A program made the position numbers and the translations under genes. A stretch of 64,000 nt of DNA, taken from NCBI GenBank assembly GCA_001179505.1, contig CDMY01000405.1, forward strand, positions 186,001-250,000. The letters run 5' to 3'. Below, one piece after another: positions 1 to 64,000 of this stretch. Source of the stretch: Vitrella brassicaformis CCMP3155 (Eukaryota > Protista > Chromerida). The notes beneath the pieces are model-generated. The model was not told the DNA's origin. It did no database searches and saw nothing but the letters and a program-made list of their open reading frames with translations. How positions within the stretch are numbered: the stretch's first letter is position 1; each line of letters begins with the position of its first letter.

Positions 1-49
1 GGGTGGGTCGGTTGTGTGTGTGCGTGAGTGTGCAGGAGGAGGGGAGGGG

Positions 50-349
50 NNNNNNNNNNNNNNNNNNNNNNNNNNNNNNNNNNNNNNNNNNNNNNNNNNN
101 NNNNNNNNNNNNNNNNNNNNNNNNNNNNNNNNNNNNNNNNNNNNNNNNNNNNNNNNNNNNNNNNNNNNNNNNNNNNNNNNNNNNNNNNNNNNNNNNNNNN
201 NNNNNNNNNNNNNNNNNNNNNNNNNNNNNNNNNNNNNNNNNNNNNNNNNNNNNNNNNNNNNNNNNNNNNNNNNNNNNNNNNNNNNNNNNNNNNNNNNNNN
301 NNNNNNNNNNNNNNNNNNNNNNNNNNNNNNNNNNNNNNNNNNNNNNNNN
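50..349. other. Assembly gap (300 N)
   Basis: Run of exactly 300 N flanked by G-rich tracts. Confidence 0.99.
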
Positions 350-399
350 GGGGGGAAGGAGGGAGAGAGGGTGGGTGTAACAATGGGTGGGTGCATTAG

Positions 400-1598
400 T
401 TCAGTTAGTCAGCATGTGTGTGTGTGTGTGTGTGTTGCAAAACACCAGCATGACATCAAGTGGGTGAGTTGATGCAAAAAAGAGCGAGAAGGGAGGCTTG
501 CTATGCTAAGCTATGCTGCGCTTGGTTGCCTTGCTTGCCTTGCCTTGCCTGCCAGTCGCCACACGTGCACGCCGCACTACCATTCATTCATTCATCCATC
601 CATCCATGAGTCGGCGGTGTGTGTCTGTAGTACGTCACATCCATAATGCTGCGGCCATCCTCGCTACCCAATCGGCGGGAACCGAGGGGTGCCGTCGCAC
701 GATGAAGTTGAGGCACGTCAGGACACACTGCCTGCAGGGGAAACGAAGCCAGTGGTATGCATTATCGGCCAAGTAGGCAGGTAGGTAGGTAGTAGGCAGT
801 GATGGTGGACTGTGTTCTCGGCACAGGTAGACAGGCAGGCAGGTGGATAGGATGGGTAGCTAGTTGGGTAGCTAGTTGGTTGTACGAAGGAAGGAACTAT
901 GGGTAGACGTCGGTAGACGTCGGGCGAGCGATGCATACCATACACACAGACAAACATACATACATACGATAGAAAGACAAACAGACAGACAGACAGACGG
1001 CCTTTCCCTCGTTGACATCCATCCAATCCATCCATCCATCCATCCATCCGCCTGCCCTTCTGCCTGTCTGCCTGCGTGGCTCGCTGCGATGGGTATACAC
1101 TTGAGGAGTCGACCAGTCGGTATATATAGAGTATAGCGTGCATACCATACCTGCGATGGATGATACACAACCAATACATGACATACATACGTACGATCGA
1201 TCGATCAATCAATACACATTCACACACACACACATAGACAGACAGACAGACAGATACCCACCGATATATGCAAGTATGTATGTATGTCGCTGTCGCGCGC
1301 TACCTAAATGGGAAAGACTTCACGCACGCACAGACGGACGGATGCCTCTCTCCCTGCCTTCCTGCCGGTGCCAGTTGGTGTGCTGCGTCTGCCTGGTTGG
1401 TTGTTGAATGCCTCTGTACAAAAATCGACCTAAAGCACGTCCGTCACGTTGAGAGAAGGATGAAGCCAGGCAGGTAGGCAAACAGACAGAGGGGCAGGCA
1501 AGTTGGTGATTGGATTGTCTTGAGGGTAGACGTCCCCGCGCGCGCAGTGAGAGAGTCACATTATGCATCTAGATCGCAAAAACATACATAGTCAGACA

Positions 1599-1631
<33 letters not shown>

Positions 1632-2030
1632 GGCGCCAGACAGGCAGGCAAGCAGGCTGGGCAGACAGGCTCCCTCCACTCGTTCCATTCCATCCATCCA
1701 GTCTCTTGTTTCTCTCCTTAATTGGGCCATACATACAAAACAGACGTGCACACACTCCCACACCGATACACACGTACGCACACGGCCTTGTGTGTGGGTG
1801 TGGTCGTGTGTGCGGCATCCAGCCAGCCAGCCAGCCAGCCATCCTTCCATCCCCACACATACAGCTATGGGCTAAAGACATCCAAGCAGCCAAGCAGTGA
1901 GCTAGTTAGTGGCAGCCAGGCAGCCAGGCAGGCAGACAGGCAGACAGGGAGGGCGGGCGGGCTAGGGGCGGGGTAGGGTGATGGAATGGATGGATGGATG
2001 GAGAGAGCCTATCTCCCTCTCTCTCCTCTC
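400..2030. repeat. Microsatellite-rich non-coding region ((GT)n, (CA)n, (GA)n, (CAGA)n, (CCAT)n, (CAGC)n)
   Basis: Dense simple repeats, e.g. cacacaca-gagagaga at about 1596-1631. ORFs here translate to repeat-derived low-complexity peptides. Confidence 0.8.
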
Positions 2031-2041
2031 CGGCCATCTCT

Positions 2042-3871
2042 CTATCTGTCGCTCGGAGTGCGCTTTGGCTCGTTGGTCTGCCGGCCCTCCATCGCCCACC
2101 TGGCACACACACAAACACACACACGCAAACCAACCAGCCAGCTATGTCTGTCTCTCCACGGTGCCTCATGTAATGTTGGTGATCCATCCCTCCCTCCCTC
2201 CCTACCTGAGTATTTTCATGCAGGTGAAGAACCGCTCCTGGTCTGCGGGGTCCCGGAGGCACAGCAGCATGTACATCGGCCTGTCGTCATGGGTGTACTG
2301 GTACCAGCACACAATCACCACACGCAGAAAGAGAGAGAGAGAGACGTGCTGCTCGGCTTGCCTTTGGCGATCTATCTGTGTGTGTCCGTATCGCTGAGCG
2401 GCTGAGCGGCTGAGTGGGTGAGTGGCTGACCTGTATGCAGATGAGCCTGGCGAGGTCGTTGGAGGACATGGCAGTGGTGGGGTCGGGCAGCGACATCAGC
2501 GGCGGCATCTTCTTGTAATGGCGGTGGATCTCAACCATCTGATTGATATGCATGACGCGACGCGGGTTTGACGAGGGGTGGGTGGGTTTGCTGCTGTCTT
2601 TTGTGCCCCCTGTGAGTGATCGGACCTTAGTGATTTCGAAAGCGACGAGGGGGTCGGCATCCGCTGGGGCGTCCTTGGTCTGAACTGAGAACAACTGAAT
2701 GAGCCACACACACGCAGGCAGACACAGGCAGGCAGGCGTGTGAGATTGACTGAGATTGGATTGGCGTGTGATGGGTGGGAGTGGAGTGGAGTGCTCACTC
2801 TGAGTGCCCTGTCGATGGTGTATGTGGCGGGCTTGAGCTTCAGCGTGTGGTTGTCCACATACTCGCAAGACATACCGCCCATCACACTCTGAAGAAACGA
2901 CACACCGGTGCGGTAGCAATGCAACGCAAGCCACACATTTCGGCCATCACGCACTGCACTCTCTCGCTCTCTCTCTCTCTCTCTGTCTCTCATTGTTGCC
3001 ATATCACTCACCTTTGCGAATTCCTTGACCATTTCCTGCAGTTTTTCCTTCTCCCTCTGCTTGGCCTCCGCAGTCAGCTTCGCCCTATCCACCACCTTGG
3101 CGTCACCATTCGTACCACCAGCCATGCCACCGCTCCGAGCAGCAGCCGCACCCCCGCCCACCGACGCCCCGATGCCGCTCACAGCCGCCCCTCCGTCACT
3201 CACCCCCGGCTCCGGCCCGTGTGTGGAGGCGGGTTTGTGAACCTGGGGCATCTGTGTCTGTGGGAGGGCGGCAGTGTTGATGGCGTATGGTGGTGCGCCT
3301 GTGGGGACGCCCCTGTCTGACGGGGGAGGGCTGCCTAGGAGGGGGATGCGGGTGTCTGGCGGGGGCTGGTGCTGCGAGTTGAGGTCCTGCAGATTGGCGG
3401 TGTTGGGGACGTTGACGTTGTTGCTGTTGAGGGCATTGTTGGCTGTGGTGGTGTCCTTGTACTGAGAAAGCTTGGTGTCCGCACCCACTGCTATCTGATC
3501 GACGGACGGACGGAGGGAGGGAGGCCACGCCACACACAGACACAGAGAAGGAAAGAGAGAATAGAATGACCAACCAGGTCATTCATCATTTGCATGCAAT
3601 CTCACAGGCAGGCAGGCCTCTCTGCACTGATATGGCCACCCTCCCTCCCTCCCTCCCTCCCTCACTCCCTCCCTCACTCCCTGTCCCTCGGTCTGTCTGT
3701 CTTTCTGCAGTGCACTGTCTGCACTGCAGTGCACTGCCCGCACCCACCCACCTGTTCCCTGCCTCCCTCGTGTATCTTGGGGTCTTCGACGCCCGTGACG
3801 ATTTGCGTACTGGCCTCATCCCGCATAAACTCAGCGCAGCACGACGACTCGCAGCACAGAAAGGGCCACAT
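2042..3871 (-). CDS. IMC sub-compartment protein (ISP)-like PH-fold protein with N-terminal Cys pairs, 7 exons
   Basis: Hand-spliced exons 3871-3752, 3494-3012, 2888-2799, 2694-2626, 2538-2431, 2297-2206 and 2099-2042, all GT-AG and frame-consistent. Protein: MWPFLCCESSCCAEF..., Pro/Gly linker, then EKEKLQEMVKEFAKSVMGGMSCEYVDNHTLKLKPATYTIDRALRLFSV...ERFFTCMKILRWA. This resembles the ISP-C/PH-like domain family of alveolates (recognised from memory). Confidence 0.7.
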
Positions 3872-4300
3872 GGCGTCCAAGGCGCACACCCGTCGACAGA
3901 GGGTGTTGAACAGTCCGGGCTGGTCCTCTTCGTCGGTGGGACGAGCCGCCAACCGCTGGTGGCGATGCCGACCCGCCAGCCTGACTCCGGTGGTCCTCGC
4001 ACACTATAAACAAACCCCACTGAGCTGAGTCGACGCCTCACTTACACAAAGAAACTCTCCTTGCTCGCGCCGCTTCCTGTCCAGAGGGCTCTGCAGTGAG
4101 CTTCCCCACGCAGCGCAGGTCTTTCCACCTTCCCTCTCCTTCCCTTGGCGCGTCGAGCGTCTGCGAGCTCGCTAACGGCGCGATCCTTCCCCGAGGCGTG
4201 TTCTGAGGCAGCTAAGGCCAGAGTAGATGCGATGAGATGAACTGACGTGGGGTTTTGATCGAATCAACGTTCCCCAAAGATTTTGGAGTGGAGCGGCGTG

Positions 4301-7300
4301 ATGACCGGCATCGATAGAGACGAAGAGCCTCCAGAGAGCGAGAGCAACATCCCCACAGCAGCGTGCAACGCCGAGGAGGCGCTGCGGCAGTCGGCCTTCG
4401 CGCAGATCTCATCTCTGTCGGTCTATGCCCGGCTGCAGCGGACGAGCGGCGCCATCGACGACGCCACCTGGCAGCGGTTTGCACACCAGCTCGACGACCT
4501 GCGCAGGGACATGCTGCTGATGCATGGCCATGATGACAATGCCCAGAATGATGGTGACAACGACAATGGCGCCACGATGGTGGACAACGGCGTGTCGACG
4601 TCGATCTGTGAGCCGATGCCCGAGCCGTATGGGAGCCAGCAGCTGCCCACGCGCCGCGTGGTGAAGCTGCCGTCGAACAAGACGGCCCTGGGGATGGGCA
4701 TGATAAGCACCCAGACGGACCTGCACTCGGTGGAGTCGTCGCGAGTGGAGGTCGGGTGGGTGCAGTGGCTGATGATGATGTTCCTGCACCCCAAGCACTT
4801 CGAGAACCTCACTCCGGCTCTCGAAGATGTACGTGGACGAGAGGGGACAGGGGAGGGGCCATGTGGATGGATGGATCGATGGACAACAAGCAAGGTGTGT
4901 TGTCCTTCGTTGCGTGTGTGTGTGTGTGTGCAGGTGGTTGACTTCATGGTGCACGGGACCCCGCTTGAGACGTGGTGGGTGCGTATTGCGGGGCTCAGCT
5001 TCTACCCTCACGACAGCAGGCTCGTCCGGCAGATATGGCCCATCATGATCCACCTCATCCTTTGGTGAGTGAGCAACGACCGACGTGTCGCACGTGTGGT
5101 GGGTGTCCATTGGCCATTGATTGACGCCTGTCACGCCATGCCGTGTCTTGTGTGACAGGCACGGCGCGATATGCAACGGTGTGGTCTTCTTCTTCTCGGC
5201 AATCGACCCCATGTGGTGCGACCGGAACTACGACTCGGACCTGTGTGAGGGGACCGACCTGCTCCTGCTCTTCATGTTCTGGTCCATCAGCCTCGCCGTC
5301 GCCGTGGCCTACACCGTGCTGCGCGTGCAATGGGTGGGTGGGTGAGGCAGTGCAGTCAGTCGGGGATCTGATCAGGCAGCTCAGCTTGCAAATGAGCAGC
5401 ACAGCACATCCGAGAGTGTGTGTATTCCATTGTGTGTGTGTGTGTGTGTTCAGATATACCGTGGGGACGCCTTCCTGCACGCGTTGGATTTTGTGCGGAG
5501 CGAGTGCAACGAGGCGAATGTGCTGCACCGCCTCAAGAAGGATGTGAGGGCCAAGTTCGCCTGGACGGTCGTCTTCACCTTCCTCTTCTGGAGCTACTTC
5601 TTCTACATCGTGAGAGAGGCGCACAGCACACGCGACACACATCTGATCTGCACAGACGAGACGAGCATGCCGCCCGCCGCATATAAGCTGTGTCCACGTG
5701 GTGTGTGTGTGTGTGTGTGTTAGGGCGTGATTGATCGTGCCTTGGTGTTGTCCGACCGGCACAAGAAGTACTTTGCCATCTTCCCCGGGATGCACAACGC
5801 GCCCCAGTGGCTGTTAGAGCTCAACGGCTACCTCCTCGAAATATGCGGCACCCTCTTCGAGCCATTCATTGGCATGGTGAGCCTCCCCCCCCCCCACACA
5901 CACACACCCCTCTGTGTCCATCTTTTGACGACTGATCGGTTCAGACCGTGGCGGCTCAGACGGGGATTATCTGCGTGATCCACCGATCGTCGTTCAACGT
6001 TTTGATGTACCACATGATGAAGCGGGACAGGCACATGCAGATGCACGCCCGCGCGCAGGAGTACAGCAGCAGGCCGCCCATGGCCATGGCGCTGACGGTC
6101 CCGCAGCTGATCGAGATGCACCGGTCGCTCGACGGCATGCTCAACCGCAGCAGCCTGATCTTGCAGGCGCCCATCACGGCCATGGGGGCCCTGTACTTCG
6201 TGTCCTTCCTCAGCTGTCTCTTCCTGATACTGTTCCGTGAGCCGAGCTCCAACGGGCTGGATGTTTTCTTCATTGTGGTGAGTTCAGTTCAGTCAGCTCC
6301 CTCATGAGACACACACACACACATACATGGATGAGATGAGTCTGTCGGTCGACTCATCGGTGTGTGTGTGTGTGTTGATGTGTTCTTCAGTTGGGGATAT
6401 TTTTCACCGTGGGGCTTTCCACGTACTGGATACTGTCAGACACGGCCAAGGTGACGGCCAAGTGTGCACGGCTCGCTGAGATCGCCTCGTTTGCATCACG
6501 GTATGCAGCACACCACACCACAGCACAGCACAGCAAACAAATGAATGAGCCAGAGAGAAACAAAGACCACCATGCCCCATTTCTCTCTCTCTGTCCGTGT
6601 CTGTGTCTCTGTCTGTCGGTCTCTGTCTGTGCAGGCACTACTATCTGTGCGGCGGCACTGAGAACCGCCCCTCCCTCCCCACGCCCGCCTCCTCCCACGC
6701 CCCCACACACGCCATCGTCAGGGACCTCACTCTCTCCAAAGCCGTGGCCGACTCCATCATGCTCGCAGCAGCCACCCCACGCTCATCAGAGGCACCCAGC
6801 AGGCAGGCCACCGCCGACCTGAGCATCACTTTCCCCACCAACGGCTCGACCGTGGCCGCGCCCGAGCACTCCCGCACCAACATAAAGCGGTCCTTCTTCG
6901 TCTTGCGGCCGTCGGTCGCGCGGTTGATGCGGGCGTGGAGGCGACTGCGTAAGGTCAAGAGTGCAGAGCCCAGGAAGATCGAGATCCAGTCGCGCAGCAG
7001 GAGGGCGGGGGAGGAGGATCTGGAGTCCGGGGTGCTGGGTGACATCCCCGTGAGGGACGACAGCTGCGCGCTGTCGTACACGGCCTTTGTGCGGGAGAGC
7101 GATGCGGGCCTGGGGGGCGTGTGTGACGGGATGGGGATGGGCGGGGGCGGAGGGGTGTATAATGTTGGGCGGCCTGGGGTCAAGCCCGCGAGTAGTGGGT
7201 GTGACATAATGCATGAGGCCATGGAGCAGCTCCTGCTCGTCCAGTACTTCCGCGCCTCAAGTAAGAGAGAGCACATGAGAGAGCACACAGACTGACAACA

Positions 7301-7509
7301 CAGCACAGCCCCAAGGAAGCAAAAACGACATTCCCTCCCACTCCCACTCCCCCGCCCCTCTGTGTGTGTGTGTCTGAATCATCCGAATGTTGTCAGATTC
7401 TGCGTGGCGAGTCTACGGTGTGGAGATGACATCCAGTCTGCTGGGGAGGATTCTGTACACGGTCGCCGCGCTTGTTGCAGTGGGGCTGCAGAGGGCGCTG
7501 TCTCTCTAA
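4301..7509 (+). CDS. Seven-TM gustatory-receptor-like (GRL/7TMIC) membrane protein, 9 exons
   Basis: Exons 4301-4828, 4934-5064, 5159-5333, 5454-5609, 5724-5876, 5945-6277, 6391-6500, 6635-7260 and 7397-7509 splice in frame. No signal peptide, a long soluble N-terminus, seven hydrophobic segments, long loops at TM4-5 and TM6-7. C-terminus QLLLVQYFRASNSAWRVYGVEMTSSLLGRILYTVAALVAVGLQ resembles the TM7a/7b pattern of GR/OR/GRL/DUF3537 proteins. Confidence 0.7.
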
Positions 7510-8741
7510 ACAAGGAGAGGGGGGGGGACAAAGGGACAAACTGACTGGGGTAGTGGAGAGGGGAGAGGGGAGCGAGGAGAGAGATGATCAGTCACTTTGT
7601 CATTTTTGTCTCTTCTTGTTGCTCGTGGGCCTCTGTGTGGGGCGTGAGTGTGTGTGGTGCGTGTGTCGACATCTCATATGAGTGAGTGAACCGAGCGAAC
7701 GATTGATTGGTTCAAAGCGTGTGTGTGTCGTAGTGAGAGTGCGTGCGTGTGCGTGTGTGTATGTGAGGTTTTGTGGCTCGCGTGTGCGCGCGTAGGGTAC
7801 ACAGAGAGATTATTTCTTTGTGGTGGTTTATCCGGGGATATCTGCGGTGTGTGGTGTGGTGTGGTGTGGTGTTCCGTTTGTTGTCTCTCTTTGTTAGGTA
7901 GGGCTGTTGGCTGCTGAGTCATCGCTATTTCTTTGGCCGGGTGGCGGGCGGGCGGGCGGGCGGGCTTTGTACCTCCTGTGCAAAGATGGAGGGATGGCTC
8001 CATGGCTGACTGCACCACTGCAGCCAAGCCAGATAAATGGCAAGATGAGATGGATGGATGGATGGATGGACGGACGCATTTGAGCGGTCCGTCCGTCCCT
8101 TCGTACGACGATGGATGTGATGTGTGTGTGACGACTAGTCCATGTGGTGCATGATTCATGTCTGTGTGCCGTGCGTAGCACAAAGCATGTGACTGACATA
8201 CAGGTCTGTCTGTCTGTCTCTCTGTGAGTGAGTGCGTTCGTTCATTCGTGAGTATGTGCGTGTGTGCGTGTGTGAGTGGGTGTGGGGCATTTAATTTTAT
8301 TGAGGAGTGAGTGAGTAATGCGCGATGCGCATGTGGGGACGGACTTATGTAGCTGACCGTACTTGATGCAGTGCTCTCTCTGTCCTTGGTGTGTGACGAT
8401 ATTCTGATGGATGGATGGATGGTTGGACAATCTCTCTCGTGTCTGCCAGACAGACAGACAGCCCTATCGGCGGGTGGCAAGTTGACTGACTGATTGCTTC
8501 ACTTGAAAGAGGGCGCCGCCCATGATATATACGACAGATGGGAAAGAAGAGCTTCATACGCTCCGCCGGTCGGTGCACACACGTGTCTGTCTGCAACGCA
8601 GCCACACACCCACTCGCACACCAGTCCACTCCTACCCATCCCCTCTCCTCTCCCCTCTCCTCTCCTACACACACACCCCTGCCCCCTGCCAATCAAGCCG
8701 TCAACGCAACGGCCACTCATCCACCGATCCCTGTGTCGTGT

Positions 8742-9795
8742 CTACCGTGCGCTCAGCCGTGCGCTTCTAACAACAGTGGCCTCGCGAGAGACCCACTGCA
8801 CGCCGAGCACCTTGGGCTCCTTGACCGGGGCGGCTCGCACGCCCTCCTCGCCCTCGCCTGGCTCCTCCTTCACCTCCTTGCCCTCCTCCGCCTCGACGGC
8901 CTCGAGTGTCTGTGTATAGTCGCCGACGAGCTGGTTGCCGTTGAGGAAGACAAAGACGCCCTCGCCGTTGGGCTTGTTGTACCGGTAACCGCCCACGTAG
9001 AAGATGCCTGAGTGTAGGTAGGTGTGTCGTGTGTTGGCTGGGCTGCTCGTGTGGGGTGGGTACCTTACCGGTTGGGAATATCCATCGTCCCGACTGGAAC
9101 CTGCCGTTGGCCCACGTGCCCTCGTACTTGGTCTGAACACACACGACGACACACACACACACACACACATATTAGAGAGGACCTCAGTCTTCACCCAATC
9201 CCATCCACCGACCTGGTCCTTGGCGAAGGTGTAGTTGCCCCATCCGTGTTTCTTGCCCTCCTTCCAGTCGCCGCTATACACGTCACCGTTGGCGTAGTGG
9301 AAGGTGCCCGACCCCTCGCGCAGGCCCTGCACGTACTCGCCGTAGTACCGCCCGCCTCGCTTCGGCTTGGCCTCCTCGCCCTCCTCCTCACCGGCCTCCT
9401 CCTCGGCCGCCGGCGGCTTGTAAGTCAGCCGCCCCAGGCCCTGCTTGAGGTTCTCGTGGAAGCCACCGATGTACTTGTCGCCGTTCTTGTACACATACGA
9501 ACCTGCAGTGCATTGCATTCAGCACATCACACATCACATAACGCGCCAGACGAGAGAGAAGGGAAGGTCTTGTGTGGGTTTGGTAGGTAGGGGGCTTCTC
9601 CTTTGTTTGTCGCATGCACCCACCTTTGCCCTGTCTGATGCCGTCGTCAAAGTCGCCCTCGTAGGTTTCGATGACCTCCTCGTCGAGCTTGTAGGTGGCC
9701 TTGCCCTTGCCCGTGAAGCCGCGGGAGCGGGTCAGCAGCCCCTCAGCCGTTTCAAGCGTGTAGGGCGGCGGGGGGGCCTTCTCCTCCTCTGCCAT
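8742..9795 (-). CDS. RSPH1: MORN-repeat protein, radial spoke head 1-like, 4 exons
   Basis: Exons 9795-9624, 9502-9213, 9132-9069 and 9007-8742. Tandem MORN repeats (YEGDFDDGIRQGKG, YIGGFHENLKQGLG, YYGEYVQGLREGSG, YSGDWKEGKKHGWG, YVGGYRYNKPNGEG) and an acidic tail. Confidence 0.8.
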
Positions 9796-10138
9796 CGCCA
9801 AAGGATCTCAATCACTCGAATCAATCGCGAAGACTGCCAGTGAGCCGAGCATTTACATCAGACAGGAAGCGCCAAAAGTCGTTCTTGTATCGTTCTATTC
9901 GTGACACACTCCACACAGTTATCGCCCAGCATGGCGTGACTGCCCCTGATGCCTGTAGTTATCGTCGGTGGCGCAGGTCACATCCCATTGTGTTCACTTG
10001 TTGTGTGCTGCAATCGGACAAACTGCCGGTGCTTTCTGCAGCGGCCGACTTTCTTCTGTCAGCACAGGCAACACGCACTGAGTGGCTTGCCCTCAACCCA
10101 TTCTTGCCAGACAGTCGGACAGGGGAAGACGACGAGCT

Positions 10139-10438
10139 NNNNNNNNNNNNNNNNNNNNNNNNNNNNNNNNNNNNNNNNNNNNNNNNNNNNNNNNNNNNNN
10201 NNNNNNNNNNNNNNNNNNNNNNNNNNNNNNNNNNNNNNNNNNNNNNNNNNNNNNNNNNNNNNNNNNNNNNNNNNNNNNNNNNNNNNNNNNNNNNNNNNNN
10301 NNNNNNNNNNNNNNNNNNNNNNNNNNNNNNNNNNNNNNNNNNNNNNNNNNNNNNNNNNNNNNNNNNNNNNNNNNNNNNNNNNNNNNNNNNNNNNNNNNNN
10401 NNNNNNNNNNNNNNNNNNNNNNNNNNNNNNNNNNNNNN
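10139..10438. other. Assembly gap (300 N)
   Basis: Exactly 300 N. Unlike the other gaps it is not flanked by a G/C homopolymer. Confidence 0.99.
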
Positions 10439-10877
10439 GCACGTGCGTGTCGAGTGGGTGGGTGGGTGGGTGGGATGGGGAGACAGGCCGTGTGCATGCT
10501 TCTGTGCATGTGCATGCTGCTAGTTTAGTGCGTGACCTGGACAGGATCCCCTCGGGGTTACAGACACGAGTCTCGTTAAACACAATAACCAACCAACCAA
10601 AAGTCACTGTGTCACAGGCTACACACGTCTGCACAACCGCCCAGCCATTTACCCACCCATCCCTTCCCCCCATCCATCGAGTCAGTCACCGGCAGCTGTG
10701 GGTGAGAGTGGTTGCTCCGACAGATCAGTCACCTGCAGCCGCCTCTCATTGATGATGAGAGACGACTACGGGTGAGCTGTCAGTGAGTGAACACCCCACA
10801 GCCACGACAGAGCCAGCGCATTAGCTATCCACACACCGCTATCGAGAGACAGACATACATGGCTACCATTCCACCCT

Positions 10878-11341
10878 TCAATGGGACACCTCGCCGTCAG
10901 GGAGCACCTCATCTGGTGCCATGCACACACACCACACACACGCGCTTCTTCTGCCTCGTCAATCCTCGTTATCCCTTCCTCAATCACTCACCGACGACGA
11001 TTCGGTAGTGCACGGTGAGCTGGCCGCCTGGGGGGAGCAGTGGGCGGCTCATCGGCTGCCGCTGCTGTTGCTGTGGGAGGGAGGGCAGCGCGTCTGGCCC
11101 GAAGAGCAGGTGTCCGCCCCCCTGCGGGCCGCACGCCATGTACTGCTTCCGCACACGCGATAGGGTAAGCTGCACATACAGACAGGGAGAGAAGGAAGCA
11201 AGCAAGGAAGAACACCCGTCATCAGACTATCATCAGCCATGCACCCATCGAGCATAGACACGCATGGATCTGATAAACACTGATCACACCAACCTTCAAC
11301 ACATCCCCCTCGGCTGTTCTCGCCGCCTGCACACAAACACA

Positions 11342-11374
<33 letters not shown>

Positions 11375-12502
11375 GGGGGGGGGGAGGAAGAGAGTGCGCA
11401 CGAGGTTCCCGTTTCGGTTTGCCGTTCTTCCTTCTGTCTCCTCTCCTCCCCCTCGCTCCTCCCTGGCTGACCGTGCTGGTCACTATCATGGTCTCGGGGT
11501 TGACGTCCACCTCAGCAAACGCCTGGAAACACTCGTGGAACGAATCTAGGGAGCCAGACGCACCGAGGCCTGGCGCAGGGGTGTCTGCCGTAGTGACCAC
11601 ACACAACACAACACAACGAGGCGCGACAGACAGACAGACAGACAGACAGAAATGGGACTCTGTGTGCTGGCCGTGTTGTGAAGGCTGGGGGGGGGTACCT
11701 GGCAGCCTGATGGGGACTTTGATGGAAAAACGGAGGACGCTGTGCAGATCGGGGCGGTAACGGAGAGCTAACTGTGCATCTGCTTTATATCACAACGGCC
11801 GCAATGGTTGGTTGTCGGCACACGTGTGTGTGTGTGGCCTCTCGCTCACCGTGCCACACGGGTTTGTTGGTCATCGTGCCCCTATTGGTGTTCCGCATCC
11901 CCACACCAAGCTGCTCCTGGCAGGGGGCGCTGATCGTCAGCACTTACCACACACACACACACACACACAAAGAAAGAGGAGCTCACTGGCATCTCATCAG
12001 TGTCCCCCCCTCCCTCCCTGTCTGTCCTGGTGGTTTGCTTATGCTTACGCCACTGGTTGAATTTGAAGTCTTGCGCGGGTTCGAATGCGATGTGGGTGAA
12101 GACGAAGCAGGGGCCCTTGTACCCACACACGCGACGGCGGATGGCCTCCAGGCTGGTCGTCTCGGGCGCAAACCCCCGCCTCTTCATGTCCGCCAACCTG
12201 CATAGATCACAACACAGCACAGCACAGCAACCATTCACCACACAAGCTGCGGCGCGTGCTGTGATGCTCACTCACTGCATGACATGACCCACCCACCCTT
12301 TGTGATCTATCGGGAGGTCCATCATCTGTGTCTGCTCCTCCTGCTCTAGCTTCTGCTCGTCCCTGGGCGCCTTGGCCATCCTCGTGAAGGTGATGGCCTC
12401 GCTCCCAGTGGTTCCGCCCTCCGACGGGCACCCCCAGCCGAACTCGTACTCCCCGCCCTCACCAGTACCATCGTCCCCGCCACCAAATATCCCCGAACTC
12501 AT
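10878..12502 (-). CDS. Hypothetical protein, possibly MATH/TRAF-like beta-sandwich, 7 exons
   Basis: GT-AG exons splice in frame: MSSGIFGGGDDG...DHKG|LADMKRRGF...GPCFVFTHIAFEPAQDFKFNQW|LLTISAPCQEQLGVGMRN...|LALRYRPDLHSVLRFSIKVPIRLP|DSFHECFQAFAEV...|LTLSRVRKQY...GQLTVHYRIVVG|DEVLPDGEVSH*. The fold guess rests on alternating beta-strand patterning only, and the start codon is uncertain. Confidence 0.6.
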
Positions 12503-12943
12503 CGGCTGCAAGGCCTGATGCCTCGTTTTGCCGCCATAAGATTCGCTAACATGGAACGGCCCTGCATGTTCCATTGTGGCCGGGGCTATGTGGATCTTTC
12601 TCACCCGGCCGTGTGTCCGCCGCCGCCGCGGCCCCCCTCACAATGTGCGAGCTTAAAAGCGAGGAGAGAAGAAGGGGAAGACCTCCCTGCCCTCTCGTGC
12701 TACACGCCACAGCGCTTTCTGCAAGCTGCCGGATTCGTCTTGTCTTCATTGCGGCAGCTGCGGTCGTGGCAAGGCGAGACAGCCGTCAGAAGCAGCCAAA
12801 GCCCATCTCTGCCCGTTTCCCGCATATTTGTCACCGAATCGGCACTTCGCTATTGTCGCCGTCGCTCGATGCCCCTGGCGGCCTAAGCTCGGCTTCCACG
12901 TGGCGTGGAGGTGTGTGGGGGGAGTGGGAGGCGGGAGGGCCAC

Positions 12944-15900
12944 ATGGCGGAGCAGGAGTGGCCGAAATGGCTGCACTGGGTGCCCTTCAAGCCCGCCATC
13001 TCGCGGATTGTCAAGTATGGCACCAACCCCTTCGTCCTCACTGCGGCTGCCCCGCTGGCGCTGCGGCAGACCGGACTCTACTTCGCTCTCTACGACATGG
13101 CCGGCTGTAAGCTTAGCAACACGCACACACACACACGCTCTGGAAGGATGTCAGCAAGCAATGTGGGACAGACGAGCCACGCACGAGCCATGGGTGACTC
13201 TCTCTCTCTCGGTTTGTGCTGATGCCATGTGTGTGTGGATTGTGTGTCGTGTGTGTCAGGGTTTGAGTGGTCTGCGTGGGGTCACCTCACCTGGATTCTG
13301 TTCGTCTGCCTCGTCTACTGGACCATCACATGGGTCAACACCGTCATGGAACGGGTAGGGAGCGACACTCACACGCACACCCAGCCCAACACGACGCGAC
13401 TCACGGCACACAACACACCACACCGCTCACTCACTCACTCACTCTCTCTTTCGCTCAGCGTCGGGCCACCAAGCGCTACGAAGAGATGAGTCTCATCCTG
13501 GGCGGCGAGCAGGGCCGCAAGGCCAGCAAGAAGAAGCAACAGCTCCACACCAGGAGGGACAAGACGGCCGCCAAACCTGCGCCAGCAGCAGTGCCATCGC
13601 CATCAGCAGCGGCAGGAGCAGCAGAGCAGGAGGAGGCTCAGGTGGCTGTCGACGCGGCCAAGAAGAAGCGGAAGGGCAGCAAGAAGGGGGGCAAGGGCCA
13701 GGCTGCGGCCGACGACTATGTGAGTGACCGACCGACCAGCCTACCTGCGTCACAGCACACGAGGGAGAGAGGGACCACACAGCACAGCTCCTTTCTATCA
13801 TTCTACGACGGACTGGTTTTCCGTTGTGTTGTGTGTGTGTTGCATGTCCAGGAGGCGGGCGAAGGGGGTGCCGACGACGCCATTGAGGACTTCGCCGCCC
13901 ATCCGACACTCAGCAAGCCCATTCAGGTACCGACATAAGGCGCTCACACAGACACACGGGCAGGCGAGCGACAATCCGACCCACCGTGTCCTTTGTCACT
14001 TGTCGTTGTGCAGGATGCTCGTCGCAAAGAGGAGGAGCGCCAGGAGAAGCTCGAACGCAAGCAGCAGCAGCAGCAGCAACAACTACTGCAGCAGCAGAAG
14101 GCCCCGCAAGACCACCAACAGCAGCATCAGCAACAGCAGCAACAGCCCCAACCCACCACCAACTCACCTGACGCGCCCACCAAACCGCCATCAGCAGTGC
14201 CAGCACCTGCATCGTCTGACCCTCAGCCCTTCTCCAAATCGCACGACGCCGCCCAGACGCCGTCTCATCCGACAATCCTGCCCATCCCTTCGCCTGCGTC
14301 GACCCCCCACACGCGGCAGAAGCCCCCCTCGCCCAGACCCAACACGCCCAACACCACCCGCAGCACCAGCCGCGGGATGGAGAGGCGCAACACGGTGTCT
14401 TACTACCGGCCTGTGGGGGGTGGTGCCGGTGCCGGTGCCGGTGGTGGTGCCGCTGACAGGGGTCGCGGCAGCGGCGGGAGGGGTGGGCACGCTGCTCGTG
14501 GCAGCGGGAGGAGCGACGGGGGCATTAGTCGGCAGGCCAGTGAGGGGTCTGGCAGGGACGACGACGCACAGGGGGGACAGAAAGAGGTCAGTGAGTGAGG
14601 GAGGACACAATCACACGAATCGGTGTGTGACACATCCGTGTGTGTGTGTGTGTTCAGGCTGACGGTCCCCACCATCCGTCGGTGTCTCATCCCCCGTCGG
14701 TGCCGGCCTCCATGTCTGACAGCCACTCGCACCCCAGCACACCCACGCACCCGACCCGCCCTCGCCCACCGCCTTCCAACACCCACCGAGGAGGCAGCGG
14801 CCCCCCACGGCCCTTCCGCGGCGGCGCTGGATCGGGCAGAGGAGGCCAACACACGCATAGCGCGGCAAGCGGCGTGGAGCACGGGCATCAGCACCGAGAG
14901 GACCCACACAGGCGGCCGTCTGCCAAGGAGTCGGTCCGTGGCGGCCGTGGCCGTGGGGGGAAGAGCAGGCTGCCGCCGGTGGTGCCGAGCAGGCCCATGT
15001 GGCAGCCGTCCGCTCCATCGGCGCATCGCAGCGGTCAGGGGGGCGAGGTCGGGGAGGCGGGGGCGAACGAGGCAGGGGCGGCGCGGCCCGACCTGGGACG
15101 GCAGGAGAGCATCTCGGCCAAGATGGAGAAAGAGTGGAACGAATACACTTCCGCACACCCCAATGAGTCGCAGCACCAACACCAGGGGCAGCTACCGAGC
15201 ACCACTGAGGTGCCGCCCCTCCCGCCCCTCTCGTCGGCGCCCCGTCCACCGCCGTCCACCGTGACTCAGGAGCGGCGGGCCGGCATTCCATCCTCCCCGC
15301 CCCCAGATGTACTCGAGGACGACAAGCCAGATACGCGAGAGCGAGATCGTGACGCCAAGGCTGCGGCATCTGCATCATCGGCCGATCGGCAGGTTCAGTC
15401 TTCGCCGTCATCCGTCGCAGCAGCGGCCATCTATGAGAGCGCCATCTCGACCAGACCGAGCAAGCCCCCTCCCTCTGAGGAGCATCTGTACGCCGCCCAG
15501 CGAAAGGTCGATGCCGAGAAAGGAGTGTCGTGCCACCACTACCAGCAGCATCAGCATTCACAGCAGGAGCAGCCGCAGAAGCAGCAGCAGCGACAGGATG
15601 AGCAGGGCCCCCAGCCGTCGTCGCCGACCGATGGCGTGATGGCTGACGATCCGGCCATCGTCGCTGCGTCGTCTTCGTCGTCGCCAGGATACCCCCATGT
15701 CCCAATGGTTGCTTGCAACCATATTCCACCGTCTGTGCCGTCGCCCCCCTTCATGGAGGCGGGTGGGCCCATGAGCGCCTCCCCGCCACTCATGCCTGGG
15801 TCTCCTCCCTCACACCACCAGCAGCCCTTCGCCCCCTACCCGAATGTGCCCGTCGACACCGACCTGCCGTATGAGTACAACAGTCACCCGGTGGTGCCGA

Positions 15901-17312
15901 CAGCAGTGGTCGCCCCGGCCGCTTTCGTCCACCCCCACGCCCCGGCCTTTGTGCACGCCACGCCGTTCATCCAGCCGATGCCGTGCGTCGACCCCTCTCT
16001 CGTCCACCCCGCCGATCGCCTCTATGCTGCCTACCAGCAGGCCCCCATGCGCCCAATGCACACGCCGATCCGTCCTCGGGGGCCGGGCTACCACCCCCCA
16101 CCGCTGGACACCTCTCTGCCGCCCCAGAGCCCGTCCACCGACCGGGGATCGTCGGCCTTCACGCCCACACCGACCTCGCCCCACCCAGAGGGGCAGACGT
16201 CCAAGGGATCCAAGGGGCGCAAGATTTTGAACCGGCCCAAGGAGAGCAAGAGAGCGGGTGGGGGCAATGCAAGCGATGGGGCGAGGTCGCCCAAGAGCCC
16301 CGTGCCGCCGTCAGAGAGCACGTCCAACGAGCAGCAGCCGCAGGCGTCGGCTACTGCTGCTGCTGCGGCGGCCGTGGCGAATGAGGAAAAGGGCGGCGCT
16401 GAGAATGGCGTGCATGTGCATCAGCCTGCGGATGAAGGGGCTAAGGGAGCTGACGAGCCACCACGGGTCGACGACAACAAGGGCGCCAAGACGGTCGCTA
16501 CCCCAGCAGCTGCCCCAGCAGCGGAGAGCAAGCAAGCCGGGAAGACTGAAGATGTGCAGAAGAAGAAGGACGCAGCAGGAGCTGCACCGGTGGCCGCCGA
16601 GAGTGAGAAGGACAAGCCCAAGAAGAAGCGGTGGTGCGAGTATGAAGACGATGACGAGGACTTTTTGCCGGCCCACCCTGGCACCTTGCGGAGCTCGTCC
16701 ACCTCAGACATCCCCCCGACCCCCCTCCCCCAGGCCGAGTCACGCCACCGTGACTCCGTCCCAGCACGCTCCACGTCGCAGCCCCTCTCGCCTCTCATCA
16801 AGAATGGGCCGCCCAACAAGAGCCTCGCGCCAAGCGTGCAGCGCCTGTTCGACAACTACCAACAGAACAGCCCCAACGCCAATGCCGCCAGCAGCACCAC
16901 ACCCAACCACCACCCCGCACCAGACGACACACCGCCCGCACCCACATCGACAGAGCAGGCCAAGCGCAAGCCGCCCCCACTCCCGGCCCGTTCCGGGTCG
17001 CCCGATGGCGCCCGGCGGCCCAGCTGGTCGCCATCTTTGCGCAACACCAAGAACGGCACGCAGGCCGACAGCAGCGTGAGCAAAGAGGGAGAGGAGAGTG
17101 GGGATAACGGAGGAGCGAAGCTCAACAGTTCGTTGCCGAATGGCGGGGTGGCGTCTCCCTCGACCGATGCGAGCCCTTCCGGTAGCTCAGAGGGGCTGGG
17201 TGGGGGCGGGAACGGTGGGACTGCTGGTGCGGCGCGTGAGAGGTGTCAGCCTGTGTCTGTGGCCACGAGCGCACCCGCCCCACACATGGTGACTAGTGAG
17301 GTAGAGATTTGA
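12944..17312 (+). CDS. Large low-complexity protein with N-terminal hydrophobic segments, Lys-rich, poly-Q, RGG and Pro-rich regions
   Basis: Exons about 12944-13106, 13260-13353, 13459-13720, 13850-13927, 14013-14596 and 14659-17312. N-terminus ...TAAAPLALRQTGLYFALYDMAG|FEWSAWGHLTWILFVCLVYWTITWVNTVMER is hydrophobic and is followed by about 1200 aa of disordered sequence. The 3' end is uncertain. Confidence 0.65.
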
Positions 17313-19121
17313 AGCCATGTACACCCGCAGACACACAGACGGGGAGAGAGACGGAGATTGCTTCCCTGCTCGAGAGATTGGTGGACACAAGGAGGGGGCG
17401 CGACGCAGAGAGGGGAGGGGCGGGTGGTAGTTGGTTGCGTTGCTTCTGATGTGTGTGTACTTGCTATATGAGAGCTGAGGTGCATCCTGCACATGGCTTA
17501 CATGGATTGATTGTTGAGGGGATGGGTGGACGGGAGGGTGTTGTGTTCTGTTGTGTTGGTTGGGGCGGACGGGATTTGCCGATCGGATGGTTTTCAACGG
17601 TGGGCGATCATATGTGTACGTGTGCGCGTGTATTCCTCTATTGATTGAAGTTGTGTGGCGACAGATCGAACCGACTGCTAACGAACGAACGAGTGATCGA
17701 TTGCCTGACTTACCGACTGATGGATGGATGGGTGGATGGACGTTTTTGTATTGATCACGATGTCACCATTCCAGCGCCGTTGGTACCTCCTCCCGCACCT
17801 CCCCCCTTCCCCCTCCCCTTCACACCCATGTGTGTGTGTGTGTGAGTATGTATGGCTGTCTGTCTGTCATATCTAGGACGTGCATGTGTGTATCTAACAC
17901 CCACACACCGGGACACAGAGAGAGATGGCCGCCCCTCGACGGTCGACATAGTGGGCAGCTCGGCGAGTGACGTCCCTCAGAGGAAGACAGAGAGACTAGG
18001 GAGAGGGGACAAGACGGCGTGCGTGTGTGTGAATGTGAATGTGGGTGAGTGCGTGCGGTGCGTCTGGTGTGTGTGTATGTATCATAGACAAGAGACAGAC
18101 AGACAGACACACACAGCACAGCCGTCCCTCTATACTCTTTTCTGGATGGATGTCATGTTCTTTTGGTCTAAGACATCACACCGGTCTGACACACCGACTC
18201 ACAACACCAGACAACACAACACAACACCTCCCACCCACCCATGCAATGTGTGTGTAAGGAAGCCTGACTGACTGATGGTGGTACGGGTACGGTACATCGA
18301 CCGACCGATCGCACGGGGCGCTCGCTTTATCGCTTGCCTAATGGGGGCCGGGCCAGTGTCAGGGAGTTCAGCTAGTGTTGATTAGACTCGGTATTACCCA
18401 GCCAGCGTCCCAGCCAGCCATGGTTAGGAGGTGGCAACCCCATCGTCGTCGAAACACACACACGGATCATCCACGTATTCGTCTGTCGTCTTCGGACGGG
18501 GATCGCGTTGCTACCCTCCCATGGCGGCTGACAGGGACGACAGGCAGACGCTAGTTGAAACACACCCAGTGGACAGACAGACAGACACTTGCTCTCTTAC
18601 CTGTCTGTCTGACCTGATTGCCTTTTCCTGACTCACCGACCTGCTTAATCCACCAGAGAGAGAGGGAGAGAGCGAGAGAGAGGGGTGACGACACACACAC
18701 ACGAGATATGCGGGAAAGAGGGAGAGGCGGGAGGAGATGACTGATCAGATCGCCCTTTTATCGATCTCGGATGGGCTCACCCTGTCTGCCTGCCTGCCTG
18801 ACGTGCACGCTCCCTCACTGACTCACTGACTGCTGTGCATTCCATCATCCAATCATTCACTCATTGCATTGTGTTATGCTCTTATCTGCTGCATGTGTCA
18901 TGTGTGTGAGTTCGTGTGAACGGACGGGTGTTTGGCTGACGACGTGGTACCGATGTGCTGTGATAGTCTGACTGACTGACCGACGGACTGACTGATTGCC
19001 TGAGTGTCAATTCAACTACATGCTTCTCTCAAACAATCACAATCACGACAACCGCGCCCCGTTTCCAGTGAGCGATCCTCGCGATGGAAGCTGGGCTTCT
19101 TCGTCGCTTCTTCCCAACACG

Positions 19122-19150
19122 AAACCCTAAGCCCGAAACCCTACACCCTA
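19122..19150 (+). promoter_or_regulatory. Telomere-like AAACCCTA (telo-box-like) motif cluster upstream of the IPK gene
   Basis: aaaccctaa at 19122, aaacccta at 19136 and cacccta at 19144, about 160-180 bp upstream of the ATG. A regulatory role is inferred. Confidence 0.35.
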
Positions 19151-19305
19151 TCCCCCCGCTCTAGAGGCTGCCACAAGTGTAGAGTCCAGCCGTGGCACTG
19201 ATACAAGGTAACATCTGCCTCAAGCGCACGACAAACAGCTTCACATGGCTTTCTACATGGATGGATGCATCTCTGTCTTGCAGCGAGGAACAAGATGCCG
19301 TCATC

Positions 19306-22300
19306 ATGAAGGGGTGGGTGTCCCGCCTGAGTGACAGAATTGCATCAGATGCACGTGCAGACCAACGGATAGATCAGGAACAGCAACAGGAGAGCAGACC
19401 GAACGGCGTGCAGGGGCTGCTGGACTACCTGAAGAGCCAGGCTGCCGACAGCGACACACACAAGTGAGGACAACAGATGGATGGGAAGCGACAGGCACGT
19501 TTCCGTACACTCATGCTGCCCATCCCATCTGCTTTCGTCTGGTGTGTGTTGTGTTGATGGCACATGCAGGTATTGGACAGGCATTCTCGGCTGCGCAAAT
19601 CGCCGATACAACGAGGTGAGGGAGGCAACGAACATGCGGAGTGAAACGTCCGTTGCGCCTCAGCTGAGAACATCGATCTGTGACATTCGCTATGCCATGT
19701 TCGGTTGGACCTGCATGCAGGATCTTGAGGCGGCAGTGATCCTAAGGCCGAAATCGTCGTCATCCAAGGCCGGTGGCTCCCCCCTGCTGCTCACTGACGA
19801 GGTTAAGTGGGGTGGGGGACCAACAGACACCACGGCACAAGCACGCAGGAAGGCGGTCTTCACCTTGCCTTGGCCGCCTGATTGTTTGCCTGCCTGCGTG
19901 CCTCTATGCAGCACGGCTTCGTGTACAAGATCTTCAACGCGGAGCTGACGTCGGAATGCGACTTTTACCAGCGCGTGAGGCGGGCGGCCGCGCTGCAGGG
20001 GGAGCGGGCATTGACCACAGGGCGTGCGGTGCATGGGCGGCTGTCCAAGGCGGTGCAGCTGACAAAGGACCAACTGCAGGAGGTGCGGACGCTGGCCTAC
20101 CTGGAGCAGCAGCACCTCATCCCCTCATTCAGGGGCGTCACGCCCGTCGCACGGCTGGCGTCCGTCAACAGGGCCAGGCACCAGCATGACTTGCCGCCCA
20201 CTCCGTCGGCCCCTTCGTCTGTCGGTGGTCGTGACGGTGTCCCTGTTGACAACACATGGACGCCGGTGCAGGGAGATGACAGGGCTCTTCCATCCATCAA
20301 AGTGAGTATGGAAGGAAAAGGGAAACGATTGATTACATGCGCCATCATTCCTTCATTCACGCTCTGTTCCCGACCTCTGTGTTCGTCGTCAGTTGGAGGA
20401 CTTCACCTTTGGCTACGACCGTCCGGCAATAGCGGATCTGAAGCTCGGCAGCGGGTGGCTGGGGTGCCACCCGGGCGACCCGGCCTTCATGGCGCGTGTG
20501 GCGTGTGCGTCCAAGGACCTGGCTGAGAGGGAGGCGTTGGTGGCGCGGTGGCTGGCCATGAAGAAGCAGATGAAGCGTGAGCTGAGTCTAGAGGAGCTGC
20601 TGAGGGAGGCGGTGGGGGTGCCGCTGAGGCTGGGCCTTACGAGTGGCGGAGGGGAGCCGCTCTGCCGGGCGGACGCGTTTGCGCTCATCAAGAGCTGGAG
20701 ACAGGAACAGGTGAGAGGGAGACAGACGGGGAGGAGATTCGTGTATGTAATACATGTGTGTGTCGGCTCGGCAGGTGTCTAAGAGCACCACTCAGTGGAC
20801 GATGGGGCTGTCCGTAGGCGGTATGCTCTTCGCAGATGAACTGGTCGGTGCCCTACCCGTGGACATACACCGAACCCGCACGCCGCAACCCTCGTTATGT
20901 CCGTCACCATCCCACTTCCCTTCTCCCCTGTGTGTCTCACGTGTGAATCATGCAGGGCGGCATGCAGGTGAGCCGTAGTGAGGGCAAGGACTTGACGGAC
21001 GGCGAGCTGGTCGACCTCTTGCTGCGCTTCCTGCGGGACAATGGAGACCTCGCCATAGCACTCCTTGACAAACTCGTCAAACTAAAGTAACTGATTGAGG
21101 GGGGGCAGCCAAGACCATGAAAAGGACGGTCACTTTGAGTGTTGCCGCGGTTGACATCTGTCTGTCTGTGTCTGCAGGGAATGGTTTGCGCACCAGTGGT
21201 GCTACAGATTCTATGCCACGTCCATCGTCATGGTGTATGACCAGCTGCAGCCGTCCCGCTGCGACCTCAGGTGGCTCGACTTCGCACACGCCATCCGCCT
21301 GGTATGTCTGGTATGCACCCAGTAATTAGTAAAGTGGCGGCGCTGCTCTTTAATAAGAATGTTTGGTGTTCGTTCGCTCGTGTCGGTGCGTGTGTGCAGA
21401 CGTCTCGCGGCTCCCCCTTATCGCAGCAGTCGTCGTCCGCCCGCCTGTCCCACTCCCCCAGCCTCACCAGTACGCCCTCTGCCGCCGCTCTCTCCGTCAC
21501 GGCCGCCTCGTCCACCGCGGCGCGGGACAGCCCCGTCAGCCCGCAATCGCCATCCATCATGGCGCCCTCCGACCACACTCACACTCACCCCCTGTCGCCC
21601 TCATCGGTCGACCAGCACGCCAGTATGCTGCGGGGCATGGACAACCTCATGGACGTCCTGCGGTCCGTGGCGTGGGGCCGCCAGCTGGTGCTTGCCGATC
21701 TGCAGCTGGTGCCGAAACCGGGGAGAGCAACTGAAGCTGCCCATGAGACCGAGGCGGCGGGCAGCCCACCGCCATGCTCGAGAAGCGATGAGGCGTGTCA
21801 GGGAGAGGAGGACTGCGGGTCGCCGCTGATGCTGCCGCAGATTGATGAGGCGATCGATGCCCTGGTGCAGATGGACTCCCCAGCCATAGCCATCAGCAGA
21901 AGAGGCGATGAGAGCCCTCTCCCACTCCCCCTCGCCAGCAACGAGCGTCTCAACGACCCCTCCCAGCCAGTGACCATCTCATCACTCCCACCGCCGGGCG
22001 CACTGCCGCCGCCCTCATCGTCGTCAGCAGAGGGTGAGATTGACAGCGAGGGCGGTCCGGTCGCACCCGCACCGAGCATTGTTGACCGGTATCGGGTTAC
22101 CTACGCACACGTGCAGAGGGGGCTGCCGGCTGCCTACACCTTTCCCGCACCGGTGTCTCGCACCGCTGGCAGCGCACAGCAGAGGAAGGGCAGCACTGGC
22201 AATGGCGCAGGGCCGCCGTTCAGGCGGAAGAAAGTACTAGTGGGCATGGCGAGGGAGGATGCAGGTGGGTGATATCACACACATAACATTCACACACAGT

Positions 22301-22509
22301 GAACAGGCAGACACATCGCTACACTGCGTGTGCTCATGAATGTCCGAATGCGTGCAGGTGCAGGTGGTGGTTCGTCGCATAGTGACGATGATGATTCCTC
22401 CTCTGTCAGCTCGCCCATGTGCCTCTCAGTCACTCAAGGTGCGGTGCGTACCAACCAGCCCACCAACCGAGATGGCTTCCGTCTGAGCGATACTGTCCGT
22501 GTGTGTTGA
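19306..22509 (+). CDS. Inositol polyphosphate kinase (IPK/IPMK family), multi-exon
   Basis: Family motifs in spliced order: YKIF...SECDFY, LEDFTFGYDRPAIADLKLG (PxxxDxKxG), RFYATSIVMVYD (SSLL-like motif) and LRWLDFAH (IDFAH). Followed by a long Ser/Pro-rich tail. Confidence 0.88.
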
Positions 22510-22938
22510 GCAGGTCGTCATGGGTTTTCCTTGCACGTGGGAGCGCCAGATAGATGAGATGAGATGTAGCGGGGAGGGCGGGAAGGGTTTGTCTTTGGCT
22601 AGTAGGATGATGGCAGGCATTTGGACTGAGTGATTCGTGACTGCCTGCCGTGTTGTTTTTCTGTCGACGGGGTGAGGCGAGACGACACTGGTTGGTGATG
22701 TATTGACACGTCCATCATGTTATATCATGTCGATTCACACACATGGTGACTTAATAGCTAGCTGTTGTCCGTCCGCACCAAAGCAGCACCACGTGCTGAC
22801 TTTCTTTTCTGCACCCGCCGCCATCGAGTCTGCTCCCTCGGTGCACATATGCACCGGAAGTAAGCTCGGCCTCGATGGCAGCAGACAAAGAATCAAGCCA
22901 GTCGCACAGCCACCACCATTAGAATATCTTCGCCCCGC

Positions 22939-24700
22939 TCACGCCATTTTTTCTTGTCTGACGGTACATCCTGTCTGTGTTTCCCCCTCTCCTGCCCCTG
23001 CTGCGCTGTCGCCACTGCCATAAGCGTCAAGGTAAAACTCGATGACGCGGCCACACAGCTCTGAGAAGGTGCGAACACACACACACAACACACAACCCAA
23101 TACATCGACCAAAGGATGCATCTGGATTGATGGACACATCATACCTACCTCTCAGTGTGGCGATGGGCTCACTTATCTCCTCCTCTCTCCTTTGCCCCAC
23201 CGCATCCACGGCCATCTCATCAGCTCCCGCTGCAGCGGCCGGTGCGTCCCCCTCGCCCCGGTCCTGGCCCTCTCCCACCTTCCTGCCCTCGACCCTCCGG
23301 CGCTTGGGGCTTGATCCCGCCCCCTCAGTGCCACCCATGGCTCGCGCGCTCGGACCCTGTTTGCCCTCCTGCGCAATCGAGGTCCTGCGGGTCACGTCAA
23401 CGCCATTCTGCGCAAGCAGCCTGCAGCACGTGGCAAGGCAACTTATAAGAGATGGACAAGGCGACCCATGCTGGTCGGTCTTGTTCAGTCAGCACCTGAT
23501 TGCCTCCCAGATGTGTTGGTCATCGATAGCCAGCCCCTCGCACGGCCGGTCCTCCGAGCGGGTGGCCAGCACCCGGCCAAACTCCTCTGTCTGGGCGAGC
23601 CTCTTGGTGACGATGACGGCTGCCAGGCAGACCAGGTCTGGGGGGTAGTGCACGAACAGAGATGAGCAGAATAGGTCGTTGATGAGGGTCCAGGCTAGAG
23701 AGGGGATGAGGGAGTGGCTGCCAGTGGTCGACAGCCCGCTGGAGCCGTCGATGCGGCCTGCACCCATCCATCCATCCATCCATGACCCCCCACATGCCGT
23801 CTGGCGGTGTGCATTCATTGTGTGGGCACCCACCCTCCCAGCCGCCCACCGAGCATGACGGCGAGGTTGAGCAGCAGTGTGTATGCCTTGGTCATGTCGA
23901 GGTCAAAGGAGAGTGTGCGGATGACCATCTGCTCCAAATGCAGCGCCTCGTCACGGCTCTTCCAGTACTGGACGACAGACGGACAGACAGACAGACAGAC
24001 GGACACACACACACACACACACACACACATGGCAAATGCACACCTAGATGGGCGACTGAGTGAGTACTGCTTGGTACCTCCTCCATCTGGAGGGTCTTTC
24101 CCTTGCCGTCCGTGCGAAAGTGCTCACAGCAGTTGATGATTTCTGACATATCACAATCACACACACCGCAGGGAACCAACACAGCGTGAGTGCATTTCTC
24201 TCGCAACTGTTGGCTTCGTGCTTGTGTGTGTGAAGCCTACCTACCTCTGAGTTTCTTGCCGTCCTCACACACCTTGGCCGCCAGGAAGAGGCACGGAGGC
24301 AAGATGCGCTGCACACACCACACGGACCCACCACCACGGGCAGCATACAGTCAGCCACGTTGCTGCCTGCCTGTTGGTTGTGCTGTGCCCACCCATGCAT
24401 CGAGCTCTGACGGCTCTCTCAGCGTGTAGAAGCGCTGGAAGAACAGCAACGCCGTCGATATGCTCGGCTGCTCCCTGACGCGCACACACACACACACACA
24501 ACCAACACACGCACACAACCAACACACGCAGAGATCTGTGCACAGAGCGCTCCAGCGGCGGGTGAGGTGAAGCAGCTCACTCACATCCTGAGGTCCATGG
24601 CAATCTGCTGTATCCTGAGGCCGAATTCCCGCCTGAACGCCGCCAGGCGCCTCTCACGGGCATCGTCCCATCGGTGAAGGCGATGCGAATGGAACTCCAT
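22939..24700 (-). CDS. Transcription-type cyclin (cyclin L/Q/K-like), multi-exon
   Basis: Spliced cyclin box FGLRIQQIAMDLRM|EQPSISTALLFFQRFY...CLFLAAKVCEDGKKLRD...EALHLEQMVIRTLSFDL...AYTLLL...AWTLINDLFCSSLFVHYPPDLVCLAAV. Confidence 0.85.
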
Positions 24701-24874
24701 GTTTGGCAAGCTGGAAGAAACCTGCGAAGGTCACTGTAAGTAGCTATGAAATAAGAAACAGTGGGAGCGGGAGCGTTGTCAATGCGACGGCGCAGGGCTG
24801 ACCAGAGGTGGACCTGGTCCCGAGAGGGCGACAAGGCCACTTCACACACTCTATATAGGCTACCTGCCACCATC

Positions 24875-27627
24875 ATGAGAGGGACCCTTCGAAGCGGCCC
24901 TGCTGCCGCCCCCTACCTCCTCATCGTTTGTATCCTCTCAGCCGCAAGCGAACCAAGGAGTAGTGCTGGCCGCCCACTACGAGAAGACTTCGCCTTCGCC
25001 GACGTCGTTGCAAGCGGCGCGGGGCCACCGCCCGCTCATATGATGAGCGCCGCTGCAGCTGCCCCGGCACCCTCTCCCCTGTCGCCCTTTGAGGGCAACA
25101 AGGTGCGTGCGTTCGCCTCCAAGAAGAACCAAGCGGCCCACAACCTGATGGACGCCATCAAGCAAGTGCAGAACGTGACCGAGTTCTATCGCAGGTGGGG
25201 CGAGGACCGGCCCATCACGTCACTGGGGGCGTGCTACACCAGCGACAGGCACCTCAGCGGCTTCGAGATCGCCGCCACGACGGCCTACTCGCCACAGGAC
25301 TGCCAGGCCAAGTGCCAGATGGACGGCCACTGCTGGGGGTGGACCTACTTTGGTGACTCCAATCAATGCAGCCTCGCAGAGGGCGGGCCAGAGAAGGGCC
25401 ACACCATGGCCGAATCGGGCAAGAAGATCGTCAGCGGGCCCAAGAGCTGCGGGTGGCCGCGGCCGAACAATCCTGTGAGGGAGGACGAGAAGATCGAGGA
25501 GGCGCTGGACGAGCTGATACCGACGTTGAGCATGGACAGCAAGATCGGCCAGCTGATCTTTCTCGTGCAGTTCCGCACCACCGTCGAAAACCTCAAGCTG
25601 ACGGCGGCCGGGGCGGCGCAGATCCCGCGGCCCCCCCACGGGATGAGCCTGAAGGACACGCTGAAGCTGTTCGACCAGCTGTATGACGAGTCGCTCAAGG
25701 TTGGGGACGGCATCCCGGTGATGTTTGTGACGAACGCCGTGCACGGCAACACGATGATCAAGGGCGCCACAATCTTCCCACACAACATCGCCATCGGGGC
25801 CGCCAACGACCCCGACCTGGCCAGGAGGGTCGGCGAAGCCACCGCACTTGAGATGGCAGTCGCAGGTCAGTCAGTAACACACAAAACTAAAACGGCCAGT
25901 GATATCTGTGGCGTGGGTGTGTCTGCTCTGCTTCCCGCCCGGCAGGGTTTGACTGGACGGAGGCCCCCACCGTGGCCGTTGCGCGAGACATCCGGTGGGG
26001 CCGCACGTACGAGAGCTACTCGTCGAGCCCGCAGCGTGTCAAGAACATGGCCTTCGCCATGGTGAGGGGGCTGCAGGGCGACCCCAACAACGACAAGGAC
26101 TTCCTCAGCGACGCCCACGTCATCGCCACCTGCAAACACTGGATCGGCGACGGGGCGTCAAGCAAGGGCATCACATACGGCGACGTGCACCTGGAGGAGG
26201 AGGAGTTCCGGGACGTCCACGGGCTGCCCTTCGTGGCCTGCATCGAGGCGGGGGTGCAGTCGATCATGCCCTCCTACACGGCTTACCACGGGACCTCCAT
26301 GCACGGCAACTGGTTCCTCAACAGTGCGGTCCTCAAGGGCATGATGGACTTTCAGGGCTTCGTCATCAGCGACTTCGACGGCTGGGTGTGGAACGCCGTC
26401 CCGGGGTGCAGTGTCGACAACTGCCCCGCCACTATCGGCACCGGCATCGACCAGCTACTCGTTGGGTCAGTCAGTCAGTCAGTCCCCCAGGCACACACAA
26501 GCTAAGCTGCAGACGCCCGCATCGCATGTGTGTGTGCTGTGTGTGGTTGACATGGCATGATAGGTATGGTGACTACCAGAAGCTCATGTCCGGCATCAAG
26601 AAGGCCGTCGAGACCGGGGAGCTGCCCGAGGAGCGGTTCAACAACGCCGTACGGCGGGTCCTCAGAACCAAAATGCGGCTGGGTCTCATGGGCCCCAGGG
26701 CACGCACCACTCGGCAGCGGCCCTCCGAACGCAAATACGCCGGCCGGACAGAGTACTTCAATAACAAGAAGCACCGGCAGGTCGCACGGGAGGCCGTGCG
26801 CAAGTCGGTGGTGCTGCTCAAGAACCATAGGAAGGCGCTGCCGATCAAGCCCCAGATGAGGGTGCTGGTGGCTGGCCCCGCCGCCAACGACAAGACCAAG
26901 ATGATGGGCGGCTGGACCTTGGATCTGTTCGGCCAGAACATCGAGCAGGCCGACTTCCCCCAGGCCACCACTGTCTTCGAGGCGCTCAGGAGGGAGATGA
27001 AGAAGCGGGGTGGGTCGGCGACCTTCTCTGAGACGGGGTGGGTGAAGGACTACAGCGAGTACGACCTGGCCGTGTTTGTGACGGGCGAGGAGCCGTACGC
27101 AGAGATCAAGGGCGACCTCGCTGACCCCGAGAAATCACGCAGCCTCGACCACGGCACCAGGTGACTGACGAGCGAGACACGAACGAAGCCATTCTCGCTT
27201 GTCTGTCTCCATTCATTCATTTGTGTGTGTGTGTGGACGGACATTACATATGTATGGCTCCTTCAGGCATGTGGCTGACTTCGAGACGTTGGACATGCTG
27301 CAGAAGTCGAAGCTGCCGACGGTGACGATTCTGCTGTCTGGCCGGCCTCTGTATGTCAACAAGTACATCAACAAGTCGCATGCCTTCATGGCCGCCTGGC
27401 TGCCGGGCAGTGAGGGCGGCAACGGCATCGCCGACCTGCTTCTGGGCGACTTTGACTTCAGCGGCACACTCTCCTTCCCCTGGCCACGACACCCCTGCCA
27501 GACGCTCAGCCAGCCATGGGCACTGCCAGACGGCCAGACCCACCTTTTCCCCCTCGGCTATGGGCTGGACTACAAACACAATAAAACCATCCCACAGCTG
27601 CCGGAGAACTGGGTCTTCGAGTGCTGA
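24875..27627 (+). CDS. Secreted GH3 beta-glucosidase/exo-beta-glucanase with N-terminal PAN/Apple domain, 4 exons
   Basis: Hydrophobic leader (PYLLIVCILSAAS). Apple domain at 25232-25450 (CYTSD...CQAKCQMDGHCWGWTY...QCSL...SGPKSC). GH3 motifs NAVHG, FPHNIAIGAA, RDIRWGRTYESY, KHWIGDG, GFVISDF (nucleophile Asp 26371) and GEEPYAE (acid/base Glu 27102). Confidence 0.92.
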
Positions 27628-28391
27628 CCGACCGGCCCGACCTGACGGCATAGTGGTAGGCAGGCCTAGTGGTCGTGAGCGTGCGATTTGCATTGTGTGG
27701 TGTGTATGAACGGGCGGGCGGGCGGGCGGGCGGGTAATTGGGGCGCATTGCATACACCGGGTGTAATGATCAGTGTGTGCAGGTTGGGCGTGGCGTGTGC
27801 ACATCACATGTGGTGTTGAAGTGTCTCGATGTGTACGGATCTGTACACAAAAAGACGGATGGACACGGCTGGATGGAGGGAGGGAAGAGTACAGAGACAG
27901 ATATGCAATGCACACAGCTAGTCAGTCCCTGCTGCCTGTCTGTCTGCCTGCCTGCGTGCCCCTATTTGACTAGTGTGTGAGTGAATGCGTGGGTGTCTGT
28001 CTGTCTGTCTGTCACATCATGTCCTCTCCTCTCCTCTCCTCTCCTTGTCTGAGATGCCTCGGTGACCCGTTTGGTCCTTTGTCTGGGTGGTTGGTTGGGT
28101 AGCTGTCTGTAATTCGTGCAGCCCAGCCCTTTCTCTCCCCAACATATTCCTTCTCTCTCTCTCCTGCCACCTCTTCCCTTCCTCCCTGCCCGCCTGCTCG
28201 TGTGCCCGCCTGCCTCCCTGCCCGTGTGAGTGTTTTGCTGCGTACACACAGTGCCGTCCGTTCAGCTACAGGACTACAATTGGTTGGTGAGTGAGGGGGG
28301 CTGACGGACCGAACGATTGTGAGTTGATGCTCATCTCAATCCATACATCCAGTCGGTCACACAAAAACACACACACACGCATCCGTGTCAG

Positions 28392-30541
28392 TCAATCAGT
28401 CCCCCCCAACCCCGCAGAACGAGGCGGTGCAAACGAGCTGAGGAACATCCCATCCACCGGCTTTAGCCACAGGCGTCTCGCCTCTGTGTCGATGGACGTC
28501 ACAATGTCTGGCACCACATAAGGGATGAAGGCCCTGAGAGAGAGGACAGACACACACACACACCATACATATGCGGCCTGGCCTGGCGTAGCCTGCCTCT
28601 GATATGTATGGTGTGGCTGGCCGCCCCGTGCTCACTGTACCTGACTACAGGCGACCGGGAGATCTCCTGTGCATCATCGTCATCGGCAGGCCTGTACTCG
28701 CACAGCCGCTCGTGGTGCACCGCCTCTTGCTCTGTGGCGAACTCCATTGCACAGAACTCACACTCCCACACCTGCACACCTCCTCCCACACTGCACACGC
28801 AGACGCACACGCAGAAAGGGATAGATAGAGGGATGGGGGGACGATTGATCACACCACGCACGGCACTAATGAACCCACCTGCTCGGGTTTGTGAAGCCAT
28901 CGATTTCGGTCTCTTGGCTGAGCTGTTGGTAGAAATGGTCAATGACGGTTCTGTCGAAGGATGGATCCATCTCTATCAGCAGCATGTCCTCACGAATGGC
29001 CCCCAGCTCCTGCATCCACTCACATCACATGTCAAACCGCTCGCTGCCGTGTCCTCCCCACCTTCCCTGCCTCCCTGCCTCCCTCGTGTCTCACCTTGCT
29101 TTGTGTGGCTTCCGATCCAGGAACATAGTCGACAATCCGACCCACCTAGAGAAGAAAGAGGGCGCATACCGCACCGCGGCCATCCATGCCATGCCCTCCC
29201 CTCTGCGCTGCTTTGTCTACACCTCTCTCTTCCCCACCAGGCATTCCGGCATGGCCGCCGCCAGCGCTTCGTCCTCCTCAGCGAACGCACCCCAGTCGAT
29301 GTACACCTGCATGTCCAGCAGCTCGGGCACATAGACCTCCGATGCCTCGTCGAGTGAGGACGGCCGGTCGCGCTGAGAGGCGTAGAGAGTGAGGCCCGTC
29401 AGCCGAATGGCGTCCTCTCTGAGTGAGAGGCAAACAGGCAGTTGACACGTGGAGCAAGGTGAGTACGTGTTGCTGATGGTGCGGTGACCTGGTGTCAGCC
29501 CCAGCGATTTGCACGACAAACACATCGTCTTGGCCCGCCTTGCGGCACTGGGTAAGGGCTACCGGCTGTGGCGCCGCCGATGTGCGGGGCTTCAGATACT
29601 GCACACCTAGGAATCAACCCACATAGACGTGTGTGTCTATGGATGTCCACGCACTCCGCTACAATGCACCTGCTCAGCTCACCGGGCCGTCCGAAGCGGT
29701 CCTGTGGGAAGTCAGTTGAGCTCCTGACCTTGACTTGCCCGACCACGCCATGGGCGCCCATGATCGACCCGATCTCCACAAAGTCATCCATGGACCCCTC
29801 ATACACCACACACACCCTGGCACCAGCACCCTCACTGTCGCCGTATCGCTCTCGGAATGAGGCGTCGCTCTCGAGAGTCCTCTGCAGGCCGTCCCGCAGC
29901 CTGGCGAACAGCGGCCGGCTGCTGCGCCGCTGCTGCTGCTCCTCCTCCTCCTCCTCCTCCTCCTAATGAATGAATGCAGCCAGCCATTCGTGCCGACGGC
30001 ACAAGAGTTGACCGACAGGGATCCATCTGGCCGCTAGCTTCGTGCTCGCTCTTGCCTGTGTTTGTTGCCTCAGTGGTTTGGTCTTCTCCACGAACAGATC
30101 CCACGGGTCGGGCGGTGCCTGGCCGTCCTCATAGCGCCACGCGTCCTTGGTGCGCCTTCCGCGACGACCCACCTGATGGAACGAGGCAGGCAGGATTCCG
30201 TCAGAGCATTCTGCAGGGCGATGGGTGCGTACCTTTGAGAATCTGCTGGGCTGGTAGTATTTGCTGGGCGAGGTGTCCCGCACGGCATCGCTGGAAGCAG
30301 GCTGCGATGAACGAATCAGCCGGCTGATTGACTGGCGTCGACGGACAGGCGCCAGTGGCACAAACGCGGCCGCTTCAGACGGAGGGCACTGCATCACCAT
30401 CAGGTACGCCATGCAACACACCCAGTGCAAGATCTGATGGCTGCAGGTCTGTGCTCGTCTGCGCGTGTGTGTGTTGGTCTCACTCACGTATGTGTGAACC
30501 GACGCCGTCAGGGATTGTGAGAGCAACAAGGCGACCTTCAT
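28392..30541 (-). CDS. rimM: Ribosome maturation factor RimM, probably plastid-targeted, with C2HC zinc-finger insertion
   Basis: N-domain FVEIGSIMGAHGVVGQVKVRSSTDFPQDRF...DAIRLTGLTLYASQRDRPSSLDEASEVYVPELLDMQV. PRC barrel VGRIVDY...DMLLIE...RAFIPYVVPDIVTSIDTEARRLWLKPVDGMF. The long N-terminal extension has a hydrophobic stretch followed by SEAAAFVPLAPVRRR, like a bipartite plastid leader. The start codon is uncertain. Confidence 0.85.
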
Positions 30542-30753
30542 GAGCACTCCCTTCCAACCTCACACATGCTCCACCGTCAGGCCGCCTAGGGTGCTCCCTG
30601 AAACCGCTGCTGCGCAGAGGAGCGCATTGACGCTGCAGATCTTTGTCGCGTTTGGTCTCTGATATATGGCATTTCGCGGAAGTCCAATCGCGCCCATCTT
30701 CTCTGCACGGAGATTCGCTTATCTCTCACGCGTCGTCGGAGTTTCCACAGCGC

Positions 30754-32626
30754 ATGACAGCGAGTGCCGTCAACAAAGTGCCACCACAGACGGTCTCCAC
30801 AATGTCAGCGGTCAGGGATAGGTAAGGATTCATTCAATTGCGACCAAAAGCCACCATTCCATTCATCCGTCCTCCCGCCTGTGTGTGCGCTTGTGCCCAG
30901 GCCGTGGTTCGTCCAGGCGCTGGAGCGGCTTCAGAGTTGGATGGAATCAGTTCAGTTCGACGAGCTTCTCAGCCACTCGGGCGACGTCGGTGGTGCCGCA
31001 CCAATCCTCTCTGGAGCGGACACCGAGCTGGAGGCGCTTGTTCGGCTGAGTGCCTCGCTGCTGGAAGGGCTGAGGGACTCGGCCATCGGCCTGCCGCCCC
31101 ATCGTGTGGAGAGGAAGCAGGAGCAGTTGACGTGGCTGCTGGCTAGCTTCCTCCTGCTGGATCTGCCTCTGCAGAGGCGCTTGCGTGTGGTTGATTTCTG
31201 CTCTGGTGCGGGGCATTTCGGCTTTGTCGTCGGCCGGTTGTTTCCTCACTTTTCTGTGTGGCTGGTGGAGATCAACGCTGTGGCCTGTCGGATGGCTCTG
31301 GTAGGCGCGCTTGGACGCTCTTGCGAATCAATCGTTGGTCTGTGTGTGTGTGTGTGTCACCTTCCCTGTTCGTTCAGGAGACGAAGGAAAAGTACGGCCT
31401 CACCAATGTCCACGTGATCAACGCGTCCCTGACGGACCTCATCCCGGGCGGTTCTGGGGGGACGTGTCCACTGCCTGACTTCGACGTCGGTCTCGGCCTT
31501 CACGCGTGTGGGTACGTCGACAGCACACTTGCAGTGTGTGAGTACGTCTGTGCGTACGTCGGCCACCTGAGTGGGTGGGGTGTTTCGTGCAGGTGGCTGA
31601 CCGATTTGATTCATGTGCTGTGTTTGCAGCGACGGGCCGCTTTCGTCCTCTGCTCGTGCTGTGTTGGCAAGGTGAGGCACCACCCCTCACCCACCAGCCG
31701 CGGGCGCTGGCCTGCCCATGGCGACTGCAGCTATAGTGATGATGATGAGGCGACACCTGTCGTGTCCACGGAAGTGCTCGCGTACCCACGGAGCAGTCTG
31801 CTGAGGCAGGTAGGGGACGTATGGGTGTGTCTGTTCTCGCTTGCTGCTCTTCCAATGGCATGTGCTCTGTGTTGTGTTGTCCCAGCAATTGTCCGCTGAG
31901 GCCTACTTTGAATTGGCGGCAGCTGCAGGTAACTGCTTGGAGGTGATGCGCGCGTTGGTGTGTGTCCTGCCATGAGTGTGTGCGTGGCTGGTGGTGCAGA
32001 TATGAATGAGGCTCCTGATCGACATGGAGCCGCAGACAAGGCCACCTTGTCTCCGGCCGAATGCCATTGGCCTCCGCCCCTTGCCTCCTGGTTGCTGCGC
32101 CTCAACCGGGCCTTCCGGCATCGGTGGGATTCAGTCGCGCGCCCAGCTGCTCTGACACAGTCAAAGGAGACATCTGAGCTGGGGTGCTGCCGAGGTGCGC
32201 ACTGCTATCCGTGTGCAGGCGATGTACGGGCAGCCTGGCTATTCAGAATCTCTGTTCTCTGTGTTTACGATGCAGGCTTGTGTGCGGATGGCGAGAGCGA
32301 CGAAGAGACGTCTCTGCCTTTGGCAAGACGGACGTGCAAGCTGCTGGTGGAGATGGACAGACTGATGGCTGCTCACGAACACGGCTACACAGTGAGGGTG
32401 ATCCACATGCCGCTGAGGTACGATTGATTACCTGCCTTGCGTGTGTGTATGCGACGCACGATTGCCACCCATCCACCCATCCATCGATGGGATGATTTGT
32501 GTCTGCTGGATGGTTGTCTGCAGAGCTTCACCGAAGAACGACATCATCATCGGTCGTCCCCCGAGTGGCCACGATCGCCTGGCGCATCGCGTCTCGCTGA
32601 CAGCGCTTGTTGCCGACCAAATTTAA
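30754..32626 (+). CDS. Class I SAM-dependent methyltransferase, Methyltransf_32/GSTCD-like, multi-exon
   Basis: RVERKQEQL...VVDFCSGAGHFG (motif I)...LVEIN...DVGLGLHACG|WLTD...AAFVLCSCCVGKV...YPRS...CKLLVEMDRL...PKNDIIIG, which matches the GSTCD methyltransferase domain pattern. Confidence 0.82.
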
Positions 32627-33645
32627 AGGCGACCAAATGAAGGTGTACAGTGACCAACTTGGTTCACGCACTGTACACTCAGCTCCCTCCTGCAGGTGCA
32701 ACCAGATGCCGACCGACGCACGCCTGTACAGTTCCTCTGCTTGTCTGCCTGCCTGCCTGCCCGCCTGTCGGTGTGTGTGGGGGGCAGTGTTTGCTTGCCT
32801 TGTGCGGAGTAGTTCTTTGTCCATCGACCGATGGATGTAGTGTATGTCCGACTGATGTTGAATGGTGACCTTCGTGGCTTTCACCCACGTGCACGCAGTC
32901 TGCATGCAGTCAGCCCCACGCACCCAACCCATTTCTCCTGACTGCATCCACCCCAACCAACACAGGCATTGCAACGTTGTCTGAGTGACACAGCACATGC
33001 ACCGCGTCCATCAACCCTCCCTCATGTGGACGGACGGACGGACGGACGGACGCAGACAGAAAATCTCACTCTCCCTACACCACTACTCGACTCTCATATG
33101 GTCCTCAGCTACATCATGCTCATGATCATCATCAGCCGCTGACAGACACTTTGTAGTGCTTGTCAGAAGCTCATGTGGACGAGCACCACGCAGCTGAAGA
33201 CCATAGAGTCGAAACGAATCATACATTGCCCCCCTCGGAAAGCAACATAAATGCGACGAGACGCGACATACACACATACGGAAAGCAACATGTATGCGTG
33301 TATGCGTGTATGTGTGTATGTGTGTGCCACACGGATTGCCCACGGCCTACCGACGCATAAAGGCGCCTGAGGCAGGCCACAAAACCCACACGCCTGGCTG
33401 GCTGGCTTCAGCCGGCCTCCCTCACAGGCATGGCATGCGATGTAGCGGGAGGGCGTCCCTTTCGCTGAGGTCCCGTCCCGTCCCGCCCTCCCGCCCGCCC
33501 TCACTAGAAAGAATTCGGATGCACCGAGACCGCTGGCCGATCGACAGACAGGCATACAGGCAGGCAGGCAGGCATGAAACCATGCGCATGAAGCGGTTTA
33601 CAAAATACCCGAAGACGTGCACGTAGGCATGCACTCGTGTGTGTC

Positions 33646-36511
33646 TCAGTGACCCCCCCTTCCCCCTCTCCAGGCACCAGCCCTCCTACTGCTGGCCGTG
33701 CTATAGTGTCTGTCGCCCACAAGCCGCCTCTCGATGGCTGCAGCGGAGGCTCTCCGTTGCCCCAAACCACCGCTGGCAGCTGCCATGGCGGCTTGCAGCC
33801 TCCTGGTGCTGCCACCGTTGTTCTCGAGGACCACCGGCTCCCCTGAGTGATACATAGACAGACAGACAGACAGACAGCCAGACATCCAGCGAAATGCATG
33901 CGCCCCCCCCCCCCCCCCNNNNNNNNNNNNNNNNNNNNNNNNNNNNNNNNNNNNNNNNNNNNNNNNNNNNNNNNNNNNNNNNNNNNNNNNNNNNNNNNNN
34001 NNNNNNNNNNNNNNNNNNNNNNNNNNNNNNNNNNNNNNNNNNNNNNNNNNNNNNNNNNNNNNNNNNNNNNNNNNNNNNNNNNNNNNNNNNNNNNNNNNNN
34101 NNNNNNNNNNNNNNNNNNNNNNNNNNNNNNNNNNNNNNNNNNNNNNNNNNNNNNNNNNNNNNNNNNNNNNNNNNNNNNNNNNNNNNNNNNNNNNNNNNNN
34201 NNNNNNNNNNNNNNNNNNCCCGACCCACCGACCCACCTGCTGCCTCATACGCCTTTCTCCATCCGTCGGTCCCCGCCTCGCCATGGCACCTGACGGCAGC
34301 GGCCTTAATCGTCGTGTGGCAGCTGGTCACCTCCTCGCCAGACGGATACAGAGACGACACCAGGGCGTTGCTGGGGTGGCTGCGGTCGCTGCACTCCGCA
34401 AGGGACTCCTCGCTGCCGTCACAGTCGGGGATAGAGAAGATGGAGAGTCCCAGTGACGGCTCGCGGTAGGCCGTGACTTGGGACCTGTTGGCTACCTCAT
34501 AGCCGAGGTGCCGGCAGACCACCTGGGCCTCGCGGAGGGTGAAGCGGTGGTCACTGGGGAGAGAAAAGAAAAAAAGAGAATACAACAAGGAGGGAGGAGG
34601 GCGATGGATGGCGGGCTGTAAACGCAGCAGTGGCATGTGTGTGTGTGTGTGTGTATGTGTCTCCCTGGCTGCAGGCACTGCACTGCACTCACCCGCATAC
34701 GATGCCCCACTTGCCATCTCGATAGATTACAACTCGCCCCTCGTCCATCCCGCCCCTTCCCAGATCCAGCCGCACCTCGCCCTCGACTGACACACACACA
34801 CACACACACACAGAGACACACGCACGTACATCAGGAGCATCTGCCTCTTTCTTTTCTCACCTGGCTCCGGCGCACACTGTGGCGCGTACGAGAAGTTGCC
34901 GTTGGCCTGGCACACACGGACAGCTGGTGGTGGCGGCCATGGCAGCAGGGGCGCGGAGCAGGCCTCGTCGTACAAAAGCTGTGTGTCAACAGGGTATGAC
35001 GTGTTGCCGTGTTGGCACACACACGGCTGGCAGGAGCCGCCGCAATCGCTGTTTTGCTCGTCTCCGTTCATCAGACCATCACTGCACGAAACTGAGAACA
35101 GAAAGGCACAGCAGACAGAGACGGAGAAATGTGTGTATTGCTTGGCTGGCCGGCAACAGATCCCGGTCGGGGTCACTTACCGTTAGTGTCGAATGCTACC
35201 GGTGGCGACGTGAGCCTGCTGATAGTCTGCAGCAGGTGCTGCTTCCACGCGAACAGGTGCTCAAGCCGCTCCCAGCGCCGTCGCCTCTCCTCAGCAGATA
35301 TGGACTCAATCTCCTCCTCGTCTCGCACCGACCAGTCCCACCCCAATCCCACCACCCAGCCCTCCCCTCTCCTCACGGCATACGACGCAGAATGCCCATC
35401 GCACTCATACAGTGACAGTGAGTCATCGGGCAGACTCGACGAGAGCACCGTCGACGTGACAGGCCGGTTGAGGAGCGCCTCAGGCGATTGTGCGAAGCGG
35501 GAATTGTTCCTGGCGGCCTCGGTGAAGTTAAATATGTCGCAGTAGATAAGGGCGATGGAGTTGTCGGACTTGGAGGTGATTGTCCAGTTGAAGACGGTGT
35601 TGGGGACGGTGTGCATGTCGCTCTGCAGTATCAGAACACCACCGCTCTCGACGAAGGACCGAATGGCCGCTCTATCGTCGCTGCCGAGAGCCTTGGCCAA
35701 GGCGCCGACTGAGCGGGGAGTGGGCTGGCGGAAAACACACAACATGAAAGATGGCGTGTGGAGGGCTGTGGCTTCCCCGGTGTGTGTGTGCAATGGGCCT
35801 ACCAGGGCAAGGAAGGATGTGCCTTTTAGCGCCTTCGGCATGCCGTTTTCGCGGAAGTTGTACAGCAGGGTCAGCGACTCCTGCAGCGCCTCCTTCAGTT
35901 CCTCTCGCAGGCTGCCACCCGACCCATCACCCTCAACGAGGTCCCTATCGAAAAGGAGCGTCCCGTGTGTCTCCTGGCCCAGCAGCTGCGGCGCGCCAAC
36001 AAGCTCGGCCTTGCTGCGTCCCACGCTGCCCCTCAGCGCACCGCCCCTCACGCTGCTCCACGCCCCCTCCTCGACCCCCGCGGCAGGCAGCAGCTCGGTC
36101 CGCAAAGCCGAGGTGTCCGACGCCTCGCACCGCACCCACAGGTCCTTCGGCTGCCCACCGCAGTCGACCACGTCGCTGCCTTCCACGCCATACCTCTCGA
36201 GGCTCCCGCACTCGAGCAGGTTCTGTTCGTGGCCCTTGCAGCGGAGGTGGTGCAGCCAGATGATGGCTGGGGGCGTGTCGGGGAGGGATTTGTGTGGCTT
36301 GGTGAGGATGTGCATGGCCTTGCCTGCACCGAGCTGGCGGCAGATGACGTCGGCGTCGAAGAAGGAGAACTCGACGGGGCAGATGGTGCCCCATGAGCCT
36401 CTGCCATAAAACTCCACTCTGCCACTCGCCTGGTCGCTGCCGTCAACAAGCCGCACATCGCCCACATCTGCAGAAGGAGAGACGAGACGGAGATGAGGCA
36501 GTCCGTCGATG

Positions 36512-36545
<34 letters not shown>

Positions 36546-39500
36546 GTTTTGCTGCCCACCGCACCCGGCTCTTTGATGCACTGAAATGTCGTTGGGTCCT
36601 CGTAGAACCCGTCAGGACAGACGCAAATGGCCATGACAGCCCCAAGACGATTCTCACAACTGGCCATTTCGTCACAGACGCCAGGGAGAGCGCACTCGTC
36701 GATGTCCACACAAACGCCGTCCTCCGCGTACTCACTGCCAGGGAAGCAGAGGCACTCGCCGTATCCCTCGCCGACCTCCGATGCAAGACACACGGGGCAC
36801 TCCTGCGGGCCGTCTTCCGCGTCAGTGGGCGGGGGGCTGTCCGCACAGGGATCGGTGTCGGCGCATGCGATGTTAAGCCAGAAGTAGGACGTGGTTTCAA
36901 GGGCGGAGCTGTTGGTCTGCATCCATATGCCGCTGTGGGGGATGTTGCCGACGGAACGGACAAAGGCAAACACGTCGGGGGCGCTCGGGTCGCTGCCGTT
37001 TACAAAGAGCCTGAAGTGAATGAACCCAACACAACAGGCGATGGTGCAGGCAGGCATGGCCCGCCCCGACAAGTGTCTGTGTCTGTGGCTCCTCAATCTG
37101 CCTGCCTTCTCTCACCATGATTCGTGTCTCGCGACAAACACTAGTGTGGCGTTGTTGCGATGGAAGGTCGGCCACGACTGAGAGACGTCCTCTGCCTTCC
37201 ACATGCCGTTGGCCGCTTCATGTGGCTCGGGAAAGCCATAGATGGAGAGGTACTTGCACACCTCACACGACCCTCTCACCAGCTGCACCTCGTCGATGGC
37301 CACGGGCAGGAACTGCTTGGATCCTACAGATGCCCCATTGCGCGTTGCCTCAAAGGTGATGTTGAAGGCACTAGAAGCGGAGAATCGCGTCATGGCGAGC
37401 TGCCAACTATCGCCATGGTCCAAACCCCCCACCGCCCACAGCTCCCTCGACACCCCGTCTTCAGTCTTGGTCACGGTCAAGCTGCCCACAGCACTGCCGA
37501 ACAGGTGGTAGGCGAACTGCAGGCAATACTTGGTCAGTGGCGATGAGGGGATCTCCGGCGGCGACGTGATACGCGTGGAGCCCTCCATCCCACTACTCCA
37601 TGCCCACAGGTACGATGGCGAAAAGTAGCCGGCGCGCGGCAGGGAGGTGACATCTGTTAGCAGGTCCTGTGGACCGGTCGACCAGGCTTCTGTGTCGCTG
37701 AGGTCGTTCCTGTAGCCGCACATGGCGCCTTCAAACGAGCATGACACTTCCGGACACCCCCCGTCCCATATCATGATGTCGTCCAAAGCCAGCCCGCCCC
37801 CCCGCTCCTTGAGATAGACATGGCCCTCAATGACGACGCGGAAATCCACATCTGAGCTGAAGAACAGCCTGGCAACGTGCCAGGTCCGCCTTCGCTTCTT
37901 CAAATGGGCGCTAGTCCAGCGCGCAATGGTGCGAGAGGTGGCGAGGGAGGTGTAGTTGCCCGTTGACGCCGGGACCACATAGATAGCCAGGCGGTCGGCA
38001 GGAGACGTCGACTCAGGGGCGGTCAACTGGTAATGGACTTGCAAGCAGAACCCCTGCACACCACAAAAGACATCCATGGGGGGGGGGNNNNNNNNNNNNN
38101 NNNNNNNNNNNNNNNNNNNNNNNNNNNNNNNNNNNNNNNNNNNNNNNNNNNNNNNNNNNNNNNNNNNNNNNNNNNNNNNNNNNNNNNNNNNNNNNNNNNN
38201 NNNNNNNNNNNNNNNNNNNNNNNNNNNNNNNNNNNNNNNNNNNNNNNNNNNNNNNNNNNNNNNNNNNNNNNNNNNNNNNNNNNNNNNNNNNNNNNNNNNN
38301 NNNNNNNNNNNNNNNNNNNNNNNNNNNNNNNNNNNNNNNNNNNNNNNNNNNNNNNNNNNNNNNNNNNNNNNNNNNNNNNNNNNNNNNGGGGGGGGGAGGG
38401 AGGGATCCGTGCGATAGGGGGCTCTCTCGCGTGTGTGTACCTTACCTTGTTGTCGTCCGATCCTGAGTGAATAGGCGAGATCAGCCGCCCAAGGCCCTCT
38501 TCCCGCCCGTCGACAACGCCAAAAGGGCCAACATAGAGGAACGCATAGAGCACCCCGGACGAAGACATGGTGTGGTCGCCGGTCAAGGCCTCGCCCCCGT
38601 CTGCCGTGCGCAGCTTGCCGGCCGCCACCTCCAGACTCCAGTCAAGCGTGTCGTTTTCTGAGTCCTGCTCCCAGCCGCAGAACCCATTCTCAAAGTCACA
38701 GGCGATGTCCTCGCTGGTGGGGATGTAGCTCTCACACGTGATGCGCACGTTGGTCAGAGTGCTGTTGAGCCGCTCCCCGCCCGACACGAGCACCCAGTCG
38801 CTGTCGATGGGCGGGAGGGAGAGCATGGGGCTGTCGACGCCGAGCGTCTCGGCAATCACCACGGGCTCGCTGGTGCCTCCTGCCGTGTAGGCAACTTTCC
38901 AGCTGTCCGACAAGGTCGACCAGAAGACGAAGAGAGGGCCGTTGCTGAAGGTGCTCTTGCCGTTCTGGAAGCCAGAGCGGAGCCAAAAGGTGCTGGCCGA
39001 TCGGAGGACGGGGTTGGTGGAATCCTGCAGACGGCCATGGCTTCTCAGGAACGGACAGGGGGCGCACTGGCCGGCCTTGACAGCGATGTCGTCGATAGCA
39101 ATGAAGAGGTCCGTCGGAGCGTCGGGGGCCGCTGGCTCGCCAGTGTGGGACACCCAGAAGCCAATCTAGGGAGACAGGCAGGCAGGCAGGCAGGCAGGCA
39201 CAAGCCACACAAGTATCCACACACGGCACCTGGTGAGCCCTTTGTGCTTGGCTGGCTGACCTGGAATGCCTGATCCATCTCATTCAGCTCCACCTGCACC
39301 TGCCTCCAGCCGTCGGTCTCGCCTCTCGCCGCCTTGACACGCGTCTCATTGCCCGCGGTCTCGTTAGCTCTCAAAATGGAGACCTCCAGGACATACTGCC
39401 TCTGGACGTGTGTCCACACGAAGAACTCCAGGCATCCCTGGCCGATGGGTGGTGAGGGGGGCGAGTAGACGGGGGGGACGGAGAAGGTGGACGCTTTGAG

Positions 39501-42176
39501 GGACGGACGAGAGAGATCCAACAGGCCATACTGACCTGCGGAGCACGGACGGGGGGGCGGGAGCAACGCAAACCGGGAGGGACGGTGTGTTGCGTGTTGG
39601 GTGCTGTGCTGTGTGTGCCGTCGTCTCACCCTGTCCTGAGCGTTGTGTGCGGTCTTCGGGCGGCCCCGGCCTGCGGCCGTCAAAGAATCGCCTCTCGAGC
39701 TCCCACCTCACCTCGCCGCCAGTGGTGTTGTCTTTGGAGAAGTTGAAGTCGTGGGCGTACCCACACGTATGGCCCTCTTCAAATCCGCAAGAGCCGATCG
39801 CACCACAGAACGTCAGCAGCTCCACCTCTCCCCTCTTCGCCGTGTCGTTGAGAGATGAGGGGACCAATTCCACCGTCTTGTTTGGCAGCATGTTGGTCGC
39901 ATACACAGTCCAGTTGCCCGACCGGGGGCGGGTGTTGTTGAGCTGTGACGGGACGTCAGGGGACAGCAAGGGCGAAACGAAGGTGAGATTCTCCGTGCGG
40001 ATGACCCATCCGGGCAGCGACTGCTCCCACACGATCGACGGTGGGCTGGTGTCGGCGTCACCATCCGCTGTTGCCTTGAGCGCCCACGTGGCCTTGCCGC
40101 GTTGCCTCGCCGGTGACTTTTGCCACTGGTCAGAGAGTGCCGCGGGCCAGAGGGACGAGTTGGAGTAGAGGGACAGCACGTCGCACTCGAGCATCTGCAT
40201 GCCCGCCAGCAGCGCCCTGTGGGCGTTGACCCGACCCGACGTCTTGGTGAAGCTCATCAGGTGGGGCGAGTAGTCGGCAGATGAGACAACGGCAGTCGCC
40301 ACCTGCAGTTATGTATCACACAACAGAACCAACAGGCACACAGTGACCCTGACACACACACACATATGGTCTCCCCCTGGCCCCGTCACCCACTGACCTT
40401 TGTGGCGGTAAGCTCAGGAAGATAATCCCACACTAAGGCCGCGACGCCCGCGACAATCGGCGCACTGATTGACGTACCCGTTGCCATGCGATAGACGTCC
40501 CCGAATGTGCTCAGGATCTCCACCCCGGGAGCGACCAGATCAACCGAGTCTTTCCCAACGTTGGAGAAGCCCGCCATTTCGTCCGACGGCAGGCTGGACC
40601 CGACGCACAGCACGTTGGCCGCCGACCAGCCGCATGGGAAGTCTCTCGAGCCGATGGTGAGCCCGTCGTCAGAGATGCTATCGTTCTCCTCGTTGCTGTT
40701 GCCCGCGGCGGTCACGATGAGGTGGCCGAGGTCCGCCAGGCGGCGGACGATGCGCCTGAGCATGACATTGACGAGGAAGGGCGACTCCCGCCACCCAAAT
40801 GAGGCTGTGGAAATCTTGGCCCCCATCCTCGCGGCGTACTCCCACCCCCGAGCGAACGCATCGTCCCTCCCGTGGCCACGATCGTCAACTGCCTTGATAG
40901 CCATCAGGCGAGCCCCCCACGTGACACCAACCACACCCTGCGGACACCACAGCAGCCACACACACATGTCAGGTGACTGAATCATGACTATGCTTGGTGC
41001 GGTGCATTTCTTTCGCTTGTGTGACCTCGCTGTTGTTGCCGCGGGCTGCCAGCAGTCCGGCAATGTGCGTGCCGTGCTGGTCGATGGCCTGACGGACGGA
41101 AGCACAAACATCAAGAGGAAGAAAGACGCTGGCGTGGCGTATCGTGTTGTGCTGTGCTGTGTTGTGTTCTGCTGTGTTGTGTTGTGTACCATCGGGTCAT
41201 TGTTGTCGTCAACGAAGTTCCAGCCAAACACATCATCAACGTAGCCATTCCCATCATTGTCAATCCCATCACCTGCACCGCACACCGTAGGCTCAGTGAC
41301 CGTGCTTGGCACGGCCATGCCAAGGCCACCAACCCACCCCCTCCCACCTGGGACCTCTCCTGGGTTGACCCAGATGTTCTCCCGGAGGTCAGGGTGGTCG
41401 TAGTTGATGCCGCCGTCGACCACAGCCACAACAATCCCATTGGTCCCCCGGTGGATGGCCCAGGCCTCCTCGAGGCTGACCTTATCCACCCACCACATGC
41501 CACTCTCATTGTACAGCGGGTCGTCAGGCAAAACCGCTGCTGCCCCTCCCCTACCCCGCCGTGGGTATCCCTCCTGCCCATTGGTGGCCAGTCCCCCGCT
41601 CGCCCTGGTCCACCCCAGCTCCCCGCTGGCGAGCTGCTCTTGACTCAGCGGCCCCACGATGCTCTCCAGGTCGATGGGGTCGGTGTCGAGGTCATCATAG
41701 ATGCCGCCCAGCCGACGCCGGCGGGACGGCGTGTCGACGAAGGTGCGGCGGCTCTCGTGGTAAGCGGCGATGTGCGGGTCGGCTTCTAGCCTTGATATGA
41801 CAGACTGAAAGGGACGATAGCATCCTCGTATGTGTTACCACGTGTGTGTGTGTTGGGTGGTCGTTCGGACCTGCGCCGTTTCGTTGGTGTCGTTGTGGAG
41901 GTGAAGGATCTCGATGCCCGTGAGAGGGAGGGACTCGATTATGGCATGGCCGTCCCATTCTGCAGCTACCTCGGCTCTCTTGGCCTCCACATCTGCTGCC
42001 GACAGCCCTTCGTCAAACATGAACATAACACTCACATCGCCATGTGCAGCTGACGTGCCTGAAGCAAGAGATACACACATGAGCTGATCCGCCTGTCTGC
42101 ATGCGCACCGTGTGAGCGTACCATTGTCGCTGAGAAGCAGCAAGGCCACTGCCCACAGAGCCAGTCCAATCAGCAT
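33646..42176 (-). CDS. Giant secreted subtilisin (S8) with 3 MAM, EGF/EGF-Ca, 2 SRCR and unassigned modules
   Basis: Signal peptide MLIGLALWAVALLLLS and a prodomain. Catalytic triad: VAVVDGG (Asp 41415-41417), HGTHIAG (His 41074-41076), GTSISAP (Ser 40470-40472), oxyanion AAGNS. MAM domains: CGFEEGHTCG...IAIDDIAV, CDFENGFCGW...LALDDIMI, CSFEGAMCG...VAIDEVQL. EGF-Ca DIDECALPG. SRCR domains: VRLVDG...GRVEFY...WGTIC and VRLDLG...GRVVIYRDGKWGIVCG. The model spans two N gaps that lie in introns. Confidence 0.88.
33919..34218. other. Assembly gap (300 N)
   Basis: Exactly 300 N after a poly-C run, inside the last intron of the subtilisin gene. Confidence 0.99.
38088..38387. other. Assembly gap (300 N)
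   Basis: Exactly 300 N between poly-G runs, inside an intron of the subtilisin gene. Confidence 0.99.
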
Positions 42177-42670
42177 CAAGGCCTCATGAAAAAAATCAGC
42201 CTCAATCACCAAAACCGGGCAGATCTGCCTCACACGCAGTGCTGCCGTACTTTCTTCACACACGCACTCCGCGCTGAGCTTAGCTCGCAAATGCTGGCCC
42301 CAATGTCGCGGGGGGCGCTCGTCGTTTCTCGTTTTGGTTGTTTTCCCTATCGCCCCCTCCCCCCCAAGCTTCTGTCGACGCCACTCCTGGCCCCTCTGCA
42401 CCACCCTCGTTTCGCCCCTCTGCAAGGAGAACCTCCTGTGCACAACCAGGCATTCCCCCACCGGTACGGCCCTCCCCCCCGTCCTCAGCGTGATTGAGGA
42501 AGCCCTGTCAACCGTTCCGACGAGCCCAACACAGTTCTTGTCCCGCCCGCTGTCTTCCGGCACGTTCTGTCTCGGCCCAAACCACCAAGGACTTCATTTG
42601 TTGCTTGCAATGAGGTCAACGAGGTCTGCCTGCTCGGCCCCTCTGCCGTGTTGAGCGCATTGTCAACGTC

Positions 42671-44930
42671 ATGTACGGCCCTCAAGACCCCAACGCTCAC
42701 CCCTTCCTCGCGGCCATCAGCATCCCGGCCAACCTGCAGTTGCAGTTTCCACAACCGCAGGACGCCACACACACAGTGATGCGCGGCGTCCATGCTGCCA
42801 ACAGCTATGACAGCAACGCTGCCGCTGCTGTTGGGGCTTGTGGCAGGCTCCAGCCGGACCCGATGATCTTCCGACCGAGCACTGTGGACACACATACGGA
42901 GGAGGGCAATCACATGTCGCCCCACTTCTGCATCAATGGGAAGAAACGTTCCATCGCCATCGCACAGCTGGACCCACCGATCCCCGCCGAGGAGGCCGCC
43001 AAGGAGGAGGCCAAGCGGCGGGTGGTGATGCCAAAGAAGGAGAGCAACAACAGCAAGGTCCCGGGCCGGGGGCGGGATGCACAGCGGGTCCACGCGACGC
43101 GTTCTAGCGACCAGGGTGGTGTGTGTGTCGGTGATGGGATCGGGATTGGGATTGCCGTGTCGGACGGGAAGGGGAGTGGAGAGGGGGATGAGGATTGGGC
43201 TTTCTGTGGGCTGCAGCCGCACTGTCACGCGGCCGTTGATGTGCCTGAGCTTGAGGCCGACCTGTACACTTCCTCAGTCGACGGAGTCTACTTCCATCAG
43301 AACCAAAGGGTCAGTGAACAATTCCATGCCTCTGCGTGTGTGTCTGAATTTAGTCCAATGCATTGAGTGCAGGAGTGGCGCGCCAAGTACAACCAGGACG
43401 GCCACCGCCGCATGAAGACCTTCTCCGCCCGCAAGTTCGGTTTCCAGGCGGCGAAGGACCTGGCCGAGGCCTTCGCACACGAGCACCGCGTACCCACACG
43501 CACCAAGCCGCCAAGGGCAGCCACCGTCGCCCCCAGGAAGCAGCCACCGCCCCATGCGCCACACCGGCGATCAGAGAGTGTGAAGAGTGTGAAGGTGTCC
43601 GCCAGGTCGGTCCCTCCCCGGGAGCGTGAGGCCCGTCTGAGGGAGGCGAAGGGCTTTCTGGCGGACTGGGGAGTGGATCCTCACGTATGCGACGCACGGC
43701 TGGTGAGACACGAGACAGAAGAAGGAAACAGAGACGCGGCCCGTCACGTGTGTGCGGCTTTTGGTTGTGGGGTTCCATCCCGTGCAGGCGTCGGGTTTGT
43801 TCCGCCGTCGTGTCGGTGTGGGTAACATCGGGCAGTCGTTTGGCGAGAAGACACTACTGCGGTTCGACGTGAGTGAGCACTCATAAACTCTACAGACAGA
43901 CGCTCATTCTTCAGCACATACCTAACGAGGGATGTGGATGTTTGTGTGGCGTGATGGATCGATCAGACTGAGCTAACTTTCCTGGATGACTTAGAGGACG
44001 TGGTGCGTGCCAGTGAGGAGCAGCAGCTGCACCCGGCCACCACCGAGCCGCTCTGGGACGAAGAACCCGCCTCACACAATGGCATGCAACTGCACACAGA
44101 CACAGACACTTAATTAATCCACCCACAGGCGTTCATTCGCCATGTCTCTCCCTCCTCTGTGTGTGTGTGTGTGTGTGTCTGCAGGGGTGTCGCCCTCCTC
44201 AGAGGAGCATGGGCATGATGACGGCGTCTCCTCCACCAAGATCTCCACCAAGACCCACCAGACGTCGCTGCCCATGGCACCTGAGCCATCCAAGCCACAG
44301 ATTGTCTCATCCTCACCATTCGCGCCGCCGCAAGACTTCTTCGGCCTCCCTCACACCAACTACCGTCAGCAGCACCACCAGCAGCAGCGGCAGGAGCAGC
44401 AGGAGCAGAAGGGCCGTGTGGGCAAGAGCAAAGGCAAAGGCAAGGGCAAGAAGCGGGCGACGCAGAAGAAGTCGAAAAAGGGCGGAGGGGCTGACGAGGA
44501 TGTGCATATGGAGGATGTGGGAACCCACACGAGTGTGCTGCCGCCCCCTCTGCCCCCTCTGCTCGCGCTGCCGGAGAGGCGGGAGGAGACGGGAGCACGG
44601 AAGCCGAACGACACGGCTGTGGGGCTGAATCCTCCCCTGTCCGTCTCTCTCTCTCTCGGTATGGCTGACCCCTTCGCTGCCTTCGCGTCGGCTGCTCTTT
44701 GCCAGGAGCCCCCAAAACACCACCACCACCACCAGCAAGACACCTCAGTTGCCCCACATCAGCCCCTGGTGCAGATGCAGATGGTGTCGTCTTCCTCCTC
44801 TCACTCCGGCATGCCGCACGTATACGCGCATCAATATCATCCCTATCACCCGGCCCCCCCCTTGTCGATGTCTCCTGCGGACCCGTTCGCTGCCCTGTCG
44901 CCCTACTTCATCGTCCCCAAGACACGCTGA
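42671..44930 (+). CDS. ApiAP2 transcription factor (single AP2 domain)
   Basis: AP2 domain VDGVYFHQNQR|EWRAKYNQDGHRRMKTFSARKFGFQAAKDLAEAF, split by a 63-nt intron (43310-43372). Downstream exons 43836-43868, from 43967, and 44185-44930 can be joined in frame. Without that splicing the ORF would end at 43825. Confidence 0.8.
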
Positions 44931-46346
44931 CTGACGGTTGCGGGCGGAGGGAGGATGGTATATCGTGAGTGAGAGACGGGGGAGGCGGTGCCTCTGTGTG
45001 TGTGTCTGTCTGTGTGCGAGGGGGAATGGAATGTGTGTGTGTGTGGGGGGGGGGGGCCAATGCCGTCTATCGCGAAAGCATACATACCCCGGGCTTTTGT
45101 AAGGACGGGCGGCAGACAGGTGGACGGACGGACGGACGGACGGGCGAATGTGTGAGAGGGTCTGTCGGGAGATGGACGGACATCGGTCAGGTCAGGTCAG
45201 ACACACCCATGGAAGCTGACTGACGATGATTCAATAAATAATGAATGAGTCGAGTGGTCACGCAAGTAAGTGTGCACACCGTCCTACTAGGGCAACATCA
45301 ACGGGAAACCACTTGACGATGCACACACACACACACACACACATGGAATCGCTGGCGAATTGACGTGCACACGCACACTTACATGCAGGGCGGCGGCGTC
45401 AGGCCCACTTCTCTCTCCATCCCCCCTCCCCTCCCCTCCCCTCCAACACAGACAGGCAGACATGCACGTGACTGGACGCCACGAGAGTGAGAGAGTGCGA
45501 AGAAAGGTAGCCGCGATGAGGTGAGGGCGGCCGAGTGACATGCAGAGAGAGAGAGAGAGAGAGAGACGTAGATATAAAAGTGACTGACATGCAGCACCAA
45601 GAGGTCCACGGAGACGTGCAAACGTGGACAGAAAAAACAACGTGAAAACGTGCAGACACGAGACGTGGAAACAAAGTAACCCTACACATAAGTCTGTGAA
45701 GAGACGTGTAGCACCTAGGCAGAGACGCGCAGAGACGTGGATAGAAAGCGATCATGGAGAGAGAGAGAGGGTGGGGAGAGCGGGAGGGGGCCCATGTCGG
45801 GCATTAGACACACACACACGCACACGCACGAGAGTGGAAAACCATAACATGACGCGGCTTCTCGTGGTCGGTCGGTCCTTTCCACACACACAGACACACA
45901 CACGAACACGCAGACATGAAAGCAAGAATGGCGGCAATCACTGATCTGTGATGCGATGCATGTGGAATGAATCCATGGCCGCGACTGCGATGACACAGAC
46001 GGAGGGCCGACAGGGGACGGGCCGACACCCAAACTTCCCGCCCGCCCCGCCCCGCCCCGCCTCACCCTCGTATGTACGAAATGAACACCAGGAAAATCAC
46101 ATCACATGCATAGACACTCACGCACTCACCAAGCGACCAAGCAATCAGTCAATCCCTAGCTAGCTATGATACAATCCCTCACTCAGTTACTCAGCCTCCC
46201 TCCCTCCCTCCCTCCCTATGCACTTACAGTACGCGGCAACACACCACACAACACCACGCCGTCCCGCAGCCAGTCCTTGAAAATCCTCCACCCCTGCCCT
46301 GCCCGCCCACACCCACCGCACGGCCGCTGAACGTCGCTCGCTGCAC

Positions 46347-49300
46347 TCAGCCCCTGAAGCCGATGAGGTAAGGGTTGACGTGCCCCTCCACCTGGAGGGG
46401 CATGTATGGCGCATCCTCGCCGCCGTCATTGTTGCCATTCCTCCCCCCGATCAGGGCGACCAGGTCACGACAGGTGCCATCGCTCGACGATCGGCCGCTG
46501 CTGCTGACGGCGTGGGCCTTGGCCCCCGGCCAAAAGCCCACCTTCATGCCATTGCGTGGGTGTGCGGGGGCAGCAGCAACAGCAGCAGCAGCAGCAGCAG
46601 GAGGAGGAGGGCTGCTCGTCAGGGGAGGGGGGAAGAAGGCATCAGCCCTGTCCCTGTCCATAGCAATGGCCGTGTCGGTCTGCGGCGACGCTTCCGCCTT
46701 GGCGAGAGTGTCGGTGTGGGGGGTGGTGCTCTTGTTGGTGTGTGTGTTGGACCGCGGGATCTCCTCGTCATGTCTCGTGAGCTGGGGGGGCGGAGGCAGA
46801 CACGGGATGGGCAGGAAGGACGTCGGCACCGCCTGGCCTGCCGGCAGCATCTCCCGAATCTTGCTGAGCAGCTGCTGGGGGGTGGGATGGCCGTCCAGGA
46901 GCAGGCGCAGCAGCTGACGCACCAAGTTGAATCGCTGCACGCTCACGCGCGCCAGCTCGTGCTGCAGCTGCATGAGGACCGTCTTGCACTCGACCGCCCG
47001 CTGCCCGCCCCCTGCCAACGTCGGCTTGGTGCTCGCCTTGACCCAATCCCAACACACCGTCCGCAGATATGGCACCACCGACGCGGGCGGGGTCACCGCA
47101 CCAGAGGCACCCACACCAGCACCAGCGGCCGACGCGGCCCTCGACGCCATGCTCTCAGCTGGGGAGGCATCCTTGTTGGCGGCCAATGCCTGGCCGACCA
47201 GGACGCTTGGTGGGGCCGAGGAGGGCGACACGTCACAGTTGACGCTCGAGGGGTTGTTGAGCTGCAGAACGGATGAAGACGGCGGCAGCACCGGCAGCGT
47301 CAGCCGGTTCCCCGAACCCATGTCGACCGTCACTGACGCCCCATCTGTCTTGGGCGCGGTCACCTTGATGCGTGTGCCCTTGCGCCGCATAGACGGCTGC
47401 GGCTGTGGCTGTCCGCCTGGTCCCCTGGTGGGGTGTCGGTGGGCGGGGTGAGGCGACCACGGAGACGACGGCTCCTTCTTAATGATGCGCCGACCGCGAC
47501 GCGACACGCACACTTCGTCATCACCACCACCCGTGTCAGGACCGGCTCCCTTTTTTCCAGGCCCTGTCTTCTTGTCGCTCTCGGGCGTCTTGGGCTTGTC
47601 AGACTTCTTGAAGCGGCCAGTGATGTCGTCCCGCGGCGCGTCCGGCCGGGCGGCCTTCTGGTGAGCAGTGGGGGTGTCAGTGTCCTTGTCGCCATCACGG
47701 TCCCGTTTGATGCCTTTGCTGCGCGTCTTGCCCTCGGTGAGGACCACGTCGCTGTCGAGCAGGGGGTCCTTGTCGACTTTGCGCGGCTTGCCTGGCGCGG
47801 GGGGGAAGATGCCGAGTTTCTTGAACTTTTTGCGGAGCTTCTTGCGTCGCTCGATGGCCTCGTCTGTGTAGGGGTCGCCTTCGATGCGGTTGTGGACGGG
47901 GTTGGCCTCTGCCCACTCGTCGGCGAGCTTCTTGGCCTCGTGGTAACCGTATTTCTGCATTCATTGACACACGGACGGAAGGAACAGCAGAAGAGATGTA
48001 TGGAGTTGGAGGGGCGGCGGTCGGAGGGGCGAGGCTCCTTACGTTGCTGGAGAAGGTCTTCATGCGTCGGTGTCCGTTGTCGATGTAGCGAGCACGCCAC
48101 TCCTGCAGTGGGGACACAACACAAACAACACAAACAACACACACACACAGCGTATCCATCTCAGTCGACATCCCCTTCTCTCTCCATCCTGCTTGCCCCG
48201 CCCAACCCACCCACCTGTTTGCGATCGTGGAAGTACACCTGGCGCATCATCCTTCCCTTGACAGCCCTGCTCCTGTCGGCCCCGCCGCCCCCGCCCCCAC
48301 TCCTCGACCCGTCACGCGACTCCCACTCCTCCTCCGAGTCAGACCCGCCATCCTCCTCACGCACACCACAACCACCATCACCCCCAGCAGCAGCAGCAGC
48401 AGCAGCAGGAGCAGCAGCAGCAGCCCCGTCACACTCGCCCCTGTCCTCCTCCTGGAAGTGCCGCCACATCTCGTCCGGCACCTTCTTGCCCTTCGGCTCC
48501 TTCCGCTTGCCACGCTGCGCTCCTCCCGTCTCGTAGTCCCGAGCCAGTTTGGGGTTCATGCCGGCGGTCGAGCGGGCGGGGCGGCGCCTTGACAGCAGGC
48601 CGCCCATGTCGCCTGTGCTGGCCGGCTGCTGCTCCGGCTGCAGCAGCTGCTGCTGCTGCTGGTCTCGCTGTTCGCACGTGGCGAGTTCGTCGAGCAGCTG
48701 GTCTGCGGCGCCCTGGATGATCTGGAGGGGTGAGGGGAGCGCGGCGTCGGGGGTGGCGGGGCCCATGCTGGCCGGTTCGGCCTGAGGGATCTTGCTGGTG
48801 GATGCCTTTGTGCGGTCGGCAGAGGCCGCCATGAGCTCCAGCTCCTCATCCTTCTTGATGTTCTGGATTGTGTGCGGGGAGAACTCACGACCGCCCTCCA
48901 CGCCACTGCTCTTGGTGCCGTTGGACTGAATGGCCAACCTTCCCCCCTCGCCAGGAATCCGCGCCTTCTGTATGGCGAGTCTTGGTGGTGGCTTCTGCCC
49001 AGGTAGGCGTGACGAAGACCCACGAGCGTCCACCAATGCCGGGGTGCGTGTGGGTGTGGGGGGGACGGACTGCATGGTCGGGACGGGGTGCATGAAGGGG
49101 CCAGCAGTGGGAGGGATGGCCGTCTGCCGACCGAACGCCTCGGTGTGTCTGTGATCTGCCGGCCCAGAATGAGCCACAGCCACCGGGGGGAAAAGGGGGA
49201 AGTATGCCGGAACAGGCGGGATGGCAAACAGGCCGTTGGTGGCCTCGCTGGTGCCGTGTGCCGGTTGAGGAGGGACCCCATGCGGCAGATGGGGATGGCC

Positions 49301-49351
49301 GGTCAGACTGGCGAAGGGGGGCGGTGGTGCTCGGGGGGGACCCTCCGCCAT
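46347..49351 (-). CDS. ApiAP2 transcription factor (single AP2 domain, TAFH-like helical segment near the C-terminus), 3 exons
   Basis: Exons 49351-48215, 48102-48043 and 47954-46347. AP2 domain MRQVYFHDRKQ|EWRARYIDNGHRRMKTFSSN|KYGYHEAKKLADEW, with a Pro-rich N-terminus. Confidence 0.85.
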
Positions 49352-49497
49352 CGGATTCGACACGGCACCAAGACAAGCGAGCACCGCAGCGCACCCGACA
49401 GTGCGCACGCGACGGGTTTGGTACGGTTTGGAGGGCACTTTTCCTGCGAGCCAACAAGCTCGCAACTCAGATTCACGAGCCTGCAGGGGTGTGTGCG

Positions 49498-49955
49498 ATG
49501 AGTTTCGAGTCTGCGGCGAGTGCGCTGCAGAATGTGCCGCTGAGCAACGTGTCTAGGGACCACTGGAAGCAGTTCAAGTCGGCCGAGGCGACCGACGACC
49601 TCAACCTGCTCATAGATGGCGTCCCGGACGACTGCACGGCAGACGGCATCCACGAGATCGTCAAAATCGCAAAACAATTCGCCAAGGGAGATGTGAGCAA
49701 AGCGGGAGAAACGCGTCTGTGTTGGTTGGATGACATCCATCCATTCATCAGGCTCCTGCTGGTGAGTTTTGGCGTGCGGTCAAGGCCGAGCAGACGGCTG
49801 ACGGGCTGGACCCCTGCCGCGCCCTCCTGTGCGTGGTGTGCCAGCTGCTCGACGCACAGGAGCGCCTCATGGTGCAGGCCGCGGCACTCTACCTCGCCGT
49901 GCTGCGGGTGGGTCGGTCACACTCACACAGACGGTGCCTATGGCCTGCACCCATT

Positions 49956-49991
<36 letters not shown>

Positions 49992-51076
49992 TGTGTGTTA
50001 TAGATTCCCGGTGCGGCGGGCCATCAGTTTGACGTGCGTCCCTTTCTGTTCCGTCGGCTGCACAGTGCGCTGAAGGGTTTGGTGACGGAGGGCAAGGTGG
50101 CCAAGGGCCAGGCGGGGCGGAAGAAGAAAGCCAAAGCCAAGAAACCCAAGAAGAAACAGCAGGGGGGCGACAGCGGCGACGACGATATGGACGGTACGGC
50201 GAGGGCACAGCAGAGCAGCAGCTGGCCGTGCCCCGAACGATCTCTTCCCTCCGCATTTCCTTGTTTCCTCCTCCTTCCTCGTGTGTGGTGTGCGTGCAGA
50301 TGAGAAAAACGATGAGGATGACGAGTGAGTGGGACCAGAGAGGACAGAGAGGAGTGCGACGTGGCATAACATTCTTGATGTGTGTGCAGTGATGGCGACA
50401 ACAACCGTGAGCACATCGACCTGGACGCCCCCGAGGGCGCCAAGCTGTCTGACGCCGACATGGAGACCCTCCTCAAGGAGCTCACCCGGTTCCTCAAGGA
50501 CTGCCCACCACAGGCATTCGCATCCTCTGGCGGACTCGACGCGCTCCTCCCCTTCCTCGAGAGGCTCGCAGACATCGCCCGCAAACCAAAAACACCCATA
50601 GCCAAGTCAGTCGGCGACACCCCCCCCCGCCCCCCCCCCACACACACAACACTCAGAGGTTGACGTTCTATATGTTGGTTGGTATGCAGGGAGTATGCGC
50701 CCGAGGCGATTTTGGGCATGTTGCTGCGCGTCAACGAGTTGCGGAGTGAGGGCAGTCTGAAGGCCCGCGACCCTCAGGCTGAGGCGCCCCCTGCAGCAGC
50801 AGCAGCGGCAGAGGGCGATGACGATGATGACGAGGAGGGGAGGGCAGCTCCTGGGGGAGAGGGGGAGGACAGGGAAGGGGATGATGGAGCGGTGGTCGAC
50901 CTTGGTGACAGCATATTTGTTCGTGTAGTGGGGGTGGCGTTTAAGCACCTGTTGCCGTCACTGCTCATGGGCCGCGAGACCCTCCTGCCCGCGACCACCA
51001 TGAACGCCGAGCTCAAGGTGAGTGAGAAACGGCGGCCTACTCACTGGAAACGGGGGAAAGGCTGCGTGTATCTGGG

Positions 51077-51116
<40 letters not shown>

Positions 51117-54100
51117 TTAGGGTGTTCGTGAGCGTGCGACGCGTGTGCTGACTCAGCTGGTAGAGCACTGCCCGGCTCTCCTCCACCCCATCCCATTCGT
51201 CGACACAAACCCACAACAAGACCAGGACGAGTTAGTAGCCATGCCACACAACACAACACAAGACACCCCCCCCCCCCCCCCCCCCCNNNNNNNNNNNNNN
51301 NNNNNNNNNNNNNNNNNNNNNNNNNNNNNNNNNNNNNNNNNNNNNNNNNNNNNNNNNNNNNNNNNNNNNNNNNNNNNNNNNNNNNNNNNNNNNNNNNNNN
51401 NNNNNNNNNNNNNNNNNNNNNNNNNNNNNNNNNNNNNNNNNNNNNNNNNNNNNNNNNNNNNNNNNNNNNNNNNNNNNNNNNNNNNNNNNNNNNNNNNNNN
51501 NNNNNNNNNNNNNNNNNNNNNNNNNNNNNNNNNNNNNNNNNNNNNNNNNNNNNNNNNNNNNNNNNNNNNNNNNNNNNNNNNNNNNNCCCCCGCTCCTTGT
51601 GTGCAGTGAGGATGCGAGTCCCCCCCGCCGCGCCCCTCAGCCGCGTAGCAAGAAGAAGGCCCCCGCCAGGAGGCGCCTGCAGGACAGCAGCAGCAGCAGC
51701 GATGGCGACGACGATGACCTCGATGACCTCGATGACGACATGGATCTCGATGAGGACGAAGTGGGTGGTGGCCGGTCCAAGCACAAGAGCAAGAAGAACG
51801 ACAAGGACAAGAAGAAGCCGTCGGGGCGCCGGAAGAAGCGGCGGGATGGGGGCGATGACGAGGACTATGACGAACAGCTGGTCACAAAGGCACACAGACA
51901 GGCACACTGCCACACAGTGTGGCAGGCTGTTGATCGGATGTTAAGGCGGTCTTTGTGTTTGTTTGTTGGTGCCTTTGCGGGTCAGGACCATGAGGCGCGT
52001 AGGAAGAAGAAGAATCGCAACGCCCCCAAGCAGCAGCAGCAGCCGCGCAAAAAGGACTCTTTCGCAGGTCACATAAGACACACCACACCACAAGCCAACC
52101 CAATCCAAGCCAACACTGCTTTCCTTCTCCTCTCCTCAGATCCCCTGCTGGCCCTGCTGCAGCGGATGTGTCTGGCGGCCCACGAGCGCAGCGACTGGCG
52201 GCAGGGCACCGCCGACTCCGTCACGGCCATCCTCGCAGCCGTCACCACACACCACCTCGCCATCGCCCCTCCACTGCCCCCTCCCCCCGACAACCAGGAC
52301 CAAGAGGCCATGGACATCGACCTGTCCGACGACCTGGTGCGTTCGATGGGCGCGGTGCGGATCGTCAAAGAGATGGCGGGTTTCTTGGTATGCATGCTGA
52401 GTGCGGAGAAGATGTCGTGGCGGGGCGAGGCGCTGGAGGTGGCGCAGCGGTGGCTGATGGCGTCCATGGGGGAAATCAGGGGCATCGAGATGGTGCCGCC
52501 TGACCTGGAGGCCGCCAGGGGGGGCGAGGGGGGAGAGGTGAGCACATGAAGAGGCGGGCAGACGAGGTGGCTGGACCTACCTTTTGTGTGTGGTTTGCGG
52601 GTGCGTTCAGGGTGTTGGTGCTGCCGTGAGTGCAGTGGATCTGCTGTGGCGGGAGCTGTGCAAGCGGGCCAAGGACGCCAATGCACTCAACCGGTACGCA
52701 TGTGTCTGCGCGTAGAGAGAAGAAATAACACACACTCTTCCAACCACCATATTGTCTCGTGTCTCTTCCCCCTCCCTCATCCGGTCTGTCCACCCATCAG
52801 CCGTCGTGCGATCAGTTTAGCGTTAGACTTGTTGCAGGAGCACGCCGCCGACCCGCAGCTGCTCAAGCGGCTCATCGGCAAGAGCACCGACCCCTCGACA
52901 GGCGCCGTGTGGCAGGCCATCGACCTCCGCCGCGTCTTCCAGGACTGCGCGAGGGACGAGAGCAAGGACACCAAGAAGGAGGCGGCCGTCATCATGGAGA
53001 AGATGGGCCCCCTGCTGGTGCGGTCGCTGGGGTCCACTGCTGAGAAGCTGCTGCGCATGTTCGACCCGAGGGTGGTGGAGGACCTCATCATGGACGCCTC
53101 AATCAGCGTCCGCAAACAGGTGGGTGAGTTGAGTTGGGGGTGTGTGGTGGAAGCAAGGCGATGGATGGATGGATGTGTATCGCGTCTGTCTACAGGTGTT
53201 GTCGGCGGTGGATATAGTATACGGTCAGCACGGCACAGCACACACGGGGAGACACAACATGACAAAGACAGGTGCCCACCAATCCACCGTCCGTCTGTGT
53301 GTTCTCCCTTTGTCGCTTCAGAGGTGTGTCCGGGCTCTCCCGAGATCCGTCAGCTGTGGGCCAAGGTGGTCCTGCCATGCGTCGTAGATGTAAGCAACCA
53401 GCACAAACACACCACCCGCACATATCGTCCCACCATCTCTTCTCTCTCTGTCTCTCTCTGCTCTTGCTTTTGCTTTCTCGCAGCCTGAGGGCACTGTGGA
53501 CGCCAAGGCGTTAGAGCTGGTGGAGCGCCGCATCGTCGACGAGCTCGCCGCCCTGCCCACCTACTTCGACCCCTCGTGCGACGTCGTCTACAAGGCCCGC
53601 AAGAAGAGCAGACTCAAAGACATCAACCTGCCTGAGGGCGATGGTGCTGGTGGTGGTAATGGTGGTGGCGACGGGGGAGATGGGGACGGCGATGTGGTGG
53701 CCCACCCGCGTCCGCAGGTGCTGGATCTGTTGGACTCGCTGGACGGTGAGGGTTTGGAGTACATGCAGCGGGGCGTGCGGAAGCTGCGGAAGGTCAAGGG
53801 TGTGATCCCGCTGACGTGGTACGCCACCCTGCACGGCATCATGAAGGCCTGCCTCAACGCCAGAGTGCCGGTGGAGGACTGGCCGCTGGGCGTCTGGTGC
53901 ATCTACGAGGCAAGCTTACAGCCATACCATACACACACATCTCCCCAATACATACCCACACCAACCGTGTCCTGCCCGTGTGTGCGCTCAGGAGATGACC
54001 GGTCTGAAGAAGGACGGCCTACAAACCGAGTTGATAGTGCGGTCGTGGCACGCCGCCGCCCCGGCCAAGGACATCCTCACCCTCTCGCCCCCGCCCAGCC

Positions 54101-54305
54101 GCGAGCCCACACCCAGACGCAGCACGCGGGACCTCACGGTGGTGGAGCGCCGACACGCCATCGCCAGGCGGCTGCTGTCCGTCATGAACAACATCGCCGA
54201 GGCTATACGCGAGAAAGACGCCGAGGCAGTGGCCACGGACCTACAGGCGCGACTCAAGGTGGGCTGGGCGAGGCGAGCAGGGGGGAGGGGGGCGTGTGCG
54301 TGGAT

Positions 54306-54343
<38 letters not shown>

Positions 54344-57300
54344 TGTGCAGGAGTTCACGGCGCCTCCGGAGGTGGTTCAGTCGATGCTGCATTGTCTGAA
54401 CGGGCTGCTCAAGGGGCCCGCCAAGAAGGCGGGCACCAACGCATCCAAATGGACTGACGGACTGCTCAAAATCATCAAGGCAAGAATATTCTCAAGATGG
54501 GAGAAAGACGGAGAGGAAAGCCAGGTCAGTGTGTCTCTTTTTCTCGTGGGCCATCCATGGTGTAGGGTGCGCTGGACGCGTTGAAGTACATGCCCAAGGA
54601 GGAGGAGGGCAGCGAGGAGGCGCGGAAGAACGACGACAAGCGGCGTTTGCGCGCCAAGCTGATGCGCAACCAGTCCCTCCTGACGCGCTACCTCTTCACA
54701 CTCGGCGAGCTCTCACTGCTCGAGGGCGTCACCATTCAAAAGACATACGTCGACACCATGCAGGTACCAGCCCAGCCAGCACACCAGATGATGGTGGTGG
54801 ACTTAACTATGTGCTGCATTCTTGTGTGTGTGTGGGGGGGGGTGCGTACGGGATACAGGCGATTGTGATGCCGTCTGACGATGTGCATGGGCAGATGCAG
54901 TTCCACGAGGACGTGCGGGGCCACGCCTTGCTGGCGTTGGCCAAGGTCTGCCGCAAGCCCACCGACTACTCCAAGCAGAACATCGTCGACCTCATCGTAT
55001 CATCGCTGCACAAGGACGAGGCACTCATCATCAGGAACAACGCCATAGTGGTCAGTCAGCAAAAGGAAAGGCAGCCAGCACATCTTTTGTGGTCTGTCTG
55101 CATCAATGGTTATCGGCTCTGTACATATCTGTGTGTGTGCGTGTCTCTTCGTCTGTGTGTGGTGTGGTGGGGTGTGGTCCACCGATGCTCTAACGTGCAG
55201 GCGATAGGGGAGGTCTACAGCAAGAACGCCACTTTGTGCGACCCCCGGATGAACGCCGTGACGCAGCAGCTGGCGGACCCCAACCCGTTCCTCCGGAAGC
55301 AGACGCTCCTCGTGCTCTACAAGAACGTCCAGGGGGGACACTTCAAACTCAGCTACTCTGTCACACTCTTCAGGTACCTCAGCAACTGGGCAGGGGATGG
55401 CTACCGGAGAGGATCTTGTCGTCTCGTGTGTGTGTGTGTGTTGTAAGGATGCTGTATGCCTTGGCTGACGAGCATCCGAAGGTGCGCGAGTTCGCCGAGA
55501 CGTTCGTCATCAACCAAATCATCAAGGAGCAGCAGCAGGTAGGCAGGCACGATTTGGGTGTGTGTGGGCCATGTGTGCGTGTGCGTGTGCGTATCAGGGT
55601 GGGGTTGATTTGCGGATGGTGTTTGTGGAGGCGGTGGTGTTCTTCAACGGCTGGCGGAAGCACCCCAAGTTCGACCAGATCCGTAGGGCCAAGAGCAATG
55701 ACGCGTTCATACTCAAACTACACCCACACAAAAGACAGGTAGGTCGGCGGGCGGGGCGGGGCGGGGCGGCAGCAACCAGTAGCAGCCAGGCCAGGCGTAT
55801 GTAACGTAAGCTGCACGTCTGTGTGTGTTGGGCGCGGCGCATTGCAGACGATCCTGCAGTTCATCCTCAACAACGTCGAGAGCGTCACCAAGCTATACGA
55901 AATCGCACAGTTAGCGACCACACACCCACACACATCTTCTCTCCCTCTCCCTCTCCCTATCCCCAGGACGCTGGTCAACGAGTTGATAGCCATCTACGAC
56001 GTGGGTGCGAGTCCCTTCGGCGGCCCCTCCCAGCAGCCGATGCCCCTCCCCCACTCGGCCGACGACCCCCAGGGCTGTGTCCTCACCGACGCCCTGCGCA
56101 TCCTCTGCTGCAGAGAGCTGTACGTCCGATTCGGCAGCAAGTCGGACAGCAGTGGAGGGGGGCAGGACAAGAAGGACGACCAGGGGGGCAACGTGTCGCC
56201 GCCTGCGGAGCCTGCTGCGAACAAGAAGGGTGCTGGTGGTGGTGGTGGTGGGCGGGGGAAGAAGGCAGCTGGTGGCAAGGGTGCTGCTGGTGGCGGGGAG
56301 GGGGGCGGTAGCGGCAAGGTCAAGGGGATGGAGGTGCTGGAGAACGCACTCCTCTTCAACGTGTGGCTCAAGAACGAGGTGGGTCGGTGGGTGAATGAGA
56401 AGATATATGGGAGTGGGGAGGTCTTGGCCTGTGCTGGCTGAGATTGGCTGATGCGCGTGTGTGGATTTCTGCATCTGCTATGCGTAGGTGATACCCCAGC
56501 TGTCAAGTCTGAAGAAGCTGTGTGAGCGGTGCCACTCGCCCGTCCTCCGGGAGGTCCACTACTGCCTCGGACAGCTCCTCTCAGAACACAGGTCCACTCC
56601 ACCGGCAGGCCCACAGACAGATGACACCCCCCCACAGCACAGTGCACATACTCCCTCCTTCTGTCACCGTTCCGTTCCATGACTTGACTCCAGGGATCAT
56701 CTGCAGGACTGGTTGGCCGACGATAAGGAGCTCGCCCGTGAGCTGGATCACGACTTCAAGGCCGGCATGTTCGACCCACAAGTCGCCCTGTCACCAAACC
56801 CCCAGCAGCAGCAGCAGCAGCAAGACATCAACGGCGAAGACGCAGATGACGAGACGGCCGCTGCAGCAGCAGCCCCCCGCCCCCTCTCCGTCAAGCGCAC
56901 CAGGCTCCCACTGTTCCTCGGCCAATTTCAACAGCCGGGTGGTGGTGGTGGTGGGGTGAGGCCCTCTGCCGTCCCCCAGGGTGGCCATGGAGATCCTGCG
57001 GGTGGTGGTGGTGGGCAGGGCTTCCGCATTAGTGGTGCAGCGCCTTTGTTCCGCTTCCGGAATAGCGTCATTGGGGGCCCTCGTTGGACACCGGCATTTG
57101 GGGATGTGGTGGCCGAGGCGGGTGGCCGAGGGCGGGGCAGGAGGATGTCTGAGGCGCCTGGCGGGAGACACAACGTCGTAAGCCGATGAAATGAATGAGT
57201 AAATCCACACATGCGCTCACTGCACACGCATGTGACGGAAATCGAGTGTGTGGGCGGTGTGGTGTGGTGTGATGTCTCTCAGGCTGACGCCGTCCCCCCC

Positions 57301-58041
57301 GCCCCCGCCACGGCCGGCATCGGTCTGCCCCGGGTGCCAGCGGAGCGGCCCAATGATGCGCCACCTGCTCCCGCCGTCCCTGCCGCTGTGGCAGCCAACA
57401 ACAACAGCGCCCCTCCCCCCGCAGCTTCCACTCCCGGCGAGCGCCAGGTCATGAGTTCCCAGGAGCAGATGCCCCCGCCAGACATTCCCCCACAGATAGT
57501 GCAGTCGCGACAACAACCACAACCACAGCAGCAGGAGCGGCAACAAGACGACGACGAGGATGACCGTGAGGAGGGCCGTGAGAGGGAGAGGGATGGGGCA
57601 AGGCCGCCATCAATCCGGCCGAAGGAGAAGGCGCGTGCCAAAGGGGGTGTGACTCGGATTGAGCGCGCCTTGGCCAAGGCTCAGCAGGTGGAGAGCACCA
57701 AGAGGAAGCTCCGCGGCAACGAGCGGGAGGCAAGAGATGATGAGGAGGATGGTGACGGCGACGGGGAGGATGGTGGTGGGGAGCAGCCCAAGAGACGCAT
57801 GCACAAGGGGGGTCGCCGGGAGGCAGCAGCCGAGGACGCTCATGAGGACGAGGAGGAGGGCCAGGAGGCCAGGGAGACCAAGCGGCGACGCAAGCCACCC
57901 AAGAAGCCAAAGAATCGGTCGGTGGGCCGGGGGACGGGAGGGGATAGGCGGCCATGACATAATGTGTCCGTCTCTCTCTCTCTTTGGTGTGCGTGTGTGT
58001 TGCGCATGGCATGCAGGATAGAATCTGGCGAGAATGAATGA
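49498..58041 (+). CDS. NCAPD3: Condensin II HEAT subunit CAP-D3 (Cnd1 domain), many exons
   Basis: HEAT-like helices and the Cnd1 segment DVRGHALLALAKVCRK...IRNNAIV|AIGEVY...LCDPRMNAVTQQLADPNPFLRKQTLLVL...LFR|MLYALADEHPKVREFAE...FFNGWRKHPKFDQ. The FN-x-x-x-H-x-K segment is typical of CAP-D3 rather than CAP-D2 (from memory). Last exon 58017-58041. Confidence 0.78.
51287..51586. other. Assembly gap (300 N)
   Basis: Exactly 300 N between poly-C runs, inside an intron of the CAP-D3 gene. Confidence 0.99.
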
Positions 58042-58565
58042 CGACAATGAATGACTGAGATCTTGGCTGTTGGTGGCAAGAGCGTGGCGGGGTAGCTCGG
58101 TGCAGCGAGCAGTTGCAGAAATCAACTCATGTGTTCTTACATGCAATTGCTCACGTCACGGCAGGTTCGTCACCAATCGCATCGTTTACACACGACACAA
58201 AATAGATAGACGCGCTCACGGACCGACAGACACCTATGGGCGTTGGTGTCCGTTCCGTGCACAGAGATAGCAACTTGAGCAAATGACATGTATCGCTCAC
58301 ACACGAGTCCGTTCGGACCGCCACGCGCCCACACCCACACATGTGGCCCGCCCATGCAGGCAAAAAGAGCCAGCCCCACACAGACAGACAGACAGACAAC
58401 GCACACACGACACAGACAGACACACGTGACTAAAGCAGGCAGGCACACAGACACACATGAACAAAGTAAAGAGCCAGCCAGCAGCCCCACACACGCACAC
58501 CCACACGCATACGCCATCCACCGCACACACACTCACAAACAGAGCGTATACACCTCATCTATATG

Positions 58566-59526
58566 TCATGGTTTGGTGGAGCTCTTGAGGTAGGCAGTCC
58601 ACTGGATGGAGAACCACACAATCTTGACGGCCTGGGTGTGCTCGCAACCCTCGCACGCCCCACTGCACACACCAAACCAGACAAACAGAAACGCGCAGAT
58701 GCGAGCACCGTGCAGTGGGTCTCACCGCCCGGCTCTTCGTCACTCACCTGTGTATGCGCCACCTGGCCTGTGGCTGTTGGAAGCAGAGCTTGACGCTCTC
58801 GCTCTGCAGCACCTTGGACGACACGCCGTGGAAATGCCGCAGCCAACACGACAGCTCCGCCACGTCCTTCTCGTCAAACGACGTGGGCAGCCCAGTGGCC
58901 TCGTCAGGCACCCACCTGCACACCATGGACCCACAATGCCAAACGCACAAGGCCATCTTGTCTTGGTGGCTGGCGGACTGCAGATGCCTCTCTCCCCTTT
59001 CTCCATCCCTGTTGGCCTAGTCGTGTACCCACCTGGATCTGTCAAACGGCACAATCACGGCGGCACATGCGTTCAGCTGAGAGCGGAACCTCTTGTGGTC
59101 CGGCTGACTGTAGAAATGGAAGGTCTCCGAGGGCAGTGTACCCTTCCTGGCGTGCGAGAGGAACACGTGCAGCACCTCCCGCGCCAGCGGCTCCAGCGTG
59201 GCCCGCCTGGCCTCCAATCGCTCCTTGATGCTCTGCTGCCGGTTCTTCTCGCGGGCGTCTTCAGTGATCTCGCGGAGCACCTCGTCGTTGGGCAGGAGGG
59301 GGTCTGCGATGAGTGAGGGCTCCGGTGAGAGGGAGTAGAAGCGGCACTCCCGCTTGACGTGCCTGTCGAGGGACGAGGGCACGTCCCATGTGCCTGAAGA
59401 AGACAAGACGCACAGAGACGAAAGATGTCCTGCCAACGGATTCATTGCATGTTGGTCTGTTGTGTGTGTGCGTGCGCACCGTACCTGATCTGAGGTAGTC
59501 GAGTCTGCAGAATCCCCGCCCGACAT
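58566..59526 (-). CDS. Hypothetical protein, 4 exons
   Basis: In-frame GT-AG splicing: MSGGDSADSTTSDQ|GTWDVPSSLDRHVKRECRFYSL...VIVPFDR|WVPDEATGLPTSFDEKDVAELSCWLRHFHG...QPQA|SGACEGCEHTQAVKIVWFSIQWTAYLKSSTKP*. No family recognised. Confidence 0.65.
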
Positions 59527-60071
59527 GGATCAGGCAGACACACACACAGGCAGCCAGACTCGTGTGCTCAGTCAGATGCTCATGCAGATCTGCATATGGG
59601 TGATTCCCTACATGTATTCGAAGTATCGGCCGTTTCTGTCGATGAAGAGAAAGCCCTCCTCGTCCTGTGGCAGAAGAAGCCTCCCCGTCAGGATGCCGTC
59701 GAAGAACGAGGGACTCCCCTGCTGCAGAGTGCCTTCTGTCGTGACGAAGCCTTTCAGACACATTCAACAGCAGACAGACACATAAATCCGGCTGGCTGGG
59801 ATCCACTTGGCGGCGTCTGTTCTGGTGTGTGATCTGCTTACGCTTTCCACCGACATTCAGCTTGACAAGCCCTCCCCTGAACAATGGCGCCGGAACTCTT
59901 GCAACGTCAGTGGTCGGCGTCGGGCTTGGATTGCTGCATTCGCTCTCTCCTGCAGCTGATCTCATCCTACTGCAGCCGTCCACTCTTGGAGAGGCCCAAA
60001 TGACTTCTTCAAAGCTCGCCGCAGCTAAGCTCGCAGGGCTGGGCGGGGGGTAAGGAAAAGAAACGACCAGC

Positions 60072-61227
60072 ATGGAGCCGCTGCCGACTGTCCGCGTCTT
60101 CGAGAATATCCCGTCAACCGAGCAGAAGCAAGACCTTCCACTGGACCAGCCCAACAACGCGCAGGATGGCGCTCAGCCGGAGGGTGCGGCGCCTCCAGAG
60201 AGACTCGTCGTTGATCTGGAGGTGAGAAGGACACCGTTGGGGCGGCGACACGCTTGTTGAAAATTCGTTTGTGTGTTCGCAAGGATGACGAGGCAACGAG
60301 TGCCTGGGTCGCTGAGGGCACACAGCGCAATTGCGGTCGGCGTGTCCCCGGCCCGCCGATAGTGCTGGATGATTCTTCTGATCTCGAAGACGCTCCTCCG
60401 CCCCGGACAACTCGGCCGTCCAACCGCCCTCAGGTGGAGCCAAACCACACCACAGACAGTACTGTTGGCTGCCATCATGCATGGCATGCTGTGATGCTCC
60501 TGGTGCCACCAGCTCATCCGCACGGTGGACGGCCAGTACTTCCTCGCGTCGAACCTTATCCGCATCTCACCGCCCTCATCTGGTGGCACCCCTGCTGCTG
60601 CCGCTGCTGCTGATGCTCCTGCACCCGCAGCCGCCCTGTCACCTGCTTCTGCTTCCCCACAACCGGAGAGAGGAGACGGCAATCGCAAGCGCAAGGAGTC
60701 GCCGAGCGAGTCTGCTTCCTTGCCGCCATCGAAAGGTCTGCGGTCGATCAGCAACGTCAAGAGCCTTCTGCAGCAGATGGAGTGCCCCGTGTGCTGGGAG
60801 AACTTCAGCAGCGAGGGGAGTGGCAGTGCACGGGACGCGGCGGGCGAGTCGGCGCGGGAGCGGGTGGACGAGGGGATGAATCGCGACAGCGGTCTGCGGA
60901 CATTTGGCGACAAGGTGGTGGACTTTTGTGTGCGGCGTTGGGTGCGGGATGATGGGGACGCGGAGCAGAGGCGACGGCGGGCGAGGCAGCTCGTGGCTGC
61001 TGTTTGCGGCCACATCTTCTGCAGGGTGAGGGAGGGGAGAGGGGGAGAGAGAAGAGGGCACACAAACAGACGACACGGGGAGGGAGAGAGCAATCCATTT
61101 CGTATGTGTGGCTTGGTGTGCGTGTGTGTGTCAGGGCTGCATCGAGCGTCAGATTCGCGTGAAGGGTCGGTGTCCCATATGTCGTGCTGCGCTGCAGCAG
61201 AGGGACATACACCCCCTCTACCTCTGA
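60072..61227 (+). CDS. RNF4-like SUMO-targeted RING E3 ubiquitin ligase, 4 exons
   Basis: Exons 60072-60221, 60284-60433, 60513-61025 and 61135-61227. SIM-like motifs LVVDLE|DD and IVLDDSSD. C3HC4 RING CPVC...CGHIFC|RGC...CPICR ending HPLYL*, similar to the RNF4 HPIYI terminus. Confidence 0.8.
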
Positions 61228-62446
61228 GTGACCCTCACACCCATCCCTGGCAAGAACTGCATTATCCAACCGACAGACAGACAGACAGACAGACAAGACA
61301 GTGAGAGGGGGATCACAGGTGTCACGCGTGTGTCGATTAGTCACGTGTCGTACAGTCACTGGCTTTGTCGCTGTCGTCGGGTGTTCGCGTCTGTCTCATC
61401 AGTTGAGTAATGAATGAGCTGTGCCGTCTTTTTCCCTCCGTTCATCGCTTTGCAGCTGATGACACCACCCAGTTGAGTTCTGCGAGACTTATCGCGGGTT
61501 ACATCACAGTGTGAGAGGAGGTGAACGGAGGAATCGGTGAGTACACTTTCCGCGTGTGGCAGGATAGTAGTTGTGTAGGATGTGGAAAGTGACCGTATAC
61601 CACCCACCGAAGAGTGAATTACGAAGTACATTCATATCACCTTATCAAGGTTCACCGTATCAGTCATATCGACACATGAAAACAACTCCCAGCGAGCTCA
61701 CGCTCGTGCACGTTCACACGCACTCCATACATCACAGCAAACACGGACGCATCAGAGAGGTGTCTGCAGGTTCCAGTAGGAAAGCGTGAGGGGCGTGACA
61801 CACCCATTCATCCACAGACCCTCAGGCAGGCAGGCAGGTAGGCAGGCAGACAGAAAAACGGACGCAGACGTTCACACCATGAGCATTAAAGCGTGGTTGA
61901 TGAGATACAGACGGACATCCAGACGAGTCAGTCACAGACAGGGATGCACTCCACGGGCAATGAACACACGTCTGACACATTTCTATCTCTGTGATCCCCG
62001 GGGCGTGTCACGAGAGCGCACCAGGCGGCTGGCTGTCCAAACGTCTGTTTTGCAGCCCCACCACCGGCGGCACACCGACCACTCCCCTCACCTTTACAAC
62101 ACACATCCACTGCTCTCCCCTCCCACACACACACAGACACCTTCTCACACACGGGCATCGTGCAACACACTGCCTGTGTGGGTAGGCGTGCACAGCACCA
62201 CCCACACACATGCCACGAAGAGCTACATGGTATGGTATGTCCCGCTGGTCGGCAAAACGCCGCTGTCTGCCAGTTGGTCTGGTCGGTCCCCAAAATTGAC
62301 GCCCGTCCGTTCGTTATCAACACAGACAGCCACACGCCCACACGAGTCAGTCAGTCAGTCAGCTGCACATGAAGGACACGTTGGTCTGGTCGGTCAAAAA
62401 AGATCGGCACGACGAAAGAAACGAAAACCGCACCACCTAACACCAC

Positions 62447-63150
62447 ACCACACCGCACCACAGACATAACACAGGTAAGTATTGCGGTCATTGCGTCCCC
62501 CCGCCCGCCCCCCGTGTGTGCGTGAGGTCTGGTCTGTCTCACCGGTGTGTGGTGGCTCCGGTGTGAGGCGGTGAGTCTATGCGCCCCGCTGGACCTCGCC
62601 GAATAGGCCGCCGGTGGCGGGTTTGAAGTTGGGGTCCTTGAGCTTCTTCTCGCGCTTGGCCACCACGGCGTGGCCCATCGAGTGGTAGATGCTGTTGTAC
62701 TTCAACGCCCGCTGCAGCCGGGCCTCAGACATCCTGGAGACACACACCGGAGAGACAGAGACACGGCATTCAACGTGAGCATGCCCCTCCCCTCTCCCAC
62801 CCCAGTGCGTCCCATCCCATGTGTGGCCCAGCTCACCTCTCCAGGTGCCCGTCGCCTGTCATCAGACGCGCCGCAACCGAGTAGGCGCGTTTGCTGTGGC
62901 CGTCCAGCTTGCCAGACAGGCCCGACGCCTCCTTCTCGAGCTTCTCGTGCACCCTCTTCTGCTTCTCCGTCGTTTTCTCGCCACGGACGTTCTGAATGAA
63001 GTTGCCGACGTTGTGAGTCGTCCACAGGAGCATCGGAGCGACGAAGGCCATCTCGTCAAACAAACAGAGGGAGTGCTGTGCGAAGGACGCGAAGCGGACG
63101 CGAAATGGACGCAAAGAGGGGCGGTTGACTGCGAAATCCAAACAGAGGCG
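62447..63150 (-). repeat. Left arm of a long inverted repeat (gene duplication)
   Basis: Its reverse complement matches 63307-64000 nearly base for base, covering the 5' flank, both exons, the intron and the 3' flank. Confidence 0.95.
62577..63051 (-). CDS. 123-aa orphan protein, copy A, 2 exons
   Basis: Exons 63051-62837 and 62733-62577 with a 103-nt intron. MAFVAPMLLWTTHNVGNF...ARLMTGDGHLER|MSEARLQRALKYNSIYHSMGHAVVAKREKKLKDPNFKPATGGLFGEVQRGA*. Confidence 0.8.
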
Positions 63151-63185
63151 GCGTGAAGGCAGGGGGGAGAAAACGAAGGGAATGT

Positions 63186-63254
63186 CAGCGAAGGTTGCGA
63201 ATGCGAGCTCGTAGGGTTTCCAGTGACCAGCGAAGGTCAGTGAGAATAGGGTTT
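63186..63254. promoter_or_regulatory. Putative bidirectional promoter core with two TAGGGTTT and two CAGCGAAGGT motifs
   Basis: The non-duplicated spacer between the inverted copies holds cagcgaaggt at 63186 and 63228 and tagggttt at 63212 and 63247. Confidence 0.4.
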
Positions 63255-63306
63255 CTGCACTGACCTGCCCTCGTTCCCGTTTGCGATTTCATCTTTAAGA
63301 TTCTTG

Positions 63307-64000
63307 CGTCTGTTTGCATTTCACTTTCTCTCTTTGCGTCCTTTCCGCGTCCGCTTCGCGTCCTTCGCACAGCACTCCCTCTGTTTGTTTGACGAGATGG
63401 CCTTCGTCGCTCCGATGCTCCTGTGGACGACTCACAACGTCGGCAACTTCATTCAGAACGTCCGTGGCGAGAAGACGACGGAGAAGCAGAAGAGGGTACA
63501 CGAGAAGCTCGAGAAGGAGGCGTCAGGCCTGTCTGGCAAGCTGGACGGCCACAGCAAACGCGCCTACTCGGTCGCGGCGCGGCTGGTGACAGGGGACGGG
63601 CACCTGGAGAGGTGAGCTGGGCCACACATGGGATGGGATGCACTGGGGCGGGAGAGGGAAGGGGCGTGCTCACGTGGAATGCCGTGTCTCTGTCTCTCTG
63701 ATGTGTGTCTCCAGGATGTCTGAGGCCCGGCTGCAGCGGGCGTTGAAGTACAACAGCATCTACCACTCGATGGGACACGCCGTGGTGGCCAAGCGCGAGA
63801 AGAAGCTCAAGGACCCCAACTTCAAACCCGCCACCGGCGGCCTCTTCGGCGAGGTCCAGCGGGGCGCATAGACCCACCGCCTCACACCGGAGCCACCACA
63901 CACCGGTGAGACAGACCAGACCTCACGCACACACGGGGGGCGGGCGGGGGGACGAAATGACCGCCATGCCCACCTGTGTTATGTCTGTGGTGCGGTGTGG
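63307..64000 (+). repeat. Right arm of the inverted repeat (runs off the window end)
   Basis: Homology to the left arm continues to the last base of the window. Confidence 0.95.
63397..63871 (+). CDS. 123-aa orphan protein, copy B, 2 exons
   Basis: Exons 63397-63611 and 63715-63871 with a 103-nt intron. The protein is identical to copy A except Val for Met at residue 64 (ARLVTG). Confidence 0.8.

What the first reader, a model, noticed from the sequence alone, without database searches (positions are those of the whole stretch)
4301..7509. Insect odorant/gustatory-receptor-like 7TM ion channel candidate in a protist
Seen: nine exons give a protein with no signal peptide, a long soluble N-terminus, seven hydrophobic segments, and a final hairpin-like TM7 (AWRVYGVEMTSSLLGRILYTVAALVAVGLQ) preceded by QLLLVQYF. 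Known: this inverted topology and split TM7a/7b define the tetrameric ligand-gated 7TMIC superfamily (insect ORs/GRs, GRLs, plant DUF3537), and GRL-type proteins have been reported in chromerids, so this locus may already be catalogued. Inferred: a chemosensory or ligand-gated cation channel in a unicellular alga, with ligand and role unknown.
Basis: partly seen in the sequence, partly recalled or inferred. Interest (0 to 1): 0.8.

Follow-up and report, generated by a model that had tools for sequence, protein, structure and literature searches.

The report
Known Vitrella gustatory-receptor-like protein VbraGRL5
This nine-exon gene of the alga Vitrella brassicaformis is real and transcribed, but it is VbraGRL5, a distant relative of insect smell and taste receptor channels that was published in 2020 and structurally compared in 2023, so it is not a new finding.

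Summary
The nine-exon gene at 4301-7509 (+) is real. All eight GT-AG introns are removed exactly as modelled in intron-less contigs of three public runs. The 774-aa product is letter-for-letter a database protein (P0001).

My own tests agree with that classification:
- Seven helices, with long, K/R-rich odd-numbered (cytoplasmic) loops.
- A below-threshold Pfam 7tm_7 hit on TM4-TM6 (E 5.8e-4).
- The paralogue VbraGRL3 (BLASTP 6e-45) passes the 7tm_7 threshold.
- The nearest language-model and ESM-structure neighbours are OR, GR and DUF3537 clusters.

Limits and oddities:
- My AlphaFold run used a 3-sequence alignment (pLDDT 36) and could not test the fold.
- The strict TM7 motif is absent.
- The protein is oversized by a ~200-aa N-terminus and a ~180-aa insert between TM6 and TM7a.
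- I detected only four paralogues of this clade, all in Vitrella.

Channel function remains inferred. Verdict: already known, low novelty.

The parts
4195..4300 (+). 5' leader, at least about 100 nt, with three 2-codon uORFs (uATGs at 4227, 4232, 4237)
   Evidence: Spliced contigs begin at 4208 (X1) and 4195 (X7). uORFs.
4301..4828 (+). Exon 1 (aa 1-176): start codon and most of the hydrophilic N-terminal region
   Evidence: Contig blocks in X1, X7 and X8.
4934..5064 (+). Exon 2 (aa 177-220): end of the N-terminal region and start of TM1
   Evidence: The joint 5063/5158 (GT..AG) is seen in X1, X7 and X8.
5159..5333 (+). Exon 3 (aa 220-278): TM1, short acidic loop EL1, TM2
5454..5609 (+). Exon 4 (aa 279-330): loop IL1 and TM3
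5724..5876 (+). Exon 5 (aa 331-381): loop EL2 and start of TM4
5945..6277 (+). Exon 6 (aa 382-492): long TM4, loop IL2, TM5, start of TM6. This is the best-conserved part and the core of the below-threshold Pfam 7tm_7 match (aa 380-507).
6391..6500 (+). Exon 7 (aa 493-529): TM6 and its cytoplasmic extension (invariant VTAKC.RL.E.AS)
   Evidence: The joint 6499/6634 is seen in X7 and X8.
6635..7260 (+). Exon 8 (aa 529-738): the S/A/R/G/P-rich insert between TM6 and TM7a (aa 535-716), including a basic helix (aa ~615-640, window 6891-6968), then TM7a with QLLLVQYF
7397..7509 (+). Exon 9 (aa 738-774 plus TAA): the invariant 7a-7b linker WRVY and TM7b, the presumed pore helix
   Evidence: The joint 7260/7397 is seen in X1, X7 and X8.

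Best explanation
The locus is the transcribed nine-exon gene for VbraGRL5 (GenBank CEM10760.1, UniProt A0A0G4FBY6) of Vitrella brassicaformis. It is a divergent, already catalogued member of the seven-transmembrane ion channel (7TMIC) superfamily, which holds insect odorant and gustatory receptors, animal and protist GRLs and plant DUF3537 proteins.

Shown: the gene structure; its transcription and splicing; a 774-aa protein with seven helices; and homology to the VbraGRL3/4 paralogues and, through them and weakly on its own, to Pfam 7tm_7. An N-in/C-out orientation is predicted, not measured.

Inferred by analogy with Orco and the GRs:
- Four subunits assemble around a central pore lined by TM7b.
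- The long cytoplasmic extensions of TM4, TM5 and TM6, together with TM7a, form the anchor domain.
- A ligand bound in the extracellular half of the helix bundle opens a cation-permeable gate.
- The ~200-aa N-terminus and the ~180-aa insert between TM6 and TM7a are cytoplasmic, probably mostly disordered, and may be regulatory.

The ligand and the membrane in which the protein sits are unknown. I put superfamily membership at about 0.85 and actual ligand-gated channel function at about 0.5.
For: Identity: the spliced model equals P0001 exactly. The 774-aa VbraGRL5 sequence in the supplements of PMC7746228 has the same length and reads the same by eye.

Transcription and splicing: intron-less contigs in three runs match the model.

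Topology: seven hydrophobic segments. The odd-numbered (cytoplasmic) loops and flanks hold 23 K+R against 6 in the others, and the intracellular loops are the longer ones. The published TOPCONS prediction is 7 TM, N-in.

Helix pattern: TM4 (358-421), TM5 (433-477) and TM6 (485-534) are long, and TM7 is split into 717-739 and 750-773 (low confidence).

Homology:
- P0001:360-535 has Pfam 7tm_7 as its best family (E 5.8e-4, 19.7 bits; aa 380-507 against profile positions 165-285).
- The paralogue VbraGRL3 aligns over TM1-TM7 at BLASTP E 6e-45. It passes the 7tm_7 gathering score (29.7-31.9 bits against 26.6).
- The nearest protein-language-model clusters include 'Odorant receptor', DUF3537 and 7tm_7 clusters, at scores 0.90-0.94.
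- The best structural neighbour of the ESM Atlas model of this exact protein is a 'Gustatory receptor' cluster, TM 0.53/0.61 over residues 275-532.

Against: - Whole-protein and exon-by-exon Pfam scans give no 7tm_7, 7tm_6 or DUF3537 hit. The segment hit is below the gathering score.
- The strict TM7 motif (T/S)Yhhhhh(Q/K/E)(F/L/M) is absent. In the register where the paralogues keep T and Q, this protein keeps only Q (ALVAVGLQR).
- At 774 aa the protein is well outside the 350-500 aa typical of the family.
- My own AlphaFold model is unusable (mean pLDDT 36, pTM 0.27). Its Foldseek search of the PDB gave no hit at E <= 0.001, and insect OR/GR chains appear only at E 0.5-1.2.
- The profile search of PDB sequences found nothing relevant.
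- I found no electrophysiology or ligand data for this or any other non-animal 7TMIC in the papers I read.
Confidence: 0.8

Rival explanations
1. The protein is a true 7TMIC homologue but not a chemosensory ligand-gated plasma-membrane channel. It could be an organellar or internally regulated channel, or a membrane scaffold. Its large cytoplasmic N-terminus and TM6-TM7a insert would then provide the control, rather than an external ligand.
For: - About half of the protein is cytoplasmic extension absent from insect receptors.
- The insert holds a basic helix, RLMRAWRRLRKVK, that is conserved in VbraGRL4.
- The TM7 motif residues used for the subunit interface and the gate in Orco are not kept.
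- Other superfamily branches such as PHTF have no known channel function (PMC9998090).
Against: - The pattern of helix lengths and the strong conservation of TM5, TM6 and TM7b among the paralogues (70-78% identity to GRL4 against 41% in the insert) are what a conserved pore and anchor would give.
- Nothing points positively to another activity.
Confidence: 0.3
2. The protein is an unrelated multi-pass membrane protein, for example EI24/CysZ-like or CorA-like, and its resemblance to ORs and GRs is convergent or an artefact of comparing long-helix bundles.
For: - The VbraGRL4 fragment scores slightly better against Pfam EI24 (E 0.0015-0.0021) than against 7tm_7 (E 0.018-0.023).
- The second structural neighbour in the ESM Atlas is a CorA-like cluster, TM 0.43.
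- My Foldseek hits are not significant and are mixed with ABC exporters and designed helical bundles.
Against: - P0001 itself gives no EI24 hit.
- VbraGRL3 passes the curated 7tm_7 threshold.
- 7tm_7 is the top family for P0001:360-535, and the match is in the right register, with TM4-TM6 aligned to the profile's TM4-TM6.
- Language-model neighbours from three separate 7TMIC branches (OR, GR, DUF3537) agree.
Confidence: 0.07
3. The protein is a G-protein-coupled receptor with the classical N-out, C-in topology.
For: Only the count of seven hydrophobic segments.
Against: - There is no signal peptide, and the 205-aa N-terminus is acidic.
- The charge bias places the N-terminus and the odd-numbered loops inside.
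- The published TOPCONS prediction is N-in.
- No GPCR family appears in Pfam at E <= 10.
Confidence: 0.02

Closest known systems
VbraGRL5 itself (CEM10760.1 / A0A0G4FBY6), from Benton, Dessimoz & Moi 2020 eLife (PMC7746228) and Benton & Himmel 2023 eLife (PMC9998090)
   Different: Nothing differs. What I add is a check of the gene model against transcript-derived contigs, the paralogue census in the genome, and the lack of relatives outside Vitrella in very large protein libraries.
VbraGRL4 (CEM01650.1; P0002 is a 449-aa fragment of it) and VbraGRL3 (CEM19221.1 = P0003)
   Same: They share the architecture from TM1 to TM7 and several invariant motifs: YTVLR.QW, LPI..M..LY, VTAKC.RL.E.AS, LVQ(Y/F) and WRVY. 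Identity is 61% to the GRL4 fragment and 24-32% to GRL3 (BLASTP E 6e-45).
   Different: The N-terminus and the TM6-TM7a insert differ in length and sequence. GRL3 carries an extra insert of ~60 aa in IL2 and passes the Pfam 7tm_7 threshold, which GRL5 does not.
Insect gustatory and odorant receptors (Pfam 7tm_7 PF08395, 7tm_6 PF02949; Orco 6C70, MhOR5 7LIC, Gr43a, Gr64a, BmGr9)
   Same: Seven TM helices with the N-terminus inside, long TM4-TM6 helices, a split TM7, a short TM5-TM6 loop and a weak profile match over TM4-TM6. A published match to the Orco fold exists.
   Different: Identity is about 10%, and the TM7 motif is not kept. The protein is about twice as long because of cytoplasmic additions. 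It comes from a unicellular photosynthetic alveolate. Tetramer formation, ligand and conductance are untested.
Plant DUF3537 proteins (PF12056)
   Same: They belong to the same superfamily according to the literature. A DUF3537 cluster is among the nearest language-model neighbours (score 0.93).
   Different: There is no HMM hit to PF12056, either in the exon translations or in a six-frame search of the whole genome. That search's own controls also rang nowhere, so the negative result is weak.

Membership tests
7TMIC superfamily (OR/GR/GRL/DUF3537) | Seven transmembrane helices | tested here: met
   Seven Kyte-Doolittle segments. The matching helices appear in the model's secondary structure. 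The published TOPCONS prediction is 7 TM, although OCTOPUS and SPOCTOPUS miss TM7.
7TMIC superfamily (OR/GR/GRL/DUF3537) | Intracellular N-terminus and extracellular C-terminus, the reverse of GPCRs | tested here: met
   There is no signal peptide. K+R counts are 23 in the N-flank and odd-numbered (cytoplasmic) loops against 6 in the other loops and the tail. Published TOPCONS, Philius, PolyPhobius and SCAMPI predictions are all N-in/C-out. This is prediction only, not experiment.
7TMIC superfamily (OR/GR/GRL/DUF3537) | Intracellular loops longer than extracellular loops | tested here: met
   IL1 is ~36 aa, IL2 ~57 aa and IL3 ~240 aa. EL1 is ~13 aa, EL2 ~32 aa and EL3 ~6 aa.
7TMIC superfamily (OR/GR/GRL/DUF3537) | Length of about 350-500 aa (criterion ii of Benton et al. 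2020) | tested here: not met
   The protein is 774 aa. The excess is the ~200-aa N-terminus and the ~180-aa insert between TM6 and TM7a. The membrane core alone is about 390 aa.
7TMIC superfamily (OR/GR/GRL/DUF3537) | TM7 motif (T/S)Yhhhhh(Q/K/E)(F/L/M) | tested here: not met
   No strict match exists. In the paralogues' register (TLIAVGLQR, TIFAIAIQR) this protein reads ALVAVGLQR, which keeps 1 of 4 positions. The authors call the motif diagnostic but not definitive.
7TMIC superfamily (OR/GR/GRL/DUF3537) | TM7 split into a cytoplasmic 7a and a membrane-spanning 7b | tested here: inconclusive
   The model shows helix 717-739, a 10-residue break holding the invariant WRVY, then helix 750-773. 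The model's pLDDT in this region is below 50.
7TMIC superfamily (OR/GR/GRL/DUF3537) | Profile match to Pfam 7tm_7, 7tm_6 or DUF3537 | tested here: inconclusive
   The whole protein gives no hit. The segment 360-535 scores 19.7 bits against 7tm_7 (E 5.8e-4), below the gathering score of 26.6. The paralogue VbraGRL3 scores 29.7-31.9 bits, above the threshold, and is linked to this protein at BLASTP E 6e-45.
7TMIC superfamily (OR/GR/GRL/DUF3537) | Orco/GR-like tertiary fold | tested here: inconclusive
7TMIC superfamily (OR/GR/GRL/DUF3537) | Tetramer with a central pore lined by TM7b | not tested
   Four copies, or even two full-length copies, exceed the 1000-residue limit of complex prediction. 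The shallow alignment would also make any result uninformative.
7TMIC superfamily (OR/GR/GRL/DUF3537) | Ligand-gated cation conductance | not testable with these tools
   This needs heterologous expression and electrophysiology.
Rhodopsin-type and other GPCRs | N-out topology and a match to a GPCR family | tested here: not met
   The predicted topology is N-in. No GPCR family appears in Pfam at E <= 10.
EI24 / CysZ (PF07264) | Profile match above the curated cut-off | tested here: not met
   P0001 gives no hit. Only the GRL4 fragment reaches 18.6-19.1 bits against a cut-off of 32.

The most novel reading that the evidence does not exclude
VbraGRL3-6, including this gene, may form a clade found only in Vitrella, with no detectable sequence relative among 1.84 billion representative proteins. 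In this reading the 7TMIC core has gained large cytoplasmic modules: a ~200-aa N-terminus and a ~180-aa TM6-TM7a insert with a conserved basic amphipathic helix. Gating would then be controlled from inside the cell, for example by phosphorylation or by a Ca2+/calmodulin-type partner, rather than, or as well as, by an external chemical. That would be a mode of regulation not described for this superfamily.
Probability: 0.15. Interest if true: 0.45.

Novelty: already known. Interest (0 to 1): 0.2.

Why it matters
7TMICs outside animals are the main evidence that the insect smell and taste receptor fold dates back to early eukaryotes, and the papers I read report no functional characterisation of any of them. 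This locus is one of the published examples, so its discovery value is nil.

The checks here do make it a cleaner target for experiments:
- The annotated gene model is correct and the gene is transcribed.
- The clade has exactly four paralogues in the genome.
- The conserved and variable parts are mapped, which helps in designing constructs, for example by trimming the N-terminus and the TM6-TM7a insert.

Tried and rejected
- Pfam on the nine exon translations gave nothing relevant.
- Six-frame searches of the whole genome with PF12056 and PF08395 gave nothing. The tool's own controls rang nowhere, so these negatives say little.
- The word-index protein search, run with the TM core (residues 195-530) and with the profile A1, returned only the protein itself and the VbraGRL4 fragment. 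It missed VbraGRL3 even though BLASTP gives E 6e-45, so its blank is not evidence of absence.
- PDB sequence searches with the profile A1 and with VbraGRL3 gave only chance hits: a MarR regulator, a heparinase and a flavivirus envelope protein.
- AlphaFold2 on the 3-sequence alignment gave mean pLDDT 36 and pTM 0.27, so the 3D coordinates are unusable. Foldseek against the PDB with that model found no match at E <= 0.001.
- The only extra sequence available, VbraGRL6, would have had to be added as about ten exon fragments and would have raised the depth only from 3 to 4.
- VIA-align searches were not run, because they drop residues with pLDDT below 60, which is nearly the whole model.
- The tetramer prediction was not run because of the size limit and the shallow alignment.
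- The look-up of encoding contigs returned no record for P0001.
- The spliced translation was never typed into or sent to any search tool. It was built only inside the sandbox from window.fa. Full-length searches used P0001, which the database returned for the exon-6 query and which is identical to the model.
- The GPCR, EI24/CysZ and CorA-like readings were considered and rejected, as set out under the rival explanations.
Full report
**Source and gene model**

The window's assembly has 72,700,666 bases in 1064 contigs, and the window is contig C405:186001-250000. The word search names the window's protein as a product of Vitrella brassicaformis CCMP3155.

Reading 3800-8000 and translating in three frames gives nine exons with GT..AG borders: 4301-4828, 4934-5064, 5159-5333, 5454-5609, 5724-5876, 5945-6277, 6391-6500, 6635-7260 and 7397-7509. 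They join into a 2325-nt open frame of 774 codons plus TAA.

**Transcript support**

One run search found eight holders. I laid four of them on 4101-7700.
- Contigs of X1 (1681 nt), X7 (4402 nt) and X8 (4214 nt) lie on the stretch as blocks that match the exons.
- Three introns are reported directly as GT..AG skips: 5063/5158, 6499/6634 and 7260/7397.
- The other five lie next to (GT)n tracts that the tool skips. The contigs' own coordinates are contiguous across them. In X1, for example, record 623 maps to 4830 and record 629 to 4941, which is what the join 4828|4934 gives.
- X6 carries the unspliced or genomic form (4983-6184 is contiguous).

The model therefore holds after transcript-based splicing. 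These are assembled contigs, so expression level and transcript ends cannot be read from them.

**Identity**

The joined translation existed only inside the sandbox.
- Exon 6 (window:5945-6277, 111 aa) searched against 1.84 billion representative proteins returned three hits: P0001 (774 aa, 100%), P0002 (449 aa, 65%) and P0003 (730 aa, 40%).
- P0001 equals my spliced model letter for letter.
- The supplements of Benton, Dessimoz & Moi 2020 (PMC7746228) give a 774-aa sequence of the same length that reads the same by eye, named VbraGRL5, CEM10760.1.
- P0002's C-terminal text matches VbraGRL4 (CEM01650.1, 720 aa), so I read it as a fragment of that protein. P0003 is VbraGRL3 (CEM19221.1).
- The paper lists six Vitrella GRLs.

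**What the literature already says**

Benton et al. 2020 selected these proteins by BLAST, length, seven TM segments, an intracellular N-terminus and long intracellular loops. They supported them with HHblits profile comparisons and noted that the TM7 motif is only partly kept. Their trRosetta alignments for VbraGRL3-6 held 2-3 sequences, and no model or match is listed for them in that supplement (supplementary file 176).

The published TOPCONS prediction for VbraGRL5 is 7 TM, N-in, C-out. OCTOPUS and SPOCTOPUS miss TM7.

**My own tests of the classification**

*Topology.*
- There are seven hydrophobic segments.
- The N-flank and the odd-numbered (cytoplasmic) loops hold 23 K+R, against 6 in the other loops and the tail.
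- The odd-numbered loops are also the long ones, at about 36, 57 and 240 aa against 13, 32 and 6 aa.

*Sequence families.*
- Exon-wise and whole-protein Pfam scans give no OR/GR family.
- The segment 360-535 has 7tm_7 (PF08395) as its best family: E 5.8e-4, 19.7 bits, below the 26.6 cut-off. Residues 380-507 align to profile positions 165-285, which I read as TM4-TM6 on TM4-TM6.
- VbraGRL3 passes the 7tm_7 cut-off at 29.7-31.9 bits, with residues 424-518 on profile positions 211-305.
- VbraGRL3 aligns with VbraGRL5 from TM1 to TM7b at BLASTP E 6e-45. The link to the family is therefore transitive but solid.

*Language-model and structure neighbours.*
- The ESM Atlas holds this exact sequence, with pTM 0.55.
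- The nearest clusters by features include 'Odorant receptor', DUF3537 and several 7tm_7 clusters, at scores 0.90-0.94.
- The nearest cluster by structure is 'Gustatory receptor' (7tm_7/Trehalose_recp), at TM 0.53/0.61 over residues 275-532. A CorA-like cluster follows at TM 0.43.

*My own fold.* AlphaFold2 on the three-sequence alignment A1 gave mean pLDDT 36 and pTM 0.27, so the coordinates cannot be used. Only the helix pattern is informative:
- long helices at 358-421, 433-477 and 485-534;
- then helix 717-739, a 10-residue break, and helix 750-773.

This is the pattern of long TM4-TM6 helices plus a split TM7 seen in Orco. Foldseek against the PDB with this model found nothing at E <= 0.001. 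Insect OR/GR chains (7lic, 8v3c, 8x84, 8v02, 8jme and others) recur among the top 50, but only at E 0.5-1.2. I count this as no support either way.

**Where it departs from typical family members**

- The strict TM7 motif is absent. In the register where GRL4 and GRL3 read TLIAVGLQR and TIFAIAIQR, GRL5 reads ALVAVGLQR.
- The protein is 774 aa long. Residues 1-~203 precede TM1. Residues 535-716 form an S/A/R/G/P-rich insert between TM6 and TM7a, with 60% disorder-promoting residues.
- Conservation follows the expected functional core. Identity to the GRL4 fragment is 78% in TM5, 70% in TM6, 80% in the 7a-7b linker and 72% in TM7b, against 41% in the insert.
- Motifs invariant across GRL3/4/5 include YTVLR.QW, LPI..M..LY, VTAKC.RL.E.AS, LVQ and WRVY.

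**Distribution**

The profile A1 finds four loci in the genome and no more at E <= 0.01: C405 (this gene), C307, C510 and C593. I assign these to GRL4, GRL3 and GRL6 respectively, from tblastn and the published alignment. So I found no uncatalogued paralogue of this clade.

No relative outside Vitrella appeared in the exon-6 search of 1.84 billion representatives or in the word searches. The word searches also missed GRL3, so they are weak evidence. The representative search used a single 111-aa exon and did not list VbraGRL6 among its three hits, so distant relatives could equally escape it.

**Mechanism**

What is shown is a transcribed gene for a seven-helix protein, predicted to be N-in, that is homologous to the GR/OR superfamily.

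What is inferred from Orco and the GR structures, as described in the papers read here, is the following:
- a tetramer whose pore is lined by TM7b;
- an anchor domain built from the cytoplasmic parts of TM4-TM6 and TM7a;
- a ligand pocket in the outer half of each subunit;
- cation flux on opening.

The ligand, the membrane and the role of the two cytoplasmic additions are unknown. I put superfamily membership at about 0.85 and ligand-gated channel function at about 0.5.

**Verdict**

It is VbraGRL5, published in 2020 and structurally assessed in 2023. Novelty: already known. Interest is low for the scan, although the protein remains a worthwhile and uncharacterised experimental target.

Noticed in passing
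window 4914-4929, 5432-5449, 5701-5720, 6360-6375, 7362-7373: Five of the eight introns carry a (GT)6-10 tract in their 3' part, ending 3 to 23 bases before the acceptor AG (three of them within 4 bases). Introns 5 and 6 also hold (CA)n tracts and intron 7 a (CT)n tract. This looks like a regular feature of this genome's short introns (68-136 nt).
   Followed up: partly
window 4227-4245: There are three overlapping two-codon uORFs (MR*, MR*, MN*) in the 5' leader, which the spliced contigs cover.
   Followed up: no
window 6891-6968 (aa ~615-640): A basic amphipathic stretch, SFFVLRPSVARLMRAWRRLRKVK, lies in the otherwise poorly conserved TM6-TM7a insert. It is kept in VbraGRL4 (RLLRVWRRVKK) and predicted to be helical (aa 622-634). 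It could be a binding site for a regulator. That is speculation.
   Followed up: partly
window 50-349, 10139-10438, 33919-34218, 38088-38387, 51287-51586: There are five runs of exactly 300 N (assembly gaps). They explain the low-GC bins in the composition profile.
   Followed up: yes
window 4101-7700, contigs of runs X7 and X8: The spliced contigs run on well past the gene. X7 extends about 1.8 kb beyond 7700 and X8 about 1.7 kb upstream of 4101. Either the UTRs are long or neighbouring transcripts overlap and were assembled together.
   Followed up: no
L007 (G000:C593:37000-43000): The locus I take for VbraGRL6 has more and differently placed introns than this gene, including one inside the TM7b coding part and one between LLLIQYF and WRVYD.
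   Followed up: partly
P0002 (JGI, on a 2072-nt contig): This is a 449-aa open frame matching the C-terminal part of VbraGRL4 (checked on its last ~52 residues). It starts inside TM2 and lies on a short contig. The frame is uninterrupted although the genomic copy on C307 has introns, so the contig is probably transcript-derived.
   Followed up: no

What the first reader, a model, noticed from the sequence alone, without database searches (positions are those of the whole stretch)
33646..42176. Giant mosaic subtilisin: S8-X-MAM-X-MAM-MAM-X-EGF-EGF-SRCR-(alpha/beta)-Cys repeat-SRCR
Seen: a signal peptide, prodomain and intact Asp/His/Ser triad, followed by well over 1000 aa of adhesion and pattern-recognition domains, with no C-terminal TM helix visible. 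Known: apicomplexan SUB proteases drive egress and invasion, MAM and SRCR domains occur in apicomplexan and animal surface or immune proteins, and in animals such domains usually accompany trypsin or astacin proteases rather than subtilisins. Inferred: an apparently undescribed secreted recognise-and-cleave protease (zoospore release, wall remodelling, or microbial recognition).
Basis: partly seen in the sequence, partly recalled or inferred. Interest (0 to 1): 0.8.

Follow-up and report, generated by a model that had tools for sequence, protein, structure and literature searches.

The report
Secreted subtilisin with MAM/SRCR tail
This is a real, transcribed 17-exon gene of the alga Vitrella brassicaformis that encodes a 2161-residue secreted subtilisin-type protease followed by a long tail of binding modules; the gene model is already public but unstudied, and the family looks confined to chromerid algae.

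Summary
On the minus strand, 42176 to 33646, lies one 17-exon gene. One 6526-nt spliced cDNA contig joins the signal-peptide exon, the S8 protease, three MAM domains, the EGF modules and the first SRCR domain. All its introns are GT..AG.

The gap at 38088-38387 lies inside a spliced-out intron, which the contig shows directly. The gap at 33919-34218 lies inside an inferred intron.

My model is identical, residue for residue, to public protein CEM10777.1 / UniProt A0A0G4FC41 (2161 aa, auto-named "subtilisin").

- **Domains:** Pfam confirms S8, MAM x3, EGF_CA and SRCR x2.
- **Catalytic residues:** D211, H266, N362 and S438 are intact.
- **Anchoring:** there is an N-terminal signal-like segment and no transmembrane helix.

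Two Vitrella paralogues and Chromera Cvel_4287 are colinear with it. Among the 150 closest S8 relatives in 1.84 billion cluster representatives, only these four carry the tail.

Woo et al. 2015 list Cvel_4287 and Vbra_15024 as example genes for MAM and SR domains. No searched paper describes the protease fusion.

The scan had already noted a similar gene on another piece of this genome (s1-216021).

Verdict: a new variant of a known kind, a mosaic secreted subtilase. Its function is inferred, not shown.

The parts
42122..42176 (-). Exon 1: start ATG at 42176 and the signal-like hydrophobic N-terminus.
   Evidence: First ATG of the open frame, with no upstream in-frame ATG back to 42593. The 42059-42121 intron is spliced out in X4 and X5. 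The X4 contig runs upstream past 42249, so there is a 5' UTR.
41871..42058 (-). Exon 2: first part of the prodomain.
   Evidence: RNA joints 42057>42121 and 41804>41871. hhalign against fervidolysin-type N-pro domains gives probability 46%, E 2e-4.
41348..41804 (-). Exon 3: end of the prodomain and start of the S8 domain. Catalytic Asp211 is at 41415-41417.
   Evidence: Joints, Pfam, residue mapping.
41190..41272 (-). Exon 4: the DGIDNDGNGYVDD insert between the catalytic Asp and His.
   Evidence: Joints 41269>41345 and 41087>41189. Aligns to Deseasin MCP-01.
41026..41088 (-). Exon 5: catalytic His266 (HGTH) at 41074-41076.
   Evidence: Joints 41087>41189 and 40936>41025, mapping.
40398..40937 (-). 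Exon 6: S8 core with oxyanion Asn362 (40698-40700) and catalytic Ser438 (40470-40472).
39630..40302 (-). Exon 7: end of S8, linker region X1 (no Pfam match) and start of MAM1.
   Evidence: Joints 40300>40396 and 39533>39628, Pfam.
39261..39535 (-). Exon 8: MAM1 core.
   Evidence: X5 record 13 piece 39261-39533. MAM match found in the genome search and at 5.3e-17 when scanned alone.
38446..39165 (-). Exon 9: end of MAM1, beta-barrel module X2, first half of MAM2.
   Evidence: X4 and X5 pieces 38445-39163. Intron 39166-39260 follows from the two unplaced letters plus the CT..AC ends.
38054..38445 (-). Intron 9. It contains assembly gap 38088-38387.
   Evidence: Joint 38052>38445 (CT..AC) in cDNA contigs of X4 and X5. 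DNA contigs of X1 and X6 stop at the gap in G- or GA-rich repeats.
37116..38053 (-). Exon 10: second half of MAM2, all of MAM3, start of X3.
   Evidence: Pfam MAM at 1123-1281.
36565..37010 (-). Exon 11: beta-barrel module X3 and two EGF-like modules (cEGF-like, then EGF_CA).
   Evidence: Joints 37009>37115 and 36467>36565. Pfam. X3 model has pLDDT 81 and eight strands.
35803..36467 (-). Exon 12: SRCR1 and the first part of the family-specific alpha/beta (AB) domain.
   Evidence: The 5' end is shown by RNA. The 3' end is inferred from an in-frame 78-nt GT..AG intron that matches a 26-residue gap in the paralogue and from identity to P0001.
35181..35724 (-). Exon 13: rest of the AB domain.
   Evidence: Inferred from GT..AG sites and phase and from identity to P0001. 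The AB profile matches only this locus and C176 in the genome.
34861..35091 (-). Exon 14: Cys-rich module (C.DG..NGDE...DCGGSC..C.C plus a sushi-like half).
   Evidence: Inferred splice sites. Conserved in P0002 and P0004. No Pfam match.
34693..34786 (-). Exon 15: N-terminal part of SRCR2.
   Evidence: Frame analysis and splice sites. SRCR_2 match at 1982-2019.
34237..34553 (-). Exon 16: C-terminal part of SRCR2.
   Evidence: Pfam SRCR 2e-9. Donor cagGTGGGT at 34236. Identity to P0001.
33843..34236 (-). Intron 16 (inferred). It contains assembly gap 33919-34218.
   Evidence: Phase-1 donor and acceptor. The C176 paralogue has the same phase-1 intron followed by an exon that also begins 'EPV'. 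Not covered by reads.
33646..33842 (-). Exon 17: non-hydrophobic C-terminal tail and the stop codon at 33646-33648.
   Evidence: The X5 contig runs 1902 nt past 36250, against 1830 nt to the stop in the model.

Best explanation
This is one nuclear gene of Vitrella brassicaformis that encodes a secreted S8A subtilase made as a zymogen.

Shown:
- It has 17 exons, a spliced transcript and a 2161-residue open frame.
- It has an N-terminal hydrophobic leader and an S8 domain with an intact Asp211/His266/Asn362/Ser438 set.
- After the S8 domain come MAM1, a beta-barrel module (X2), MAM2, MAM3, a second copy of that module (X3), two EGF-like modules, SRCR1, a family-specific alpha/beta domain, a Cys-rich module, SRCR2 and a short non-hydrophobic tail.
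- It has no transmembrane helix.
- It belongs to a small chromerid family: three genes in Vitrella and Cvel_4287 in Chromera.

Inferred:
- The leader takes the protein into the secretory path.
- Residues of about 25-190 act as a folding and inhibitory propeptide that is cut off autocatalytically, as in other subtilases.
- The roughly 1700-residue tail binds the enzyme to an extracellular matrix, wall or foreign surface, or makes it oligomerise as MAM does in meprin. Cleavage is thereby confined to what the tail holds. This is the logic of Deseasin MCP-01, whose C-terminal domain binds collagen, and of enteropeptidase.
- My preferred role, at about 30%, is remodelling or opening of the cyst or sporangium wall at zoospore or autospore release, by analogy with the Chlamydomonas subtilase sporangin.
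- Processing of other secreted adhesins, or action on bacteria or coral surfaces, are the alternatives.
For: Single transcript:
- X5 record 13 is a 6526-nt contig with eleven GT..AG joints from 42144 to 36250.
- Its spliced length to 36250 is 4624 nt, exactly the sum of my exons.
- DNA contigs of the same sample (X1, X6) keep the introns.

Frame and model:
- The frame is continuous over 2161 codons.
- My model is identical to public P0001 = CEM10777.1.

Domains.

Catalytic residues and nearest solved relatives: Deseasin MCP-01 at 4.1e-50 and PfSUB1 at 1.4e-39.

Leader and lack of a transmembrane helix, also in P0002 and P0004.

Family:
- Colinear paralogues lie on C176 and C690, with a colinear homologue in Chromera.
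- S8 identity within the family is 55-59% in the alignment. In the 150-hit table, the best non-chromerid hits by score have 38-44% identity and a few short lower-scoring hits reach 50%.
- Only these four of the 150 carry MAM, SRCR, AB or Cys-rich parts.

Modules: X2 and X3 are homologous (hhalign 89.5%), and X3 folds as an eight-stranded beta barrel (pLDDT 81).
Against: - There is no enzymatic, localisation or expression-stage data, so the biological role is analogy only.
- Exons 12 (its 3' end) to 17 and the second gap were not covered by reads. They rest on splice signals, phase, the paralogue, the contig length and the public model.
- The signal peptide is judged from hydropathy alone, since no predictor was available.
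- The prodomain assignment is weak. P0001 has no Pfam match, hhalign gives 46%, and paralogue P0007 scores 20.5 bits against a cut-off of 21 for Fervidolysin_NPro-like.
- In run X4 the 5' (S8) part lies on low-depth fragments (5-13) and the 3' part on a contig of depth 63. This could be 3' bias, or a shorter transcript that lacks S8. The tool warns that contig depth cannot rank parts of a gene.
Confidence: 0.85

Rival explanations
1. The giant protein is an annotation chimera. Two or more neighbouring genes, a subtilase and a MAM/SRCR adhesin, were read as one across introns and assembly gaps.
For: There are two 300-N gaps inside the span. In X4 the 5' and 3' parts lie on separate contigs of very different depth. 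Contigs can bridge neighbouring genes.
Against: One X5 contig splices all exons from exon 1 to exon 12 in one open frame with no stop. Gap 1 is inside a spliced intron. The same order of modules is kept at 25-59% identity in two paralogues and in Chromera.
Confidence: 0.03
2. The protein is surface-anchored rather than freely secreted. An exon for a transmembrane or GPI signal is hidden in gap 2 (33919-34218), or it is held on the cell through its MAM and SRCR modules.
For: Gap 2 was not covered by reads. MAM and SRCR proteins of animals are often membrane proteins (general knowledge).
Against: Paralogue P0002 (C176, with no gap there) and P0004 end in similar non-hydrophobic tails with no C-terminal transmembrane window. 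The X5 contig length fits the model without an extra exon.
Confidence: 0.08
3. It is mainly an adhesin or scaffold in which the S8 domain is a non-proteolytic relic or acts only on itself.
For: About 80% of the residues are binding modules, and there is no activity data.
Against: All four catalytic residues and their motifs are kept in P0001. The motif scan found the His and Ser motifs in P0002 and P0007 and the Asp and His motifs in P0004; its patterns did not pick up the remaining triad motifs there, so conservation of the full triad in those three was not confirmed. The S8 domain is the best conserved part of the family, at 55-59% identity against 24-47% for the other modules.
Confidence: 0.05

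Closest known systems
Deseasin MCP-01 (Pseudoalteromonas; PDB 3vv3), a bacterial S8A collagenolytic subtilase
   Same: It is the best solved relative of the catalytic domain (4.1e-50, residues 190-494), including the DGIDNDGNGY insert. It is secreted, and C-terminal non-catalytic domains target the substrate (general knowledge).
   Different: Its tail is short (PPC and PKD domains), it is bacterial, and it has no MAM, EGF or SRCR.
Apicomplexan SUB1 and SUB2 (PfSUB1, PDB 4lvn, 4tr2, 8pol)
   Same: The same S8A family, and the second-best solved relatives (1.4e-39). They are secreted-pathway proteases of the sister lineage.
   Different: Probably not orthologous. Woo et al. 2015 place Cvel_19350 (SUB1) and Cvel_24873, Cvel_8734 and Cvel_11794 (SUB2) in those orthogroups, not Cvel_4287. 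The SUB proteases have no MAM or SRCR tail, and SUB2 has a transmembrane anchor that is absent here.
Enteropeptidase (TMPRSS15) and other animal mosaic serine proteases
   Same: A serine protease combined with MAM and SRCR modules in one extracellular chain, following the same 'bind, then cleave' logic (general knowledge).
   Different: The animal proteases have a trypsin (S1) fold at the C-terminus and a type II membrane anchor. Here the protease has a subtilisin (S8) fold at the N-terminus and there is no anchor. The similarity is convergent, not homologous, as far as the protease goes.
Meprin (astacin plus MAM)
   Same: A MAM domain sits next to a secreted or extracellular protease. In meprin the MAM domain drives oligomerisation (general knowledge).
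   Different: Meprin is a metalloprotease (M12A) with a single MAM domain and no SRCR.
Giant fervidolysin-like multi-S8 proteins from environmental assemblies (P0003, P0006, P0009, P0013, P0019)
   Same: They are the nearest S8 relatives outside chromerids (38-44% identity). They are mosaics with Ig-like, fn3, PKD or BACON modules. P0003 even carries an InhA-like MAM jelly roll.
   Different: They have two or three S8 domains per chain and clear Fervidolysin_NPro prodomains. They have no PF00629 MAM, SRCR, EGF, AB or Cys-rich modules.
Chlamydomonas sporangin (hatching subtilase)
   Same: A secreted algal S8 enzyme that opens the mother-cell wall (general knowledge). It serves here as the functional analogy.
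   Different: No sequence comparison was made here, and it has no MAM or SRCR tail. The analogy is a lead, not a test.

Membership tests
Peptidase S8 (subtilase), subfamily S8A | Match to PF00082 above the curated cut-off | tested here: met
   163.5 bits against a cut-off of 21.8, residues 203-473.
Peptidase S8 (subtilase), subfamily S8A | Catalytic triad in the order Asp-His-Ser with its motifs, plus the oxyanion Asn | tested here: met
   D211 (VVDGGI), H266 (HGTH), N362 (AAGNS) and S438 (GTSISAP), aligned to Deseasin and PfSUB1.
Peptidase S8 (subtilase), subfamily S8A | N-terminal propeptide (I9 or fervidolysin N-pro type) | tested here: inconclusive
   No Pfam match in residues 1-202. hhalign against N-pro domains gives probability 46%, E 2e-4. 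Paralogue P0007 scores 20.5 bits against a cut-off of 21.
Peptidase S8 (subtilase), subfamily S8A | Proteolytic activity | not testable with these tools
   Needs the recombinant enzyme.
MAM domain proteins (PF00629) | MAM domains above the cut-off | tested here: met
   Three stretches, 180.6 bits in total. MAM1 alone scores 62.5 bits and MAM3 alone 97.2 bits.
SRCR domain proteins (PF00530) | SRCR domains above the cut-off | tested here: met
   66.9 bits and 38.1 bits against a cut-off of 26.1. 117 bits on P0001.
Calcium-binding EGF (PF07645) | EGF_CA above the cut-off, with a second EGF module | tested here: inconclusive
   EGF_CA scores 29.7 bits against 27 when residues 1396-1482 are scanned alone. 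The first module scores only 21.7 bits for cEGF against 26.6.
Apicomplexan SUB1/SUB2 orthologues | Same orthogroup as PfSUB1 or PfSUB2 | tested here: not met
   Indirect. Woo et al. 2015 file 9 lists other Chromera genes for SUB1 and SUB2, not Cvel_4287, which is the closest Chromera homologue of this protein.
Kexin/furin proprotein convertases (S8B) | P domain directly after the catalytic domain | tested here: not met
   No Pfam family at E <= 1 in residues 474-626.
Enteropeptidase / type II transmembrane serine proteases | Trypsin-fold S1 domain and an N-terminal membrane anchor | tested here: not met
   There is no Trypsin match on P0001. The only hydrophobic segment is a short N-terminal leader.

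The most novel reading that the evidence does not exclude
The family is a chromerid-specific 'recognise-and-cleave' system. The SRCR and MAM modules, together with two domain types that have no named family (the alpha/beta AB domain, and the eight-stranded beta-barrel module that follows MAM1 and MAM3), would bind defined ligands on bacteria, coral tissue or the alga's own wall. That would deliver a subtilase to the bound target. It would be a protease-armed pattern-recognition protein that arose independently of the animal SRCR and MAM proteases.
Probability: 0.15. Interest if true: 0.65.

Novelty: new variant of a known kind. Interest (0 to 1): 0.4.

Why it matters
Chromerids are the free-living algal sisters of apicomplexan parasites, whose subtilases drive egress and invasion. 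A conserved chromerid family that joins a subtilase to MAM, EGF and SRCR modules shows that 'animal-type' recognition modules were combined with proteases independently in this lineage. It resembles enteropeptidase in logic but uses a different protease fold.

The family also offers a concrete candidate for wall opening or surface interaction, in organisms where Chromera has recently become transfectable (PMC12407925, listed). It holds two conserved modules without a named family.

The value is limited. The gene model is already public, the finding is domain shuffling within known families, and there is no functional evidence.

Tried and rejected
- **AB plus Cys-rich region (A1, three sequences).** The AlphaFold2 model has mean pLDDT 42.9, so I did not use it for fold search. 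The secondary-structure pattern is alpha/beta, but unreliable.
- **Word search with A1.** No hit at E <= 0.01 among proteins of 179-569 aa. This says nothing about longer proteins.
- **ESM Atlas feature search of the AB domain.** The top rows (MJECL34, DUF2194, unnamed bacterial clusters) share only 129-153 of 256 features, below the level that supports membership. I treated this as no assignment.
- **Word search with the MAM block of P0001 (residues 620-1400).** It found only P0001 itself and animal MAM/LDLa proteins. It even missed paralogue P0002, so it is a weak negative.
- **Fold search of X3.** Foldseek against PDB gave nothing at E <= 0.001. VIA-align wide gave a best Z of 6.7, within the noise range stated by the tool. 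The ESM Atlas by shape gave TM of about 0.7 to unnamed protist proteins.
- **Pfam at E <= 1.** Nothing for X1, X2, X3, AB, the Cys-rich module or the tail.
- **Literature.** Searches by accession, gene id and domain words found no paper on the fusion.
- **'Sushi' label for the Cys-rich module.** Pfam does not support it here.
- **Joined model.** I put the hand-joined spliced model together only inside scripts, from window coordinates. I used it to check the frame and to compare it with P0001. I sent it to no search tool. All searches used window references exon by exon, or the public protein id P0001.

Full report
**What is there.** The finding lies on the minus strand of a GC-rich (about 60%), intron-bearing eukaryotic sequence. 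Stop-free segments read from 42593 down to 33649. They carry, in order, Peptidase_S8 (1.8e-32), MAM (1.8e-7 and 1.1e-27) and SRCR (2.2e-18 and 2e-9). This was confirmed when the encoded protein turned out to be a GenBank entry of V. brassicaformis CCMP3155.

**Gaps and transcript, tested first.** Six public runs hold the stretch. I laid contigs of four of them on window:36250-42249.

- X1 and X6 behave as DNA. Their contigs keep the introns and stop at the gap, in G-rich or GA-rich repeats.
- X4 and X5 behave as cDNA. Their contigs skip eleven segments, and each skipped segment is CT..AC on the plus strand, which is GT..AG on the minus strand.
- X5 comes from the same sample as X1 and X6. So the joined form is RNA, not a processed DNA copy.
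- X5 record 13 is a single 6526-nt contig running from 42144 through every exon to 36250 and then 1902 nt further.
- The spliced length from 42144 to 36250 in my exon table is 4624 nt. That is exactly the contig position reported for 36250.
- The joint 38052>38445 removes a 392-nt intron that contains the whole gap 38088-38387. So that gap does not touch the coding sequence.
- With these joints the frame runs without a stop from the ATG at 42176.

**The 3' third.** Only one read-laying run of 6000 letters was allowed, so exons after 36250 rest on other evidence.

- An in-frame 78-nt GT..AG intron (35725-35802) coincides with a 26-residue gap in the alignment to the paralogue.
- Three further introns have good donor and acceptor sites and the phases required by the SRCR2 pieces.
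- A last phase-1 intron (33843-34236) contains gap 33919-34218.
- In the C176 paralogue, which has no gap at that place, SRCR2 is also followed by a phase-1 intron and a tail exon that begins 'EPV'.
- The model puts the stop 1830 nt past 36250. The X5 contig goes 1902 nt, which leaves a 72-nt 3' UTR.
- The resulting 17-exon, 6486-nt coding sequence gives 2161 residues.

I assembled this joined model only inside scripts. I sent it to no search tool.

**It is a public gene model.** An exhaustive HMMER search with the S8-bearing open segment (window:40389-41834:-) returned P0001 (2161 aa, 99% identity) as the top hit. P0001 is identical to my model over all 2161 residues. It is GenBank CEM10777.1 / UniProt A0A0G4FC41_VITBC. 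GenBank calls it 'unnamed protein product' and UniRef calls it 'subtilisin'. From here on I used P0001 by id.

**Anatomy (P0001 numbering).**

| Residues | Part | Evidence |
|---|---|---|
| 1-24 | Hydrophobic leader | Kyte-Doolittle 1.74, |
| about 25-190 | Probable propeptide | beta-alpha-beta pattern; hhalign to fervidolysin-type N-pro 46%, E 2e-4; paralogue P0007 at 20.5 bits, just under the Pfam cut-off, |
| 203-473 | S8 domain |; D211, H266, N362, S438, |
| 474-626 | X1 | no Pfam match |
| 634-812 | MAM1 | |
| 813-932 | X2 | see below |
| 933-1120 | MAM2 |; start and end estimated from the alignments |
| 1123-1281 | MAM3 | |
| 1284-1400 | X3 | see below |
| about 1417-1475 | cEGF-like, then EGF_CA | |
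| 1487-1593 | SRCR1 | |
| core 1648-1832 | AB region | see below |
| 1883-1958 | Cys-rich module | |
| 1962-2080 | SRCR2 | |
| 2083-2161 | Tail | rich in Arg, Gly and Ala, not hydrophobic |

- X2 and X3 are homologous to each other (hhalign 89.5%, E 2e-6). X3 folds with confidence (pLDDT 81) as an eight-stranded beta barrel. It has no convincing solved relative. It does have shape matches of TM about 0.7 to unnamed proteins of foraminifera, haptophytes and diatoms.
- The AB region has no Pfam, word-search or reliable structural assignment. In the Vitrella genome it occurs only here and in the C176 paralogue.
- The Cys-rich module keeps an invariant C.DG..NGDE...DCGGSC..C.C motif in the three full-length family members.
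- No 19-residue window other than the leader exceeds Kyte-Doolittle 1.63.

**Family.** Genome-wide Pfam scans show S8, MAM and SRCR on the same strand and in the same order at C176, and S8 and MAM at C690. tblastn shows colinearity along the whole length with C176, and as far as the MAM array with C690. The proteins are:

- P0002 = CEL93535.1 (2408 aa), with the same architecture.
- P0007 = CEM30221.1 (1681 aa), with S8, three MAM and part of the EGF region. Its locus lies next to a gap.
- P0004 = Chromera velia Cvel_4287 (3484 aa), with S8, MAM, EGF_CA and two SRCR.

Identity to P0001 is 55-59% in S8 and 24-47% in the other modules. In the 150-hit table, the best non-chromerid hits by score have 38-44% identity in S8, and a few short lower-scoring hits reach 50%. 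Of those 150, drawn from 1.84 billion cluster representatives, only these four contain MAM, X2, X3, SRCR, AB or Cys-rich parts.

The other close relatives that I scanned are giant environmental proteins. They have two or three S8 domains, fervidolysin-type prodomains and Ig-like, fn3, PKD or BACON modules. One of them has an InhA-like MAM jelly roll.

The scan had noted a like gene on another piece of this genome (s1-216021). That is presumably the C176 paralogue.

**Prior art.** Woo et al. 2015 (PMC4501334), Supplementary file 5, lists Cvel_4287.t1 and Vbra_15024.t1 as example genes under both MAM and SR, and Vbra_10049.t1 under MAM. The text on extracellular proteins does not mention a protease fusion. 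The same paper's orthogroup table assigns other Chromera genes to SUB1 and SUB2. Full-text searches by accession, gene id and domain words found no paper on this protein or this architecture. I could not map CEM10777.1 to its Vbra id.

**How it most likely works.**

- Shown: it is transcribed and spliced, it has an intact catalytic apparatus and leader, it has no membrane anchor, and its modular tail is conserved.
- Inferred from what is known of subtilases: it enters the secretory pathway, the propeptide assists folding, and the propeptide is removed autocatalytically.
- Inferred from what is known of the modules: the tail binds or oligomerises. MAM drives oligomerisation and homophilic binding in meprin and RPTP-mu. 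SRCR binds protein and microbial ligands. Calcium-binding EGF acts as a spacer.
- Consequence: the protease is held on a matrix or surface and its cleavage is confined there. The nearest solved catalytic domain, Deseasin MCP-01, works this way with a collagen-binding C-terminal domain.
- Biological role: this is open. I prefer wall remodelling or release of daughter cells or zoospores, by analogy with the algal hatching subtilase sporangin, at about 30%.

**Rivals.** A chimeric gene model is essentially excluded (about 3%). A hidden anchor in gap 2 (about 8%) and a non-proteolytic adhesin (about 5%) are unlikely.

**One loose end.** In X4 the 5' S8 part lies on contigs of depth 5-13, while the 3' part, from about 39430 on, lies on a contig of depth 63 that also runs about 2.4 kb past the stop. 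This may be 3' bias, or merging with a neighbouring transcript. An internal start is not excluded.

**Verdict.** This is a chromerid-specific new variant of the mosaic secreted subtilases, of moderate interest.

Noticed in passing
window 39398-39450, and 33646 down to about 31265: In run X4 contig depth jumps from about 13 (5' S8 exons, on several short contigs) to 63 near 39430. That 6699-nt contig continues about 2.4 kb past the stop codon. This could be 3' bias, a long 3' UTR, overlap with a neighbouring transcript, or an internal start.
   Followed up: partly
window 43367-43822 (+), and 47698-48246 (-): Open segments with an AP2-like motif (EWRAKY..GHRRMKTFS). Pfam AP2 scores 26.8 bits, below the 33.3 cut-off, for the first and finds nothing for the second. 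They may be ApiAP2-type genes upstream of the protease gene.
   Followed up: partly
window 41148-41187 (intron 4): A stretch of about 30 nt on which many short, high-depth DNA contigs and loose ends pile up in X1 and X6 (bin depth 104 against about 21). It looks like a short dispersed or low-complexity repeat inside the intron.
   Followed up: no
window 38087/38388 and 33918/34219 (gap edges): Both assembly gaps are flanked by G-runs or GA-rich simple repeats. DNA contigs of X1 and X6 end there with GGAGAGGGAGGG-type loose ends, which probably explains why the assembly broke.
   Followed up: partly
P0001 residues 813-932 and 1284-1400 (window 39063-38704 and 37258-36803): A repeated eight-stranded beta-barrel module with conserved Trp residues and flanking Cys residues. 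It has no Pfam family. Its only shape matches are unnamed proteins of foraminifera, haptophytes and diatoms, so it may be an unnamed extracellular domain family of marine protists.
   Followed up: partly
G000:C149:148138-148665 (-): This is the best MAM match in the genome (94.6 bits), and it is not next to an S8 domain. It may be the MAM plus copper amine oxidase gene that Woo et al. list as Vbra_7021.
   Followed up: no
G000:C690 (L002/L004), gap at 16687-16986: The third family member (P0007, 1681 aa) ends within the EGF region, close to an assembly gap. Its public model may be truncated and may lack SRCR, AB and SRCR exons.
   Followed up: no
P0003 (ENA environmental contig, 3094 aa): A giant protein with three S8 domains, fervidolysin prodomains, fn3, Glucodextran_B and an InhA-like MAM domain. 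This shows that a subtilase joined to a MAM-superfamily jelly roll also exists outside chromerids.
   Followed up: no
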